The notes: generated from the letters alone by a model not told the origin. Positions 1 through 64,000 are shown, counted from the first letter of the stretch. The stretch is DNA of 64,000 nucleotides from an uncultured Planctomycetia bacterium (GCA_964489445.1 CAZAYU010000002.1:355900-419899), one strand, 5' to 3'. Numbers and translations are program-made.

Positions 1-9
1 TAATTGGCA

Positions 10-129
10 ATGAAAAGAATAAAAAGAATAATACTAATTAGTTTTCTTTTAGGTATAGCTATTGTGATGGATATCCTATTTTTTATTTGGAAAAAAATAA
101 AAGGTATTACTTTTTTTCCTGGAGCATAA
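10..129 (+). CDS. Possible 39-aa small hydrophobic peptide (MKRIKRIILISFLLGIAIVMDILFFIWKK...) ending just before the first glycosyltransferase. It may be spurious.
   Basis: Open frame from ATG at 10 to TAA at 127-129. One predicted TM helix. There is no homology signal. It is not in the ORF track because it is short. Confidence 0.15.
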   Translation: MKRIKRIILISFLLGIAIVMDILFFIWKKIKGITFFPGA

Positions 130-1314
130 ATGAAGATATTAATGGTTCATCCTCATGATTTATATTCAGATTTAGAGCCTTGGACTATCAGGATTAAAAA
201 GATTGCTATTGAATTTATTCTTAAAGGGCATCATGTTAAATTGATACATTTTCCGATAAGGAAAAGATATGACGACCCGGAGTTTATTGGTGAAAAAATA
301 AAGGTAATACCCTTAGAAAGAAGAGTAGGCCCTCATATTTTATTGCGCAATATTGGATTTTTATTAAAGCTGATAAGTTGGTGCGATGTAGTGCATTTTC
401 AAAAGTGTTTTTATTATTCTTCTCTTCCTGTGTTGATAGCCGCCTTGTTTAAAGACAAGCCTGTGCATTATGATTGGGATGATTGGGAAACAAAAATATT
501 TTATTATTCTAATCCTCACCAAGGAATAATTGGAGAATTTGTAAATATTTTTGAAAAATTAATTCCTAAAATCGTTGATACCGTTTCTGTTTCTAGCCGG
601 TATCTGTTTGATATTTCAGTGGCAAGAGGCGTGCGTCCCGAAAATATTTTTTTTGCCCCGGTTGGCGCCGACCTTGAACAATTTAATTCTAAATCGGAAA
701 AGAAAATTAATGTAAAAAGTATCTATGATGTTAAAGGCGATATGGTGCTTTATTCGGGGCAACTTCACGGAGGGCAATATGTAGAACTACTTATTAATGC
801 TGCTAAGATAGTTGTAGAAAATAATCCTGATATAGTTTTTATGATTGTTGGTGATGGATATAGGATGAAGGAGTTACAGAATTTAGTGTGTAGATTAGGG
901 TTAATAAGGAATTTTATTTTTACGGGGATAGTTGAGCATGGCCGGATACAGGATTATATTATTGATGCTGATATCTGTGTAGCTTGTTTTGAAGATAACG
1001 AAATTACCAGATGCAAGAGTCCATTAAAAGTAGTGGAGTATCTAGCTTGTGGAAAAGCAGTTGTTGCTAGCAATGTAGGAGAGATAAAAAAGATGGTCGG
1101 TGGACTTGGGGTGTTGACGCAGCCTGGTAATTCAGATTCGTTAGCCTGGGGAATTAATCTTTTGATCAATGATAAGCAATTAAGGCAGCGTCTGGCAAGG
1201 TATTCACGGGAGAGAGTACTAAAGAGATATAATTGGCCAACAACAGCAGAAAATATTCTTTCTGCTTATAAAAAATCTATTCAGAAGAGAAAAAGCAATC
1301 AAAAAACAGAGTAA
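130..1314 (+). CDS. Glycosyltransferase, family GT4 (group 1, GT-B fold)
   Basis: The C-terminal GT1/GT4 signature 'CKSPLKVVEYLACGKAVVASNVGEI' matches the E-x7-E motif. The N-terminal donor-binding half is typical of RfaG/WcaL-like enzymes. Confidence 0.8.
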   Translation: MKILMVHPHDLYSDLEPWTIRIKKIAIEFILKGHHVKLIHFPIRKRYDDPEFIGEKIKVIPLERRVGPHILLRNIGFLLKLISWCDVVHFQKCFYYSSLPVLIAALFKDKPVHYDWDDWETKIFYYSNPHQGIIGEFVNIFEKLIPKIVDTVSVSSRYLFDISVARGVRPENIFFAPVGADLEQFNSKSEKKINVKSIYDVKGDMVLYSGQLHGGQYVELLINAAKIVVENNPDIVFMIVGDGYRMKELQNLVCRLGLIRNFIFTGIVEHGRIQDYIIDADICVACFEDNEITRCKSPLKVVEYLACGKAVVASNVGEIKKMVGGLGVLTQPGNSDSLAWGINLLINDKQLRQRLARYSRERVLKRYNWPTTAENILSAYKKSIQKRKSNQKTE

Positions 1315-1390
1315 AACGAGATGTATTAATTTGGAAAATTAAATTATGGTTTTTGTTTATTTTAACGGATAAAAATAAAAGGAGGAGCGT

Positions 1391-1654
1391 ATGGAACACA
1401 ATTATGATATTTTTACTGGAGAAATTATTGCGATACACGAGACTTCTCCGTGCACGATCACTCTTAAGACTAAAGGGATGCAGCAATGGCAAGGGATACC
1501 AGTAACTATAGATCCGCGCTGTACTTTTTATAGGGGAGATAAAAAACCTAAGGGAGTAGGCATCCTTGAAGTGGGGAATATTGTAGAAGTTACGTATATA
1601 GTAAATGAAGGGGTAACAATAGCTTTTAATATTATTGTTAAACCCGAAAAATAA
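1391..1654 (+). CDS. Hypothetical small protein (87 aa)
   Basis: Strong RBS 'aaggaggagcgt' directly upstream of the ATG. There is no recognisable motif. It sits between two transferase genes. Confidence 0.45.
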   Translation: MEHNYDIFTGEIIAIHETSPCTITLKTKGMQQWQGIPVTIDPRCTFYRGDKKPKGVGILEVGNIVEVTYIVNEGVTIAFNIIVKPEK

Positions 1655-1659
1655 ACCTT

Positions 1660-3300
1660 ATGTTAACTGTAAAAATAAAAAACATAATACACTTTTTTAA
1701 AGAGAAAGGTCAAGCATTTTTCCTGTTACTTTTGTGTTTTTATTCAGTAATATTGCATTTTTTTTGGCTTAGGTTAGACAGAACTCCTCCGTGGGGGAAT
1801 GGCATTCCTAGTATCTTAAGAGGGATATATTTTTTTCAAATGCAGGGTGAATGGAGCTTTTGGGAATTTATTAAGGAAATGTCTATTGGATATAATATTA
1901 AGCAAATGTCTATCGGACTTGATTCTACCTACCCACCATTAGTAGATTTTAGTTATTTTGTTTATTATAAATTATTTGGACTTTCCTCAGAAATGGACTT
2001 AATGGTAAATTCAATATATTTAATTATAGGGATAGTAGGGGTGTATGGAATTGGAAAAAATCTTTTTAATAAAAATACAGGGTTATTCTCAGCTCTGATA
2101 TTTGCCTCGTTTCCAGGAGTTTTACTATGTAGCAAATCAGGATTTAAAGAATTTCAGGTGATGTGTTTTATTGCCTTGGCGATATATTTTCTTTTAGAGT
2201 CAAGAAATTTCACAAATAGAAAATTTTCTCTTCTATTCGGTATTTCCGCGGGTTTAATGATGATGGTTAAATATGAGGCAATTATTTTTTTAATAGTTCC
2301 CTTGACTATTGTTTTTGCAAGGATTGTAGTTAACAAAAACATTCTTAAAAACAATGCCTTACCTTGGATTATTAATCTTATGCTAAGCTTAATTATTGTA
2401 ATTTTGATTGGTTTCCCATGGTATATATTAAGTTGGCGAAATTTTTTAGAACATATGCTTTACCGTGCTGATTCTGCAGGCATGGGGGATATTTATTTTT
2501 CAACAAAGGAGCTAACTTATTACTTTCATACTCTGGATTCTGAATTGTTAACTGTAACCTATGGAGTTTTATTCCTTGCCATATATGTATATAGCTTGCT
2601 CAAAATGTTAAACCCAAAGACTATGACGATTGGTATTAAGCGAATAGTACTACTCTGTTTTTATTTTACATTCCCATTCTTGTTTTTTAGTTTTTTATCC
2701 GGAAAGAGTTTTGCGCATATATGTCCATTGTTGGTATTTGCAAGTGTTATTATAGCCGGAGGGATCAGTATCATAAGAAATAGGTTTGTTAGGTTTATCT
2801 TTATTTGCCTAATATTTTTTCACGCTATAAGTCTCCCACTTATGTGGTTGTCAACAGCCGTTAAAGATAATTGGAATTTTAAGCTTAAAGAAATTATTCA
2901 ATTTATAAAAGAAGATTACTATGGCCCAAATCTCAAAGATTATAGTGGGACCAAGAAACCTTTCGTTCTTGTATTAGTAAACGATGGACCCCTTAGGTAT
3001 CACCAAATACAATATTATAATATGAAGGAATATTTACCTATAGAATTGGTTGAACGGTATGGTGAAAACGTAAAACCAGAGGAAGATATTTTTGGAAGTA
3101 AATATGAGTATATTCTTTCAGAAATTCCAACTAACTTTATACATCCAAAAGAAGACGACAGCATAAAAGAGCTTCTCAAGTTTATCGACGACAATACAGA
3201 AAGATTTTTTAAAAATTATGTAGTAGCATGCGAAATTGAAGTACCGAGGTCCTCAAAGGTAATTATTTACAAAAGAGTAAACGATGATGTTAATAAATAA
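1660..3300 (+). CDS. GT-C fold membrane glycosyltransferase (ArnT/PMT_2-like, polyprenyl-phosphate-sugar dependent), paralog 1
   Basis: Multi-TM N-terminal half with block 'YPPLVDFSYFVYYKLFGLSSEMDLMVNSIYLIIGIVGVYGIGKNLFNKNTGLFSALIFASFPG'. The block is clearly paralogous to the ORFs at 11471 and 20214. The C-terminal half is a soluble domain. Confidence 0.7.
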   Translation: MLTVKIKNIIHFFKEKGQAFFLLLLCFYSVILHFFWLRLDRTPPWGNGIPSILRGIYFFQMQGEWSFWEFIKEMSIGYNIKQMSIGLDSTYPPLVDFSYFVYYKLFGLSSEMDLMVNSIYLIIGIVGVYGIGKNLFNKNTGLFSALIFASFPGVLLCSKSGFKEFQVMCFIALAIYFLLESRNFTNRKFSLLFGISAGLMMMVKYEAIIFLIVPLTIVFARIVVNKNILKNNALPWIINLMLSLIIVILIGFPWYILSWRNFLEHMLYRADSAGMGDIYFSTKELTYYFHTLDSELLTVTYGVLFLAIYVYSLLKMLNPKTMTIGIKRIVLLCFYFTFPFLFFSFLSGKSFAHICPLLVFASVIIAGGISIIRNRFVRFIFICLIFFHAISLPLMWLSTAVKDNWNFKLKEIIQFIKEDYYGPNLKDYSGTKKPFVLVLVNDGPLRYHQIQYYNMKEYLPIELVERYGENVKPEEDIFGSKYEYILSEIPTNFIHPKEDDSIKELLKFIDDNTERFFKNYVVACEIEVPRSSKVIIYKRVNDDVNK

Positions 3301-3312
3301 GTCTATTTTAAA

Positions 3313-4374
3313 ATGAAAATACTTTCTGTAGTCGGTACAAGGCCTAATTTTATTAAAGAATATGCAATGGACATGGCTTGTCGGAAGATGGGCGTAAAGA
3401 AGATCCTTGTTCACACAGGACAACATTATGATTTTGAAATGTCGGAAACGTTCTTTAAAGAATTATCATTGCCTAAGCCAAAATACATTAATGTAATGAA
3501 AAAGGAGAGTCATGGCAAGGAAACCGCTTGCATGTTATCTTTTTTAGAGGAGGTGCTCATAAAAGAAAGGCCTGATGTGACATTGATATATGGTGATGTA
3601 AATTCGACGTTAGCAGCAGCTCTGGCATCAGTGAAACTAAGGATACCCACAGCACATGTAGAAGCAGGAATTCGGTCATGCGATAGGTATAATCCTGAAG
3701 AAATTAATCGGACGGTTGCTGATTGTGTATCAGATGTTCTATTTGCCGCTACTCAAGAGGACTATGAATCTTTGCTAGAAGAAGGGTATTCAAAAAAAGA
3801 TATATTCTTAGTCGGTGATATAGTAAAAGACAGTCTAAAGACCATAATTAAAAAATATAGTATAAAAATCAGTCGGGGAAATTATCATCTAGCTACGGTG
3901 CACAGGATGGAAAATGTTACCTCTGGCATTAGACTTAAAAACATTGTTGAGGCGTTTATAGAATCAGAGAGGCATATAAAATTTCCATTGCATCCAGGAA
4001 CTAAGAAGTACTTAAAGAAGTATAATCTTTTTAAAAAACTTAAGGAAAACAATAATATAGAGCTGCTTCCCGCATTAGGATATACAGAATTTATTAAACT
4101 TTTGGCAGGCGCAGATAAGGTGTTAACTGATTCTGGAGGGGTAAGAAGAGAGGCCTATCTTTTAAAAAAACCCATTATTTCTTTAATTAATATTGTGTGG
4201 TTCCCTTCTTTAGTGAATTGTGGATGGAAATATGTTGCTGATGCACAAAAAAGTAAAATAGTTGATGCCATTTACAATTTTAGACCGAACTTGTTACATC
4301 CTAATATATTCGGTAATGGTCAGGCTGCCATGAAAATATTGTCTATTTTAAAAAAACGCTATGGGAGATATTAA
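3313..4374 (+). CDS. wecB: UDP-N-acetylglucosamine 2-epimerase (non-hydrolysing), WecB/MnaA family
   Basis: Family motifs 'VVGTRPNFIK', 'HTGQHYD' and 'HVEAGIRS' are present. Length of 353 aa fits. Confidence 0.8.
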   Translation: MKILSVVGTRPNFIKEYAMDMACRKMGVKKILVHTGQHYDFEMSETFFKELSLPKPKYINVMKKESHGKETACMLSFLEEVLIKERPDVTLIYGDVNSTLAAALASVKLRIPTAHVEAGIRSCDRYNPEEINRTVADCVSDVLFAATQEDYESLLEEGYSKKDIFLVGDIVKDSLKTIIKKYSIKISRGNYHLATVHRMENVTSGIRLKNIVEAFIESERHIKFPLHPGTKKYLKKYNLFKKLKENNNIELLPALGYTEFIKLLAGADKVLTDSGGVRREAYLLKKPIISLINIVWFPSLVNCGWKYVADAQKSKIVDAIYNFRPNLLHPNIFGNGQAAMKILSILKKRYGRY

Positions 4375-5095
4375 GAAAAAAATATCCATCGTGATACCTT
4401 GCTATAATGAAGAAGAATCATTAGATATATTATTCTTAAAGCTTGCAGATGTAGAGAGAATTATTAAATCTAAATATGATTTAGAGATTATTTTTATTAA
4501 TGATGGAAGCATTGATGATACTCATGAGAAATTAGCCAAGAGATATGATGGTAGGAATGATATAAGTATAGTGACTTATGAGAAGAACCATGGATATGGA
4601 TATGCGTTGAAAAAAGGGTTTAAAAAAGCTAGCGGGGATTTTGTGATTTCTATAGATGCAGACACTAATTATGAGCATAGGGAAATACCAGATATCTTGG
4701 TAAAGATGGAAAATAGCCCTGATATCGACATAGTTATAGCATCGCCTTTTTCTCAGAACGGAAAATGGCGCTATTCTGGATTTCGATTTATTTTTAGTCG
4801 ATCATTATCTGGAATTTATGGTCTGGTTCTTCAAGGTAAAAAAAGTGGTATTAGTACGTACACTTCCTGTTTTAGGGTTTATCGTAAAGATGTTTTGTTT
4901 GGTATTTTTCCTGAGTCAGATGACTTTGTGGCTAACGCAGAGATAATTATACGGGCAATATTTAAGGGTTACAGAATAGAGGAATATGCGACACAAGTTT
5001 GTAAGCGAGAATTTGGTAAATCAAAGATGAAGATAGTTAAAACAATAGTAAGCCATATAAAGTTTATTTGGAAGATCCTTAAGAAAGGGGTTTAA
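4361..5095 (+). CDS. GT2 polyprenyl-phosphate glycosyltransferase (ArnC/DPM1/GtrB-like)
   Basis: N-terminal 'ISIVIPCYNEEESL' and 'FINDGSIDDT', with a DxD-type 'SIDADT'. It overlaps the upstream stop by 14 nt. Confidence 0.75.
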   Translation: MGDIKKKISIVIPCYNEEESLDILFLKLADVERIIKSKYDLEIIFINDGSIDDTHEKLAKRYDGRNDISIVTYEKNHGYGYALKKGFKKASGDFVISIDADTNYEHREIPDILVKMENSPDIDIVIASPFSQNGKWRYSGFRFIFSRSLSGIYGLVLQGKKSGISTYTSCFRVYRKDVLFGIFPESDDFVANAEIIIRAIFKGYRIEEYATQVCKREFGKSKMKIVKTIVSHIKFIWKILKKGV

Positions 5096-6963
5096 TGTGT
5101 GGAATCTGTGGTATCTACAATCTAGACAAGAGACCTGTTAAAAAAAGCTCCATTCTAAGTATGCGCGATATAATGTCTTATCGCGGGCCAGATGATAAGG
5201 GAGTAATCATTTGCGATGGGTTGGGACTGGGCCATAGGCGTCTTTCGATAATTGATCTCTCGTCTGCTGCACACCAACCGTTTTCTAATGAATATCATAA
5301 TTTATGGCTTGTTTTTAATGGTTGTATTTATAATTACAAAGAGCTGCGTCATGAATTAGAATTAACAGGCAGGCATTGTTTTAAATCTAATTCTGATACA
5401 GAGGTAATTATTCATGCGTACGAAGAATGGGCTGAAGGGTGTCTAAAAAAGTTTGTTGGAATGTTTGCTTTCGCTATCTACGATACTAAGCTAAAAAGAC
5501 TTTTTCTTGCAAGAGATCCTTTTGGGATCAAACCTCTTTATTATTCTAAAATTGGCAATAGTTTTGTCTTTGCTTCAGAGATTAAATCAATCATGCAATA
5601 CAGAAAAGATAAAGCAGTAGATCTAGAGGCCGTTTCTGATTATTTGACATTTCAGTATATACTGGGAGACAAAACATTTTTTAAAAGTGTAAAGAAACTT
5701 TTGCCCGGTCATTTTATGTTTATAGTTGAGGATGGTTTAAAAATTAAAAAATACTGGGATGTAACATTTAATGTAGATTTTAAAAAATCGCCTCAGGATT
5801 TTAAAAAAGAACTTCTTTTTTTACTAGAAGATTCCGTTCGCTTACAAACAAGGAGTGATGTACCTTTAGGTGCGCATTTGACTGGTGGCATTGATACAGC
5901 TTCTATACTTTGCTTAGCGACAAGGTTTGTAGATTGTCCGATTAAAACCTTTATGGCTGGTTTTAAAGAAGGAGGGGTGTACGATGATACTTCATGGGGA
6001 AGAATAACCTCAAAATTTGCAAATACAGAACATTTCGAGATATTTCCTTCTTCCGATGATTTTAAAACATATTTTTCAACTATTATATGGCATCTTGATG
6101 AACCCATTGCTGCACCGGGTATATTTGGCCAATATATGGTATCCAAATTAGCCAGCCAAAATGTTAAGGTTGTCCTTGGGGGCCAGGGCGCAGATGAAAT
6201 GATAGGAGGGTATGCAAGGTATTATCTTTTATACATTGATAGGCTGTTGCAGAAAGATATTGCAGAAAATTCCGAGATTTTAGGTTTAAGCAAATTACAT
6301 AATTTTGGTCAACTTAAAAACTACAAGTTGCTAGAAACTGATTTTTTGCAGGATCAAAATGGTAGCTCGATTGATGAAAGATATTTTAAATTAATTAAAA
6401 GATGCGGTGATTTAGGTTCAATGCTCACTCCTCAAATTACAAAAGAATTGAATGGCTATTCATCATTTTTTGCTTTTAAACAAATATTTAATAAAAATAA
6501 TAACATAGAGCTTTTGGACAAGGTTTTATATTATGAGATAAAAACATGGTTGCCAGCTTTATTACAGGTAGAAGATAGAATGAGTATGGCATTTTCCTTA
6601 GAATCTCGAATCCCATTTCTGGATTGCAGGATAGCCAATCTTTTATTTAGCATGCCTGTGGGCATAAAATTTAAAGGTGGTAGGCTGAAACACATATTAA
6701 GAGAAGCAACAAAGGGCATAATTCCAGAAAGGATTAGGTGCAGGAACGACAAAATTGGTTTTCCAGTGCCAACAACGCAGTGGTTTAAAGGTCCTTTAAA
6801 TGGCTTCGTTAAAGATCTCTTGTTGTCAAAGAAGAGCAGAAACAGAGGAATTTTTAAACAGGGATTAGTTGAAAAAGCAATTAACAACAATTCAGAGTTT
6901 AGCAGGGAACTCTGGGGGTTAATATGCCTTGAGACATGGTTTAGGGTGATGGTAGATAATTAG
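5095..6963 (+). CDS. Asparagine synthase (glutamine-hydrolysing)-like amidotransferase (AsnB/WbpS-like)
   Basis: Begins 'MCGICGIY' (Ntn Cys2 glutaminase). A C-terminal AsnB synthetase-domain PP-loop region follows (the 'LTGGIDTASILCLAT' match is suggestive rather than exact). 622 aa. Confidence 0.85.
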   Translation: MCGICGIYNLDKRPVKKSSILSMRDIMSYRGPDDKGVIICDGLGLGHRRLSIIDLSSAAHQPFSNEYHNLWLVFNGCIYNYKELRHELELTGRHCFKSNSDTEVIIHAYEEWAEGCLKKFVGMFAFAIYDTKLKRLFLARDPFGIKPLYYSKIGNSFVFASEIKSIMQYRKDKAVDLEAVSDYLTFQYILGDKTFFKSVKKLLPGHFMFIVEDGLKIKKYWDVTFNVDFKKSPQDFKKELLFLLEDSVRLQTRSDVPLGAHLTGGIDTASILCLATRFVDCPIKTFMAGFKEGGVYDDTSWGRITSKFANTEHFEIFPSSDDFKTYFSTIIWHLDEPIAAPGIFGQYMVSKLASQNVKVVLGGQGADEMIGGYARYYLLYIDRLLQKDIAENSEILGLSKLHNFGQLKNYKLLETDFLQDQNGSSIDERYFKLIKRCGDLGSMLTPQITKELNGYSSFFAFKQIFNKNNNIELLDKVLYYEIKTWLPALLQVEDRMSMAFSLESRIPFLDCRIANLLFSMPVGIKFKGGRLKHILREATKGIIPERIRCRNDKIGFPVPTTQWFKGPLNGFVKDLLLSKKSRNRGIFKQGLVEKAINNNSEFSRELWGLICLETWFRVMVDN

Positions 6964-7100
6964 AGGAATTCGTGAAGTAAAAAGCTATTTAAAAAAATGA
7001 TATGTCATTATGTATACATAGAAAAAGAAAGAACGGATGAGGTTAAAATATATAAATAAAAGTATACAAGAACATAGTATAGACAGAGAAGGTTATTTTA

Positions 7101-8795
7101 ATGGGTGATGGAAGGGATAGTTATAAGGTAGTTATTTTTAATAGCGTTCCTAGGCTGTTAACTTTGCTTGATCGAGATTCCAGTTCCCAAACCTATGGTT
7201 CATTTGACCGACAGCATTGGGCTTGGGCAAACAAGGACTTTGTCAATGCAGATTTTCAGCGAGGCGTATATATTTTAGCTATACTTTTTACTGAGCGCTT
7301 TTCAGGGAATACATATTATAACAATAAAAATATCCTAAAATGGATATTTGCTGGATTTGACTATTGGGTTAAGATTCAGCATAAGAATGGTTCTTTTGAT
7401 CAATGGTATCCATGGGAGAATAGCGTAGGCACTACAGGGTTTACTCTTTGTGCGTTAGGTGAAGCCTTTTTACTTATTCAAGAAAATATTCCAGGTAAAC
7501 AAAAAAAACGTTTATTAGCAGCATTTGATAAAGCTGCCAATTTTATTTGTCGATACAGAGAAACACACGGGCTTATTTCTAATCATCTGGCAGGAATGGC
7601 CCTCGCCTTATTAAATGCCTCAAATATCTTAAGTAATCATAAATATTTAGAACAAAGCAACAAGCTGTTACAACGGATATTTGAAGGTCAGTCTGCCGAA
7701 GGTTGGTACAGTGAATATGATGGTGCTGATCCAGGGTATGAGACATTAGGTATAGCTTATCTAGCCAAATATTGGAAGAAGACTCAAGATCCGCAATTAT
7801 TTCTAAGCTTAAAAAGATCCATAGATTACCTGGTTTATTTTGTCCATCCAGATGGGACTTTAGGCGGTGAATACGGAAGCCGAAACACCGAGTTATACTA
7901 TCCATCTGGCATGGAGATCTTGAAGACTGTCCTACCTCAGGCAGGATACATTGCGAACAAGATGATAATCGGAATAAAACAAGGCTACACGTTATCGCCG
8001 TTAACTATTGATGACTTCAATTTTGTGCCACTATTGTCGAGCTATCTCGATGCTTATAAAAATTTAGAACCTGAAATGACAGAGAATATAAATGGAGTAG
8101 AATTGGATAATTTTAAATATTTTGATAAATCTAAAATAGCAGTCTGGACTACTGATAAGATAAAGCTTATTATAGGACTTGTCAAAGGCGGCGTAATACG
8201 GTGTTATGGAAATGACGGCACTTTATTATATTCCGATTGCGGCTACATAGCTTATTTGAGAAATGGATCTAAAATAAGTTCTCAATTTTTAGACTATAAT
8301 GATAATTGCCAAGTCAGTGAAGCTAACTGTTGTTTGGAAAGATATTTCTCTTATGTGCCAGAGCATCAAATGACTCCCGTGTTTTATCTGTTACTTAGGA
8401 TTTTTTCACTAACAGTAGGTAGGTGTAGTAGGGTAGGTAATTGGGCCAAGAATTTGTTAGTAGGTAGGCTTATCAGATATAAGAAGATGTCCTCGTTAAA
8501 GATTATACGTTCAGTCCAGATTTCTAAAGAGAAGTTACTTATAAAGGATTATCTAAAAATAGAGGGAAAGATCAAAGTAAAAGAATTGATAAGGAAAAGC
8601 AAATTTAGTACAATCTTTATGGGCTCCGCAAGATATTTTAATCCTCAGGAATTGTATCAAGAAGATAAGCAGATAGATAATCAGCAAATAAAACAACTCA
8701 ATAATCAAGGTTTTCTTGAATTAGCCAAGGAGGTTCCATTAACAAGTGGATATACTAAAATATTTATAGAACATACGAGATTAAGTAAGTTTTAA
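7101..8795 (+). CDS. Hypothetical 564-aa protein, possibly an (alpha/alpha)-toroid heparinase II/III-like enzyme
   Basis: No unambiguous motif. The basis is gene-order recollection: a position after an AsnB-like gene in polysaccharide loci is often occupied by a heparinase II/III-family protein. Blocks 'HWAWANKDF' and 'WYPWENSVGTTGF' are noted. Confidence 0.4.
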   Translation: MGDGRDSYKVVIFNSVPRLLTLLDRDSSSQTYGSFDRQHWAWANKDFVNADFQRGVYILAILFTERFSGNTYYNNKNILKWIFAGFDYWVKIQHKNGSFDQWYPWENSVGTTGFTLCALGEAFLLIQENIPGKQKKRLLAAFDKAANFICRYRETHGLISNHLAGMALALLNASNILSNHKYLEQSNKLLQRIFEGQSAEGWYSEYDGADPGYETLGIAYLAKYWKKTQDPQLFLSLKRSIDYLVYFVHPDGTLGGEYGSRNTELYYPSGMEILKTVLPQAGYIANKMIIGIKQGYTLSPLTIDDFNFVPLLSSYLDAYKNLEPEMTENINGVELDNFKYFDKSKIAVWTTDKIKLIIGLVKGGVIRCYGNDGTLLYSDCGYIAYLRNGSKISSQFLDYNDNCQVSEANCCLERYFSYVPEHQMTPVFYLLLRIFSLTVGRCSRVGNWAKNLLVGRLIRYKKMSSLKIIRSVQISKEKLLIKDYLKIEGKIKVKELIRKSKFSTIFMGSARYFNPQELYQEDKQIDNQQIKQLNNQGFLELAKEVPLTSGYTKIFIEHTRLSKF

Positions 8796-8804
8796 TAAAA
8801 AAAG

Positions 8805-10223
8805 ATGAAAGTGCTACTTATAAAAACACCATACCTGAATATTTACGGAAGCCTTAAGGATGCAGCCAGGGGTTATTTTCCAATGGGCTTGGGTTACATT
8901 GCCTCTGTTTTAAAAAATTCAGGGTTTGAGGTAATGATGCTTGATCCAGAAGCAAATTTAATGAGTGAAAATGCTATTCGAGCTGTGATAAAAAGTTTTT
9001 CACCAAGTGTCATCGGGATAAGTTGTAGTACGCCAAATATTTACGAGGCCAGGGATTTAGCTAAGATAGTGCGACAAGAGTCTTCTGCAACTATTGTCTT
9101 AGGAGGGGCACATGCTTCAAGCCTTCCTGTACTCACCCTGAAGCAGTTTTCTGATTTTGATCTTGTGGTTTATGGAGAGGGTGAGTTGACCATGCTGGAG
9201 CTCTGTCAAACATTAAAGGCAGGCAAGCAGCAGATGCATAAGATCAAAGGCATAGCCTATAGAGCCAATGGAGGTATTTTAGTTAACGAAGCTAGACCTT
9301 GGATAAGCGATCTGGATCAATTGTCATTTCCGGAGAGAAGTCTTTTGGACATATCCCTTTACAGACCGCAAACCAATATGGAAAGAGGCAAAAAGAGTGC
9401 AGTAATTATTACTTCCAGAGGTTGTCCCTTTAAATGTACGTTTTGCGCTTCATATCATACAGCTGGAAGAATTTTTAGGTCGCATAGCCCACAATATGTA
9501 ATTTCGGAAATGGAATATTTGATTAAAAATTATGGTATAGAATATTTTTTAATCCAGGATGATGAATTTACTATAGATCCTCAGAGGACGAGAAAGATTT
9601 GTCAGATGATTATTGAAAGGAAGCTAAGAATTGAATGGTGGTGTCATTCCAGAGTCGATACAGTTACAGAAGAGCTTTTGTCGTTGATGAGAAAGGCAGG
9701 GTGTGTCCATATTTCTTATGGAGTAGAATCAGGCAATGAAACTATTTTAAAGAGTTACAGAAAAGGAATTAGCTTGGAGCAATCCAGATGTACGCTTAAA
9801 ATTAGTAATCGCCTCGGTCTTAAAACTCATTGCTTTTTTATCTTGGGTCACATAAATGAGACCAAGCAGACAATCAAGGAAACTATAAGGTTTGCTATTG
9901 AGCTTGCGCCCACGATGAGTTCATTTGCCATGCTGGTTCCTTACCCTGGGACAGAAGAATTTGAAAAAGCTAAATTGGACCTCAGAGATATAAATATTTG
10001 GAAAAATTTTGTAACTATTAGCGGAGTACCTATAATTTCTTCTAACGGTCTTTCAAGGAAAATGCTTCAGGCTCATCTTGCTAAGGCGTACATATATTTT
10101 TATCTACGGCCAATTCAATTGATGAGAATATTAAAGAATTTAAGCTCTTTTGAAGAACTTAAGGCTTATATCAGGGGTGGTTTTGCATTACTACATCAAA
10201 TAGTTAATTGGATAAAGGGGTAA
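8805..10223 (+). CDS. Cobalamin-binding (class B) radical SAM enzyme, paralog 1
   Basis: N-terminal B12-binding-like Rossmann region ('MKVLLIKTPY...GLGYIASVLKNSGFEV'). Radical SAM cluster motif 'SRGCPFKCTFCAS' (CX3CX2C). Confidence 0.85.
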   Translation: MKVLLIKTPYLNIYGSLKDAARGYFPMGLGYIASVLKNSGFEVMMLDPEANLMSENAIRAVIKSFSPSVIGISCSTPNIYEARDLAKIVRQESSATIVLGGAHASSLPVLTLKQFSDFDLVVYGEGELTMLELCQTLKAGKQQMHKIKGIAYRANGGILVNEARPWISDLDQLSFPERSLLDISLYRPQTNMERGKKSAVIITSRGCPFKCTFCASYHTAGRIFRSHSPQYVISEMEYLIKNYGIEYFLIQDDEFTIDPQRTRKICQMIIERKLRIEWWCHSRVDTVTEELLSLMRKAGCVHISYGVESGNETILKSYRKGISLEQSRCTLKISNRLGLKTHCFFILGHINETKQTIKETIRFAIELAPTMSSFAMLVPYPGTEEFEKAKLDLRDINIWKNFVTISGVPIISSNGLSRKMLQAHLAKAYIYFYLRPIQLMRILKNLSSFEELKAYIRGGFALLHQIVNWIKG

Positions 10224-11137
10224 TTGTGCAGAATAGTGAGAGATACTTATCGATCAGAGTAGATCTATGTACAATGTCGGATTTTTCAGACGGGCTTTCT
10301 AATATACTGGACATATTGGCGGATTTTGGTATTAAAGCGACTTTTTTTACTGCCATGGGCCCAGATAACCTGGGACAGGTTGGGATAACGAGATTGTTTA
10401 GTAAAAAGTTTATTAAGCAGGTGTATTGTTTGAATCCAATTAAGACCTATGGTTTTGCCAACCTTATGAATGGTTTAATAAAAAAAGGCCCTATTCTAAG
10501 TATCACTTATAGAAATAGACTGGAGAGGATATTGGCAGAGGGGCATGAAATAGGAATCCATGGTTATAACCATGTAAAGTGGTCCAATTATTGCATGAGG
10601 ATGGGGCAGCTTGAAATAAGGGAGGAGATTAACAAAGCGGTCACTATATTTAGGCAGATATTTAGAACTTATCCTTCAGGCTTTGCTGCTCCTTCGTGGG
10701 GATGTAACTTTAATACTTTACGGGTTGAAGACGAATTCAGTTTTTTATATGCCAGTGATACTAGAGGAAGATGCCCATTCTTTCCTAGGATAAATGGTCA
10801 GGTTTTTAAGACACTTCAAATTCCAATTACACTACCCACTTTTTTTGAATTGCTATCAGAAAGACAAGGCGATAAGGATTCAGTGGTTAAAAAGTTAATA
10901 CTTAAAATAATGAATGAAAAATTCAATGCTCTTATTGTTCATCCGTGCCAAGAAGGCAGGGCGAATAAGGAACTTTTCATTAGCTTATTAAATACCCTCA
11001 AGAAAGAGAAAAATACGTATATTACGTATAGCCACTTAGCCAGAATGGTATTAAAGAACAAATCAGAAATTCCTGTATGCGAAGTATGTCCTGCGCAAGT
11101 CTTTGGAGCATTCAGAGAGGTAGGCAGTCAGCTATGA
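10208..11137 (+). CDS. ArnD-like polysaccharide-deacetylase-fold deformylase/deacetylase (4-deoxy-4-formamido-sugar-phosphoundecaprenol deformylase family)
   Basis: Blocks match my recollection of E. coli ArnD. 'IRVDLCT...IKATFFTAMGPDNLGQ' corresponds to 'LRIDVDT...IQASIFFSVGPDNMGR'. 'HEIGIHGYNHVKW' corresponds to 'HEVGLHAWDHHAW'. 'YASDTRGRCPFFP...LQIPITLPTF' corresponds to 'YNSDCRGAMPFRP...AQIPVTLPTW'. The track start at 10208 is TTG. A GTG at 10226 directly after the upstream stop is an alternative start. Confidence 0.75.
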   Translation: MDKGVIVQNSERYLSIRVDLCTMSDFSDGLSNILDILADFGIKATFFTAMGPDNLGQVGITRLFSKKFIKQVYCLNPIKTYGFANLMNGLIKKGPILSITYRNRLERILAEGHEIGIHGYNHVKWSNYCMRMGQLEIREEINKAVTIFRQIFRTYPSGFAAPSWGCNFNTLRVEDEFSFLYASDTRGRCPFFPRINGQVFKTLQIPITLPTFFELLSERQGDKDSVVKKLILKIMNEKFNALIVHPCQEGRANKELFISLLNTLKKEKNTYITYSHLARMVLKNKSEIPVCEVCPAQVFGAFREVGSQL

Positions 11138-11142
11138 AAAAT

Positions 11143-11180
11143 AGATGAATGCTTTGCTTAGCAGTTATATTTTTTATGTA
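11143..11180 (+). terminator. Possible weak rho-independent terminator after the ArnD-like gene
   Basis: A short stem 'gctttgc...agcag' followed by the T-run 'ttatattttttatg'. The stem is imperfect. Confidence 0.25.
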
Positions 11181-11470
11181 TCTGTTTATAAATATTTTGG
11201 TTTTGCATAAGGATGATATTTATCAATTTTTATGATAGCCTTAAATTTGTTGGGGTAGGATAGGAGATGATAAATGATGCATTGGAGTGTAGAGTAGCCA
11301 GTCTTGCTTAAATAGCACTAGAGCATCTTTAGGCTTAATGCGTAGGATGCATTTTTACATTATTTTATGCCGATATATGTTACAATTAATAAAAACGAGG
11401 AGAGGTATACATAACTGAAGTAAATATTAAATAGGTTTTTTAATGTTAGGCTGCCCCGGGGAAACTAAAA

Positions 11471-13075
11471 ATGGAAAATATGTCAAAATTCTTGAATATC
11501 CAATTTATAAATAAGATTAATAAAAGCAATAAAAAGGATTCTTGTAATTGGATTTGGAATTTTAAAGAAAGATGGTACTTAGCTGTGCTATCTGTAGTCT
11601 GGATTTATTCAACATTTTTACATTTTATTTGGCTTAAACTCAATGATGTTCCGCCCTGGGGGGATGCTATTGGTCGGATTCTAAGGAGCATGGATTTATT
11701 TCAAATATGGGAGAAGTCTGGTTTAATCGATTTTATCAAAAGCTTATTTATGTTTAGCTGGGATTATCCGTATCCGCCAATTGTTGAATTTGGGTATCTT
11801 TTTTATTATAAGTTGGCTGGAATAGCTTCAGAAATGGAGCTATTGATGAATTCTCTATATCTAGGGATTGGTATGGCGGGTATTTATGGGATAGGTAAAC
11901 TTTTTTTTAATAAAAATACCGGAATACTTGCTGCTTTGATGTTTAGCTCGTTTCCTGGAATTTTGTTTTATAGTAAAACAGGTTTTAGAGAATTTCAGAT
12001 GGCTTGTTTTCTGGCCTTAACCTTATTGTTTTTGTTTAAGACGGAATGCCTTAGAAATCGAAAATTTTCAATTTTATTTGCTATTTCTTTTGCGTTAACA
12101 ATGTTGATTAAATTAGAAAGCTTAATATTTTTGATATTTCCATTAATTATTGAAGGGGTTAACAGCGTTTTTATAAAAAAAATATTTAAAAGTCGATATT
12201 CGATTGTTAACCTATTGCTAATTCTAATTATTTTTTCTTTTATTTTTTTCCCATGGCATGTTAAGAACTCATTTATTTATTTACAATATTTATTTTCTCT
12301 GCATTTTAATTTATTAGGTAAGTTTTACTGTGTTTTGTTTATTAGTTTATGCGCTTATAGTGTTATTCAATGCTTGAAACGAAAAAGAGAAATAGACGCG
12401 AGGAATGTTGTATGGTTTTTTCTAAATTTTTTATGCCCATTTTTAATTTTTTCTTTTTTATATCCTAAAAATGAGAGCCACATACTTTCATTGCTTGTAT
12501 TTGTTAGTCTTATTATAGCTGGAGGGTGTAATGCTGTAAGGGGCAAGCTTGCAAAATATACTCTTGTTTTGGGAGTAGTTCTTTATTCGTTGCTTTTACC
12601 TTTTGGTTTTTTAGAGGATGTTTCTAGACAAAAAATTGGAAGTTTTGGTAAACAAATATTAAAATTCGTAAATGATGATTACTGTAATGCAAATGTAAAT
12701 TCTTATATTAGTAAAGATATTTTACCTTGTGTTTTTGTAATAATGAATCAAAGTCCGCTTGGGTATTTTCAGATGGAATATTATAAGAAAAAAATGAAGT
12801 TACCTCTTAAACTTATTTTTATCTTACCTGACTGTAAACGCGCTGAAGGATTGTTTTTACAGAATAAAGTTGATTATTTAATTGTAGAGATTCCTCAACT
12901 GACTCACCCAAAAGAAACATTTGAGTTTATTTATAGTGATGGTGATAAATTTAATGAAAACTATTGTTTAATACGTGCGTTTGATTTACCGAACCAGCTT
13001 GAACCAGAAAATAATTTAAAAGTACTAATTTATAAACGGTTAACTAAAAATGTTAAGGTATTAGGTAATGGCTGA
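11471..13075 (+). CDS. GT-C fold membrane glycosyltransferase (ArnT/PMT_2-like), paralog 2
   Basis: 'YPPIVEFGYLFYYKLAGIASEMELLMNSLYLGIGMAGIYGIGKLFFNKNTGILAALMFSSFPG' is near-collinear with the paralog-1 block. A 333-bp AT-rich gap precedes it. Confidence 0.7.
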   Translation: MENMSKFLNIQFINKINKSNKKDSCNWIWNFKERWYLAVLSVVWIYSTFLHFIWLKLNDVPPWGDAIGRILRSMDLFQIWEKSGLIDFIKSLFMFSWDYPYPPIVEFGYLFYYKLAGIASEMELLMNSLYLGIGMAGIYGIGKLFFNKNTGILAALMFSSFPGILFYSKTGFREFQMACFLALTLLFLFKTECLRNRKFSILFAISFALTMLIKLESLIFLIFPLIIEGVNSVFIKKIFKSRYSIVNLLLILIIFSFIFFPWHVKNSFIYLQYLFSLHFNLLGKFYCVLFISLCAYSVIQCLKRKREIDARNVVWFFLNFLCPFLIFSFLYPKNESHILSLLVFVSLIIAGGCNAVRGKLAKYTLVLGVVLYSLLLPFGFLEDVSRQKIGSFGKQILKFVNDDYCNANVNSYISKDILPCVFVIMNQSPLGYFQMEYYKKKMKLPLKLIFILPDCKRAEGLFLQNKVDYLIVEIPQLTHPKETFEFIYSDGDKFNENYCLIRAFDLPNQLEPENNLKVLIYKRLTKNVKVLGNG

Positions 13076-14585
13076 CATAATACTGGTATTTCCAAGAACA
13101 GGATACGGCGACTTTTTTATAAAAGATCCTCCCCTCAGTCTTTTGTATGCCTCTAGTAAGGCTATCAGAGATGGTTTTTCAGTAGAAATTGTGGATCAGA
13201 GGGATTGTTATGAAAACTGGAAAGAAATACTACAGAATAAACTTAAAACAAGACCTTTGATTGTTGGCATATCTGTAATGACGGGTCGCCCCATACATTA
13301 TGCTATAGAGATTTCTAACTTTGTTAGAAAAGTAGCTCCTAAAACTGCCATTGTTTGGGGTGGCCATCACCCAACTATATTGCCAGAGGTCACTTTAGAC
13401 AATCCATTTGTTGATTTTTTAGTGCGAGGCGCAGGCTCTATACCTTTAGCAGCATTGGCAGAGGTTCTTAGATCAGGTAGCAGAAGATATGGGGATATTC
13501 CCGGTTTAAGTTATAAAAGAAATGGTAATTTGATACATGATAAGGACATTATTTCTTGCGAAGAAATATCCTTTGAGGATATCCCGTATCACTTGGTAAA
13601 TATGACTACTTATAATCGGCTGGGTAATAAAAATATCTTCGTTCTTATAACCTCATTGGGCTGCCCGCATGACTGTAGTTTTTGTTATGCTCCGGTCATT
13701 TATCATAATCGATGCTGGATTGCTTATCCCCCTGAAAAGGTTATCGCGCATATGCAGATGGCTATTGATAGATTTGGGACCAAATCCATGTCTATTATTG
13801 ATGACGATTTTTTTGTTGATATAAATCGTGCAAGAAATATTTTTAAATTAATCCAAGAGAAAAAATGGAATGTTACATTTCAGTTTAGAGGAGTGAGAGT
13901 TGATGAAATAGACAGGATGTCCGATGGGATGCTCTCTTTGATGGAAGAAATAGGTGTAAGGCATATAATGATAGGAGCCGAGTCTGGCTCAGATCATACT
14001 CTTCGTCTGATGAATAAGGGAATTACAGTTGAACAGATTATCAGAGTTAATAGGAAGCTTAAAAAACATCATAGAATAACACCTATGTATAATCTGCTGA
14101 CTGGTGTTCCAAATGAAACTTTAAGTGATATGAAGAAAACCGTTGATCTAATGCAACAATTAGTCATGGAGAATAAGCATTGCGAGATATCTATGTTGGA
14201 GCATTTTATGCCTTTGCCTGGAACAAGGCTGTTTTCTGTCGCAAAAGAAAAAGGTTTTAAGGAGCCAGAGACACTGGAGTTATGGGGTAAGTTTGAGAGT
14301 GAAACTAGGGCCGATTATTGTCCGTGGATAAATTGTAAACAACTTCGCTTTATAAGAATCATGCAAGTTGCCTCGTTGTTTATTGATGACAAAATTGCTT
14401 GTGAAATTAAATCAAAAAGATTTATTTTTAAAATAATAATTGGCATGGCTTTTTTCTACAAATTTATTGCCAGGTTAAGAGTAAAGTATCATATTACGGT
14501 TTTACCTGTAGAATATTATCTGTTGAAAAGGTGTAATATAATCCTAGAGAGAATGTTTAGTCGGCCTTTTCGTTTATTAGAATGA
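13068..14585 (+). CDS. Cobalamin-binding (class B) radical SAM enzyme, paralog 2
   Basis: 'SLGCPHDCSFCYA' (CX3CX2C) follows an N-terminal B12-binding-like domain. It overlaps the upstream gene by 8 nt. Confidence 0.85.
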   Translation: MADIILVFPRTGYGDFFIKDPPLSLLYASSKAIRDGFSVEIVDQRDCYENWKEILQNKLKTRPLIVGISVMTGRPIHYAIEISNFVRKVAPKTAIVWGGHHPTILPEVTLDNPFVDFLVRGAGSIPLAALAEVLRSGSRRYGDIPGLSYKRNGNLIHDKDIISCEEISFEDIPYHLVNMTTYNRLGNKNIFVLITSLGCPHDCSFCYAPVIYHNRCWIAYPPEKVIAHMQMAIDRFGTKSMSIIDDDFFVDINRARNIFKLIQEKKWNVTFQFRGVRVDEIDRMSDGMLSLMEEIGVRHIMIGAESGSDHTLRLMNKGITVEQIIRVNRKLKKHHRITPMYNLLTGVPNETLSDMKKTVDLMQQLVMENKHCEISMLEHFMPLPGTRLFSVAKEKGFKEPETLELWGKFESETRADYCPWINCKQLRFIRIMQVASLFIDDKIACEIKSKRFIFKIIIGMAFFYKFIARLRVKYHITVLPVEYYLLKRCNIILERMFSRPFRLLE

Positions 14586-14769
14586 AGGATGTAAAGAAGT
14601 TATATTTTAATCTTGCTCATCTCGATTTTTTAGAATCTAAGATCTTGTTGAATATCACCACGTAAGTGATAGGTTGTCTGATGGTTGTTCACCAACGAAT
14701 TTTAACAAGGTTCTGGCAATGAGAATTAAAGAGAAGATTGATGAGTTAAGGGTAGAAATACCAATACGC

Positions 14770-14791
14770 TATAATAGTTGTCTCGAGACAA
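14770..14791 (+). promoter_or_regulatory. Candidate -10 box (tataat) followed by a perfect 14-bp palindrome, possibly an operator
   Basis: 'tataat' lies at 14770-14775. 'ttgtctcgagacaa' lies at 14778-14791 and is its own reverse complement. The gene at 14810 starts 19 bp later. Confidence 0.35.
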
Positions 14792-14809
14792 GGAATTGGT
14801 TTAAAAAAT

Positions 14810-15838
14810 ATGGTTAATATCGGAATAATCGGAGTAGGATATTGGGGCATCAACCTGGTGAGGAATTTTTATCAATGTAAAGGGGTTAGAGTCCATTCCG
14901 TGTGCGATAGCGATTTAAAAAGAAAAGATTATATATGTAAGACTTATGGGAGAGATATTGGATTTACTGTAAATTATGAAGATTTGTTAAAGAATGATGA
15001 TATTGATGCGATAGTTATAGCTACTCCTGCGATTACACATTATAAGATTGCCAAAGATAGCCTTTTGTCTGATAAGCATGTATTTGTTGAGAAGCCTTTA
15101 GCGATGAATATCTTAGAGTCTAAAGAGCTGATTGATGTTTCAGAGGAAAGAAAAACTGTGCTTATGGTGGGGCATACATTTTTATATAACGCAGCAGTTA
15201 AGAAACTTAAGGAATATGTGAATGGGAACGAATTTGGCCAGATATACTATATTTATTCTCAGAGATTAAATTTTGGAATAGTGCGTCAAGATATTAATGC
15301 TATGTGGAACTTTGCTCCTCACGATATATCTATAGTCCTATATTTGATGGGCATGGATCCAATAAGAGTTAGTGCAAGGGGGTTATCGTATTTGCAAAAA
15401 GATATCCAAGATGTGGTTTTTTTAAATCTCGATTTTTCCAACAAAGTGAGTGCTTATATACATGTCAGTTGGCTAGATTATAATAAGGTCAGAAAGATGA
15501 CGATTGTGGGTAACAAAAAGATGGCTGTTTATGATGATGCAGATCCTGTTGCAAAAATAAAAATTTATAATCAAGGAAATCTAAGAAATGATGGTTCAAT
15601 ATCATTTGATAAATCTAAAGATTTGGGGGGGTCTCAGCCTGCTCGAAGGCTCAGTGATTTATTCATACCTGAAATTGAATATGCGGAACCTTTAAAGGTA
15701 GAATGTTCTCATTTTATCGAATCTATAACGAAGACAAGAAAGCCTCTTTCAGATGGCTTGAATGGACTTCAAGTAGTGAGAGTATTGGCTGCAGCGCAGA
15801 GATCTTTAGCTAATGGGGGAATAGCCGTTGATTTATAA
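14810..15838 (+). CDS. Gfo/Idh/MocA-family NAD-dependent oxidoreductase (UDP-sugar 3-dehydrogenase, WbpB/GnnA-like)
   Basis: N-terminal Rossmann 'IGIIGVGYWGINLVRNF'. Family-typical 'FVEKPLA' and 'GHTFLYN' blocks. Confidence 0.8.
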   Translation: MVNIGIIGVGYWGINLVRNFYQCKGVRVHSVCDSDLKRKDYICKTYGRDIGFTVNYEDLLKNDDIDAIVIATPAITHYKIAKDSLLSDKHVFVEKPLAMNILESKELIDVSEERKTVLMVGHTFLYNAAVKKLKEYVNGNEFGQIYYIYSQRLNFGIVRQDINAMWNFAPHDISIVLYLMGMDPIRVSARGLSYLQKDIQDVVFLNLDFSNKVSAYIHVSWLDYNKVRKMTIVGNKKMAVYDDADPVAKIKIYNQGNLRNDGSISFDKSKDLGGSQPARRLSDLFIPEIEYAEPLKVECSHFIESITKTRKPLSDGLNGLQVVRVLAAAQRSLANGGIAVDL

Positions 15839-15861
15839 AAAATTTTTAAGGGAGATCCAAC

Positions 15862-16464
15862 ATGAATGATAATAAGAATAAAAAAAGAAGCTATTTTGTT
15901 CATAAAAGTTCTTACATTGATGATAATGTAAGAATCGGAAATGGTACCAAGATTTGGCATTTTTGTCATATTCGTGAAGATTCAAGTGTAGGCAAAAACT
16001 GTATTATTGGCCAAAATGTAATGATAGATTCTAATGTGGAAGTTGGAGATGGGTGCAAGCTACAAAATAATGTTTCTATATATAAAGGGGTCATATTAGA
16101 AGAGAATGTTTTTTGTGGGCCGTCTTGCGTGTTTACTAATGTGTATACCCCTCGAGCATTTATTGAAAGAAAGAGTGAATTTTTACCTACCTTAGTTAAA
16201 ACCGGAGCCAGTATTGGAGCGAATGCTACTATTGTCTGCGGAATTAATATTGGCAGGTATGCCTTTATAGGCGCTGGTGCGGTAGTAAAAAGAGATATCC
16301 CTGATTATGGATTAGTTGTAGGGGTTCCTGCGAAGCAGATAGGTTGGGCATGCAAGTGTGGTGTTACTCTTTGCTTTCAAAGAGGTGAAACTAGATGTGG
16401 CTATTGCGGGAGTGAGTATAGATTGGTGAATAGAAGCTTTGAAATTGTAAGAGAGGCGGTGTAA
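15862..16464 (+). CDS. Hexapeptide-repeat (left-handed beta-helix) N-acetyltransferase, WbpD/PglD-like, with a C-terminal four-Cys tail
   Basis: Repeated [LIV]G-x4 hexapeptide turns ('IGNGTKIWHFCHI', 'VGKNCIIGQNVMIDSNVEVGDGCKLQNNV'). The tail 'CKCGVTLCFQRGETRCGYCGSEY' is CxC...CxxC. Confidence 0.75.
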   Translation: MNDNKNKKRSYFVHKSSYIDDNVRIGNGTKIWHFCHIREDSSVGKNCIIGQNVMIDSNVEVGDGCKLQNNVSIYKGVILEENVFCGPSCVFTNVYTPRAFIERKSEFLPTLVKTGASIGANATIVCGINIGRYAFIGAGAVVKRDIPDYGLVVGVPAKQIGWACKCGVTLCFQRGETRCGYCGSEYRLVNRSFEIVREAV

Positions 16465-17606
16465 TGCAAATTTTAATGTTGGATTTAAAAAGGCAGTATG
16501 AATATATGAGAAGAGATATAAATCCAGTCATCAGAAAATGCCTAAAACGCCAACAATGGATACTTGGCCCTGAGGTGAAGAAGTTTGAGGAAAAAATAAG
16601 CGAATATCTTGGAGTAAAGCATTGTCTGGGGGTTTCTTCTGGCACAGACGCCCTTGTTCTTTGTCTAAGAGCATTGGCAATAAAACTGAAAGGTCGGGAG
16701 TATTTTGACAGAGATGACAGAATTATAACTACACCATTTACATTTATAGCTACAGGAGATGCTATTTTACGTGCAGGTGCAACGCCTGTCTTTGTTGATA
16801 TTGATCCAGTAACTTACAATATTAACGTAAATAAAGTGAAAGATTATTTAATTTCGGCTTCGAATGTGGTAGGAATTGTTCCTGTTCACTTTTATGGTCA
16901 AGCTTGCGATATGGATGATATACTACGAATAGCTAAAGAATGCAAGTTGTTCGTAGTGGAAGATGTAGCCCAAGCCTTTGGAGGCAAGTGGAAGGAGAGA
17001 AAATTAGGTTCTATGGGAGATATTAATGCATTTAGTTTCTTTCCTAGCAAAAATCTTGGTGGGTTTGGCGATGGAGGAATGGTAGCCACAAACAATAATG
17101 AGATGGTCCAAATAACAGAGTTGCTAAGAAGACACGGGGGAAAGGATGGACGTAATGCTGAATATATTGGTTACAATGCAAGGCTTGATGCCTTGCAGGC
17201 AGGGGTACTTCTTGCCAAGATGAAATATATAGAGGAATTTAATGATAAAAAAAGAAAGAATGCAGAAATTTACAACGAAGGGTTGAAAGCGATAAAAGGT
17301 ATCATGTTGCCGGCATCTTTGCGGGAGGCACATCATGTTTATCATCAGTATACTATTAGGGTTCTAAATGGCAGAAGAGATGAGCTCCAAAGGTATCTTA
17401 ACGCAAATGGCATAGGCACAAGGGTCTATTATCCTACGCCGTTGCATAAAATGGAAGTTTTTCAAGGTAAGTGTGAAACATTAGAAAGCCTCAAGGAAGC
17501 AGAGAAAGCATCAAGAGAAGTTTTAAGCTTGCCAATAGACCCTTTGTTAACCCAGAAAGAATTAAAGAAAGTAATTAAGTACATAGCAATTAAACTGAAA
17601 ATTTAA
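16464..17606 (+). CDS. DegT/DnrJ/EryC1/StrS-family PLP-dependent sugar aminotransferase (WbpE/ArnB/GnnB-like)
   Basis: 'DINAFSFFPSKNLGGFGDGGMVATNN' block; the PLP-binding Lys lies in 'FFPSKNL'. 380 aa. Start overlaps the previous stop (TAATG). Confidence 0.85.
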   Translation: MQILMLDLKRQYEYMRRDINPVIRKCLKRQQWILGPEVKKFEEKISEYLGVKHCLGVSSGTDALVLCLRALAIKLKGREYFDRDDRIITTPFTFIATGDAILRAGATPVFVDIDPVTYNINVNKVKDYLISASNVVGIVPVHFYGQACDMDDILRIAKECKLFVVEDVAQAFGGKWKERKLGSMGDINAFSFFPSKNLGGFGDGGMVATNNNEMVQITELLRRHGGKDGRNAEYIGYNARLDALQAGVLLAKMKYIEEFNDKKRKNAEIYNEGLKAIKGIMLPASLREAHHVYHQYTIRVLNGRRDELQRYLNANGIGTRVYYPTPLHKMEVFQGKCETLESLKEAEKASREVLSLPIDPLLTQKELKKVIKYIAIKLKI

Positions 17607-17778
17607 TAGTCTTAAAAAACATGCCATCCCTTTAACTGTAACCAAAAAAGCAAAAAATGTTGAAAGAAATTGACGCATTTGATAAGGAGATCAGCACTTT
17701 AATGCTATATTATTTTTTTTGTTAAAAGGGGCAGCGTATCGAAAGCTAGGTTTTCAATATTCATTAATCATTCGCTAA

Positions 17779-17973
17779 AGAAGGAAGTTTAAAGTAACGA
17801 CAAATTCAAAACATAGTTATCCTGTATGGCCCGATATTTTAAACTGGCGCTTTATTGCAAACGAACCTAATGTTATATGGGAATCAGATATAACATATAT
17901 CTGGACTCGCGAAGGCTGGTTGTATTTAGCGGTAACACTTGACCTGCATTCTCGCGGTATCAATACACTATGA
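17779..17973 (+). mobile_element. Degraded IS3-family transposase (OrfB, integrase-core) fragment
   Basis: Translation 'NSKHSYPVWPDILNWRFIANEPNVIWESDITYIWTREGWLYLAVTLDLHSRGINTL*' matches the IS3 OrfB block '...P..VW.SDITYI....GW.YLA.V.D..SR.IVGW'. It is bounded by stops. No full transposase or inverted repeats were recognised. Confidence 0.6.
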
Positions 17974-18271
17974 GGGATTTATAGTGTCGGATCAATATGC
18001 AATTGCTCGGATTGATGAATGGCCTTACTACGGTTTCTTTTATCCTGATAATGTATATGGGGTGCAATTTCATCCGGAGCCAAGTAATGGTGCAGGAAAA
18101 TTTTTAGTTAAATTACAAAGATTCTTATTTGATCATAATGTTTATCAGGAGTTTTCAGCAAAAACACTTTCTAAACATGGAAGGCGATATTTAATAATTT
18201 TATTAACAAATGCCAATAGTTACAGTATAATATTGCTTTATTTACTAAACTTATCTGTTGTTTATAATTGA
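17939..18271 (+). pseudogene. Gene fragment carrying a class-I glutamine amidotransferase signature (GVQFHPE), likely a pseudogene remnant
   Basis: 'YGVQFHPEPSNGAGKFL' resembles the conserved GATase1 C-terminal block. There is no N-terminal catalytic Cys region. It begins inside the transposase remnant and has no RBS. Confidence 0.35.
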
Positions 18272-19323
18272 TGTTATTTATTAGAGTCATTAAATATTCA
18301 TTTAAGATAGTCTTATCTTTATTGTTACTAATTATTTTGTTAGAATTAGGTTCAAGATTTATTGTTCTAATTACTTTAAATAATTTTTTCAATAAATATT
18401 TGCCGGATAGCTACGAGAGTATAGCTGTCCAAGCTCAGAATGATACATATAGCTTTCTTAAGTCTTCAACGTTGCCAGATTCTCAGTGTTATTATATATG
18501 GAAAAATGGATTTTTCAGGGGGCCAACAGGTCAGTTTGATATTTATGGTAAGGAAAGCGATGAAATCAGAGTAATGTGTGTAGGTGATTCTACCACTTTT
18601 GGAGTATGTGTAGATTATTATTGGTCTTACCCTACAATATTAGAGAGGCTGTTAAAAGCAAAATATCCAGAATCAAATATAGGGGTACTAAATACTGGTA
18701 TTCCTGGGGCTTCATCGAAACAAATAAAAAGAGTTTTTCAGAAATATCTAGTAAAGTATAAGCCAGATATTGTTGTTTGGCGTACAGGAGTAAGATTAAC
18801 CGATCATTATGATTTACCTCAGAGCTTAGAAAATCCTATTAACAATTTATTGTGGAATATACTATCCAAGTCTACTTTATTTAGGTTGATTTGTTTATTT
18901 GTTGACAGGGTGATTCCGGATAAGCCTCCGGTAGATCATACATTGTATTCTTATCTAATAGAAAGAAATACGACATTGGAGCCTTGTGGTAATTTTGATT
19001 CAAATTTCGCCATAGTAAATGATATTGCGCGAAGCAATGGAACTAAATATGTTTTAGCTGTTGATTATTTGAGGCGGGATTTAGATGGTTCTCAGAATAT
19101 TACAAGCGACTTTGATGATTACCCAGATAAAGATGTGCCTCCGGTAGTAAATACTTATGAAACTTTTAAAGAAATATTAATGGACGTAGATATCAATGAT
19201 GTATTCGTTGACGAATGTCATCTTACAAGGTTAGGCACAAGCGTTATTGCTAATGCAGTGGCTGAACATATAACTACTAATGGTTGGATTGATAGTTTTA
19301 CAAATAAGCATCCAGACGGGTAA
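18268..19323 (+). CDS. SGNH/GDSL-family hydrolase or acyl-esterase with an N-terminal TM anchor
   Basis: Block I 'IRVMCVGDSTTFG' (GDS nucleophile). C-terminal block V 'DECHLTRLG'. It is paralogous to the ORF at 54641. Confidence 0.7.
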   Translation: MMLFIRVIKYSFKIVLSLLLLIILLELGSRFIVLITLNNFFNKYLPDSYESIAVQAQNDTYSFLKSSTLPDSQCYYIWKNGFFRGPTGQFDIYGKESDEIRVMCVGDSTTFGVCVDYYWSYPTILERLLKAKYPESNIGVLNTGIPGASSKQIKRVFQKYLVKYKPDIVVWRTGVRLTDHYDLPQSLENPINNLLWNILSKSTLFRLICLFVDRVIPDKPPVDHTLYSYLIERNTTLEPCGNFDSNFAIVNDIARSNGTKYVLAVDYLRRDLDGSQNITSDFDDYPDKDVPPVVNTYETFKEILMDVDINDVFVDECHLTRLGTSVIANAVAEHITTNGWIDSFTNKHPDG

Positions 19324-19338
19324 GATGTCGTCTGATGC
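19308..19338 (+). terminator. Imperfect inverted repeat (hairpin) overlapping the stop codon of the SGNH gene
   Basis: 'gcatccagacg' then loop 'ggtaagatgt' then 'cgtctgatgc', followed by an AT-rich tract. A possible terminator. Confidence 0.3.
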
Positions 19339-19460
19339 ATTTCATTCTAAAATTATTTATATAATAAAACATGGTTAGAGAAAATGCATTATTTCCAAAA
19401 AAAGTTTCTTAATAAAGGGAAAATAGAAAAAGTTTATATTATTCTGTTATCAGATTCGCC

Positions 19461-19706
19461 TTGTTTGCGCTAAAATTTAACATAAAAACAGGCATCAAAG
19501 TATATAAACAAGATAAAAAACATATGCTTAAATGGGCTAAAGAAAAATTTCCTAAATATCTTATATTTAAAGAATTAATTAATTTTTTTTGTAAGAATAG
19601 GCTATGGTGGATGATACCATTAATTATTGCTTTTGTATTCTCAGCAGTGTTAATATGGTTTTGTCAGTCTTCGGCAGTATCTTCCTTGATGTACACTCTA
19701 TTTTAA
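19461..19706 (+). CDS. Small membrane peptide (81 aa, or 60 aa from the internal ATG at 19524) with one C-terminal TM helix, ending ...SSLMYTLF
   Basis: '...NRLWWMIPLIIAFVFSAVLIWF...SSLMYTLF'. It resembles the unannotated peptide at 54486 (KWW + TM + FIYSLF). From memory (unverified), it also resembles the DUF5989 small-membrane-peptide family, whose C-terminus ends 'FIYTLF'. Confidence 0.45.
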   Translation: MFALKFNIKTGIKVYKQDKKHMLKWAKEKFPKYLIFKELINFFCKNRLWWMIPLIIAFVFSAVLIWFCQSSAVSSLMYTLF

Positions 19707-20213
19707 TGTCGTGATTTGTTTAAGTGTCAGGAGAATAAACATTTATTATGAATAAGGATATTGTTGATAAGGAATGGGTTACAAATATGGATGTGTAGGC
19801 TACTAATTAATTTGGGCGTTATAGGGTATTATTTATTGGAAAAGATAAAGTTATGTTATTCTCTATTGTTTAGGGTCACAGCTGGGAATTAATTATGGGG
19901 TGAATTGGTAAAGCAAGGTATGGATTGAAAATATTACTCTTGAAATATGGGTGTTAATACAATTACCTTCCTGGAATACTTTTTTCGAGAGTAAGCCTCA
20001 GTGCTTTTTATATAAATTATACTTGGCTCTATGGTAAATAGTTTCTTGGTGTATTAATATAATTGCTGTGCAAGATTTATTTAAGTGCTATAGGCAAAAA
20101 CGGTTTGAAGAGTCTGGAGTAGTTATTTGTTTTTAGAAGCTAAAAAATGTAGTATAGCTAGAAGATAAAAATTAACGAAAGGCGGCGAAAAACTTTCGGC
20201 GTAAATATTTGAT

Positions 20214-22550
20214 ATGATAGATAAGTCTAAGAAATATTTTCCAGCGATGCTATTAATTGCAATTATACTATTGCATATAACTTCTAATTATGTTTGGTTA
20301 AAAAAAGATGATACCTACCTTATGCATGATGCGCATCATAATTTTTTGTTTAGCCTGGGTGTGTTTCATCAAATCCAAGAAAGTTTTATTCCTTTTTTAA
20401 GCGATGTGTTTAGTAAAATCATTTATCACCGTTGGCATGGAGTGTTAGTCGGCTACCTTACAGCACCTTTTTATTTTATTTTTGGTGCCGGCCAAGATAT
20501 AGGGGTGATGGTTAGCAGTACTATTTTTTTAAGTATATTAATTCTTTCAGTGTACGGGATTGGAAAACTAATTCATAGTCGGGCCTCCGGATTACTTTCC
20601 GCATTTCTTATAAGTATTTATCCAATGGTTTTTAATCATTTACGTACGTATATGCTGGATTTACCGCTTACCTCAATGGTAAGTCTAAGCGTGTATTTGC
20701 TGTTAAGGACAAAGTTATTTTCTCAAAGGTTATTTTCACTATTTTTTGGAATATCTATGGGGTTGGGGTTGTTAACAAAATTTAATTTTATCGGCTTTAT
20801 AATCGGACCGCTATTATTTATTTTTTACAAAGCATTCAATATTAAACAAAGTAAAATAAATACAGAACGAAAGAAAATTTTTCATTTTTTTATTATTATT
20901 TGCTTGTCGTTTATTCTTGTGCTTCCTTTTTTAAGGATAAAATTCTGGGAAGTTTTTTCACGATTTTATGAATGTTCATGGCTAAATCCGGTATTTAATA
21001 CTTCTTATGATTCGGTTTTTATTCTTTTTGTCCATTGGTTTTTTGGAGGATGGCAGTTTATTGTTTGGTGTTTCCGGGAAATGAAAGATAGCATTCTATC
21101 GCCTTTATTTTTTTTAATTTTTATTATCAGTTTTTTCATGTTCAAACGAAGTCATGCTAAGTATAGATCGGTTTTTTATTTATGGATACTATTTCCGGTA
21201 TTTGTTTTAAGTTTTGTTTTTCATTATCCGGCAATAAATCGTTATCTAATGCCTTGTTTACCGGCAATAGCAATAGTTTCAGCGATAGGATTAATGACTT
21301 TAAAACCTGTTTTTTTGCGCAGAATAATTATTTTCTTGGTAATAAGTTGTGGAGTTGTCCAATATTTTATTATTTCTTATGGTTATCCTGCTTTTTTTAA
21401 TAATTCAGATGCAAGCTTACCAAAAATAGTTTCAAGATTAAAAAATAGTATATCTTACCGTGATGTTCCTATTGATTATCGAAATGGGCTAAATCGAGGC
21501 GCAAAACCGTCATTATCAAAATGGCCTGTTGAAGAAATTTTAAATAAATTATTAATAGAAGCAAGAGGCTGTCCGCAAAAAATAACAGTTTTTTTCATTG
21601 ATCCTGTTCCGGAAATATACGAGCCAATAGAGTATTTATGCTTGGCAAATAATTATCCAATAGAAATTCACGTTAATTCCTTAAGCGAAGAAGAATCCTA
21701 CAGGGATAAAGAAGAAGATTTTGAACCAAAAAATATGCCTGACTATGTATTAATGGTTGATAATCCGGATAGGGCCAATGATTATCTTCCTATTTCTGTG
21801 AAAGAGAGAATTAACAATTCCCGTAAAAATTTCCAAAATATTCAGGACGAATATGCCTTATGCAATGTTTTTAGGTTGTCAGAAGAAAGTAATATTTTAT
21901 TGTTCAGAGATGCCAGTGAGTCCGTGCGTTTAGAAACACCATTAATTACTGCAGTATTTAAGAGAGGGCGTGTAAGGCTATTTTTTAATGATTATCCTGA
22001 CAGTGAACCTTTATTTATCGTTAATTCCTTTGATTTTGAGGGAGAAAAATATTTGTCAACAGAGATGGAATGGGAGATTAATAAAAGTAGCAAGAAAACA
22101 ATCATGGCTCTTGGTAAGTTGAAAAATTCAGCATTAAGGCAAACATGGAGTTTCTCTGTAAATGAGAATCAAGAAGGAGAATTTAACGCTATTGTTAGCG
22201 CAGAAGAAGAAATAAAAGATAGCATCTTTTCGATTGAAATTCCTAGTTATTATCAGGAATGGGAAACGTCTTTAGAACGAGGTGAGTTTGGTAAAAAGAC
22301 TATATTAAGATATTGCTTCAGGGAATTGTTGTCACCGGTAGACTGTATAACTTTTTGTAAGTTAAGAAGAAGGAATGTGCCCCGCTTTACTTTATTGCCA
22401 AGTTCGGGAGAATGTGATATTAGCTCGTTATTAGCTTATAAAAAAGATCGGCGTATCGTTCAATTTAGGTTGAGCGAGCAAAAGAATAATCAGTATTCTT
22501 TGGATAAAAGTTTAATGAATTCATTTACTCTAAAAATTAAATTCGATTAA
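20214..22550 (+). CDS. GT-C fold membrane glycosyltransferase (ArnT/PMT_2-like), paralog 3, with a long C-terminal soluble domain
   Basis: The block 'YLTAPFYFIFGAGQDIGVMVSSTIFLSILILSVYGIGKLIHSRASGLLSAFLISIYP' is collinear with paralogs 1 and 2. 778 aa. About 12 TM helices, then a roughly 350-aa hydrophilic domain. Confidence 0.65.
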   Translation: MIDKSKKYFPAMLLIAIILLHITSNYVWLKKDDTYLMHDAHHNFLFSLGVFHQIQESFIPFLSDVFSKIIYHRWHGVLVGYLTAPFYFIFGAGQDIGVMVSSTIFLSILILSVYGIGKLIHSRASGLLSAFLISIYPMVFNHLRTYMLDLPLTSMVSLSVYLLLRTKLFSQRLFSLFFGISMGLGLLTKFNFIGFIIGPLLFIFYKAFNIKQSKINTERKKIFHFFIIICLSFILVLPFLRIKFWEVFSRFYECSWLNPVFNTSYDSVFILFVHWFFGGWQFIVWCFREMKDSILSPLFFLIFIISFFMFKRSHAKYRSVFYLWILFPVFVLSFVFHYPAINRYLMPCLPAIAIVSAIGLMTLKPVFLRRIIIFLVISCGVVQYFIISYGYPAFFNNSDASLPKIVSRLKNSISYRDVPIDYRNGLNRGAKPSLSKWPVEEILNKLLIEARGCPQKITVFFIDPVPEIYEPIEYLCLANNYPIEIHVNSLSEEESYRDKEEDFEPKNMPDYVLMVDNPDRANDYLPISVKERINNSRKNFQNIQDEYALCNVFRLSEESNILLFRDASESVRLETPLITAVFKRGRVRLFFNDYPDSEPLFIVNSFDFEGEKYLSTEMEWEINKSSKKTIMALGKLKNSALRQTWSFSVNENQEGEFNAIVSAEEEIKDSIFSIEIPSYYQEWETSLERGEFGKKTILRYCFRELLSPVDCITFCKLRRRNVPRFTLLPSSGECDISSLLAYKKDRRIVQFRLSEQKNNQYSLDKSLMNSFTLKIKFD

Positions 22551-22579
22551 TATTTTATGTAAATATTTGAAAATAGTAA

Positions 22580-24055
22580 TTGCTTACAGCGTTAATGAAA
22601 ATTATATTTATTATTCCTCCGGCTGAACTCAACATAAAAAAGCTTTCTGTTGATAGGTTGTATGGATGTAATTATGGCTTTGATTATAAACCATCTTTAC
22701 ACCTTTTATTGTTGGCTACAATAGCCAAGCAGTTAGGTCATGAAGCTTCTTTTCTGGATTGTCCTGCAGAAAATTTTAGCATAAGAAAACTTATAAAGTA
22801 TGTAAAAAATATCTCTTCTTCAAGTATTTTTGTGTATTTTTCGGTTTGGTTGTCGCTAAAAGAAGACTTATTAAGTGCTGAATTAATTTCTCGAGTTACA
22901 AAAGATGCAAAATTTATATTTACCGGAAGTTATCCAACATGGAAACCGAATTTATTTATAAAGAATGAAAATTATTTTGTTGTTAGAGGAGAGCCGGAAA
23001 TTACATTGGAAGAACTATTAGCGGTTTTAAAATCAAAAAGTACAGATTGTTCCGAAATTCGCGGGCTATCATTTATGAGGAAAGACGAAATTGTTGATAA
23101 TCCGATGAGGGATTTAGCTAATATCGATTATTTTCCGATTCCTGATCGAACAATGTTAAAAAGGAACTATTCTTTTAATAGAATTTTCGGGTATCCGGCT
23201 ACAGCAATGTGTGTTTCACGTGGATGTTGTTATCGATGCACTTATTGCGCCCCTAATGCCTTAGACCAAGCAATAGAAATAGAATATTATCGTGTTAGGC
23301 AGTGTAAACCGCCCGTGAGGGTTAAGGATAAAAAATTAGTGATTGATGAATTTATGGCAATAGATGCTTTAGGGTATCGAGGTGTTGAATTGTGTGATAA
23401 TAATTTTGTTCAAGATAGTAAGAGAATGGAGACAATCTGTGATGCAATTCGTCCGCTGGGTTTGGAGTGGATATGTTACGTTCGTTCAGATAGACTGAAA
23501 GACAAAACCATGGTTAAATTAATGAAGGAATCAGGATGTCGTTTAATTTATATCGGTACAGAGTCTTTTTGTCAGAATATTTTAGATGATGTCAAAAAGG
23601 ATTTAAAAGTTGAAGATAACTATAAAGCTGTAGAACTACTTAAAGAATGTGGAATTAATCCAGAGATTTCCATCCTGCTGGGTGCGTCAGATAAAGAAAC
23701 GCAGCAGACAATAGATTTCAGTGTGGGGGAAGCTAGAAAACTTAAAACTAACTTTGTGCACTACGCTATTGCTTCTCCATTGCCGAATACTGAATTGTAT
23801 AGGAATGCAAAAAATGATAAGCGGATCGTTAATGGTGATTTTAATCCCATGGATAATATTTCTGCGGAACAACTTAAACTTACTTATTTGAGTGATAGGC
23901 AGCTAAAGAATATTTTACGGGAATGCTACAGAGGGCAGTATTTAAAAATTAGTTTTTTTATTCAGCAATTAAAACAGCTTCAGACTTTTATGGGTTGTTG
24001 GCATAGGATAAAATCATTAATAAAATTTTTACGTTATCTAAATCAGAAACATTGA
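22580..24055 (+). CDS. Cobalamin-binding (class B) radical SAM enzyme, paralog 3
   Basis: 'SRGCCYRCTYCAP' (CX3CX2C) after an N-terminal B12-binding-like region. Confidence 0.8.
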   Translation: MLTALMKIIFIIPPAELNIKKLSVDRLYGCNYGFDYKPSLHLLLLATIAKQLGHEASFLDCPAENFSIRKLIKYVKNISSSSIFVYFSVWLSLKEDLLSAELISRVTKDAKFIFTGSYPTWKPNLFIKNENYFVVRGEPEITLEELLAVLKSKSTDCSEIRGLSFMRKDEIVDNPMRDLANIDYFPIPDRTMLKRNYSFNRIFGYPATAMCVSRGCCYRCTYCAPNALDQAIEIEYYRVRQCKPPVRVKDKKLVIDEFMAIDALGYRGVELCDNNFVQDSKRMETICDAIRPLGLEWICYVRSDRLKDKTMVKLMKESGCRLIYIGTESFCQNILDDVKKDLKVEDNYKAVELLKECGINPEISILLGASDKETQQTIDFSVGEARKLKTNFVHYAIASPLPNTELYRNAKNDKRIVNGDFNPMDNISAEQLKLTYLSDRQLKNILRECYRGQYLKISFFIQQLKQLQTFMGCWHRIKSLIKFLRYLNQKH

Positions 24056-24060
24056 ACTAA

Positions 24061-25158
24061 ATGGTAAATTTAGCGATAATTGGAACACGAGGAATTGAAA
24101 CGCGATATAGTGGGGTTGAGGTTGCGGTATCTGAGATGTGCAAATGCCTACCAAGGAACAAATTCAAAATTACTGTTTATTGCCGAAAATATCCTGGTGA
24201 TCCATTCAAAAAAAAGATTAATGATAGTTTATGTTTGATTTTTATCCCTACTTTAGAGTTAAAAAATTGGGGAACAGTAGTGCATGTTATTTTATCTTTG
24301 GTTCATTCAATTTTTATTCCTGTTAACATTGTTCATTTTCATTCTTTAGGTCCGGCTTTTTTTTCATTTTTTCCTCAGATGTTAGGCAGAAAAGTTGTAG
24401 TTACGATTCATGCTTTGGATTGGAAGAGAAAGAAATGGGGTTTTTTTGTTCGCAGCTTTTTAAGATTTTGTGAATATCCAGCTATCTTTCTTTCGAATGA
24501 GATAATTGTAGTCTCGCAAGAGCTAAAAAAATATTTCGAAAATAAATTTAAAAAGCAGGTCTTCTATATTCCTAATGGTGCGCATATTAAATACTCTAAT
24601 AGCTATTATAATAAGGATATTTCTGATTTTGTTAATATTCTTTTTGTTGGAAGGCTGGTTCCGGAGAAGAGAGTGGAGCTTGTAATTAAAGCGGTTAACG
24701 AATTAAAGGGAAGCGCAAAACTGACAATTGCCGGTATTTCTAGCTTTACTCATAGATATGCAAAGCAACTTAAAGCTATTGCCGGTAAAAACATACAATT
24801 TATAGGGTTTATTCAAGGAAAAGCTCTTTTCAGTTTATATCAAAAGGCAGATATTTTTGTTTTACCTTCCGAAATGGAAGGGTCACCGGTTTCTTTACTT
24901 GAAGCTATGGGGCAAGGGAAGTGTGTGGTAGCCAGCGATATTCCTGAATGCCAGGAGATTATCGGTGAGTGTGGAGTTTATTTTAGAGCCGGAGATTATT
25001 GCGATTTAACAATAAAGATCCAATACTTGTCACAGCACCCTGAAATTATATCCAAATTAGGAAGAGAGGCTAGAGAACGTGTTAAAAAAATATATGATTG
25101 GGATATTTTGGTAAACTATATTGCAAGTGTGTATGCGTTGTGTGTAAAACTAGAATAA
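24061..25158 (+). CDS. Glycosyltransferase family GT4
   Basis: C-terminal 'LPSEMEGSPVSLLEAMGQGKCVVASD' (E-x7-E). Confidence 0.8.
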   Translation: MVNLAIIGTRGIETRYSGVEVAVSEMCKCLPRNKFKITVYCRKYPGDPFKKKINDSLCLIFIPTLELKNWGTVVHVILSLVHSIFIPVNIVHFHSLGPAFFSFFPQMLGRKVVVTIHALDWKRKKWGFFVRSFLRFCEYPAIFLSNEIIVVSQELKKYFENKFKKQVFYIPNGAHIKYSNSYYNKDISDFVNILFVGRLVPEKRVELVIKAVNELKGSAKLTIAGISSFTHRYAKQLKAIAGKNIQFIGFIQGKALFSLYQKADIFVLPSEMEGSPVSLLEAMGQGKCVVASDIPECQEIIGECGVYFRAGDYCDLTIKIQYLSQHPEIISKLGREARERVKKIYDWDILVNYIASVYALCVKLE

Positions 25159-25161
25159 AAA

Positions 25162-26016
25162 ATGAAAAAAGTAACTTTATATATTCCTTGCTATAATGCC
25201 GAACAGTATATAAGTGATTGTCTGGATGGAGTATTGAGGCAAACATATCCAATTGATGAAATATTGATAATTGATGATGCTTCTACCGATGGTACGCTTA
25301 ATATTGTTTCTCGGTATCCGGTAAGAATTATTAAGCATTATGTAAATAAAGGACTTACTGTGTCACGAAATACTGCATTTAAGGAAGCCAGGAATGAATT
25401 TGTTGCTTCCTTAGATAGTGATTGCGTCCCGACATCTGAATGGTTAGAAAAATTAATGGGTTGTTTTGCCGATGGTATTGTTGCGGGTGCAGGAGGAATG
25501 CTTATTGAAAAATACACAAAAAATATGGCAGACCAATGGCGTAAAGCGCATATGTCTCAGCATTGGGGGGATAAGTGTATAGAGTGTCCTTCTTTTTTGT
25601 ATGGAAGCAATACTGTCTTTAGAAAAAGTGTTATTAAATCAATAGATTTTTATAATGAAATTTTTAAAAATAACGGTGAAGATGTAGATATCTCACAACG
25701 GATTTATCAATGTGGGGAAAAGCTAGTGTATATTTCCGAAGCATTAGTAGATCATTTACGCAGAGATACTGTACGTTCTGTATTCGAAACTTATTGGAAT
25801 TGGCATGCGGGGCGATATTATAATAAATTACATTCTGATAATTGTGTTTTTCGTAAAGTTGCAGGATATATGGCTATACAATATGAAACCCTAGAAAATA
25901 TTTTTCGAAAAGATTTGAAGATCGGACATTTTTTGTTTTTATTTATGGATTTTATGCTTATATTTTTTTTTATGAAACTTGATTTCAAGAAAATTATAAA
26001 CAAATTGTGTTACTAA
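25162..26016 (+). CDS. Glycosyltransferase family GT2
   Basis: 'LYIPCYNAEQYISDCLDGVLRQTYPIDEILIIDDASTDGT' and a DxD-like 'LDSDC'. Confidence 0.8.
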   Translation: MKKVTLYIPCYNAEQYISDCLDGVLRQTYPIDEILIIDDASTDGTLNIVSRYPVRIIKHYVNKGLTVSRNTAFKEARNEFVASLDSDCVPTSEWLEKLMGCFADGIVAGAGGMLIEKYTKNMADQWRKAHMSQHWGDKCIECPSFLYGSNTVFRKSVIKSIDFYNEIFKNNGEDVDISQRIYQCGEKLVYISEALVDHLRRDTVRSVFETYWNWHAGRYYNKLHSDNCVFRKVAGYMAIQYETLENIFRKDLKIGHFLFLFMDFMLIFFFMKLDFKKIINKLCY

Positions 26017-27026
26017 ACAAATACATAGATTCACCACTTATAAGTATTTTAATTATTGTAAATAGCGATCGGGCATCTTTGGCATGTTTACTGGATTCAC
26101 TTGTAGGCCAAATATGCCCTGAAAGCAGTTACGAGGTTATTATTGTTGATTATCAGTTTGATAATGCTATTCAACAATTATTTAGTAGATATGATAAAGA
26201 GAGACAAAATATTTTTAAATATGTTTGTCAAAATAATAGGAACCTGACAATTACGGTGAATGATATAGTGCGGATGTCCAAAAGCAATCTCATTGCATTT
26301 CTTGAACCCGGATGTGTCGTTGCGAATTCGTGGGTTAAAGAAATTACACAAGGGTGTAATTCTAAACAATTTCTCGGAACCAATGGAAAAGTATCCTTTG
26401 ATTTAAAAAGTTTTATTTATGAAAAATACCGTTTTTATCTCGCCGGAGAATTGGTATTCAATGATTCCGGAAAAGATATTAATTATTTGTCCTTATTAAA
26501 TATTTCTTTTAAGAAAGAATCGCTTATTTTAGTAGGAGGATTTAACGAAAAATTTATTTCCTTCCGAGGAGCAGTTCAGGAAATAATATGTCGCCTGAAA
26601 AAGAAAAATATTTTGATTCGATACAATCCTAAAGCTGTTATTTTTAATTTAAAGAAATCGGACATCTTGGCTTTTTCTCGACTTTGTTTTCAATTTGGAG
26701 TAGATAGAATGCTGCTAAATTTTCAAGAAAAATCTGGGTCTAGCCTAACCGAAATTATCCAAAATAAAAAGAAAGTATCTTGTTTAAAGCTATTTCTAAT
26801 GACAGTTTGTTTGTTGGTTAATGCATTGTTTTATGTTTCCAAGATTTTTTTAGACTTATCAAGGGTTCCTTTTAGGGTTCTTTTTTTCTATGGTGTAGAA
26901 GGATTGTCTGTCGGTAGTGCATTCTATTCTGCGTATCTTGAATTTTTTAATAATCTTTTCTTCCGGCAAGGATGCATTGTTGGCTGTTTTATCAGTGAAT
27001 CAAGAGGCTTAATAAATATATTTTAA
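26007..27026 (+). CDS. GT2-like (degenerate) glycosyltransferase-fold protein with C-terminal TM helices
   Basis: 'ISILIIVNSDRASLACLLDSLVGQ...YEVIIVDYQFDNA' is a GT-A-like N-terminus. Motifs are degenerate. It overlaps the upstream gene by 10 nt. Confidence 0.4.
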   Translation: MLLNKYIDSPLISILIIVNSDRASLACLLDSLVGQICPESSYEVIIVDYQFDNAIQQLFSRYDKERQNIFKYVCQNNRNLTITVNDIVRMSKSNLIAFLEPGCVVANSWVKEITQGCNSKQFLGTNGKVSFDLKSFIYEKYRFYLAGELVFNDSGKDINYLSLLNISFKKESLILVGGFNEKFISFRGAVQEIICRLKKKNILIRYNPKAVIFNLKKSDILAFSRLCFQFGVDRMLLNFQEKSGSSLTEIIQNKKKVSCLKLFLMTVCLLVNALFYVSKIFLDLSRVPFRVLFFYGVEGLSVGSAFYSAYLEFFNNLFFRQGCIVGCFISESRGLINIF

Positions 27027-27035
27027 TTTCATTTT

Positions 27036-28469
27036 ATGGACACGATACAAAATATTGGTAGAAACAGTATAGCGGTAATATTAGGTTGCGTTGCGGGTGC
27101 AGTAATTGATTCTTTTATCGTTATTATTCTTGCCAGATATTTTGGTCATTATGGGTTTGGAGAAATTTGTTTTTTAGGAATTTTTTTCTACTTTTTTAGG
27201 CACATAGACAATTTCTTTATTCGGCCAATATTAGTTCGGGAAATGTCTAGAAATGTAGTGAACGCGGATGCTATTATCGGAAGTGGATTTATTATTAGGA
27301 TAATTTTTGCGTTAATTGCCATTATTCTAATGTGGACCATTCTCTTGTTTGGTAACCATTCAATAGACATCCTGCAATTAGCTATTTTTACGTCAATAAG
27401 CCTAGTTATTTCATCTATGGGAGCATCTTATGATATAGTTTTTCAGATTAATCTCAAACAGGTATACTCCAAGTTCATTAATTTTTTAAGCAAGATAGTA
27501 ACTCTGGCATTGCTTTGTTTTGTTGTGTTTTTGAAAAAAGATTTATTATTCTTCTATGTATTTTCAACCATAATAGGTATTATATCATTTTTCTATATTA
27601 GGCGTTATGCTGAAAAATTTATAAAATTAAAGTTTAATATTTCATTTAAGTTATGGCAGGATATATTTTGTAAATCGTTACCTTTGTTTATATCAGGCAT
27701 TTTTATATTTGTTTACCATCGAACAGATCAAATAATGCTTTTACAGATGAAAGGAGTAGAGGCGGTTGGCTCTTATTCTGCGGCAGTTAAATTTGCTGAA
27801 GTATTTAATATTATCCCTATTGCGCTTGTTGCATCTTTGTTGCCTTTAATGTCAAAGTGCTTTTATTCGAAAAATGAGTATTTTGAAAAAATTTATCAGC
27901 TAAGCTTTAAATATTTATTATTATTTATTATTCCGGTAGCATTTGGTGTTGCTATTTTTTCTGATTCGATAACAGTTATTATTTATGGAGATAATTTTCT
28001 ATCTTCTGGTCTTGCTTTACGTTTTTTAATTTGGGCAGAAGTTTTTGTATTTTTGGGGATAATGAATAATACTATATTAGTTGCGGCAAACAAACAAATA
28101 ATCGACCCATTTCTTACTGGAATATCTGCTATAGCAAATATTCTTCTAAATTTTATTTTTATTCCGCGATATGGTTTTGTTGGTGCGGCAGCAACAACAT
28201 TAGTCGCTTATGCCGTTGGTCCGGTAATCGGGTATTTTCTTAAGACAACAAAAAAATATTCCTTATCGATGTTGAAAAACTTCCTAAAACCTTTTTTTGC
28301 TTCTTTAATCATGGCTGGTTTTATCTGTTATTTTCGTTTTTTTTCTTGGTGGTTAATTATAATCGCACCGTTGATCTATCTATTTATTATGTATTTTATT
28401 CGAGGTGTTGATTATAACGATTTGCGAAGAATTAAGGAAGTGATTCGAGCTAAAAATGCTGCCAGTTAA
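27036..28469 (+). CDS. wzx: Wzx-like oligosaccharide flippase (MOP/polysaccharide biosynthesis protein family)
   Basis: 477 aa. Roughly 12-14 TM helices. Typical PST-family hydrophobic profile. It sits between glycosyltransferases. Confidence 0.65.
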   Translation: MDTIQNIGRNSIAVILGCVAGAVIDSFIVIILARYFGHYGFGEICFLGIFFYFFRHIDNFFIRPILVREMSRNVVNADAIIGSGFIIRIIFALIAIILMWTILLFGNHSIDILQLAIFTSISLVISSMGASYDIVFQINLKQVYSKFINFLSKIVTLALLCFVVFLKKDLLFFYVFSTIIGIISFFYIRRYAEKFIKLKFNISFKLWQDIFCKSLPLFISGIFIFVYHRTDQIMLLQMKGVEAVGSYSAAVKFAEVFNIIPIALVASLLPLMSKCFYSKNEYFEKIYQLSFKYLLLFIIPVAFGVAIFSDSITVIIYGDNFLSSGLALRFLIWAEVFVFLGIMNNTILVAANKQIIDPFLTGISAIANILLNFIFIPRYGFVGAAATTLVAYAVGPVIGYFLKTTKKYSLSMLKNFLKPFFASLIMAGFICYFRFFSWWLIIIAPLIYLFIMYFIRGVDYNDLRRIKEVIRAKNAAS

Positions 28470-28530
28470 AGATAACATCATGTATAGTATGAACTATATT
28501 TATGTTAAGGCGAGAAATAAATTTAAAAGA

Positions 28531-29409
28531 TTATTTGTGGTTGTTTGTTTTGTGCAATCGAATGTAGTTGGTTGCATAGCTTATGTGCATAATTATGCGC
28601 ATAAGATAATTTATGTCAAAAGATAAGATAAGACGAAGGGGCATAGCTAAAAGGTTAGTCAATGAATGGATAGAAAACTTCTTTTTTTGTTCCCAGGTTG
28701 CTCGGCTAAATCCTTCACGGTAGCTTCTTTTAACCAGGTAAGGAATTGTTAGTCTTTTTTTAGGAATATAGTGAAATACGAACATGTTTTGGTTAATTTT
28801 TAAAGAGAAACCAAGTTCTAATGATTTTTTTATTCGATAATAATCTTCTACATAAGGAAGAACAAAGTTAATATTTGGGGATTGAAGTTTTTTATCGTTG
28901 AGCAGTTTGATCAGCGCAGATTTTCGAAAAGCTATGTTGCTGCCTAAAGGTAGGTATTCATTATTCGGATTTATTCCAATTAGCCAATTTAATGATTTTT
29001 TCCACCACCAAGGAAATTTTGTCTTTGGTATGGGCAATACTGGTCCGCTGGCAATATCGTAATCGGGAAGAGAAGTACTAATAATGCTTAGCCAATTTTT
29101 TGATGCTATACAATCGTCATCAATGAACGCAACTATTTCTTCTGTCGTTTTCTCTAGGGCTAAATTTTTACAAGCTGTTAAGTTTAGATGTTGTGCAGTT
29201 TTTATTATTCTTATTTTTTTAAAGCATTGTTTTTTAAAAAGTTCATCAGTGCTATCGGAAGAATGATTGTTGAATACAATGATGTTATATCTACTGGTAA
29301 AATCTTGGCTTATTAAACTTTCCAGGCATTTTTCAAGAAGGCGTTTTCGGTTATGGGTGATTATTATAACATCAATCATTTTTAAAGTTATAAATGCAGA
29401 GTCTATCAA
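28531..29409 (-). CDS. Glycosyltransferase family GT2. It is one of only two minus-strand genes in the window.
   Basis: 'VIIITHNRKRLLEKCLESLISQD' and 'IIVFNNHSSDST', with a DxD 'FIDDDC'. Confidence 0.75.
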   Translation of the reverse strand: MIDSAFITLKMIDVIIITHNRKRLLEKCLESLISQDFTSRYNIIVFNNHSSDSTDELFKKQCFKKIRIIKTAQHLNLTACKNLALEKTTEEIVAFIDDDCIASKNWLSIISTSLPDYDIASGPVLPIPKTKFPWWWKKSLNWLIGINPNNEYLPLGSNIAFRKSALIKLLNDKKLQSPNINFVLPYVEDYYRIKKSLELGFSLKINQNMFVFHYIPKKRLTIPYLVKRSYREGFSRATWEQKKKFSIHSLTNLLAMPLRLILSFDINYLMRIIMHISYATNYIRLHKTNNHK

Positions 29410-29554
29410 CTGTTAAGAGTGTATATCTCATTATATATTAGTGGGAATACTTTTCAACAAGCAAAAGTGTAAGGGGAAAGATTATGGTAATTTATTGCGC
29501 TTATTAGTTTAAGAAAATAATTTTCTTAGGAATGGTCTCTGGTATAATAATAAT

Positions 29555-30793
29555 ATGAAGATTCTACAATGCCATAAATTTTATTATCCTTCAGGAGGTG
29601 CTGAACGATATTTTATTGATTTATGTGATAGCTTGAGCAGAGAAGGACATAAAGTTATACATTTTTCGACGTTGAATGATAATAATTTGCCTTCTGCTTA
29701 CTCAAGATATTTTGTTGATACTGTGGGGATCAGTGATCACCATAAAAATAACTTTTTTACCAAAATAAAAACTGCATTGAAGTTTATTTATTCTTTTGAT
29801 TCCCGAAGAAAAATAAAGGAGTTGGTTACTGAATTTAATCCAGAAATTGCACATATTCATAATATCTATCATCACCTTTCTTCATCAATCTTGGATGAAT
29901 TATACATTAGAAAGATTCCGGTAGTGATGACAGTCCATGACTATAAGCTTGTTTGTCCTGACTATCTGTTATTTAGGCGTGGTAATATTTGTGAAGAATG
30001 TAAAGGAGATAAATATTTTCGGGCAGTAATAAATAGATGTGTAAAGAACTCTTACCTTGCAAGTAGTGTGGCTTGTTTAGAGATGTATTTTTGCCGGTTA
30101 TTAAAAAAATATACAAGGTCTGTTAATATTTTTATAGCTCCTTCTATTTTTGTGAAGAAAAAATTAATAAAATTTGGATTGCCAGAAGATAAGATTTATT
30201 ATCTTCCGCATCCTATTAATTTGCAAGATGCCAAACCAAATTTTAATGTGGGCAGATACATACTTTATTATGGTCGGCTGGCTCCGGAAAAAGGTATTGA
30301 AAGTTTATTGAAAAGTCAGCGGTTTTTTCCAAATATTCCGATGAAGATAGTTGGTGATGGGCCGCAAAAAAATAAGCTAAGGCAGATTATCAAGAGAGAA
30401 AGATTACACAATGTAGAGTTATTAGGCTATAAATCGGATGATGAATTATTGGATTTAATCAAGAACGCTGCCTTAGTTGTGGTTCCTTCTGTCTGGCCAG
30501 AGGTTAGCGGCTTGGTGATTTATGAGGCATTTGCTCTTGGTAAATGTGTAATTGCCTCAAATATTGGGGGCATTCCCGAGCTCGTAAACGACCGAGTTAA
30601 TGGATTATTATTTTCTCCCGGTAATTATAAACAGCTAGCCGATAAGATTAAATATCTTATCGGTAATCCAGAAAAAATAAAAAACTATGGACTGAATGGA
30701 TTTAATAAGATAAGGCAGTTTAATAGCCAGTTTGAGCATAATCAGCATTTATTAAATATATATAAAATGGCTATCGATGGTAGACATTCTTGA
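29555..30793 (+). CDS. Glycosyltransferase family GT4
   Basis: N-terminal 'MKILQCHKFYYPSGGAERY'. C-terminal 'VPSVWPEVSGLVIYEAFALGKCVIASNIGGIPELV'. Confidence 0.8.
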   Translation: MKILQCHKFYYPSGGAERYFIDLCDSLSREGHKVIHFSTLNDNNLPSAYSRYFVDTVGISDHHKNNFFTKIKTALKFIYSFDSRRKIKELVTEFNPEIAHIHNIYHHLSSSILDELYIRKIPVVMTVHDYKLVCPDYLLFRRGNICEECKGDKYFRAVINRCVKNSYLASSVACLEMYFCRLLKKYTRSVNIFIAPSIFVKKKLIKFGLPEDKIYYLPHPINLQDAKPNFNVGRYILYYGRLAPEKGIESLLKSQRFFPNIPMKIVGDGPQKNKLRQIIKRERLHNVELLGYKSDDELLDLIKNAALVVVPSVWPEVSGLVIYEAFALGKCVIASNIGGIPELVNDRVNGLLFSPGNYKQLADKIKYLIGNPEKIKNYGLNGFNKIRQFNSQFEHNQHLLNIYKMAIDGRHS

Positions 30794-30959
30794 ACAGTAA
30801 TAAGACTTTCTATTCTATGAAATATTTTAAGTGTAGTTTACAAAAAAAGTTTAGATCTTAAAGAGTTTGTAGTATGGTGAATTATTTTTTAAATTGTGTA
30901 GAGAGGTTTGAAAAAATTGGATTTAAAACACAATAGGTAAAAAATTCGGGAGGACAATA

Positions 30960-33002
30960 ATGGTGTATTTCAGGTTAAAGCCATGGAGTGCAAAGTTAGT
31001 AATAACCTTATTATTTCTTGGGTTTTTTATTTCTTGGCCAGCAATGGGATTTGAGGAAGGCGGGAAAGATCCTCTAAAAGAAAAAAAGCTTTATTGGTTT
31101 ATTCCCGATGGAATGAGGGCTGACCCTGATCTATTTAATGTCTTTAAATGGGCAAAAGAAGGAAAATTACCTAACATTAAGAGAATGATGGAAAATGGTT
31201 CTTATGGATATTGTATTCCTGTTTATCCTTCTCACACCCCGGTTAATTTTGCAACTCTTTTGACTGGAACTTATCCTAAGACTCATGGTGTAGCTGATGG
31301 TCCAATGCATGTGGAGGGGCGGCCGCTGGATAGAGTATCGATAGGCGGTTTTAGTTCAGTTGCGAAAAAAGTACCTCCTATTTGGATAAACATGGAAGAA
31401 AACGGGAAAAAAGTTATTTTACTTTCTATTCCTGGTTCAACTCCTCCTGAGCTTGATGAAGGTATTGTTATTAGAGGGCGGTGGGGTGGTTGGGGGGCAG
31501 ATTTCCATGCTTTAAATTTTCAATCAAAGGGTGATTTAACCGAACGAAAAAAACAAGGCCGAGGGTCAAGACTTTTCTTTTTTGGTCCAGAATTAACTCA
31601 GTATGTTGATTCTAAACTAGCTGAAGGATGGGAGAACGTGCCGGAGTCATATAGTTTGCCTTTAGAAGTAGAGATGGAAGGTTGGGGAAAATCAATTTTT
31701 GTTTATATTTATGATAGCACTAATGACAAAAAAGTAAATTATGACCGGATAACATTTTCTCTGGACAAAGAAAATGTTATCGCTGACTTAGCTCAAGGTG
31801 AATGGAGTCGGTGGAATTCAATTAATCTTAAATGGCAAGGACATGATGTTAATTCTGATGTGAAAATTAAAATAATTAAGTTAAAAATAGATGAATTGAA
31901 TGAAAAAGTATTTTTTCGAATAAGATGTTTTTACAATAATTTGAATAAATATATTACAAAGCCAGCTAAAATTTCTGAAGAGTTAGTTAAGAATATTGGC
32001 CCGATGGTTGATTTTGTCGATAATTTTCCTCCCCAGCTTATTTATTACGACGAGGATAAACAAACATTCATTGAAGAAGCTGACATGTCATTTCAATGGC
32101 ATAAACAAGCAACAAAATTTATTTTGGCTAATTATCATCCGGATGTGTATATTCATGATATTTATACTCCTAATCAAATGCTTACCAGCAGGTGGTGGCT
32201 TGGTTACATTGATCCTACAAGTAAGCGCTACAGAAATGTAAGCCGAAAAGAAAGAAAGAAACTTTGGCATGAAGTGTTGGATATGTACAAAAAGATAGAC
32301 GAGATTATCGGTGAAGATTTGAATAATGCTGATGAAGATACGGTAGTTGTTTTAAGTTCTGACCATGGTGCAGTTCCTTTAAATGAGTGGGTGCATCTTA
32401 ATAATTTATTTGCCAAGAAAGGTCTTTTGAAATTTACGATTAATAAAAAAACCGGGGAACCATCAATTGACTGGAAGAATTCCAAGGTTATTTATCTAAA
32501 GATGGATAATATCTATATTAATCCTAATGGGCTTAATGGAGATTGGCAGAGAGCTAGCGGTTCGGAATATCAGGAGTTACGGAATAAAGTGATAAAAATG
32601 CTTTACAATCTCGAAGATAAGAATGGTGATAAACCAGTGGCAGTTGTAGTGCGATGGGAGGATGTAGAAGATTTTTGGGATCTTCCCCCTGATCGGGTTG
32701 GGGATTTAATTATTGCCAATGAAGCTGGATTTGGTTGGAATGAAGAAATGACTGCGGATATGAATGTCTTCAGCTGTCCCTTGAAGACCGGCTACAAACA
32801 AGCAATATTACCTGGAGAGACAAAAGGAATGTGGACACCTTTTATTATTATGGGGCCTGGAGTAAAGAAAAATTATGAATTAAAAAGACCTATTAAAATG
32901 GTAGATCAATACCCTACAATCATGGATTTAATGGGAATGAAGATACCCGATTTTGTTGAAGGAAAAAAATTGGAAGAGATATACGAGAAAAATATCAAGT
33001 AA
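30960..33002 (+). CDS. Exported alkaline-phosphatase-superfamily type I phosphodiesterase / nucleotide pyrophosphatase-like enzyme
   Basis: Signal/TM N-terminus. 'FIPDGMRAD' plus 'PVYPSHTPVNFATLLTGTYPKTHGV' correspond to the ENPP/PhnA-like 'DG.R.D' and 'PT.T.PN..T..TG..P..HG' blocks. A Thr nucleophile sits in 'SHTPVN'. Confidence 0.65.
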   Translation: MVYFRLKPWSAKLVITLLFLGFFISWPAMGFEEGGKDPLKEKKLYWFIPDGMRADPDLFNVFKWAKEGKLPNIKRMMENGSYGYCIPVYPSHTPVNFATLLTGTYPKTHGVADGPMHVEGRPLDRVSIGGFSSVAKKVPPIWINMEENGKKVILLSIPGSTPPELDEGIVIRGRWGGWGADFHALNFQSKGDLTERKKQGRGSRLFFFGPELTQYVDSKLAEGWENVPESYSLPLEVEMEGWGKSIFVYIYDSTNDKKVNYDRITFSLDKENVIADLAQGEWSRWNSINLKWQGHDVNSDVKIKIIKLKIDELNEKVFFRIRCFYNNLNKYITKPAKISEELVKNIGPMVDFVDNFPPQLIYYDEDKQTFIEEADMSFQWHKQATKFILANYHPDVYIHDIYTPNQMLTSRWWLGYIDPTSKRYRNVSRKERKKLWHEVLDMYKKIDEIIGEDLNNADEDTVVVLSSDHGAVPLNEWVHLNNLFAKKGLLKFTINKKTGEPSIDWKNSKVIYLKMDNIYINPNGLNGDWQRASGSEYQELRNKVIKMLYNLEDKNGDKPVAVVVRWEDVEDFWDLPPDRVGDLIIANEAGFGWNEEMTADMNVFSCPLKTGYKQAILPGETKGMWTPFIIMGPGVKKNYELKRPIKMVDQYPTIMDLMGMKIPDFVEGKKLEEIYEKNIK

Positions 33003-33102
33003 AGTTAATGTAAGAATAGTAGGATACTGTTGGCATAGGAAACAGAAGAAATTTCAATTATTTTTGTTTTAATAAGTGTATTAGATTAAAACGCAATGAA
33101 AT

Positions 33103-33753
33103 ATGAAAACCTGGATAGTAGTTTTAATAATATTAAGTCTTTCTTTAATCAAGATTCCTCAGGCTTTTGCCAGAGATGATTGGGAGTGTTGGCCGACTGC
33201 AAATATAAAAAAAAATATCAATGAAAAGGTTAGTTTAAAAGCTTCTTTTGCAGGGAGGTTTAAGGATGATATGGCTAAGTTTTATTATGGAGGGGCGCAG
33301 CTTGGCGTAGAGTTTAAGGTAAATAAATATTTTTCAGTTGCCCCTAGCTATCTTTTTACAAAATATAAAAATAGCGGATATTTCGAGGATGAATATCGGT
33401 ATATATTAGATGCAGTTTTTAGCTGTAAGGTGAAGAGGTTGAAAGTGGATTACCGTTCAAGAGTTGAGTACCGAGATTTGTCTGCCCTTGACTGCTGGAG
33501 GTATCGATCTCGTTTTAAGGCAGGCTTACCAGTTAAAGTCTATGAGTATTCGTTAATGCCGTATATTTCTGAGGAGGTTTTTTTTAATGAGAGAAAAAAT
33601 GAATTTGACCAGAATCGGTTTTCTTTAGGTGTAATGGTAAAGATCACTGAAGTAACTAGTGTTGATATTTATTATATTTTGCGCAGTGATAAAAAGGGAG
33701 AAGATTGGTCGGAAAGAAATGTTTTGGGTATTTCGCTAAACTTTAGTTTCTAG
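33103..33753 (+). CDS. Outer-membrane beta-barrel protein (small porin-like)
   Basis: Signal peptide 'MKTWIVVLIILSLSLIKIPQAFA'. Alternating amphipathic strands. A C-terminal '...ISLNFSF' ending in Phe is the beta-barrel OMP signature. Confidence 0.6.
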   Translation: MKTWIVVLIILSLSLIKIPQAFARDDWECWPTANIKKNINEKVSLKASFAGRFKDDMAKFYYGGAQLGVEFKVNKYFSVAPSYLFTKYKNSGYFEDEYRYILDAVFSCKVKRLKVDYRSRVEYRDLSALDCWRYRSRFKAGLPVKVYEYSLMPYISEEVFFNERKNEFDQNRFSLGVMVKITEVTSVDIYYILRSDKKGEDWSERNVLGISLNFSF

Positions 33754-33817
33754 TAGTTTATTTTCTTAGTAAGCCTGCTAGAAACGCTTTTTTTCTATTA
33801 GGATAATTGGATTCTAT

Positions 33818-34588
33818 ATGTTTAAAAAAAGTTTTAAAGGGTTGTTTATTATCCTGATAGTTTTAGTTCTTTGGCAGCTTGGTTCGCATTTTAAGTTTAT
33901 TAATTCTTTTATTATGCCGGCACCTTCAGAAATAATAAAATCATTTTTTTCAATGTTATTAAAAGGGCCACTACTAATTGATATATATTCAAGCATAAAA
34001 CGTGTTTTTGTTGGATTTGGGTGCGCTTTTCCAGTTGCTGTTTTACTGGGGATGGTATTGGGATGGAATAAACAACTGGCACAATATTTTTTGCCGACCA
34101 TAGAATTTATTCGTCCTATTCCGCCTATAGCATGGATACCCTTGGCAATTCTTTGGTTTGGGGTGAGTGATGTTTCAAGCTACTTTATTACTGCTTTAGC
34201 TTCTTTTTTCCCGATATTTATTAATTCATTTGTTGGGGCGGAAAGTGTAGAAAAGGTTCATATTAATGCCGCTTTAAGTTTGGGGGCTTCCAAAAAGCTT
34301 ATTATTACTGACATTATTTTTCCATCAGCTTTACCGTCTATACTTGCTGGGATGAGGATAGGCTTAGGTGTAGCATGGATGAGTGTTATTGCTGCTGAAC
34401 TTATTGCTGCCCAATCAGGATTAGGATATATGATTCAGCTACACCGGATGTTGCTCAATACACCAAAGGTCATCGCTGGAATGGTAGCAATTGGAATTAT
34501 TGGTTTTCTTATGAATTTATTTATACTTTATTTAGAGAGTAAACTTACTCCATGGATGAATTTTAAATATAGATGTTGCCAAAAATAG
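33818..34588 (+). CDS. ABC transporter permease, NitT/TauT family (SsuC/TauC/NrtB-like)
   Basis: Six TM helices. EAA-loop-like 'ALSLGASKKLIITDIIFPSALPSILAGMRIGLGVAWMSVIAAE'. Confidence 0.8.
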   Translation: MFKKSFKGLFIILIVLVLWQLGSHFKFINSFIMPAPSEIIKSFFSMLLKGPLLIDIYSSIKRVFVGFGCAFPVAVLLGMVLGWNKQLAQYFLPTIEFIRPIPPIAWIPLAILWFGVSDVSSYFITALASFFPIFINSFVGAESVEKVHINAALSLGASKKLIITDIIFPSALPSILAGMRIGLGVAWMSVIAAELIAAQSGLGYMIQLHRMLLNTPKVIAGMVAIGIIGFLMNLFILYLESKLTPWMNFKYRCCQK

Positions 34589-35415
34589 AAGTCGACAAAC
34601 TTTCTAAGAAATTTAGCCTTGCTAAGGATGGAACTAGCATCCAAGTATTGAAGGAATTTTCTTTTTTTCTCAACGTTAATGAAATCCTTGGAATTATTGG
34701 ACCTAGCGGTTGTGGCAAAACGACTCTTCTTTATATAATTGCCGGATTCATCCCGTATGATAGTGGACGGGCTTTTTATGATGGAGAATTGATTACCGAG
34801 CCAAATGTTAAGCGAACAGTAGTATTTCAGGAGTACGGATTATTTCCCTGGATGACCGTAGAAAGAAATATTGAATTTAGCCTTAAGGCTAAGGGAATTT
34901 CTAGAAATGAGCGAAGAGAAATTACTCATAATTTTATTGAGCTTGTTCATTTGAAAGGGTTTGAAAACAAATATCCTTATCAGCTTTCGGGCGGAATGAA
35001 ACAGCGAGTAGGAATTGCTCGGGCGTTAATACCAGACCCAGAGGTAATTTTAATGGATGAGCCTTTTGCTTCATTGGACTCTTTGACTCGGGAAATAATG
35101 CAAGAAGAAATTCTAAGAATCTGGAGAAGAAAAAACAAGGCATTACTTTTTATAACTCACAATATTGAAGAGGCTATTTTTCTAAGCGACAGGGTAGTTA
35201 TAATGAGTGCCCGACCCGGGAAGGTAAAAGAGATCGTGCCTATAGATTTGGGAAAACCTCGACATTCGGAAATAAAAAGAAAAAGTATACGTTTTTTAAA
35301 ATTGAAAGAGTATATTTCTCAAAGCTTGCGAGAGGAAACATTAAAAGGGATAGACCAGATGGGCATAAGACTAAGTAATGTGTTAGGAGATATAAGGATA
35401 GAAAAAAAAGGGTGA
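34573..35415 (+). CDS. ABC transporter ATP-binding protein, NitT/TauT family (SsuB/TauB-like)
   Basis: Walker A 'GPSGCGKTT'. Signature 'LSGGMKQRVGIARAL'. Walker B 'ILMDEPFASLD'. Confidence 0.9.
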   Translation: MLPKIEVDKLSKKFSLAKDGTSIQVLKEFSFFLNVNEILGIIGPSGCGKTTLLYIIAGFIPYDSGRAFYDGELITEPNVKRTVVFQEYGLFPWMTVERNIEFSLKAKGISRNERREITHNFIELVHLKGFENKYPYQLSGGMKQRVGIARALIPDPEVILMDEPFASLDSLTREIMQEEILRIWRRKNKALLFITHNIEEAIFLSDRVVIMSARPGKVKEIVPIDLGKPRHSEIKRKSIRFLKLKEYISQSLREETLKGIDQMGIRLSNVLGDIRIEKKG

Positions 35416-35418
35416 GAA

Positions 35419-36456
35419 GTGAAAATAATAATTAGAGGGGCAATGATTAGAATATTAATTTTGGCAGCATTTCAGTTTTCTTGCTTTGCAGCTGGATTAA
35501 ATGAAATAAATAAAGTGCCTATTCGTATTGCTTATCCTACAGCTACATTGGCCAATGGCCAGGTTGGCCAGGTACTTTTAAAGACTAATATTTTGGAGAA
35601 AAACGATTTAGAGGCTCAAATCACTGGTTTCCAATATGGGGCGCCGATGATGGAAGCCTTAATATCTGGTAAGGTGGACGTAGCTTTCACTTCTGAAGTG
35701 CCGGCCTGTTTACCCTTGTCTAAAGGGTACAAAGCAACAATTATTGCTACTTTTGGCCATTTAGGACGGGGAGCAATTATGGTTACAGAAGATTCTCCGA
35801 TAAAACAAATCAGCGATTTAAAAGGTAAAAAAATAGGGGTTCCTTTTGGTTCTTCTCCGCATAGAAATCTTTTAGGGATGCTCAGGAGCGCTGGCTTAAA
35901 GCCAGGTGATGATGTTCAGGTATTAAATATTGGTAGAGATGAAGTAGCCTTAGGATTGATAAAGGGTGGGGTAGACGCTATAATGATTTGGGATCCGGCG
36001 GTAGAGCAATATAGACAAAAGAATTATTTTAAGATTATAAAGGCAGAACCTTTTTATTCAGTGGTTATTATGAATGATGAATTTATTAAAAAATATCCTC
36101 AGGGTGTAATCGATTTTATTCGGTCGCTTAAAGAGGCAGTATTTTTTTGGGTCAGTTATAAAGATAAAGTGAATAAATGGTTTAGTGAAATTTCACGGTT
36201 AAACCTTGAAATTGTTAAGGTATGTTCAGAGGCTAATTCAAACTACCGTAATGCAAAAGCGATAAGCGATATTGATATCGCATTAAATAGTGATTTTTTA
36301 GATATGATGAAAAAAAGCGCTGAATTTACTGCCAATCAAAAGGTAGTTCCTGTATTCAATATTTTAAGGGCTGTAAGTTCGCAGTTGCAGGAAGAATCGG
36401 CGAAGAAGATAGATGATAACGCTTATGTTATTTCGGAAGTTATTATAGATGAATAA
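35419..36456 (+). CDS. Periplasmic substrate-binding protein, NMT1/SsuA/TauA-like
   Basis: Signal peptide. Size and position after the permease and ATPase. 'DVAFTSEVP' and 'IMIWDP' blocks resemble SsuA-type binding proteins. Confidence 0.6.
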   Translation: MKIIIRGAMIRILILAAFQFSCFAAGLNEINKVPIRIAYPTATLANGQVGQVLLKTNILEKNDLEAQITGFQYGAPMMEALISGKVDVAFTSEVPACLPLSKGYKATIIATFGHLGRGAIMVTEDSPIKQISDLKGKKIGVPFGSSPHRNLLGMLRSAGLKPGDDVQVLNIGRDEVALGLIKGGVDAIMIWDPAVEQYRQKNYFKIIKAEPFYSVVIMNDEFIKKYPQGVIDFIRSLKEAVFFWVSYKDKVNKWFSEISRLNLEIVKVCSEANSNYRNAKAISDIDIALNSDFLDMMKKSAEFTANQKVVPVFNILRAVSSQLQEESAKKIDDNAYVISEVIIDE

Positions 36457-36623
36457 TCTTTTAATTATATTCGCTAAGAAGATTCTGAATAAAAAAATAT
36501 TAGTCAGTTAATTTTATTTTGAGCTTTGTTTGGTTAATAGCTAATCTCTTTAAATAATAAGCTATCACGCATTGATTGTTAGCTGGTTAAAAAATAATTA
36601 TTTTGTTGCAAGGATAGAGTGTT

Positions 36624-38066
36624 ATGTGTAACGTAAAAGGGTTTCCAGATAGTTCTGAAACTTACAAGCGTCTTTTAAATATTTCGAAGAATTGTCAACC
36701 CAAAAATAAGTATAATTTTAAAGTAGGGATTATTGTTCCTCCTTCACCTTTTGTTGTCCCTGTGGGTTGGGAATTTGTCCACGTTGCTCCTTTTGAAGGA
36801 CCTTCGATAATTGCTAGTCTTTTAAAAGGGCTCGGTTTTGATGTGGTTGTAATAGATCAACGGGATAATTTTAATCCCCATGTTTTATCTAACGGGCGAT
36901 TGAAGAATCTGGATTTAATTGGAGTAGCGACTTATTCCGATAGTTTTCCATACATCAGAAAAGTTATTCAGATCGCTAAAGAAGAAAGCTTAGAGAGGCC
37001 AGTAATTATCGGTGGACCGCTGGTAACTTCTGTTCCTAAGTTAATAATGGAAAATACGTTGGCTGATTATGCGGTAATTGGTGAGGGAGAATTAACTTTG
37101 ATAGAATTAATGGATTTTTTATTAAAACAAAAAGAAGCTTTTTCAGCAAAAGAGATAAGGGGCCTTGCTTGGAAGAATGTGCTGGGAAAGACAGTGCTTA
37201 ACCCAAGAAGGGCGCAGATGCATAATCTTGATGCTGTGCCTTTGCAAGATTTGTCTGTATGGCCCGGAGTACAAGAAACTAATATGACATCTGAGATATA
37301 TATGACATCAAGCCGAGGTTGTTCGGGAAATTGTAGTTTTTGTTTTAGATCGATGCCGCTTTTACGTTATAAATCTCCGGAAAGGGTGCATCGGGAACTC
37401 AAGCATTTAAAAAAATATAAATATCGTTTTGTTTGGTGGAGCGATCTTACCTTTATAGAGACTAAAGAAAGAGTTCATAAGCTTATGGATGAGGCCTTTT
37501 CTGGAATAGATTTTCGTTGGAGTTGTTTTACTCGGGTTGATGGTTTAGATTTATCGGTTCTCCAACATATGAAAAAAAAAGGTTGTGATATTGTTATGTA
37601 TGGATTTGAATCAATCACTGGTAAAATTTTGAATTGTTTCAAAAAGCGGGTTTCAAAATATCAAATTACAGAAGCTATAGAACTTACTCGTCAAGCAGGA
37701 TTAAAAGTGGGAGGTCTTTTTATTGTTGGTGGACCTGGGGAAACTAAAGAAAGTTTAAAAAGAATGATAGAGTTTTGTAAAGAATTTAAAGAGGTTACCA
37801 GAGTAAAATATCTTTCTGCTTTGCCAGGCACAGCGCTTTATCATGATGCTGTTAAAAAAGGCATCATTAAAGATGAGTTGGAGCATTTGCATTTTTTAGC
37901 TATGGAACATTCGGTAGAAGAAGATGAATTCGTAAATTTTTCTGATGTTTCTGAAAAAGAGCTTCGAAGAGCCTACCAGGAGATTAATTATCAGATAAAG
38001 GTACGACCATATGAATACTGGAATCCGGATAACCGATATCTGGAAAAAATAAAGAAATTTAAATAG
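36624..38066 (+). CDS. Cobalamin-binding (class B) radical SAM enzyme, paralog 4
   Basis: 'SSRGCSGNCSFCFRS' (CX3CX2C). N-terminal 'VGIIVPPSPF...' B12-binding-like domain. Confidence 0.8.
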   Translation: MCNVKGFPDSSETYKRLLNISKNCQPKNKYNFKVGIIVPPSPFVVPVGWEFVHVAPFEGPSIIASLLKGLGFDVVVIDQRDNFNPHVLSNGRLKNLDLIGVATYSDSFPYIRKVIQIAKEESLERPVIIGGPLVTSVPKLIMENTLADYAVIGEGELTLIELMDFLLKQKEAFSAKEIRGLAWKNVLGKTVLNPRRAQMHNLDAVPLQDLSVWPGVQETNMTSEIYMTSSRGCSGNCSFCFRSMPLLRYKSPERVHRELKHLKKYKYRFVWWSDLTFIETKERVHKLMDEAFSGIDFRWSCFTRVDGLDLSVLQHMKKKGCDIVMYGFESITGKILNCFKKRVSKYQITEAIELTRQAGLKVGGLFIVGGPGETKESLKRMIEFCKEFKEVTRVKYLSALPGTALYHDAVKKGIIKDELEHLHFLAMEHSVEEDEFVNFSDVSEKELRRAYQEINYQIKVRPYEYWNPDNRYLEKIKKFK

Positions 38067-38078
38067 GACCGGATATTA

Positions 38079-39563
38079 TTGTGTCGACATAGGCTGAGAA
38101 CCAAATATCAAACAATGAAGAATGAAATTTCAGAGCTATTTAAGTGCAACTATGTATATTCTGATGAAAAGGACGCCCAGGAAGAAATTTTAAGGAAAAT
38201 TTCTTATTCAAAAAAAGTTGTTTCTAAGCCTGAAAAAGTAGCCCTTATAATTCCTCCTTCTTCTCAAATTCCGACCCCAGGCAGAGAATTTTTAGTAACT
38301 GGTTCTTTTGAAGGATTTACCTGTGTTGCCACGCTAATAAAAAAAATGGGGCATCAATTGCAGGTTATTGATTGTCGTTTAAAAAAGAATGTAAAGGATT
38401 TTGTTATTAGGAATATTAAGGATGCATCTATTATTGGAATAGCAACATATATGGATTCTTTTAATTTTCTCCAAAGAATAACAGCCTTAATAAAAGAGAA
38501 ATATTCTGATAAATTAATTTTTTTAGGTGGTTCGCTAGTTTCATCTTTACCAGAAATTATGCTTTCGCAGGTCAATGCTGATTGTGCAATTTTAGGCGAG
38601 GCAGAACTTACTTTGATAGAATTTTTCCATAAATATTTTGGAAAAGAATGCTTTGAATATAAAAATATAAAAGGGATGGCCTATAAAAACAATGGAAAAA
38701 TAAAAATTAATTTACCTAGGCCTCAAATTAAAAATCTTGATAATCTTCCTTTGCTTGACTATTCTATTTGGCCTAATCATAAAAGCATAATTGATAAAGG
38801 GCAGATACTAATTTCTTCTATGAGAGGATGTCCTATGGAATGTTCTTTTTGTTTTAAGACAATTCCTGCTCTTCGAATGAAGAGTCTTGAGCGTTTTGAG
38901 CAAGAGATAGTTCATCTTAAAGAAGCAACTAAATTCAATTACACTTGGCTTAATGATCTTACTTTTAATATTGATGAAGAAAGGGCTATATGCATTGGTG
39001 AAATAATGCAAAAATATAGTGTCAAGTATCATTGTTTTGCCAGAGTTACTAAGTTTAGTAAAGCTTTAGCAAAGAAGTTAAGGAAAACAGGATGTTTGGG
39101 AGTTTGGTTTGGCATGGAGTCGTACAATCAAGATGTTTTAGATTATAATGGTAAAAATGTATCTATAGATGATATAAATAGGGTTGTCAGGATTTGTGAT
39201 GATATTGGATTAGCTGCGCGTGGACTTTTTATTGTGGGCCTATATGGTGAGACAGAAGACTCATTAAAGGAAATGCTTACTTTTATTAAGCAAAAAACTT
39301 TTTTACCGCTAGTAAAATATTTGGTTCCATTTCCCGGAACAGCACTTTACAAATATGCTCTTCAAAGTAAAAAAATAACGGATATAGTTAGTTTCTTGAG
39401 GATGCTTTCTAGAAGAAAGATAAGAGATCATGATGACAAGATTATTAATCTTACGGGATTGCAAGATGAGGTTCTTAGGTATTATTTTCGTCAAATATGG
39501 GATATAACGAATAAGAGAGAAAAGTTTTTTGCGGAAACAGAGAAAAAGGAATGCCATGAGTGA
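38079..39563 (+). CDS. Cobalamin-binding (class B) radical SAM enzyme, paralog 5 (in tandem with paralog 4)
   Basis: 'SMRGCPMECSFCFKT' (CX3CX2C). N-terminal 'VALIIPPSSQIPTPG' parallels paralog 4. Confidence 0.8.
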   Translation: MCRHRLRTKYQTMKNEISELFKCNYVYSDEKDAQEEILRKISYSKKVVSKPEKVALIIPPSSQIPTPGREFLVTGSFEGFTCVATLIKKMGHQLQVIDCRLKKNVKDFVIRNIKDASIIGIATYMDSFNFLQRITALIKEKYSDKLIFLGGSLVSSLPEIMLSQVNADCAILGEAELTLIEFFHKYFGKECFEYKNIKGMAYKNNGKIKINLPRPQIKNLDNLPLLDYSIWPNHKSIIDKGQILISSMRGCPMECSFCFKTIPALRMKSLERFEQEIVHLKEATKFNYTWLNDLTFNIDEERAICIGEIMQKYSVKYHCFARVTKFSKALAKKLRKTGCLGVWFGMESYNQDVLDYNGKNVSIDDINRVVRICDDIGLAARGLFIVGLYGETEDSLKEMLTFIKQKTFLPLVKYLVPFPGTALYKYALQSKKITDIVSFLRMLSRRKIRDHDDKIINLTGLQDEVLRYYFRQIWDITNKREKFFAETEKKECHE

Positions 39564-40305
39564 TTTTTATCAGAAGCTAAAGAACCAATTTAAATTAAGA
39601 GCTGAATCTTTTGATAACTCGGCATGTTGGGTGAGAAATAAAAAGTTGATAGATATCCATCAAAAATTAGCTCAAGTTTCAAATAATAGTTTGGTTCTTG
39701 ATGTTTGTTGTGGTACTGGCATAGTAGGAGAAAACCTACTATGCAATGGATCAAAGGCGATAGGCCTTGATATAAGCTTATCAATGCTTAAAAAGGCCAA
39801 AGAAAGATTAAGCTTGTGTATCAATGGCGAGGCAGAGCATTTACCATTTTTAAATAATGTTTTCGATGTGGTAATTTGCCGACAGGCTTTTCATTTTTTA
39901 GATATCACTAAAGTAATGAAGGAGTTGTTCCGGGTTACTAAATCGGGAGGAGGCAAAATCATTATCAGCCAGATAGTTCCTTTTAGCGAAGAAGATAGCC
40001 CATGGTTACATAAGATACACCGAAAGAAGCAGTTGCTGTTAAAGAATTTTTTAAAGGAAAAAGATTTCAAATTATTTTTAAAAAATTTAGGATGTGTGGA
40101 CATAACCACTCTTCAGTGTTGTATTGAAGAGCCAATTAATAGTTGGTTAAAGGATACATTTTTTTCCAAGAAAGAAATAGAGGATATAAAGAATATGTTT
40201 TTGCATGCTCCTTTAAAATATAAGATTTTGCATTGCACTAGAGAAAAGAGTGGAAAAGTTTTTGATACTATGAGGTGGGTAGTTACAAAGGGTATAAAGA
40301 TGTAA
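39556..40305 (+). CDS. Class I SAM-dependent methyltransferase (Methyltransf_11/UbiE-like)
   Basis: Motif I 'VLDVCCGTGIVG'. Post-I 'GLDIS'. Motif II/III 'FDVVICRQAFHFL'. The track start at 39529 overlaps the upstream gene by 35 nt. The ATG at 39556 (ATGAGTGA overlap) is more likely. Confidence 0.8.
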   Translation: MSDFYQKLKNQFKLRAESFDNSACWVRNKKLIDIHQKLAQVSNNSLVLDVCCGTGIVGENLLCNGSKAIGLDISLSMLKKAKERLSLCINGEAEHLPFLNNVFDVVICRQAFHFLDITKVMKELFRVTKSGGGKIIISQIVPFSEEDSPWLHKIHRKKQLLLKNFLKEKDFKLFLKNLGCVDITTLQCCIEEPINSWLKDTFFSKKEIEDIKNMFLHAPLKYKILHCTREKSGKVFDTMRWVVTKGIKM

Positions 40306-40403
40306 CTTATCCCGACTGTGCCTTCTGTAGAACCTAAAATATTTTAAAATAGTAAACTAGTGTCTTATTGTTATATATTTAGAAGAAAGTGTAGGAAAAA
40401 AAT

Positions 40404-42344
40404 ATGAAAAAATTTATCAGTGCTACTATTTGTTTTAGCGTATTTGCTTTAAGTTTATTTTGCATTTCAGTAAAATCTGAAGAGACAAGTAAGCCATTAA
40501 AAGATATTTTTAAAGAATTTGGAATCTTAATAAATGGAGTAGGTGATTTTGTTGTTCAAAAAAATATAAGAAAAGAAGGGCTTGAAAATTCATTCTGGAC
40601 AATTGTTGCAGAAAAAGACGGGAAAGTAATTAAAATAGAAGCTATAAATAATATTAATTCCCAAGAAGCCCGAAAATATGCTGAAGAAAGACAGAATATA
40701 GTTAAGGCTTTATATCAACGTATTCCTTCTCCTTATCCCGGCATGATTTCAAACGTTATAGAGTGCCCCGATGAATTAAAACCTGAGATTGTATCTTTAG
40801 ATATAGAAGGGAAGATAGTTTCTGCATATATCTTGTATAGCACGCCTAGATTCACCTATGGAGCTGGAGTTGAGGAATTGATTAAATATAGGGGAGTTTT
40901 GATGTTTATCTATGGGGATAAGGTAAGAACGTTGTATAGAGTTGAAATATTTATTCCTAAAGAAAAATTTAACAAAAAGGAAATAGTAGATATTTTAAAA
41001 TCAATTCGCTTAGAAAAAGGAGGCAGCTATCCTAAACAAGACTATGTCAATGCTTCGGAAAAGGCATGGGGTGAACCCTATAGAAAAACAGATATTTCTG
41101 AAGGCTATAATTTAATTATCATCGGGTTTGACCCCTTGGGTGCAAAGCATATTGGTGCTTATGGATACCACAGGAATACTACTCCTAATCTGGATAACTT
41201 TTCAAAAAAGGCTTTTTTGTTTAAAAATGCCATTAGTTCTTCCAGCTGGACGCTACCTTCATTTATGTCTTGGTTTACGTCATTGTATCCTTCGCAGCAT
41301 AAGATTGTTAATAAATATAGTACTTACACTGAAGAGAAGCAGGTTCTTTCTAACCTTTCAACGCTTTCCCCTTCTGTTGTTACCCTGGCGCAAATTTTAA
41401 AAAGAAACGGATATCTAACTGCCGGGTTTACCGGTGATGCAGGAGTTGGGGGTGTTTTCGGCTATAGCTTAGGGTTTGATGTTTATTATGATAAAATAAA
41501 ATTTGCCGGATTCGACATTGTTCTGCCCATGGCTTTAGATTGGCTTAATGAACATAGGCTCAAGAAATTTTTTTTATTTATCCAAGGCTACGATGTTCAT
41601 GGGCAACATAGCCTTGGCGATGATTTTAGGAATATATTTGTTAGCAAAAATTATGATGGAAAGTATAGGGGTACAACAAAAGAGTATTGGGATTTAAGGA
41701 ATAAGAGCCTAGAGCAGAAATGTCTGGAGATGAACGATGAAGATATAAATTTTTGGAATGCATGGTATGATACAAAAATATATAAAGCTGACCAAAGATT
41801 AGGAAATTTCTTCAAAGAGATAGAAAAGTTAGGGTTAATGGAGAATACGGTGGTGGTTATTTCTTCAGCATCAGGGAATGAATTTTATGAACATAAAAGG
41901 TTTGATCATGGCCATAGTTTGTATGATGAGCTGGTACACGTTCCTCTAGTGATACGGGTTCCGGAAAAGAACGGATGCGCGATAGAAAGCCAAGTGCGGA
42001 CTATTGATATCATGCCGACAGTATTAGACTTATTGAATATAGAAATTGATAAGAATATTAAATATAAAATACAAGGGGTAAGCTTAGCTTCACTCATGGA
42101 GGGAAATGAGTTAGATCTAGATGCTTTTTCTGAGACTGATTATTTATCTCAGGTTTTTAAACGTTCCATAAGAACACACAATGGCTGGAAGTTTATATAT
42201 TCAATAGAGACTGAGCAGCGCGAGCTATATAATTTGAATGAAGACCCTTATGAGGCGTATAATTTAATCAATAAAGAACAGAAGATTGCTTATGAACTTG
42301 AACAAAGAATTTTTAATTGGTCTGAGAGCTTAAAAAGGAAGTAA
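40404..42344 (+). CDS. Exported sulfatase-fold (alkaline-phosphatase superfamily, PF00884-like) enzyme, paralog 1. It lacks the Cys/Ser-x-Pro-x-Arg FGly motif, so it is a probable phospho-transferase or phosphodiesterase rather than a sulfatase.
   Basis: Signal peptide. A roughly 200-aa N-terminal domain. Then 'YNLIIIGFDPLGAKHIGAYGYHRNTTPNLDNF' and 'SSSSWTLPSFMSWFTS', with Thr where sulfatases have the FGly Cys. C-terminal 'LYNLNEDPYEAYNLI' sulfatase-type block. Confidence 0.7.
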   Translation: MKKFISATICFSVFALSLFCISVKSEETSKPLKDIFKEFGILINGVGDFVVQKNIRKEGLENSFWTIVAEKDGKVIKIEAINNINSQEARKYAEERQNIVKALYQRIPSPYPGMISNVIECPDELKPEIVSLDIEGKIVSAYILYSTPRFTYGAGVEELIKYRGVLMFIYGDKVRTLYRVEIFIPKEKFNKKEIVDILKSIRLEKGGSYPKQDYVNASEKAWGEPYRKTDISEGYNLIIIGFDPLGAKHIGAYGYHRNTTPNLDNFSKKAFLFKNAISSSSWTLPSFMSWFTSLYPSQHKIVNKYSTYTEEKQVLSNLSTLSPSVVTLAQILKRNGYLTAGFTGDAGVGGVFGYSLGFDVYYDKIKFAGFDIVLPMALDWLNEHRLKKFFLFIQGYDVHGQHSLGDDFRNIFVSKNYDGKYRGTTKEYWDLRNKSLEQKCLEMNDEDINFWNAWYDTKIYKADQRLGNFFKEIEKLGLMENTVVVISSASGNEFYEHKRFDHGHSLYDELVHVPLVIRVPEKNGCAIESQVRTIDIMPTVLDLLNIEIDKNIKYKIQGVSLASLMEGNELDLDAFSETDYLSQVFKRSIRTHNGWKFIYSIETEQRELYNLNEDPYEAYNLINKEQKIAYELEQRIFNWSESLKRK

Positions 42345-42424
42345 TTTTATTTTTGATTTGCTTGTAGTAGATATATGGTTTTTAAAGTTATTTGATAGGT
42401 TGTGTATATTAAGATAGTAAAAGC

Positions 42425-42721
42425 ATGAATAAAAAAAATATCCTAAAAATAATAGCTGATTCAATCAGCGAAATTAATGAAATGAGGCCTAATGATGAAT
42501 ACATCGGTCAAACTTTGGAAACTATTTTGTTTGATACTTCTAGAGAAATTGATTCACTAGAATTTGTAATGTTGATTGTATCGATAGAGAAAAAACTCAA
42601 GAAAGAGTCTGGCAAATGTGTGATTTTAGCAGAAGGAAAAACAATGTTGTACAAAGATGCTTCTTTTCGAAGTGTTGGTGCACTGGTTGATTATATTGAC
42701 TCTATTTTAAAGGACAGCTAA
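42425..42721 (+). CDS. Acyl/peptidyl carrier protein (ACP 1)
   Basis: 98 aa. Phosphopantetheine-attachment motif 'EIDSLEFVMLI' (DSL). It directly abuts the FkbH-like gene. Confidence 0.65.
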   Translation: MNKKNILKIIADSISEINEMRPNDEYIGQTLETILFDTSREIDSLEFVMLIVSIEKKLKKESGKCVILAEGKTMLYKDASFRSVGALVDYIDSILKDS

Positions 42722-44419
42722 GTGTCTAAGATTAAATCAATAATCGTAACAGATTTTACTGCCGATGCCTTAAAAGGCTACCTAAACAATGATACCTGCT
42801 ATCCTTTAGTTAACGCAAAGATTACGCCATTTGCTCAGGTTATGCAATCTTATTTCAAGAGATTTCCAGAATTTGGAAAAAATAAGATTAACTTTGCAGT
42901 TGTCTGGACTAGACCAGAAGGCGTTATTGAATCTTTTATGCGCTTTGCTAATTATCAAAGCGCATCAATTAATGAGATATTAGCCGATGTCAACGAGTAT
43001 TGCCGGTTTTTAATAGGTCTTCAAGATAAGGTAAAATTAGTATTTGTTCCGACATGGATTTTCCCTACTTATCATAGAGGACATGGAATGCTGGAAATGA
43101 GAAAAGATTTAGGCATTAGAAATATTCTTATGCAAATGAACTTAATGCTTTCTGATAAGTTAAATGAAACAAAGAATATTTATTTATTGAATGCTCAAAG
43201 ATGGATTGAAAGCGTAGGCAGTGATGCTTTTGATTCAAAGTTGTGGTATTTAGCTAAGATTCCTTTTGATGCTGCAATCTTCAAGGAAGCGGCAAAAGAT
43301 ATTAAGTCTGCATTAAGAGGTATATTTGGTGTTGCAAGAAAGATGATAATCGTTGATTTAGACAATACGATCTGGGGAGGTTCTGTTGGAGAAATAGGAT
43401 GGGAGAAGCTTAAACTTGGCGGGCATGATCCAGTAGGAGAAGCTTTTGTTGACTTTCAGAGAGCTTTAAAGTCATTTATTAACCGTGGCATTTTATTAGG
43501 TATTGTTAGCAAAAATGAGCCGTCCGTTGTGTTAGATGCAATAAATAATCATCCAGAAATGTGTCTAAGATTAAATGATTTTAGTGCATGGGCGATTAAC
43601 TGGGAAGATAAAGCTAAAAATATCATTCGTTTAGCATCGAATTTAAATATTGGTCTTGAATCAATAGTCTTTATTGATGATAATCCATTAGAAAGAGCAA
43701 GGGTCAAAGAGTCTTTGCCGGAGGTTTTTGTTCCTGAATGGCCTAAGAACAAGATGCTGTTTAGGGAAACTTTGCTTAATCTTTCTTGCTTTGATACACC
43801 TTCAATAACTGAGGAGGATTTAGCCAAGACTAGAATGTATATGTCTTTTATCAGCCGTAAAGGGCAGCAAATAAAAATGAAGTCAGTGAATACATGGTTA
43901 AAAAAACTGTTTATTAAAGTAAAAATAGATGAGTTGCAGGATGTTGATATTGAAAGAGTAACGCAACTGTTAAATAAAACAAATCAAATGAATTTAACTA
44001 CTAGACGCCTTATTGCCTCAGAGTTGGATATTTGGGCCCATAAAAGAAATCATAAGCTTTGGACTTTTCGAGTTTCAAATAAATTTGGGGATTTAGGCTT
44101 AGTAGGTGTGGTAAGCCTTGGAATAAACAGAAAAGAAGGCAGGATTGTAGATTTTGTTTTAAGCTGCAGAGCTTTTGGGTTAAGGATTGAAGAAGCTATG
44201 CTCATTGCAACTATACGGTATTCTCAAAGTGTTGGTTTAATAAAAGTGCAGGCAAAATATATCAGCACTCCTAAGAATAAGCCTTGTTTAAATTTTTGGA
44301 GAAAAACAATATTTGAATTTGACAAAAAAAGAAATATCTTTTTTTATAGTCCAGGAAAAACTCATTATTTTCCGCGATACATTACAATAGTAGACAATCG
44401 ACGCAGTGATCCCTGTTAG
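42722..44419 (+). CDS. FkbH-like HAD-superfamily (subfamily IIIC) glyceryl-ACP loading enzyme
   Basis: HAD motif I 'MIIVDLDNTIWGG'. Motif II 'GIVSKN'. Motif IV 'VFIDDNPLERARV'. A C-terminal roughly 200-aa FkbH-type domain. 565 aa. Confidence 0.75.
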   Translation: MSKIKSIIVTDFTADALKGYLNNDTCYPLVNAKITPFAQVMQSYFKRFPEFGKNKINFAVVWTRPEGVIESFMRFANYQSASINEILADVNEYCRFLIGLQDKVKLVFVPTWIFPTYHRGHGMLEMRKDLGIRNILMQMNLMLSDKLNETKNIYLLNAQRWIESVGSDAFDSKLWYLAKIPFDAAIFKEAAKDIKSALRGIFGVARKMIIVDLDNTIWGGSVGEIGWEKLKLGGHDPVGEAFVDFQRALKSFINRGILLGIVSKNEPSVVLDAINNHPEMCLRLNDFSAWAINWEDKAKNIIRLASNLNIGLESIVFIDDNPLERARVKESLPEVFVPEWPKNKMLFRETLLNLSCFDTPSITEEDLAKTRMYMSFISRKGQQIKMKSVNTWLKKLFIKVKIDELQDVDIERVTQLLNKTNQMNLTTRRLIASELDIWAHKRNHKLWTFRVSNKFGDLGLVGVVSLGINRKEGRIVDFVLSCRAFGLRIEEAMLIATIRYSQSVGLIKVQAKYISTPKNKPCLNFWRKTIFEFDKKRNIFFYSPGKTHYFPRYITIVDNRRSDPC

Positions 44420-44481
44420 CCAATTTTTAAATTAGAAGCGAGTAAAAATTTTAGCTTGATATAAGCGGTAGCCAATTCTAG

Positions 44482-45921
44482 ATGCTATTTACTTCATTAC
44501 AATTTGCAGTATTTTTTATTATTGTTTATGGAGTATATACTCTGCTTAAACACAGACAACAGAATATTATGCTTCTTGTGGCCAGTTATATTTTTTATGG
44601 AGCATGGGATTGGAGATTTTTATTTTTGATATTTATATCAACTGTTTTTGATTATTTTTTTGGGGCAGCAATATATAGGTCTAATAGCAATAAGCAAAAA
44701 AAAATATTTGTTTTTTGTAGTATTTTTACAAATTTATCTATTTTAGTGTTTTTTAAATATTTAAATTTTTTTATTCTGAATTTGCAGTTTTTATTAAGAC
44801 GTTTTAATCTGCCTAATGTAATTTTTCCTTTACACATAATACTTCCTTTGGGGTTGTCTTTTTATATTTTTCAAAAAATGAGCTATACCATAGATATATA
44901 TAGAGGTGAGATGAAACCTGTAAGAAAATTTTCAGATTTTGCACTTTTTGTAAGTTTCTTTCCCCAGCTTCTTGCAGGGCCAATCGAAAGAGCAAAGCAC
45001 CTTATTCCGCAGATAATCTTTCCTAGAAAATTAACCATGGATAAATTTCAAAAAGGCTGTTATCTAATATCTTGGGGCATATTCCAGAAACTTTTTGTTG
45101 CGGATAATTTATCAAAAGTTGTGGATTCTGTATTTTCTAATCCGGGTCCTTACAATGGTTTAGAAGTTTTGTTAGCTTCTTATGCTTTTACATTTCAGAT
45201 ATTTTGTGATTTTGCAGGTTATAGCAATATAGCAAGGGGTCTTGGTAAATTAATGGGATTTGATATTATCAATAATTTTGATCTCCCATTTTTTGTTACA
45301 AACGTACAAGATTTTTGGAAAAAATGGCACATTAGCTTGAGCACTTGGATTAAGGATTATGTGTATTTTCCGCTTTTTTATCACATGCGAATGATTAGAG
45401 GTAAAATGCGTATCTATATTACATTAGTAGGTACGATGATTTTGTTAGGCTTGTGGCATGGCGCAAGATGGACCTTTGTCCTTTTTGGGTTATATTATGG
45501 TTGTTTGCTTAGCTTGTATGTAATGTCAAAACCTGTTTTATGCAAAGCGATAAAAATTGTAAAATTCACAAAAAGCAGGCAGTGGTTTTGGGTTAAAGTT
45601 ATTTTCATGTTTCATATTACAGTGCTTGGAATGCTAATTTTTAGAGCTAATTCTGTTGGCCAGCTAATACAAATGGTTCATAGCGTTGTGTTTAATTTTT
45701 CTATTCCAGAATATTCGATTATGCTCAGAATGATCGGAAAAATATTATTTTATATTAGTTTTTTGTTACTTATCCAGTATTTTCAATTTAGAAGAAATGA
45801 TCATTTTGTTGTTCTTAAATGGCATTGGGCGTTGCAAGGATTTATATATTTTATAATTATGTTTTTTTTGTTTACTTTTGGCAAAAGCGGAGGAAATGAG
45901 TTTGTATATTTTCAATTCTAA
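44482..45921 (+). CDS. MBOAT-family membrane O-acyltransferase (DltB/AlgI-like), copy 1
   Basis: MBOAT signature 'FWKKWHISLSTWIKDYVYFPL' with the conserved His. About 10 TM helices. Confidence 0.85.
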   Translation: MLFTSLQFAVFFIIVYGVYTLLKHRQQNIMLLVASYIFYGAWDWRFLFLIFISTVFDYFFGAAIYRSNSNKQKKIFVFCSIFTNLSILVFFKYLNFFILNLQFLLRRFNLPNVIFPLHIILPLGLSFYIFQKMSYTIDIYRGEMKPVRKFSDFALFVSFFPQLLAGPIERAKHLIPQIIFPRKLTMDKFQKGCYLISWGIFQKLFVADNLSKVVDSVFSNPGPYNGLEVLLASYAFTFQIFCDFAGYSNIARGLGKLMGFDIINNFDLPFFVTNVQDFWKKWHISLSTWIKDYVYFPLFYHMRMIRGKMRIYITLVGTMILLGLWHGARWTFVLFGLYYGCLLSLYVMSKPVLCKAIKIVKFTKSRQWFWVKVIFMFHITVLGMLIFRANSVGQLIQMVHSVVFNFSIPEYSIMLRMIGKILFYISFLLLIQYFQFRRNDHFVVLKWHWALQGFIYFIIMFFLFTFGKSGGNEFVYFQF

Positions 45922-47152
45922 TTTCCGAAAGATTCTGCGATTTTTCATGCTTAATCGTGCTTTTTTTGCTGGAGTTTTATTTTTTTGTTTTTCGCAATTA
46001 ATTTGTTTGAATATTTCCAATATAAGCAAAACAAGGCATAAGCAAGTGATAGAGCACAAGCGACAAGCAGTAAAGAGTATCGATTTCAGCAAAGATAAAG
46101 GATTGCGAGAGTCTGTATTTTTTTTTGGCTCATCCAAGATCTTAGCAGCTATAATTCCAAAATTTTTTGACGAATGCAATGAAGATGGAACATATTCTTA
46201 TAATTTTGCAATACCAGGATTACCATTGGCATCTCAATATTTTATTTTTAAAGAATATTTGGAAAAAACCGAAGTACCCGATTATGCAATAATAAAACTA
46301 AATAATGGAATATTTCCTCTTTGGCTTTTTCCTTCTTTTTCTATTCAAGGCGCGAGTTTGTCCGAGGTTTTGCAGTATGCTTTTCTTACGAAAGATGTAT
46401 CAATGTTATTTAACTATTTTATTCCATCAAGGGTGTATTGGTCCGGCATTAGCAGATTTATTGCTGGTAGGGCCCTATCTTTAGTACCTGATAGCGTGCG
46501 GGCATTACATAAATCAAGATATCTTAATTTTTTTTCTAGTAAAAATATGTATTACTATAATTGGGAGTTTGAATATGATGCTAGCTACATTTTTCCAAAA
46601 GAATATGCAAGAGCGTTGAGAGAATCTTTAGAAAAGAATCGAGGATATTATTATATGGTGGAAAAGGCTATGCCAAGAACAGGCGCTTTTGAAAGTATTA
46701 CAGTGCCACCGAAACACAGAAAATACTATGAAGCAATAATAGAGGCGGGTAGGGAAGGAAAAAACTTTAAAGGGCCTGTTTCTGTAAAGACTACAAAGCG
46801 CGAAAGAGATACGAAAAAGAAGCTTGATACTTTTTTCTTGGATAAATTTTTTATATTGGCCAAAGATTATAAGTGTAAAGTCATTTTGGTTGGAGATTAT
46901 ATGCCTGATAGCAACAAAGATACTCCAGGCGTTTATATTGAGGAAAATATAACCCTGGGCTGTTGGGAGCTATTGCAAAAAAAATATGATAATGTATTTT
47001 TTTTAAAGGATGGCTTTAAGACCGTATTTTATAGTCCGGATTTTTTTTCTGACCCCGAACATTTGGATTATGAGGGGGCAAAAAAATTTACAAAAAAGAT
47101 TGCTAAGGAATTTCAAGCAATAAAAAAAATAATCAAAAGCAATAAACAATAA
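45878..47152 (+). CDS. DltD/AlgJ/AlgX-like (SGNH-related) acyl-transfer partner protein
   Basis: N-terminal TM anchor. 'VFFFGSSKI' corresponds to the DltD GSSE nucleophile block. C-terminal 'DPEHLDYEGAKKF' corresponds to the D..H catalytic block. The start may be the ATG at 45896. It overlaps the MBOAT gene's end. Confidence 0.6.
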   Translation: MAKAEEMSLYIFNSNFRKILRFFMLNRAFFAGVLFFCFSQLICLNISNISKTRHKQVIEHKRQAVKSIDFSKDKGLRESVFFFGSSKILAAIIPKFFDECNEDGTYSYNFAIPGLPLASQYFIFKEYLEKTEVPDYAIIKLNNGIFPLWLFPSFSIQGASLSEVLQYAFLTKDVSMLFNYFIPSRVYWSGISRFIAGRALSLVPDSVRALHKSRYLNFFSSKNMYYYNWEFEYDASYIFPKEYARALRESLEKNRGYYYMVEKAMPRTGAFESITVPPKHRKYYEAIIEAGREGKNFKGPVSVKTTKRERDTKKKLDTFFLDKFFILAKDYKCKVILVGDYMPDSNKDTPGVYIEENITLGCWELLQKKYDNVFFLKDGFKTVFYSPDFFSDPEHLDYEGAKKFTKKIAKEFQAIKKIIKSNKQ

Positions 47153-47153
47153 A

Positions 47154-48332
47154 ATGCATTTTATAAGTTTAACATATTTGGTATTTCTATTTATATCTGC
47201 TACCATCTATTGGTTTTTTCCCGTCAAGCATCGAAAGTTGTTTTTAATATTTATCAGTTTATTATTTATCTGCAGTTATAAATGGGTAATTGCTTTTTTA
47301 TTTTTATTCATGGGGACAGCGACTTATTTTAGCAGCAGATTTATATTAAGTACGACTTCAAATTGGAAGAAAAAAATAATTTTTATATCAATTTTGATTG
47401 GTTTTATAGTAAGTCTCTTTTTATATAAGTATTTTGGGCTAAATTTATTGTTGGTACATTCATCTTTTGAATCATTTGATTTTCTTATAGCGCTGGGGTT
47501 TTCATATGTTTCCTTTAGAATGATACATTATATTATTGAGAGCTACCGGAAGAATGTTCCTGACGTTTCATTCTTGGATTTTATTTGTTATGTTGTGTTT
47601 TTTCCCATTTTTTTGGCCGGTCCGATAGAAAGATTTCAAGCGTTTCATCGGCAAACAGCGGAAAATAAACACATAGGATTTTATGATGTAAATTATGGAT
47701 TATATCGTATAATTTGCGGTGTTTTTAAAAAGGTTGCTGTTGCAGACGTTATAAGCAAGCTAATCACGCCAGTATTATACTATCCTCTTGGCCATTCCAA
47801 AACTATATTGATATTATCGGTATATGGATTGGCGATACAAATTTATATGGATTTTTCTGGGTATACGGATATAGCAATTGGTAGTGCCAGATTATTTGGC
47901 TATCGGCTTACGGAAAATTTTAATAGGCCATTTTTACAGAAAAATATAGCGTTGTTTTGGAGAAATTGGCATATATCCCTGTATACTTGGATAAGGGATT
48001 ATTTCTTTTTTCCGTTATTTGGTTATCGGGCATCAAAGGTAAAAATCTATATTGGAATATTTTTCAGTATGATGGTATTTATTCTTTGGCACCGGCTATC
48101 ATTAAGCTTTTTTATCTTAGGATTGTATCATGGAACGGGCCTTATTTGTTGGCATATTTTTCAAGGTGTGAAACGTAAATATCCAATAATTCGTCGAGGA
48201 ATATCAAAACGGTACTTGGATCCTATTTCGATCTTTTTTACGTTTAGTTTTCATGCTTTTGGTACCTTATTCTTTATAATGAATTTTGAGCAGGTATTAA
48301 TTATTGTAAAAAGTATTATAAATCTAAAGTGA
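47154..48332 (+). CDS. MBOAT-family membrane O-acyltransferase (DltB/AlgI-like), copy 2
   Basis: 'FWRNWHISLYTWIRDYFFFPLFG' MBOAT signature. 392 aa. Confidence 0.85.
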   Translation: MHFISLTYLVFLFISATIYWFFPVKHRKLFLIFISLLFICSYKWVIAFLFLFMGTATYFSSRFILSTTSNWKKKIIFISILIGFIVSLFLYKYFGLNLLLVHSSFESFDFLIALGFSYVSFRMIHYIIESYRKNVPDVSFLDFICYVVFFPIFLAGPIERFQAFHRQTAENKHIGFYDVNYGLYRIICGVFKKVAVADVISKLITPVLYYPLGHSKTILILSVYGLAIQIYMDFSGYTDIAIGSARLFGYRLTENFNRPFLQKNIALFWRNWHISLYTWIRDYFFFPLFGYRASKVKIYIGIFFSMMVFILWHRLSLSFFILGLYHGTGLICWHIFQGVKRKYPIIRRGISKRYLDPISIFFTFSFHAFGTLFFIMNFEQVLIIVKSIINLK

Positions 48333-48609
48333 GTAAAGACAGTAGACAGGGGTAACAACGATAATTTTATTACCAAAATAATTTTTTCAGGAAAGTGGGC
48401 ATTAAGAAAAGTTAGTATTAAGGTAAATGTTGGCTTAGCAGAAAAAGATATTTTATGGAAGGAAAGTAAAGCGAAAATAAAATGATCCGATAGGGGCTCT
48501 ACAATCTAAGCAGTTAAGACAATTATTATAAATTTAATAAATAGTTTGTAAAAAATATTATTCTTAAATATTATTTTTTATTTTTGGTGACAGAAAATTA
48601 TCTGTTGGA

Positions 48610-49899
48610 ATGAAGATTTTATTGGTATCCTCAAATATTGCTGATACACCCTACGCTGTTTATCCTTTTGGTATGAGTATAGTTGCGTCTGCGCTTTCTA
48701 GTGCAGGATATTGCGTTAAGCAAACAGATTTTTTACAGAGCAAAAAATCTCTGGATGTTTTATCAAAAGAGCTTAACGCTATGCAGCCAAATATAGTAGG
48801 GGTATCGATGCGTAATATAGATAATGTTAATTCAGTCAATGAGCAGCGCTACATTGACAGCGTTGTAGATATTGTTTTGACGGTAAAGAAGAATTCAAGT
48901 GCTATTGTTGTGCTAGGTGGTTCTGGATTTTCTCTTATGCCTGATGAAATTCTTGAAAAAACAGGTGCAGATTATGGAATTACGGGAGAAGGTGAGAAAC
49001 TAATGGTTGAATTTGTAAAAAATGCTGAAAAAGGTATTTTTCCTGGAGCGAAAATTCTGCGAAGTAAAAATACAATCGCTGGTTGTAACATCTCAAGTGC
49101 TTTGCATGATCTAAAGTTAATGAAGTATTATTTAAGAAGAATTAACGTTGCTTCTGTTCAGACAAAAAGGGGGTGTCCTTATAAATGCATTTACTGTTCG
49201 TATCCTCTCTTAGAAGGTGATAGAGTTAGAGTAAGAAGTCCGAAAATCGTTATTGAGGATATTAAGAAATTGACTAGAAAATATGGAATAAAGCTTATTT
49301 TTTTTGTTGACTCTGTTTTTAACGACTCAGAGGGAAGATATTTAGAGCTTATAGAACAAATGAAATATCATAAAGTAAATGTTTCATGGACGGCGCTGTT
49401 TACTCCTAGAGGATTAACAGATAAAAACGTGAAGTTAATGAAAGATACAGGCTTGCGATTTGCTGAATTAGGGTCGGATGCGCCGACTGATTTTACCTTA
49501 AAAAGATTAGGAAAATCTTTTTTATTTCAAGATATTATTAATGCAAATGATTTATTAGTTAGGCATAAGGTGACGCCTTTGCATTGTTATATGTTCGGGT
49601 GTCCGGGAGAAACAAAAGAAACAGTAATTGAAGGGATTAAGAATATTAAAAAATTAAAAAGCTCGGTTTCGGTTATTTATATGGGTATAAGAATTTTTCC
49701 GAACACTAAGTTAGCGAAGGTTGCAGAGAACGATGGTATAATAAAAAAAGAATGTAATCTTTTAGATTCCGCTTATTATATTAGCCCTTTAGTTGACAAA
49801 AAATGGCTAAAAAAAATACTAATAAAAAGTTTTAAGGGAGTAAAGAATTGCATTTTCCCGCCTGATGCATTAAGCAATTATCGAATATATAAAAAGTGA
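48610..49899 (+). CDS. Cobalamin-binding (class B) radical SAM enzyme, paralog 6
   Basis: 'TKRGCPYKCIYCSYP' (CX3CX2C). N-terminal 'MKILLVSSNIADTPYAVYPFGMSIVASAL' B12-binding-like. Confidence 0.8.
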   Translation: MKILLVSSNIADTPYAVYPFGMSIVASALSSAGYCVKQTDFLQSKKSLDVLSKELNAMQPNIVGVSMRNIDNVNSVNEQRYIDSVVDIVLTVKKNSSAIVVLGGSGFSLMPDEILEKTGADYGITGEGEKLMVEFVKNAEKGIFPGAKILRSKNTIAGCNISSALHDLKLMKYYLRRINVASVQTKRGCPYKCIYCSYPLLEGDRVRVRSPKIVIEDIKKLTRKYGIKLIFFVDSVFNDSEGRYLELIEQMKYHKVNVSWTALFTPRGLTDKNVKLMKDTGLRFAELGSDAPTDFTLKRLGKSFLFQDIINANDLLVRHKVTPLHCYMFGCPGETKETVIEGIKNIKKLKSSVSVIYMGIRIFPNTKLAKVAENDGIIKKECNLLDSAYYISPLVDKKWLKKILIKSFKGVKNCIFPPDALSNYRIYKK

Positions 49900-50067
49900 T
49901 GATTTTTTGGTTAGACCTTGAAATAGTTTCGTTTTTTGAGAGATTTTTCTTACTTTATATTTATACCATGTTGGGTATTAATTAATAGCTATTGTGTTAT
50001 GCATAGGCTTATAGCAGAAATTTTCTGTTGATGTGTCAAGAACTTTGTATACTTTAAATGTTGATAA

Positions 50068-50076
50068 TGCTATAAT
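50068..50076 (+). promoter_or_regulatory. Candidate extended -10 promoter element (TGcTATAAT) about 90 bp upstream of ACP 2
   Basis: 'tgctataat' at 50068-50076 in an AT-rich 265-bp intergenic region. Confidence 0.25.
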
Positions 50077-50164
50077 TTTTCTAGAGGGCGGAATAGATAG
50101 GTAAGATATATTGCGTAATGTGCCGTATTATGTAAGCGTAATGATTATTAAGAAGGAGGTGAAT

Positions 50165-50416
50165 ATGGAGAAAAAAGAGACAATCAGACAATTTATTATC
50201 GAATATTTTCTTTCAGGTAGCGGAGAAATTAAGGATGATGATTCATTATTTGAAGCAGGAATAATAGACTCCCTGAGCCTTCTTGAATTGATCGCTTTTA
50301 TAGAAAAAACATATGGCATTTCTATAAGCATGAGCCAAATCACTATTAGTAATTTTGATTCTATAAATAAAATCTATAAATTAATAAAAGGTAGTAAACG
50401 TAAGGGCATTAATTAG
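50165..50416 (+). CDS. Acyl/peptidyl carrier protein (ACP 2)
   Basis: 'GIIDSLSLLELIAFIEKTYG' (DSL Ser attachment site). Strong RBS 'aggaggtgaat' before the ATG at 50165. The track ORF starts earlier at 50111. Confidence 0.7.
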   Translation: MEKKETIRQFIIEYFLSGSGEIKDDDSLFEAGIIDSLSLLELIAFIEKTYGISISMSQITISNFDSINKIYKLIKGSKRKGIN

Positions 50417-50418
50417 TA

Positions 50419-52857
50419 ATGTTTAATATAAGAATTAATAATGTTACATATGATTTTTCGCGGGAGAAAAATGTTATGATGGCTTTGCGTTTCAAAGGGG
50501 CAAGGCAGCAATGTTTATTTAAGTATGCACGAAATATAAGAGATAAAGTTTTCTCTAAACAGGTCGAAATAAGGAGTGTTATCGAGTATTCTAATGTTTG
50601 TCAGCAGGCATGTAATTATTGCGGAATGAGCAAAGCGTCAATGGTAACTCGTTACATATTAAAAAGAAATCAGCTAATATCTCGTGTTAATAAGTTATAT
50701 GATTGTGGACGTAGAATTATAATATTACAGGCGGGTGAGTGCAATAATGATAATTATTTAGATAATTTGTTTGGCCTAATTAAGATGTTAAAAAATGAAT
50801 ATCCTTATTTAGTCATAGTGGGTAGTTTTGGTAATTTATCGCGAGATAATTATAAAAGATTGAGGGATATTGGGGTCGATAGGTATTTACTTAAATTTGA
50901 AACATCAGATGCTAAGCTATACAGAAGAATTAAGCCTACCGATTGTCTTAAAAAAAGACTAGATTGCATTACATTTTTAAAGAAAATAGGTTTTTATGTC
51001 AGCTCTGGCAATATAACTGGGATACCGCAACAATCTCTTAGTAGTTTAGCTGATGATATTTTTTTACTTAAAAAATTAGATATTTGCATGGGTAGCACAT
51101 CACCTTTTATTCCTAACGAGGTTTCTAATTATAGAGATTGTTTTCCGGGAGATATTAATCTTACGCTTAATTTTATAGCAATCCTAAGGATACTCTGTCC
51201 GACTATGTTAATACCTGCTACAAGTTCTTTGGAATTGATTATAAAGGGAGGCCAGTATCTGGGGCTGATGGCAGGAGCAAATGTGCTTACTTTGCATGAT
51301 GGAACTCCCGCAAATAAAGAAAAAATGTTTTTGTTGTATAAAAAGAATCGGTACAAGCCTAAGGGAATTCTATTTAATATTGTTCAAAGAGCAGGCCTGA
51401 AGCCAAGCTTATTTTCTCTTGTTAAGAATAAAGCAGAAAACTCTCTTTTTTATAAACTCGTTAGCCAGAATGTCAATCGTAAGAGTTCTTATATTTATTC
51501 CGATAGCAGTAGGTATACATACGAGGAAGTGCTATTATTGACTTCGAAATGCTGTTCGTTCTTGCAAGGCAATAATATTAAGGAGAGGGATGTAGTAATG
51601 TTAGCTTTATTTGATTCAATAGAATTCATTATTGTTTGCCTAGCTTGCATAAGACTAGGCATAATTGTTGCACCGATAGATCCGCTATCAACTGTAGACG
51701 AGCTAAGGTTTTTAATCTCTGATTGTGTACCCAAAATTATATTAGCAACAGATAGTATTGCTAAGAAATTAAGATACAAGAATGTTATGAAAATAACCAA
51801 CGATAATTGCCCTAAATATTTTTTTTCGTTGCTCTGCAGGAGAAAAAAAAGTATTTTTTTAGCTGCTGTTGATAAAAATAATCCGGCTATTATTTTGTAT
51901 ACTTCTGGGACTACAGGCAAGGCCAAAGGTGTAGTCCACAGCTATAATGATCTACTTACTATGAATTTTCCACATAAGATATTGAGGGTATGCAAAAAAG
52001 ATATTTTCTTTTCTTATTCTAGGATTTATACTAGTTTTGGTTTTGGTAATAGTTTACTTTTTCCGTTATATTGTGGTGCGTCTGTAATTTTATCCAGAAA
52101 TATCCCAAATCCGGTTGCATTGTCTGATGTGTTATTGTATAATCCTACATTATTTTTTGCGGTTCCCGGCGTGTATAAGCTATTGTTAAGAAGTAGAAAA
52201 CTAATAAAACATAATTTTAGTTGTGTTCGTCAATTTATTTCTTCTGGTGAGAGTCTCGGTGAGGATATTTTTAAGCAATGGGAAAAAGTTTATGGCTTTA
52301 GGTTATTGGATTGTTTTGGAACATCTGAGATGTGCCATCCGTTTATTTCGAATATTCCGGGAGAGGAAAAATCTGGGACTTGCGGAAAAACGGTAGAAGG
52401 ATTTCAGGTAAAGTTTGATAAAAAAGGTAAAATGTTTTACAAGGGGCCTTCCTTGTTTTCTGGATATTATAGAAGGAATAAATTTGTAAAAGAAACAATG
52501 GTGGTTGATGGATGGTTTGAATCAAATGATATTGGACGCGTAGATAAAAATGGCAGTATAGTTTTAAAAGGCAGAGACAATCTAATATTTAAGATTAATG
52601 GTAAGTGGATTTCAGCCTTAAATATAGAGGATAAAATAAATCGATTGGAGTTAATAAAGGAAAGCGCTGCTATAAAGAAAGCAGACGGTTTATATCTGTA
52701 TGTTTCTTTAAATTTAAAGGAAATAAAACCTGTTGAGGCTATAAGCTTAGTAAGAAGTTATTGTGTAGAAAAATTGAAAATTAACGAATTTCCCGTAAAA
52801 ATAAACTTGTTAGATGAAATACCGAAGACAAGAAGCGGGAAAATTAAAAGACAGTAA
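50419..52857 (+). CDS. Fusion protein: N-terminal HydE/PylB/BioB-like radical SAM domain plus C-terminal adenylation (AMP-binding, acyl-CoA-synthetase/DltA-like) domain
   Basis: Radical SAM: 'IEYSNVCQQACNYCGMS' (CX3CX2C) and 'IIILQAGE', reminiscent of HydE/PylB 'SNYC..NC.YCG...VLQSGE'. Adenylation: 'ILYTSGTTGKAKGVV' (A3), 'GESLG', 'GFRLLDCFGTSE' (A5), 'GWFESNDIGRVDKNGSIVLKGRDNLIFKINGKWI' (A7/A8), 'PKTRSGKIKRQ' (A10). It is a single 812-aa frame. Confidence 0.75.
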   Translation: MFNIRINNVTYDFSREKNVMMALRFKGARQQCLFKYARNIRDKVFSKQVEIRSVIEYSNVCQQACNYCGMSKASMVTRYILKRNQLISRVNKLYDCGRRIIILQAGECNNDNYLDNLFGLIKMLKNEYPYLVIVGSFGNLSRDNYKRLRDIGVDRYLLKFETSDAKLYRRIKPTDCLKKRLDCITFLKKIGFYVSSGNITGIPQQSLSSLADDIFLLKKLDICMGSTSPFIPNEVSNYRDCFPGDINLTLNFIAILRILCPTMLIPATSSLELIIKGGQYLGLMAGANVLTLHDGTPANKEKMFLLYKKNRYKPKGILFNIVQRAGLKPSLFSLVKNKAENSLFYKLVSQNVNRKSSYIYSDSSRYTYEEVLLLTSKCCSFLQGNNIKERDVVMLALFDSIEFIIVCLACIRLGIIVAPIDPLSTVDELRFLISDCVPKIILATDSIAKKLRYKNVMKITNDNCPKYFFSLLCRRKKSIFLAAVDKNNPAIILYTSGTTGKAKGVVHSYNDLLTMNFPHKILRVCKKDIFFSYSRIYTSFGFGNSLLFPLYCGASVILSRNIPNPVALSDVLLYNPTLFFAVPGVYKLLLRSRKLIKHNFSCVRQFISSGESLGEDIFKQWEKVYGFRLLDCFGTSEMCHPFISNIPGEEKSGTCGKTVEGFQVKFDKKGKMFYKGPSLFSGYYRRNKFVKETMVVDGWFESNDIGRVDKNGSIVLKGRDNLIFKINGKWISALNIEDKINRLELIKESAAIKKADGLYLYVSLNLKEIKPVEAISLVRSYCVEKLKINEFPVKINLLDEIPKTRSGKIKRQ

Positions 52858-52974
52858 TGTTAAAAAGTATTTAATCCAGGGTATTCTCAATTTCTATTAA
52901 ATATTAATCTTGTATTGGTTTTCTAATTTTAGTTTCTCAAAGATTTAAAAGATATACCTTAATTCATGTAGAAT

Positions 52975-54402
52975 ATGGTTAAAATTATATATCGTTTATT
53001 TTTTGTTTTTATGGGCCTTACAATAGTGAATGGAGCATGGTGTTTTGAATTCTGTGCTTATGGGCAGGCTAAGGATGGATCTATGAGTATTAGGAAGAAA
53101 ACAGCATATAATGTTATTTTAATTTCTGTGCCTTGTTTAAGGTTTGACCATTTAAGCTGTTATGGCTATTCAAGAGCAACTACACCCAATATTGATAAGT
53201 TTGCTAAAAAAAGTTTTCTTTTTACTCAAGCGTATTCTCAATCTACATGGACTTTACCGAGTATGGCATCGTTGTTTACTTCTAAGGATGTAATAGATCA
53301 TAAAGTATTTAATTGTGAAACTAAACTTGCAGATTTTGAGTTGACTCTTGCTGAAGTATTAAATATTTTTGGGTACAAGACAGCAGCATTTACTTCGGGG
53401 GTTCATTTTAATAAGAGGTTTAATTTACATCAAGGGTTTGATGTGTATGAAGATATTCCTTTTTCTACATCTGCAGTAAAAACAGGAAAGATAGGGTTAA
53501 AATTAACTGGTAAAAGAGAGATAAAAGATTTTTTTCCCTCTATCGTTGAGTGGCTTGAATGTAATCGGGGTGAAAAGTTTTTTTTATTTGTGGATATTAA
53601 CGATGTGCATCAACCATTTTATTCGCCCGAAGATGGTGATGAAAATATGTTTGATCCCGAATATGAGGGTATAGTAGATAGCCTTTATCTAGATTCATTG
53701 TTAAAAGAGAAAATGCGTGGAGATTTAATAGTAAGGGACGACGGAGAAGTAATAAAGTTGCAAAAGAAGGATGTAGATCATATAATTTCACATTATGATG
53801 CGGGGATCTATTATACAGATAAGTATTTTGGGAAATTAATGAATGAACTTGGCAATATGCAATTGTTAGAAAATACTATAGTTATTTTGACATCTCCGCA
53901 CGGGATTGACCTTTTTGATCATTTTACGTTGTTTCATTATACACATAGCTATCCGTATGAAGAATTAGTTCATGTTCCCTTAATATTTTTTCATCCTAGC
54001 ATAGAAGCAAGTAATATGCGGATTAAGGAACGAGTTCAGCTAATTGATATTTTTCCTACTATTTTAGAGTGTTGTAATATTACTGTGCCCAAGGCAATAA
54101 AAGGAGTTAGTCTATTTTCTTTGATTAAAGATGGAGAAAACATAGATTTATTAAATCGAGATATTTATTTTACATCTGCAATTCCTTCAGGGAGTGATTT
54201 TACCTGGAAAAGCACATATGGTGTTCGTGCATTAAATTGGAAGCTTTTTATGCGGTTTAGTAAACCTCATTGCTCTGTGTATGAATTATATAATTTAGAT
54301 GAAGACCCTTACGAATTAAATAATTTGATTTACGAAGAAAAAGACGTCAGAACGCAGCTAATCATAAAACTTAATGAATGGATAAAGAATGCAGATGAGT
54401 AA
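52975..54402 (+). CDS. Exported sulfatase-fold enzyme, paralog 2 (Thr in the nucleophile position, no FGly motif)
   Basis: Signal peptide. 'LRFDHLSCYGYSRATTPNIDKFA'. 'SQSTWTLPSMASLFTSK'. C-terminal 'LYNLDEDPYELNNLI'. The first metal-ligand Asp pair appears to be replaced ('ISVPCL'). Confidence 0.7.
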   Translation: MVKIIYRLFFVFMGLTIVNGAWCFEFCAYGQAKDGSMSIRKKTAYNVILISVPCLRFDHLSCYGYSRATTPNIDKFAKKSFLFTQAYSQSTWTLPSMASLFTSKDVIDHKVFNCETKLADFELTLAEVLNIFGYKTAAFTSGVHFNKRFNLHQGFDVYEDIPFSTSAVKTGKIGLKLTGKREIKDFFPSIVEWLECNRGEKFFLFVDINDVHQPFYSPEDGDENMFDPEYEGIVDSLYLDSLLKEKMRGDLIVRDDGEVIKLQKKDVDHIISHYDAGIYYTDKYFGKLMNELGNMQLLENTIVILTSPHGIDLFDHFTLFHYTHSYPYEELVHVPLIFFHPSIEASNMRIKERVQLIDIFPTILECCNITVPKAIKGVSLFSLIKDGENIDLLNRDIYFTSAIPSGSDFTWKSTYGVRALNWKLFMRFSKPHCSVYELYNLDEDPYELNNLIYEEKDVRTQLIIKLNEWIKNADE

Positions 54403-54485
54403 TGGGTTTAGCAATGGTAAGCGATTTTCATCCATCATGATAGGGCATAAAAATTTGACAACAATCCAAGAGGAGAGCGAATAAG

Positions 54486-54638
54486 ATGAGATTTAATTAT
54501 AAGGATTTTATTCAAATAATTTTGACTCAAAATAAATGGTGGGTGACAACAATGCTTATTAGTACAATATTGATTGTCTTTATAATTTTGTATTTGATAA
54601 AATATGAGACTAGTGAGTTTATCTATAGCCTGTTTTAG
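54486..54638 (+). CDS. Unannotated 50-aa membrane peptide ending ...SEFIYSLF, paralogous to the peptide at 19461-19706
   Basis: Translation 'MRFNYKDFIQIILTQNKWWVTTMLISTILIVFIILYLIKYETSEFIYSLF'. RBS 'gaggagagcgaataag' before the ATG. It is absent from the ORF track because it is short. Confidence 0.5.
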   Translation: MRFNYKDFIQIILTQNKWWVTTMLISTILIVFIILYLIKYETSEFIYSLF

Positions 54639-54640
54639 TC

Positions 54641-56206
54641 TTGCAACCAGATATTATGGTTAAAAATAATTGTTTGTTTCTTAAGAGGAAAATTTTATTG
54701 ATAATATTCGGAATATTTTTTTCTTTAATAGTTGTTGAGCTGGGATTGCGAATCGTTGGGTGGGGGTGGTCGGCGCATGATAACTTTAGAAATAAATCTT
54801 ATTTGGTTGAAACCGATTCGGATACAATCAGGATTCTTTGCTTGGGGGCATGCTATACAGCTGGAGTGGGAGTTGAGCCAGATAAAACATATCCACATTA
54901 CTTAGAGAAATTTTTAAGCGAGCATTACCCAACAAAATCTTTTCGTGTTATTAATCGAGGTGTTCGTGGTAAAACATTGTCGTTTTTTGTGAATCGGTTA
55001 GAGCGTTTTGTAAAAGATTATTCTCCTCGAATAATTATTATGAATATAGGAAGTAGTGTGGATTTTTATGAGAAAAATGTGCTTTTAGCGAATAGCAATT
55101 TATTATCTTCTGTTGATAAAATTAAAATTAGCTTGCGTATATTTCTCAAAAAATTTAAAATTTATAGAGTGTTTAATCTTATGTTTTCTTCACTAAACAG
55201 AAGAAATGCGGAAATAAACGATAAGGAGGATATTTCTCGAGAATTTTATGCGGAAGGTGAAGAAAATAAGTATCATGCCCAGGTTAGGGAGTTGCAATGT
55301 AAAGTTAAGGTAGACCCACAATCTTCTGAAAATTGGAGTCGTCTTGCTTTTATTTATGCAGACCAAGGGCTTTATCAGTTGTCAGAAAAATACATAAAAA
55401 AAGCCATAGAACTTGACCAAAACAATGGATGGAATTATTTGCATTTATTTTGGTGTTATGTCTTTCAACGTGAGTATGAATTAGCGGTAAGGTCTCAAAA
55501 ACAAGCGCTAGATGTGGACCCTGCTATTATCAAATGGCTGGATGATGAGATAAAAAATATCAATGGATTTATAAAGCGTAAGCCGTATGTAATGTCATAT
55601 TATTTCCATTTATCAGATAGGTATGCTATGCTTGGTGATTATGAGCGCGCTATAAAAACGCTAAAACAGATTTTATATAAAGGTCCTGACCATATTGATT
55701 ATGTTGATAGATTGTCTTTTTATGAGACAGTGGTTCGAAAAACAAAGAACAGCGATGAAATATGCGTAAATAGTTCAGTAGGTAGGAAAAAGTATTTCAA
55801 TCGGGAAAATAGCCAGCATTGGGCGTTTATGGCTGAAGCAGAAGGCTTTCTTAAAGAAAAAATACCCGTAAATGATTCAGAAAAACTAGATGGATGTAAA
55901 ATATTTGACAGATTATTTAAATATAATTTAAGAAAAATTAATAAAATTGCCAGAAAATATAATATTAAATTTTTTCTTGAAAATATGGGGTCTTCATTTG
56001 AGCAGCAAGAGATTGTAGAAAGTGCTTGCAAAGAATCAAATATACCTTTGGTTGATTTGTATTCTTATTTTAGAAATACATCGGATGATGCGAGCCTTTT
56101 CCATTCTTCTGTTTCCTTGAGGCTTAGTGAAAAAGGGAATAAAATTGTAGCTGAGAAAATATTTAAAGCGTTAGTAAGTGCTGGTGTTGTAGATGAGGTT
56201 AATTAG
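54641..56206 (+). CDS. SGNH-like paralog with an inserted TPR-repeat region. The catalytic GDS is replaced by GAC.
   Basis: 'IRILCLGACYTAGVGVE...YPHYLEKFLSEHYP...INRGVRG' is collinear with the 18268 protein 'IRVMCVGDSTTFGVCVD...YPTILERLLKAKYP...LNTGIPG'. A TPR-like segment spans about residues 200-330. The probable start is the ATG at 54656. Confidence 0.6.
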   Translation: MQPDIMVKNNCLFLKRKILLIIFGIFFSLIVVELGLRIVGWGWSAHDNFRNKSYLVETDSDTIRILCLGACYTAGVGVEPDKTYPHYLEKFLSEHYPTKSFRVINRGVRGKTLSFFVNRLERFVKDYSPRIIIMNIGSSVDFYEKNVLLANSNLLSSVDKIKISLRIFLKKFKIYRVFNLMFSSLNRRNAEINDKEDISREFYAEGEENKYHAQVRELQCKVKVDPQSSENWSRLAFIYADQGLYQLSEKYIKKAIELDQNNGWNYLHLFWCYVFQREYELAVRSQKQALDVDPAIIKWLDDEIKNINGFIKRKPYVMSYYFHLSDRYAMLGDYERAIKTLKQILYKGPDHIDYVDRLSFYETVVRKTKNSDEICVNSSVGRKKYFNRENSQHWAFMAEAEGFLKEKIPVNDSEKLDGCKIFDRLFKYNLRKINKIARKYNIKFFLENMGSSFEQQEIVESACKESNIPLVDLYSYFRNTSDDASLFHSSVSLRLSEKGNKIVAEKIFKALVSAGVVDEVN

Positions 56207-57446
56207 TAGAGTTTTGCTTTTTTTGTTTATTTTTTTTATCTGTATTGTGTTGTTTGGTAAGATAAATGTAAAATCTGCTGAACAATCTGATTATAACGTA
56301 ATTATTATTAATCTTGAAGGCTTGAGTGTTGGCGATATTGGTTGCTGTAGGGGGGCAAGTCCTAACATAGGTAATTTTATTAAAGAAGGGATAATATTTA
56401 ATCAAGTAGCAACGCAGAGTCCATGGTCTTTTTCTAGCCAAGCATCAATATTAACTTCAAAATATGTTCATGCGCATGGTGTTTATAACAAAAATCAAAA
56501 ATTATCGGAAAAAGAAATGACTTTAGGTGAAGTTTTAAAAATATATGGGTACAATACCGCGGCTTTTATTGGTAGCTTAGATGTGGTAGCTGATAGCGGG
56601 TTAAATCAAGGTTTTGACTTATATCGTTACAATAAAGGCAGGAGTGGAATTCAATGGACAAAAATAATTTTTAACAAGGCATTACAATGGCTAAAGAAAA
56701 ACAAAGATAGTAAGTTTTTTTTGTATTTAAATATCGAAGGGCTGTATCCTTCTTCAGAGTTTTTAAGTAAAGACAGGAAAGTAGACAAAAGTAATAGTAT
56801 CTCTATAGGTAGAAACTGTGATGAATATGTTCTCTTAATGAACAAATTTACAGGAAAATTGTTAGAGCGTGTGGAGCATTTTGGGTTGGCGGATAAAACT
56901 ATGATTTTCTTGATATCTGGATTTGGTAGAAAATTATCAAACAGAAATGAGTTAAATCGAGACAATCTTAATGAAGAATTTGTCCATGTCCCCTTAATGG
57001 TTAGGTATCCCGGTTGCCCAAAGAATAAGCAAATTGAAGAAGCAGTCCAACTTATTGATATTATGCCTACTATCCTTGATTTTTTAGATATCCCGTTAAA
57101 TAAAGAGGCGCAAGGCAAAAGCATAATTTCAGTTGTTGAGAATGTGAAAAGTATAGGAGAGATTAATCCATATGTTTATTCTGAATCTGACAGGGGTAAA
57201 GTAGCAATAAGAACAAAGAAATGGAAAATGATAACATGGCTCGGAAACTATAAGTTGTACAATCTTAATGATGACCCCTTAGAAATAAATGATTTAGCAT
57301 GTCAAAACCCAGATATTGTTTATGAATTTGTTCAAAAGCTATCCGAGTGGTACAAGCAAACCAAGCCCCTAAAGCCATTTTCTATTGATAGGGTTAATAT
57401 TACTGACGAGGTAAGGAAAAAATTGATGGAGATAGGATATTGGTAG
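56193..57446 (+). CDS. Exported sulfatase-fold enzyme, paralog 3 (Ser in the nucleophile position; divergent)
   Basis: 'ATQSPWSFSSQASILTSKYVHAHG'. C-terminal 'LYNLNDDPLEINDLA'. Signal/TM N-terminus. Confidence 0.65.
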   Translation: MRLISRVLLFLFIFFICIVLFGKINVKSAEQSDYNVIIINLEGLSVGDIGCCRGASPNIGNFIKEGIIFNQVATQSPWSFSSQASILTSKYVHAHGVYNKNQKLSEKEMTLGEVLKIYGYNTAAFIGSLDVVADSGLNQGFDLYRYNKGRSGIQWTKIIFNKALQWLKKNKDSKFFLYLNIEGLYPSSEFLSKDRKVDKSNSISIGRNCDEYVLLMNKFTGKLLERVEHFGLADKTMIFLISGFGRKLSNRNELNRDNLNEEFVHVPLMVRYPGCPKNKQIEEAVQLIDIMPTILDFLDIPLNKEAQGKSIISVVENVKSIGEINPYVYSESDRGKVAIRTKKWKMITWLGNYKLYNLNDDPLEINDLACQNPDIVYEFVQKLSEWYKQTKPLKPFSIDRVNITDEVRKKLMEIGYW

Positions 57447-57494
57447 CCAGTTTACTTTAATGTTGTGTTAGGTTGTTAGCGGATAATCAAAAAA

Positions 57495-58853
57495 ATGAGA
57501 AAGATTATTTTTTTTAATATATTAGTAATTTTAAATTTAATTTTTTTTGATTTTATCTTATATGCTGATAGTGAGAAAAAGGGGAGGCCTGAAACAAGAA
57601 AGAAACATAATATCATTTTAATAGATGTTGACTCCCTAAGACCCGATCATTTAAGCTGCTATGGGTATAAAAGAGCAACTTCTCCTGGTATTGACGAATT
57701 GGCATCTAGAGGTATTCTTTTTAGACAGGCGATTAGTCAATCTAACTTTACTCTTCCTAGCATAGCTTCCTTATTTACTTCCAAATATGTTTCTGCTCAC
57801 GGGGTTAATTTAGATGATAAGAAGCTTAATCAGATGGAGCTCACTCTAGCGGAGATACTGAAAATTTATGGTTATTCTACGGCAGCTTACGTGGGAACTC
57901 CTCATTTAAATAAAATATATGGCTTTGATCAGGGGTTTGATTTGTATCATGATGAGTTTCAGGATAATCCAGAAGGGTCTTTTAAGGTAATAATGCCTCT
58001 AGCGATTGAATGGATCGAAAATCATAAATGGACTAATTTTTTTCTTTTTTTACATAGTTATGATGTTCACACATCTTATCATTGTCATCCCGACTTTGAT
58101 AATATCTACGATCCTGGCTATAAAGGTATTGTTGATATGCTATATTTGCATTATGCTTTTCTTCAAAAAGTTAAAAAAGGTGAAGTCTTCTTAGATGAAA
58201 ATAAAACTCAAAAAATAACATTAACGCAGAAAGATATTGACCATATTATTGCTCACTATGATGGAGGAATTACTTATGCAGATCATTATGTTGATTTATT
58301 GATTAGTAAATTAAGAGAGTTAAGCATTTTAAAAGATACAATAATTTTTTTATTTTCTTCTCATGGAGAAGGACTTTTAGACCATCAAAAACGATATTTG
58401 CAGCTTGAAGGACCGGAATTTTCCGGATTCGGACACACTAATTTGTATTATGATGAGGTCTTAAGAGTGCCGCTCATCATCTATCATCCGGGTATTAAAG
58501 GTAAATATGAAATATTTTCTCAAGTTCAGCTTATTGATATTATGCCTACTATTCTTGATTTTTTGGATATCCAGTTTAATGAAGAAGCACAGGGCAAAAG
58601 CGTAGTTCCTCTTATCGAAGGAAATGCTAGTGAAGATTTCAATAAATACGTATTCTCAGAGATAGGTTATGGTTTTTTAGCTGTAAGGACAGAAAAGTGG
58701 AAATTAATATGCTATGAGGAAGAATGTGAGCTTTACGATTTAGATAATGACCCAAAAGAATCAAATAATTTAAGCAATAAGAGACCAGACATTGTTAGTG
58801 AATTATTTCTAATTTTGAGAAAATGGCATATCAGCAATAAAAATAATAGTTAA
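57495..58853 (+). CDS. Exported sulfatase-fold enzyme, paralog 4 (Thr in the nucleophile position)
   Basis: 'IDVDSLRPDHLSCYGYKRATSPGIDELA'. 'SQSNFTLPSIASLFTSKYVSAHG'. C-terminal 'LYDLDNDPKESNNLS'. Confidence 0.7.
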   Translation: MRKIIFFNILVILNLIFFDFILYADSEKKGRPETRKKHNIILIDVDSLRPDHLSCYGYKRATSPGIDELASRGILFRQAISQSNFTLPSIASLFTSKYVSAHGVNLDDKKLNQMELTLAEILKIYGYSTAAYVGTPHLNKIYGFDQGFDLYHDEFQDNPEGSFKVIMPLAIEWIENHKWTNFFLFLHSYDVHTSYHCHPDFDNIYDPGYKGIVDMLYLHYAFLQKVKKGEVFLDENKTQKITLTQKDIDHIIAHYDGGITYADHYVDLLISKLRELSILKDTIIFLFSSHGEGLLDHQKRYLQLEGPEFSGFGHTNLYYDEVLRVPLIIYHPGIKGKYEIFSQVQLIDIMPTILDFLDIQFNEEAQGKSVVPLIEGNASEDFNKYVFSEIGYGFLAVRTEKWKLICYEEECELYDLDNDPKESNNLSNKRPDIVSELFLILRKWHISNKNNS

Positions 58854-58873
58854 ATACTCATCTGCATGTAGTC

Positions 58874-60052
58874 ATGAAGTTAGCATTTATAACTAATGCC
58901 CGTTTGCCTGGAAGAATACCTACTTCATTTACGATTGTGCAAATATGCGAGGCTTTTAAAGAAAGTGGTGATGATGTAGAGTTGATTTGTCCTGTTGTTT
59001 TAGGAGAGGACAAAAATATAAAAGTAGATATTTGGCATTTTTATGGACTTCAGACATACTTCAAGATAAAAAGGATTTTCTTATTAGATCTAGCTACTGT
59101 TGATCGAATACGTAATTTTTTTGGCAGATATATTGCCAATATTTTGCAAGCTATAGTGTATTCTTATTCCCTTAAGCTTTATTTATTGTTTTCTGATATC
59201 GATGTGTTTTATTGCATGCACCCAATAACCATGTTTTCTTTAGCTTTTGTAGGATGGCATAAAAAACGAAAAATTTATTATGAGTCGCATGAATTCCCTG
59301 TGGGGAAGATATTTAGATCGATACATAGATGGTCGTTGAACATGGCAAAAGGTATAATAGTCATCAATGTTGAATTAAAGCGATTATATGTAAGGTTGGG
59401 TATTCCCGAAAATAAAATAATTGTTATTCCTAATGGCGTTAAACAAAAACGACTTAAAATTATAAATAAGATGTCTCAATGCGAAGCGCGAACAAAATTG
59501 AACTTACCATTAAACAGAAAAATAATTGTGTATACCGGTAATCTTTATGGATGGAAAGGAGTTGAAACTTTGGTCGATAGTATTCGATATTTACCAGATT
59601 GCTTGTTGTGTATTGTGGGGGGGGAAGAAAAAGATATAATGAGATTTAGAAATAATGCCGAAAATGGGAATAATAATATTGTATTCGCCGGGTATGCTAT
59701 TCCAGCTGATGTTCAGTTCTATTGTTTAGCGGCGGATGTTTTAGTTTTACCAAATACAGCTAAGGATGAAAAATCAAAATATTATACTTCCCCTAATAAA
59801 ATGTTTGAGTATATGGCCTCTAAACGACCAATTGTTGCGTCAAGATTACCGTCTTTGATGGAGGTCCTTAGTGATGGCGACAATTCTGTACTTGTGGATC
59901 CTGACAGCCCGGAAGCTTTAGCTTTAGGTATAGATAGTGTATTAAAAAATAAGAGATTGTCCGATAAAATAAGTAGTAAAGCATACAAAGATGTTGAAAA
60001 ATATACATGGACGGCTAGGGTGGGAAAAATTAAGGAGTTTATGAAGGCCTAA
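58874..60052 (+). CDS. Glycosyltransferase family GT4
   Basis: C-terminal 'YYTSPNKMFEYMASKRPIVASRLPSLMEVL' (E-x7-E-like). Confidence 0.75.
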   Translation: MKLAFITNARLPGRIPTSFTIVQICEAFKESGDDVELICPVVLGEDKNIKVDIWHFYGLQTYFKIKRIFLLDLATVDRIRNFFGRYIANILQAIVYSYSLKLYLLFSDIDVFYCMHPITMFSLAFVGWHKKRKIYYESHEFPVGKIFRSIHRWSLNMAKGIIVINVELKRLYVRLGIPENKIIVIPNGVKQKRLKIINKMSQCEARTKLNLPLNRKIIVYTGNLYGWKGVETLVDSIRYLPDCLLCIVGGEEKDIMRFRNNAENGNNNIVFAGYAIPADVQFYCLAADVLVLPNTAKDEKSKYYTSPNKMFEYMASKRPIVASRLPSLMEVLSDGDNSVLVDPDSPEALALGIDSVLKNKRLSDKISSKAYKDVEKYTWTARVGKIKEFMKA

Positions 60053-61428
60053 TGGATGATAAACAGTATAAAAAGATTATTATCAGAATAAAAGATTTAG
60101 CCAAGATTAAATTTATCAATGATACTTTAGTGCTGCAGTTGGGAGCAGTTGTAAATATAGTTTTAGGTTTTGCCGCTACCATTGCAATTGTAAGAACATT
60201 GCATATACAAGATTATGGAGTATACGCACTTATTCTTTCTGTTTACGGATGTATAAATTTTTTCGGCAATTTTAGTATAGATAAAGTTACAGTTATAAAA
60301 TTAGCAGAAGCTCGCCTTAAAAAAGATCAGCAGCAAATAAATAATATTTTAGCTGCGTATACAAAATTGGCTTTTATTTTGAGTGTATCTGTTTGTGTTA
60401 TAGGATTCATCTTTTCTCCTTACCTGGCACAGGTTTTATATGGTAGAAAAGATATTGGAGATTTAGCAAGAGTTATTTTTTTGGCTGCTCCTTTTGGTGT
60501 ATTTTATGAATTAATATGTGTTATTTTCCATGGTTTTAGGATGATAAAACACCTTGCAATAGTAGAGAGTATATTCAGAGCGTGTAAAACGCTTTTCATC
60601 TTAATTGTGTTAATTTTAGGATTTGGTCTTTTTGGGATAATAACAGCATTGGCGATAAATAGCTTAATATGTTCTGTGATAGCTATTTTAATATACAAGA
60701 AACTGCAGCTGAAAGAAGAGAAAATGCCACATTTAGGAAAAATCTTAAGAATGGTGCGGGGTGCTTCTGTTGTTAAGTATTTAAAATTTAGCCTATGGAT
60801 GACTTTAGATAAGAGTTTATTCAATTTATATGATATTTTACCTATTATAATTTTAGGCAGGTTTGTTAACTATGCTGAGGTTGGTTATTTTAAAATTGCC
60901 AAGGATTTAATTGCTTATTTTGTTTATCTGTTTTGGCCGATATATCGCGGTTTACTTGTTAAATTTCCATCGGTGCTAGCACAAAAAGGAAAACTTTATG
61001 CATATAATTTTTTTGTTAAAGTTTCTTTATTCTCTGGCATGGTGGCGTCCGGGATTGCATTTGTTTTGTTGTTTGCTGTTCCTTTTATCATTACTTATTC
61101 TTACGGAAATGAATATGCGCCGGCAAATGGCGTAGTCACTGTTTTATTATTTTATCTTATTTTTTCAGGATTTAATGTAGCAATTCCGGCATTGTATGAG
61201 ATATTGCGACAGGTAAAATTACTAGTATATATAAAACTTTTGGCTATAGTTTTTATTTTGCCTTTTGGCTTATTGTTGATAAAGGCGAAAGGGATAGTCG
61301 GAGCAGCGTTATTCTGCAATGGAATGATTTTGGTAGCATCGGTACTTGCTTTTTCTTTTGCAATTTATATATTAAGAAATGTAAAGCAGAGGAATAATTT
61401 TTATGGTTTACTTAGCAGAGACATCTAA
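60052..61428 (+). CDS. Wzx-like oligosaccharide flippase / polysaccharide biosynthesis (MOP) family protein, copy 2
   Basis: 458 aa. 12-14 TM helices. PST-family-like profile. Confidence 0.6.
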   Translation: MDDKQYKKIIIRIKDLAKIKFINDTLVLQLGAVVNIVLGFAATIAIVRTLHIQDYGVYALILSVYGCINFFGNFSIDKVTVIKLAEARLKKDQQQINNILAAYTKLAFILSVSVCVIGFIFSPYLAQVLYGRKDIGDLARVIFLAAPFGVFYELICVIFHGFRMIKHLAIVESIFRACKTLFILIVLILGFGLFGIITALAINSLICSVIAILIYKKLQLKEEKMPHLGKILRMVRGASVVKYLKFSLWMTLDKSLFNLYDILPIIILGRFVNYAEVGYFKIAKDLIAYFVYLFWPIYRGLLVKFPSVLAQKGKLYAYNFFVKVSLFSGMVASGIAFVLLFAVPFIITYSYGNEYAPANGVVTVLLFYLIFSGFNVAIPALYEILRQVKLLVYIKLLAIVFILPFGLLLIKAKGIVGAALFCNGMILVASVLAFSFAIYILRNVKQRNNFYGLLSRDI

Positions 61429-61449
61429 CAATTAATTTTTTATTAACTT

Positions 61450-62886
61450 ATGAGGTACGAAAAAGTTCTTTTAATTTGTCCGCCATCTTTAAGAGGAAAG
61501 ATCCGCTTATCTCATTTTCCTCATGTCGGATTAGGGTATATAGCCGAAGCTCTTATAAAATCTGGTGTCCACGTAAGTGTTCTTGACATGAATGCTGGTT
61601 ATAGGTTCAATGACTTGCAGTACAGGATTAGAGAGTTTAGCCCGACACTTATAGGTTTTACCGGGATGACGTTAGGGTACAATCATTTTTATAGGATGAT
61701 CAATAAAATTAAAAGTTTATATCCGCAGATAAATATTATTGTAGGGGGTGCACATTGTTCTTCTGTCAGAGAACAATTTTTACAAGAATGCCAAGGAGTT
61801 GATTATGGAATTATTTTTGAAGGAGATAAAACTATTGTGCAATTGTGTTGTGGGGAAGAATTGGAAAAAATACAGGGGTTTATCTATCGTATTAATGGGG
61901 AAGTAGTAAGTAACCAGTTTAAGAACTTTATCCGGGATCTTGATTCACTGTCTTTCCCAAGATATGAGTCCTTTGAATTGGGTAAGTATCCATCTAAAAG
62001 TATAGCCATCGTTACCTCGAGAGGTTGTCCTTATGATTGCATCTATTGTTCGGTAGGGGCATCTGCCGGAAAAGAATTTCGCGCGCGAAGCGCTGAAGAT
62101 GTAGTAAATGAAATTGAATATTGGTATAATCGTGGTTATCGCGAAATATTTATTTTAGATGACAATTTTACTTTTGTTCGGAAGAGAGTAGAAAAAATTT
62201 GCGAATTATTGCTTAAAATGGATTTTAAGGGTTTGAGCTTGAAAAACCCTGTTGGCTTAAGAGCTGATAGAGTTGACAGAGAATTATTAAAGAAGTTAAA
62301 ACATGCTGGTTTTGATTTAATTGCCTTTGGGGTGGAATCAGCCAGCAATAGGATTTTAGATAATATAAAAAAAGGAGAAACGATATTTTCCATAGAGCAA
62401 GCTGTAAAAAATGCTTGTGAGCTTGGGTTTGATGTTGACCTTTTTTTTCTTATTGGGTCTCCTGGAGAAACCATGCAAGATTTACAGAAGTCTTTTTTGC
62501 TAGCAAAGAAATATTTAATACGTCGAGCTGATTTTTACAACCTTGTTCCTTTTCCATCCACAGAGTTGCTTGATATGCTGGTAGAGAAGCGATATCTTGT
62601 TTATTCCTTGAACGAAATATTTAATGATATTTCCTATTATCAAAATAAACCTTGTTTTTATACTCCAGAAATGTCAATAATCGAGAGAAGAAAAGCCTTT
62701 AATTTGGGAAAAAAAATATCCATAGAAGTACAGAAGAGGTTCATGGAGGGTAAAATTAGGGCTCCTTTGATTTTAAAAAGAATTATAGTGGCTATTTCTA
62801 CTGCGCCGTTAATAGAGAAGGTGACAGTTAATAGTAGGTGGATGCTTAGACTAAGAAGGTTATTGAAAAGATTCTTATTTAGATAA
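61450..62886 (+). CDS. Cobalamin-binding (class B) radical SAM enzyme, paralog 7
   Basis: 'TSRGCPYDCIYCSVG' (CX3CX2C). N-terminal 'VLLICPPSLRG...GLGYIAEALIKSGV' B12-binding-like region. Confidence 0.8.
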   Translation: MRYEKVLLICPPSLRGKIRLSHFPHVGLGYIAEALIKSGVHVSVLDMNAGYRFNDLQYRIREFSPTLIGFTGMTLGYNHFYRMINKIKSLYPQINIIVGGAHCSSVREQFLQECQGVDYGIIFEGDKTIVQLCCGEELEKIQGFIYRINGEVVSNQFKNFIRDLDSLSFPRYESFELGKYPSKSIAIVTSRGCPYDCIYCSVGASAGKEFRARSAEDVVNEIEYWYNRGYREIFILDDNFTFVRKRVEKICELLLKMDFKGLSLKNPVGLRADRVDRELLKKLKHAGFDLIAFGVESASNRILDNIKKGETIFSIEQAVKNACELGFDVDLFFLIGSPGETMQDLQKSFLLAKKYLIRRADFYNLVPFPSTELLDMLVEKRYLVYSLNEIFNDISYYQNKPCFYTPEMSIIERRKAFNLGKKISIEVQKRFMEGKIRAPLILKRIIVAISTAPLIEKVTVNSRWMLRLRRLLKRFLFR

Positions 62887-62929
62887 ATTTACATAGTTTG
62901 GCAAAGGCATGATTTGAAGGTTAAATATG

Positions 62930-64000
62930 CTATTTTGGCATATTGTAAATAGTTTTACTTTTCGTGTGGTTGTTTGTTGAAATTTTATCATACCATTGAT
63001 ATATAAATTTATCGCCGGAATATATTTCGGTTTTGATTGTATAGATAAAATCACTTTTAAAACTATTAGTCGGGATTTGAACTTTGGATAGTAAATTTTT
63101 CTCTCTTTTCTTTTTAAAAAATGATCCATTCCCTGTAAGGATAATATTTTTTTCGTCATTGTATATTTTCCAGCGGAAAAAATATCTTTGATTGGTGTTA
63201 TTTAAAAATTTTTCAGGGTAAAGGCATAATTGGATAATGTCTTTTTCTATATCAGTTTGTTTCCAGTAGAACTTTTGTGTAAAAGCTTTATCGTTATATT
63301 TAACCAATATAAATTGGTTATTAGCGTCTTTTTCTAAGATATTGATAGCGCAGTTATTAAGCGCGAATCTTCCTTTTGGGTTTAAATCAAGTAACATTTC
63401 TAATAATTTCCCTCCCGTGCATTTATGGGATACTAAAAGGAGAGATCCTTTCTTTCCGGAATATTCTTGTATCATGTTTTTGGCTTTTATGAATTGTGCA
63501 AAAATTTGAGTAGCATCATTTGGTCTATATCTATATGAGCTTAATAAATTTCTAATTTTTAAATATTTTTTATCAGAAAGCTTAATTTTTTCACCTTTAG
63601 AAATCGTCATAGAGGGTAGAGTGTTGTCGTCAATAGGTAAGCATCTTTCGTCTATTTCAGGCCATATTTCTCCGACTATCTTTTGAGATCTTAGATAAGG
63701 TAGTATCGTATGTTGGGTCCTATAAGTAGGGCTTACGAAGATATGATCGAAGTGATAATTTTTAAACTTGTTAACTATATTTTTAATTTGTTTAAGTCCT
63801 TGTGGAGAAAAAGATGTCTGATTTTTTTTAGAATAGTTACCAGTTGTATTGGCCATTGTTTCGGCGTGGCGGAGTAGATAGACTTTTAATTTGTTATTAT
63901 CTTTTAGATTATTCTGGCAGCATATACTTGATGAGTAAAAACAGTTTCCAGAAATAATAAGCAGGGAGATTAATTTAAGGTTGAATATTTTTTTATTTTT
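62930..64000 (-). CDS. Exported histidine-phosphatase-superfamily (phosphoglycerate-mutase-like) protein, 5' end beyond the window
   Basis: The minus-strand frame stays open upstream of the track Met at 63856. It encodes 'KVYLLRHAET' (RHG-type catalytic motif), preceded by a signal-peptide-like stretch. A downstream 'HIFVSPTYRTQHT' matches the SPL.R..QTA block. Confidence 0.6.
   Translation of the reverse strand, partial: KNKKIFNLKLISLLIISGNCFYSSSICCQNNLKDNNKLKVYLLRHAETMANTTGNYSKKNQTSFSPQGLKQIKNIVNKFKNYHFDHIFVSPTYRTQHTILPYLRSQKIVGEIWPEIDERCLPIDDNTLPSMTISKGEKIKLSDKKYLKIRNLLSSYRYRPNDATQIFAQFIKAKNMIQEYSGKKGSLLLVSHKCTGGKLLEMLLDLNPKGRFALNNCAINILEKDANNQFILVKYNDKAFTQKFYWKQTDIEKDIIQLCLYPEKFLNNTNQRYFFRWKIYNDEKNIILTGNGSFFKKKREKNLLSKVQIPTNSFKSDFIYTIKTEIYSGDKFIYQWYDKISTNNHTKSKTIYNMPK

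What the first reader, a model, noticed from the sequence alone, without database searches (positions are those of the whole stretch)
54486..54638. Unannotated 50-aa peptide, paralogous to the 19461 peptide, immediately upstream of the SGNH-like paralog
The peptide is 'MRFNYKDFIQIILTQNKWWVTTMLISTILIVFIILYLIKYETSEFIYSLF'. It has a good RBS and ends 3 bp before the SGNH/TPR gene. It shares with the 19461 peptide a basic or aromatic 'N(K/R)(L)WW' stretch, one TM helix, and a C-terminal '(M/I)Y(S/T)LF'. The two SGNH-like genes they flank are themselves paralogs. A duplicated peptide plus SGNH unit suggests a functional pair, for example a membrane-anchoring or chaperoning peptide for an acyl-esterase or transferase. 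The ORF track missed it because of its length.
Basis: seen in the sequence. Interest (0 to 1): 0.6.

Follow-up and report, generated by a model that had tools for sequence, protein, structure and literature searches.

The report
DltX-like acyl-shuttle microprotein beside SGNH gene
The 50-residue ORF is a real, conserved membrane microprotein whose last six residues (FIYSLF) match the tyrosine "acyl shuttle" motif of DltX, so it probably carries an acyl group from a DltB-like membrane acyltransferase to the neighbouring SGNH-like enzyme that decorates a cell-surface polysaccharide.

Summary
The ORF at 54486..54638 exists as described. Its similarity to the peptide at 19524..19706 is not chance: 0 of 5000 shuffles reach the score. 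The 19524 peptide is a bona fide DUF5989 (PF19451) protein. The 54486 peptide is a divergent member of a distinct DUF5989 sub-clade ending (S/T)(E/D)FIYSLF.

In all six independent sub-clade loci with enough DNA, the peptide sits 5-42 nt upstream of a ~500-aa SGNH+TPR protein. A short MBOAT lies nearby in every locus with enough flank, a carrier protein in three and an AMP-ligase in two.

In the window, the long MBOAT (479 aa) carries a fused C-terminal FVYFQF. The short one (392 aa) ends where the MBOAT core ends and has no such motif.

FXYXXF at an extracytoplasmic C-terminus is the published tyrosine acyl shuttle of DltX and PatA. My best explanation is therefore a Dlt-like pathway: ligase, carrier protein, short MBOAT, Tyr47 of the microprotein, SGNH/TPR enzyme, polysaccharide. 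This mechanism is inferred, not shown.

The SGNH/TPR family has an invariant Cys in place of the nucleophilic Ser.

Canonical DUF5989 loci instead pair with carbamoyltransferase, SxtJ and SGNH genes. I found no paper that mentions DUF5989, so I rate this a new variant of a known kind.

The parts
54486..54638 (+). 50-aa microprotein (p2), a member of a DUF5989 sub-clade and the candidate acyl shuttle
   Evidence: Translation. Pfam DUF5989 gives 18.6 bits, E 0.002, full length but below the cut-off of 27. A local family HMM gives E 2.3e-13. Relatives P0007, P0008, P0020, P0021, P0024 and P0073 are 34-46% identical.
54470..54475 (+). Shine-Dalgarno-like GAGGAG, 10 nt upstream of the ATG
   Evidence: Read directly from the sequence.
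54543..54599 (+). Predicted single transmembrane helix, residues 20-38 (VTTMLISTILIVFIILYLI)
   Evidence: Hydrophobic stretch. The N-terminal part has net charge +2 and the C-terminal tail -1, so the positive-inside rule predicts N-in/C-out. This is inference from the sequence.
54618..54635 (+). C-terminal hexapeptide FIYSLF (FXYXXF). Tyr47 is the proposed acyl acceptor
   Evidence: Invariant in the six aligned sub-clade members; a seventh, P0073, ends FIYSLL. Only 3 of 838 stop-to-stop segments in the window end F.Y..F, against 0.24 expected. The motif is defined in PMC12148441.
54656..56206 (+). 516-aa membrane-anchored SGNH-like protein with a TPR insertion. Proposed DltD-like acceptor and transferase, with Cys66 in place of the Ser nucleophile
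   Evidence: Pfam Lipase_GDSL_2 E 5e-9 plus TPR repeats. The start is supported by homologue N-termini. Block I is LG[APS]C[YF]T with an invariant Cys, and the block V His position holds R or Q.
47154..48332 (+). Short MBOAT (392 aa), DltB-like, with no C-terminal FXYXXF. Proposed loader of p2
   Evidence: Pfam MBOAT. It ends ...SIINLK and keeps the WHISL His. Its only matches among solved structures are DltB, E 2e-25. It aligns to residues 1-403 of the long MBOAT.
50111..50416 (+). Carrier protein (PP-binding), the DltC analogue. Public gene callers start it at 50165
   Evidence: Pfam PP-binding, 36.4 bits. Gene call in L001.
50419..52857 (+). Radical-SAM + AMP-binding fusion (812 aa). Proposed acyl-carrier-protein ligase, the DltA analogue
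   Evidence: Pfam AMP-binding E 7e-57 and Radical_SAM E 2e-15.
44482..45921 (+). Long MBOAT (479 aa) with the shuttle motif fused at its C-terminus (…NEFVYFQF). Serves as an internal control and belongs to a second acylation system
   Evidence: Pfam MBOAT. C-terminal sequence. It carries 76 extra residues relative to the short MBOAT.
45947..47152 (+). 401-aa membrane-anchored protein with no Pfam match. Likely partner transferase of the long MBOAT
   Evidence: No family found at E<=10. Position and N-terminal hydrophobic segment. Its role is inferred.
19524..19706 (+). 60-aa canonical DUF5989 peptide (p1), ending LMYTLF
   Evidence: Pfam DUF5989, 45.6 bits, E 7e-12. Local family HMM E 1.4e-19. 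It is absent from the public protein collection searched.
18268..19323 (+). 351-aa SGNH-like protein with canonical GDS and DxxH, upstream of p1
   Evidence: Pfam Lipase_GDSL_2 E 2e-7. Sequence. It has 11 phmmer hits among the neighbours of canonical DUF5989 genes elsewhere.

Best explanation
The ORF encodes a genuine single-pass membrane microprotein, predicted N-terminus in and C-terminus out. It belongs to a divergent sub-clade of DUF5989.

It most likely works like DltX. An AMP-forming ligase (50419..52857) loads an acyl or aminoacyl group, of unknown identity, onto the carrier protein (50111..50416). The short DltB-like MBOAT (47154..48332) has no shuttle motif of its own. It transfers the group across the membrane onto Tyr47 in the microprotein's extracytoplasmic C-terminal hexapeptide FIYSLF. 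The acyl-tyrosine is then handed to the membrane-anchored SGNH/TPR protein encoded 17 nt downstream, probably onto its invariant Cys66, and that enzyme places the group on a cell-envelope polysaccharide. The microprotein probably also holds the MBOAT and the SGNH protein together.

Shown here: the ORF, its conservation, its family, the motif, the gene neighbourhood, and the contrast between the two MBOATs. Inferred: topology, complex formation, and every chemical step.
For: 1. The peptide is real and conserved.
- A profile of the two window peptides finds 360 proteins (E<=1e-3) among 1.84 billion. Nearly all of the 150 listed are 46-100 aa, and 126 of 149 end in ...LF, most often F(I/V)Y(T/S/A)LF.
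- Six hits share p2's special tail (L)YL(I/L)(K/R)Y-x-x-(S/T)(E/D)FIYSL(F/L) at 34-46% identity. Four of the six pass the Pfam DUF5989 cut-off.

2. The module is conserved.
- In loci L007/L008, L009, L011, L014 and L018, and in the window, the peptide is followed after 5-42 nt by a 493-516-aa SGNH+TPR homologue that is 32-38% identical.
- A short MBOAT (331-392 aa) is present in every locus with enough flank.
- Carrier proteins occur in L009, L018 and L007, and AMP-ligases in L009 and L011/L013.

3. There is an internal control.
- The window's 479-aa MBOAT ends ...NEFVYFQF.
- The 392-aa MBOAT and the short MBOATs of L007, L009 and L014 have no such motif.
- The short MBOAT stops exactly where the shared core ends, at residue 403 of the long one.

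4. The literature supplies the mechanism.
- Bacillus thuringiensis DltX has the same size and layout and ends TSTFIYNEF (PMC5541007).

5. The short MBOAT's only matches among solved structures are DltB.

6. There is weak direct similarity of p2 to DltX and to the tail of the long MBOAT.
- Against DltX: Smith-Waterman score 41, reached by 54 of 5000 shuffles; hhalign E 0.0036 over the last 24 columns.
- Against the long MBOAT's tail: score 35, reached by 46 of 5000 shuffles.
Against: - No experiment supports any step.
- p2 is below the Pfam cut-off for DUF5989 (18.6 against 27 bits). It does not match the Pfam DltX model at all, even at E<=1.
- hhalign probability against DltX is only 9%, so the resemblance could be convergent or limited to the motif.
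- The SGNH/TPR family lacks the canonical Ser and the DxxH His/Asp. It may not be a classical acyl-enzyme transferase and could even be non-catalytic.
- In the window the short MBOAT lies 6 kb upstream of the peptide. A B12-radical-SAM gene, the carrier protein, the ligase fusion and a sulfatase lie between them.
- Canonical DUF5989 proteins occur without any MBOAT: 0 of 74 loci. The family's ancestral role therefore need not be MBOAT-linked.
- The single-sequence structure model of the SGNH/TPR protein was unusable (pLDDT 41.5). No structural test was possible.
Confidence: 0.6

Rival explanations
1. The peptide is only a structural partner of the SGNH/TPR protein, acting as a membrane anchor, assembly factor or chaperone. 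It has no covalent role in catalysis.
For: - Adjacency is tight and conserved, and the two genes are probably co-translated.
- DltX itself also bridges DltB and DltD (PMC12148441).
- The SGNH/TPR protein lacks the canonical catalytic triad, so the pair might not be a transferase at all.
Against: - An anchor would not need an invariant hexapeptide with Tyr at the extreme C-terminus, identical in form to the experimentally proven shuttle.
- The SGNH/TPR protein already has its own N-terminal membrane helix.
- This idea does not explain why the co-occurring MBOATs are exactly the ones lacking the fused motif.
Confidence: 0.17
2. The peptide works like canonical DUF5989 or SxtK-type proteins, as an accessory of a carbamoyltransferase/SxtJ system. 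The MBOAT linkage is incidental.
For: - The peptide belongs to the family.
- In 74 canonical loci, 45 have a carbamoyltransferase within two genes and 17 neighbour proteins match Pfam SxtJ.
- The saxitoxin cluster has sxtI (carbamoyltransferase), sxtJ, sxtK (165 bp) and sxtL (GDSL) in a row (PMC2679770).
Against: - No carbamoyltransferase is found in the 64-kb window by tblastn or Pfam.
- No carbamoyltransferase or SxtJ is annotated in any of the six sub-clade loci.
- The sub-clade has its own tail signature and its own partner set.
Confidence: 0.08
3. The peptide is a precursor or substrate of the many radical-SAM enzymes nearby (RiPP-like), or a regulatory upstream ORF for the SGNH/TPR gene.
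For: - At least eight B12-binding radical-SAM genes lie in the window.
- Radical-SAM/SPASM genes lie next to canonical peptides in L015 and L017.
- The spacing to the downstream gene is short.
Against: - The peptide has a full transmembrane helix, and the conserved part is its C-terminal end, not a leader.
- Radical-SAM families are not among the recurrent neighbours in the 80-locus census.
- Amino-acid-level conservation at 34-46% identity across divergent loci argues against a mere regulatory ORF.
Confidence: 0.05
4. The ORF is a chance open frame in AT-rich DNA.
For: The DNA is 32% G+C, the ORF is short, and several public annotations skip it.
Against: - The shuffle test gives 0 of 5000.
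- There are seven sub-clade relatives with an invariant WW and an invariant FIYSL core, six of them ending FIYSLF.
- The position next to the SGNH/TPR gene is conserved in six loci.
- A good ribosome-binding site is present.
Confidence: 0.02

Closest known systems
DltX (Pfam PF12459), the microprotein of the Gram-positive dltXABCD D-alanylation pathway
   Same: - About 50 aa, with a basic N-terminus, one transmembrane helix and a short extracytoplasmic tail ending in FXYXXF (DltX ...TSTFIYNEF, p2 ...ETSEFIYSLF).
- Encoded with a short MBOAT that lacks its own motif, a carrier protein, an AMP-forming ligase and a membrane-anchored SGNH-fold protein.
   Different: - It does not match the DltX HMM and belongs to DUF5989.
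- The gene sits directly before the SGNH gene, not before the ligase.
- The SGNH partner is not a DltD-family member. It carries a TPR insertion and Cys in place of Ser.
- The ligase is fused to a radical-SAM domain.
- The setting is a giant polysaccharide gene cluster with sulfatases and B12-radical-SAM enzymes, not teichoic acid synthesis.
- The cargo is unknown.
PatA/PatB, AlgI and other MBOAT-SGNH acylation systems with the shuttle motif fused to the MBOAT
   Same: - The same FXYXXF motif at an extracytoplasmic C-terminus, handing the acyl group to an SGNH-fold partner.
- The window's own 479-aa MBOAT (44482..45921, ending FVYFQF) is of this type.
   Different: - Here the motif is on a separate microprotein.
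- A carrier protein and a ligase are present. PMC12148441 states that these features are lacking outside the Dlt pathway.
Canonical DUF5989 (PF19451), probably SxtK-like small proteins next to carbamoyltransferase and SxtJ genes
   Same: - Same family architecture: (K/R)xWW, one transmembrane helix, and F(I/V)Y(T/S)LF at the end.
- Frequent SGNH/GDSL neighbour.
- The window's 19524 peptide is a canonical member.
   Different: - Canonical members have the tail QSSA(I/V)(A/S)PFIYTLF and pair with carbamoyltransferase and SxtJ, never with an MBOAT (0 of 74 loci).
- p2's sub-clade has the tail YL(I/L)(K/R)Y..(S/T)(E/D)FIYSLF and pairs with MBOAT, carrier protein and ligase.
- That SxtK belongs to PF19451 is inferred from gene size and position. 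It was not tested here.

Membership tests
DUF5989 (Pfam PF19451) | Score at or above the Pfam gathering cut-off (27 bits) | tested here: not met
   p2 scores 18.6 bits, E 0.002, aligned over model positions 5-49 of 49. Its closest relatives score 26.3-34.9 bits, and four of six pass the cut-off. p1 scores 45.6 bits. A local HMM built from 149 family representatives gives p2 E 2.3e-13. That set was itself gathered with a p1+p2 profile.
DUF5989 (Pfam PF19451) | Small protein of about 45-80 aa with (K/R)xWW, one hydrophobic helix, and F(I/V)Y(T/S/A)LF as the last residues | tested here: met
   p2 has NKWW, a 19-residue hydrophobic stretch, and FIYSLF at the end. The family pattern is shown.
DltX (Pfam PF12459) | Match to the DltX profile | tested here: not met
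   No DltX hit for p1 or p2 at E<=1, or for sub-clade members at E<=10. Bacillus thuringiensis DltX hits PF12459 at 2e-21 and does not hit DUF5989. hhalign of the sub-clade against DltX gives E 0.0036 and probability 9%.
DltX-type acyl-shuttle microprotein (functional class) | FXYXXF hexapeptide at the extreme C-terminus | tested here: met
   FIYSLF is invariant in the six aligned sub-clade members; a seventh ends FIYSLL. The motif definition is from PMC12148441.
DltX-type acyl-shuttle microprotein (functional class) | Single-pass membrane protein with the C-terminus outside the cytoplasm | tested here: inconclusive
   Only the positive-inside rule was applied to the sequence: N-terminal part net +2, tail net -1. 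No topology predictor or experiment was available.
DltX-type acyl-shuttle microprotein (functional class) | Encoded with an MBOAT that lacks its own C-terminal motif, plus an SGNH-fold partner | tested here: met
   The window's MBOAT at 47154..48332 and the MBOATs of L007, L009 and L014 lack the motif. An SGNH/TPR gene follows the peptide in six of six loci.
DltX-type acyl-shuttle microprotein (functional class) | Carrier protein and adenylating ligase supply the acyl group | tested here: met
   In the window, PP-binding scores 36 bits and AMP-binding E 7e-57. The same genes occur in L009, L011/L013, L018 and L007, where the carrier-protein hits are weak at 19-20 bits.
DltX-type acyl-shuttle microprotein (functional class) | Covalent acyl-tyrosine intermediate, and binding to the MBOAT and the SGNH protein | not testable with these tools
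   This needs biochemistry or a multimer structure prediction.
SGNH/GDSL hydrolase superfamily (for the partner at 54656..56206) | Block I GDS nucleophile and block V DxxH | tested here: not met
   Pfam Lipase_GDSL_2 matches blocks I-II (E 5e-9). The nucleophile position holds an invariant Cys (LG[APS]C) and the His position holds R or Q in all seven homologues. It is a fold relative with a non-canonical active site.
DltD (Pfam PF04914) | Match to the DltD profile | tested here: not met
   No DltD hit among families with E<=1.

The most novel reading that the evidence does not exclude
DUF5989 as a whole would be a family of DltX-like tyrosine shuttle microproteins. The family has hundreds of clusters at 50% identity and probably includes SxtK of the saxitoxin cluster.

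One sub-clade, including this ORF, would serve DltB-like MBOATs with a carrier protein and a Cys-type SGNH/TPR transferase. That would show that split 'MBOAT + microprotein' acylation systems exist well outside teichoic acid D-alanylation.

The canonical majority would work with a cytoplasmic carbamoyltransferase and the membrane protein SxtJ in place of an MBOAT. It would carry a carbamoyl group on tyrosine to an extracytoplasmic SGNH enzyme. This would be a new route for O-carbamoylation of surface glycans.
Probability: 0.3. Interest if true: 0.85.

Novelty: new variant of a known kind. Interest (0 to 1): 0.68.

Why it matters
The acyl-tyrosine shuttle was established in 2023-2025 for DltX and PatA. 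The authors state that MBOAT/SGNH pathways other than Dlt lack both a carrier protein and a DltX-like microprotein (PMC12148441).

This locus and its six relatives look like exactly such a pathway, in a polysaccharide gene cluster of an uncultured, low-G+C organism.

If the reading is correct, it does three things:
- It gives a testable function to a domain of unknown function for which I found no literature.
- It explains why gene callers' omission of 50-aa ORFs hides an essential pathway component.
- It identifies a Cys-variant SGNH/TPR transferase family.
- It suggests a role for the unexplained sxtJ/sxtK genes that accompany carbamoyltransferases.

Tried and rejected
- **Word-indexed homologue searches.** p2 found only itself. 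p1 found nothing. The SGNH/TPR protein found itself and one weak SGNH hit, whose locus L005 has no peptide.
- **Identical copies.** Contigs L002-L004 are 100% identical to the window, so they give no comparative information.
- **Genome-collection scan.** A three-sequence alignment found a single canonical DUF5989 in a Methylacidiphilales MAG and no sub-clade member.
- **Solved-structure sequence searches.** The sub-clade profile found nothing. A DltX-like bait written from memory also found nothing, so no DltX chain could be retrieved.
- **Structure prediction.** The single-sequence model had pLDDT 41.5, too poor for a fold search. No fold search was run.
- **Literature.** The Schultz et al. 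2023 paper is not held. Its content is cited through PMC12148441.
- **Missing partners near p1.** A search of the gaps around p1 for a decayed carbamoyltransferase or SxtJ found none. It found only IS3-like and amidotransferase remnants upstream of the SGNH gene.
- **Homology to DltX or to the long MBOAT's tail.** Not claimed. The scores are marginal.

Full report
**1. The observation**

GAGGAG lies at 54470-54475, 10 nt before the ATG. The open frame holds only nine more codons upstream and none of them is a start codon.

The companion peptide is best read from ATG 19524 to 19706, giving 60 aa. Coordinate 19461 is a TTG further upstream in the same frame.

The two peptides align end to end without gaps over 46 residues, with BLOSUM62 score 61. 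None of 5000 composition-preserving shuffles reaches that score (z = 6.5). Each is the other's best match among 104 small ATG ORFs in the window. The similarity is therefore real, not a by-product of AT-rich hydrophobic sequence.

**2. Family assignment**

- Pfam places the 19524 peptide firmly in DUF5989 (PF19451): 45.6 bits against a cut-off of 27.
- The 54486 peptide matches the same model over its whole length but below threshold: 18.6 bits, E 0.002.
- A profile of the two peptides, searched against 1.84 billion representative proteins, returned 360 hits at E<=1e-3.
- Nearly all of the 150 listed are 46-100 aa and match up to their last residue. 126 of 149 end in LF. The commonest endings are FIYTLF (75), FIYSLF (14), FVYTLF (10) and FIYALF (10).

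Within this set the 54486 peptide has its own sub-clade: P0007, P0008, P0020, P0021, P0024 and P0073. They are 34-46% identical to it and share the tail (L)YL(I/L)(K/R)Y-x-x-(S/T)(E/D)FIYSL(F/L). The canonical tail is QSSA(I/V)(A/S)PFIYTLF. Four of these six relatives pass the Pfam cut-off.

A local HMM of 149 representatives hits only the two peptides among 1174 six-frame segments of the window, with E 1.4e-19 and 2.3e-13.

**3. Surroundings in the window**

The window is a 32-33% G+C block of polysaccharide-biosynthesis genes, nearly all on the + strand. It encodes:

- glycosyltransferases and three PMT_2-type enzymes;
- two Wzx-like flippases;
- five sulfatase-family proteins;
- at least eight B12-binding radical-SAM enzymes;
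- an FkbH-like protein;
- two MBOATs;
- a carrier protein followed by a radical-SAM/AMP-ligase fusion.

The gene after the peptide encodes a membrane-anchored protein with SGNH blocks I-II at residues ~60-140, TPR repeats at ~200-350, and the rest of the SGNH-like fold at the C-terminus. Homologue N-termini support ATG 54656 as its start, 17 nt after the peptide's stop. They do not support TTG 54641, or the TTG 54698 used by some gene callers.

**4. Related loci**

Identical copies of the region in other samples carry no information. The sub-clade relatives come from clearly different organisms, since their SGNH/TPR proteins are only 32-38% identical.

In every locus with enough downstream DNA, the peptide is followed after 5-42 nt by a 493-510-aa SGNH/TPR homologue:

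| Locus | Gene order around the peptide |
|---|---|
| L007/L008 | three sulfatases, peptide, SGNH/TPR, 390-aa MBOAT, B12-radical-SAM, small carrier-like protein |
| L009 | 339-aa MBOAT, carrier protein, U32 peptidase, acyl-CoA dehydrogenase, AMP-ligase, peptide, SGNH/TPR |
| L011 | acyl-CoA dehydrogenase, AMP-ligase, peptide, SGNH/TPR, sulfatase |
| L014 | sulfatase, 361-aa MBOAT, peptide, SGNH/TPR |
| L018 | 331-aa MBOAT, carrier-like protein, peptide, SGNH/TPR |

The peptide + SGNH/TPR pair is thus a conserved module. It travels with a short MBOAT and usually with a carrier protein and a ligase.

**5. The key to the mechanism**

The literature held here describes how MBOAT-SGNH pairs acylate cell-envelope polymers.

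[quoted passage not shown] DltX passes it to the catalytic serine of the SGNH protein DltD.
- Other MBOATs, such as PatA, carry the same hexapeptide (for example FIYANF) on two extra C-terminal helices (PMC12148441).
- Bacillus thuringiensis DltX is MERLKEIWSRP-LTQWVAKTVYYLAILFALLWLY-GFHDTNTSTFIYNEF (PMC5541007).

The 54486 peptide has the same size and layout and ends ETSEFIYSLF.

The window provides its own control.

- Its 479-aa MBOAT (44482..45921) ends ...GKSGGNEFVYFQF.
- Its 392-aa MBOAT (47154..48332) ends ...VKSIINLK. It aligns to residues 1-403 of the long one at 32% identity (E 5e-55), so it lacks exactly the last 76 residues that carry the two helices and the motif.
- The short MBOATs of L007, L009 and L014 lack the motif as well.
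- Both window MBOATs keep the WHISL histidine.
- The short one's only matches among solved structures are DltB, E 2e-25.
- Only three of 838 stop-to-stop segments in the window end in F.Y..F, against 0.24 expected: the long MBOAT, the peptide, and one antisense ORF that is probably chance.

**6. Most likely mechanism**

The following chain is inference:

1. The ligase (50419..52857) loads the carrier protein (50111..50416).
2. The short MBOAT transfers the cargo to Tyr47 of the microprotein on the outer face of the membrane.
3. The SGNH/TPR protein takes it and modifies the polymer.

The microprotein would also bridge the two enzymes, as DltX does.

One feature departs from the paradigm. In all seven SGNH/TPR homologues block I reads LG(A/P/S)C(Y/F)T, so an invariant Cys replaces the nucleophilic Ser. 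The block V His position holds Arg or Gln. This suggests a thioester acyl-enzyme or some other non-canonical chemistry. It also leaves open that the protein is not catalytic.

**7. Membership versus resemblance**

The peptide is not a member of the Pfam DltX family. There is no hit at E<=1 and hhalign probability is 9%.

Direct similarity is marginal:

- Against DltX, the Smith-Waterman score of 41 is reached by 54 of 5000 shuffles.
- Against the tail of the long MBOAT, the score of 35 is reached by 46 of 5000 shuffles.
- The alignment to the long MBOAT's tail pairs KWHW...NEFVYFQF with KWW...SEFIYSLF, needing only two single-residue gaps.

I therefore claim that it works like DltX, not that it is a DltX homologue.

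**8. The other peptide and the wider family**

The 19524 peptide is canonical DUF5989, with tail SSAVSSLMYTLF. An SGNH protein with normal GDS and DxxH (18268..19323) lies 200 nt upstream of it. A 507-nt gap lies downstream.

I fetched eighty metagenomic loci of canonical DUF5989 and scanned up to two neighbours on each side.

| Neighbour family | Count |
|---|---|
| Carbamoyltransferase (Pfam) | 29 upstream + 17 downstream proteins |
| SxtJ (Pfam) | 17 proteins |
| Lipase_GDSL_2 (Pfam) | 9 + 7 proteins |
| AlgX-like SGNH (Pfam) | 3 proteins |
| MBOAT (not among the 25 Pfam families listed per side; local phmmer) | 0 |

The Pfam counts are; the MBOAT zero is from the local phmmer search. Counted per locus, of 74 loci with at least one neighbour:

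- 45 have a carbamoyltransferase;
- 24 have an SGNH-like gene;
- 13 have both;
- none has an MBOAT.

The window's 18268 protein has 11 phmmer hits among these neighbours. Pairing of a DUF5989 peptide with an SGNH enzyme is therefore a family-wide theme, but the donor side differs between the two sub-clades.

The saxitoxin cluster has sxtI (carbamoyltransferase), sxtJ, sxtK (165 bp, function unknown) and sxtL (GDSL) in a row (PMC2679770). That SxtK is a DUF5989 protein is my inference from size and position.

The window has no carbamoyltransferase. The stretch upstream of the 18268 gene holds IS3-like transposase and amidotransferase remnants, so the first locus may be rearranged.

**9. Rivals**

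- A purely structural anchor or chaperone role is possible. It does not explain the invariant terminal hexapeptide or the motif-less MBOATs.
- A carbamoyl-system role does not fit the sub-clade's neighbours.
- A RiPP-precursor or regulatory-ORF role does not fit the transmembrane helix, the conserved C-terminus, or the census.
- A chance ORF is excluded.

**10. Novelty**

No paper in the searchable library mentions DUF5989, PF19451, FIYTLF or FIYSLF. The 2025 paper states that MBOAT/SGNH pathways other than Dlt lack a carrier protein and a DltX-like microprotein.

This locus appears to be such a pathway, with a different microprotein family and a Cys-type SGNH/TPR partner. I rate it a new variant of a known kind. 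All mechanistic steps rest on sequence motif, architecture and conserved gene neighbourhood, and none has been tested.

Noticed in passing
window 44482..45921 and 45947..47152: A second, PatA-type acylation system. The 479-aa MBOAT has the shuttle motif fused (ends NEFVYFQF). It is followed by a 401-aa membrane-anchored protein with no Pfam or NCBIfam match, which is probably an undescribed partner transferase.
   Followed up: partly
window 54656..56206; L007 8177-9706; L009 8220-9752; L011 1917-3401; L014 2986-4464; L018 3225-4748 and 8762-10306: A family of ~500-aa SGNH-like proteins with a TPR region inserted between the N- and C-terminal halves of the fold. An invariant Cys replaces the catalytic Ser (LG[APS]C[YF]T), and Arg or Gln stands at the block V His position. 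L018 has two paralogues, and only one is preceded by a peptide.
   Followed up: partly
window 17607..18270: The gap upstream of the 18268 SGNH gene holds pseudogene remnants in different frames. One is an IS3-type transposase core (…[28 protein letters not shown]…). The other is a class-I glutamine amidotransferase end (…VYGVQFHPE…). This suggests a past insertion and rearrangement at the first peptide locus.
   Followed up: partly
window 19524..19706: The bona fide DUF5989 peptide shares no three 5-residue words with any protein in the 5.8-billion-cluster collection. It appears never to have been called as a gene, even though the same organism's contigs are in that collection.
   Followed up: partly
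window 42722..44419: A 565-aa protein with an FkbH domain (TIGR01686, E 2e-74) lies directly upstream of the long MBOAT. FkbH-type enzymes load a glyceryl unit onto carrier proteins, so a glycerate-derived acyl group may be one of the cargoes in this cluster.
   Followed up: no
window 50419..52857: An unusual fusion of an N-terminal radical-SAM domain with a C-terminal AMP-binding ligase (812 aa), directly after the carrier-protein gene.
   Followed up: no
window 8805, 13068, 22580, 36624, 38079, 48610, 61450 (gene starts): Seven separate B12-binding radical-SAM genes and five sulfatase-family genes lie in one 64-kb polysaccharide cluster. The same mix recurs in the related loci L007, L009 and L018. 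Its chemistry is unexplained.
   Followed up: no
proteins P0096, P0122, P0036: Some DUF5989 domains are fused to larger proteins. P0096 is a GT2 glycosyltransferase with a C-terminal DUF5989. P0122 is a carbamoyltransferase C-terminus plus DUF5989. P0036 is a multi-helix membrane segment plus DUF5989. In each case the FIYTLF stays at the very end.
   Followed up: partly
L015 6848..7374; L016: In a canonical locus the DUF5989 gene is flanked by two further tiny ORFs of 34 and 71 aa, between a B12-radical-SAM gene and the carbamoyltransferase. The 71-aa protein has one hydrophobic helix and no Pfam match.
   Followed up: no
window 40379 (- strand, ORF end): An antisense 58-codon open segment inside the sulfatase gene also ends F.Y..F (FSYTFF). 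It has no other family feature and is probably chance.
   Followed up: no
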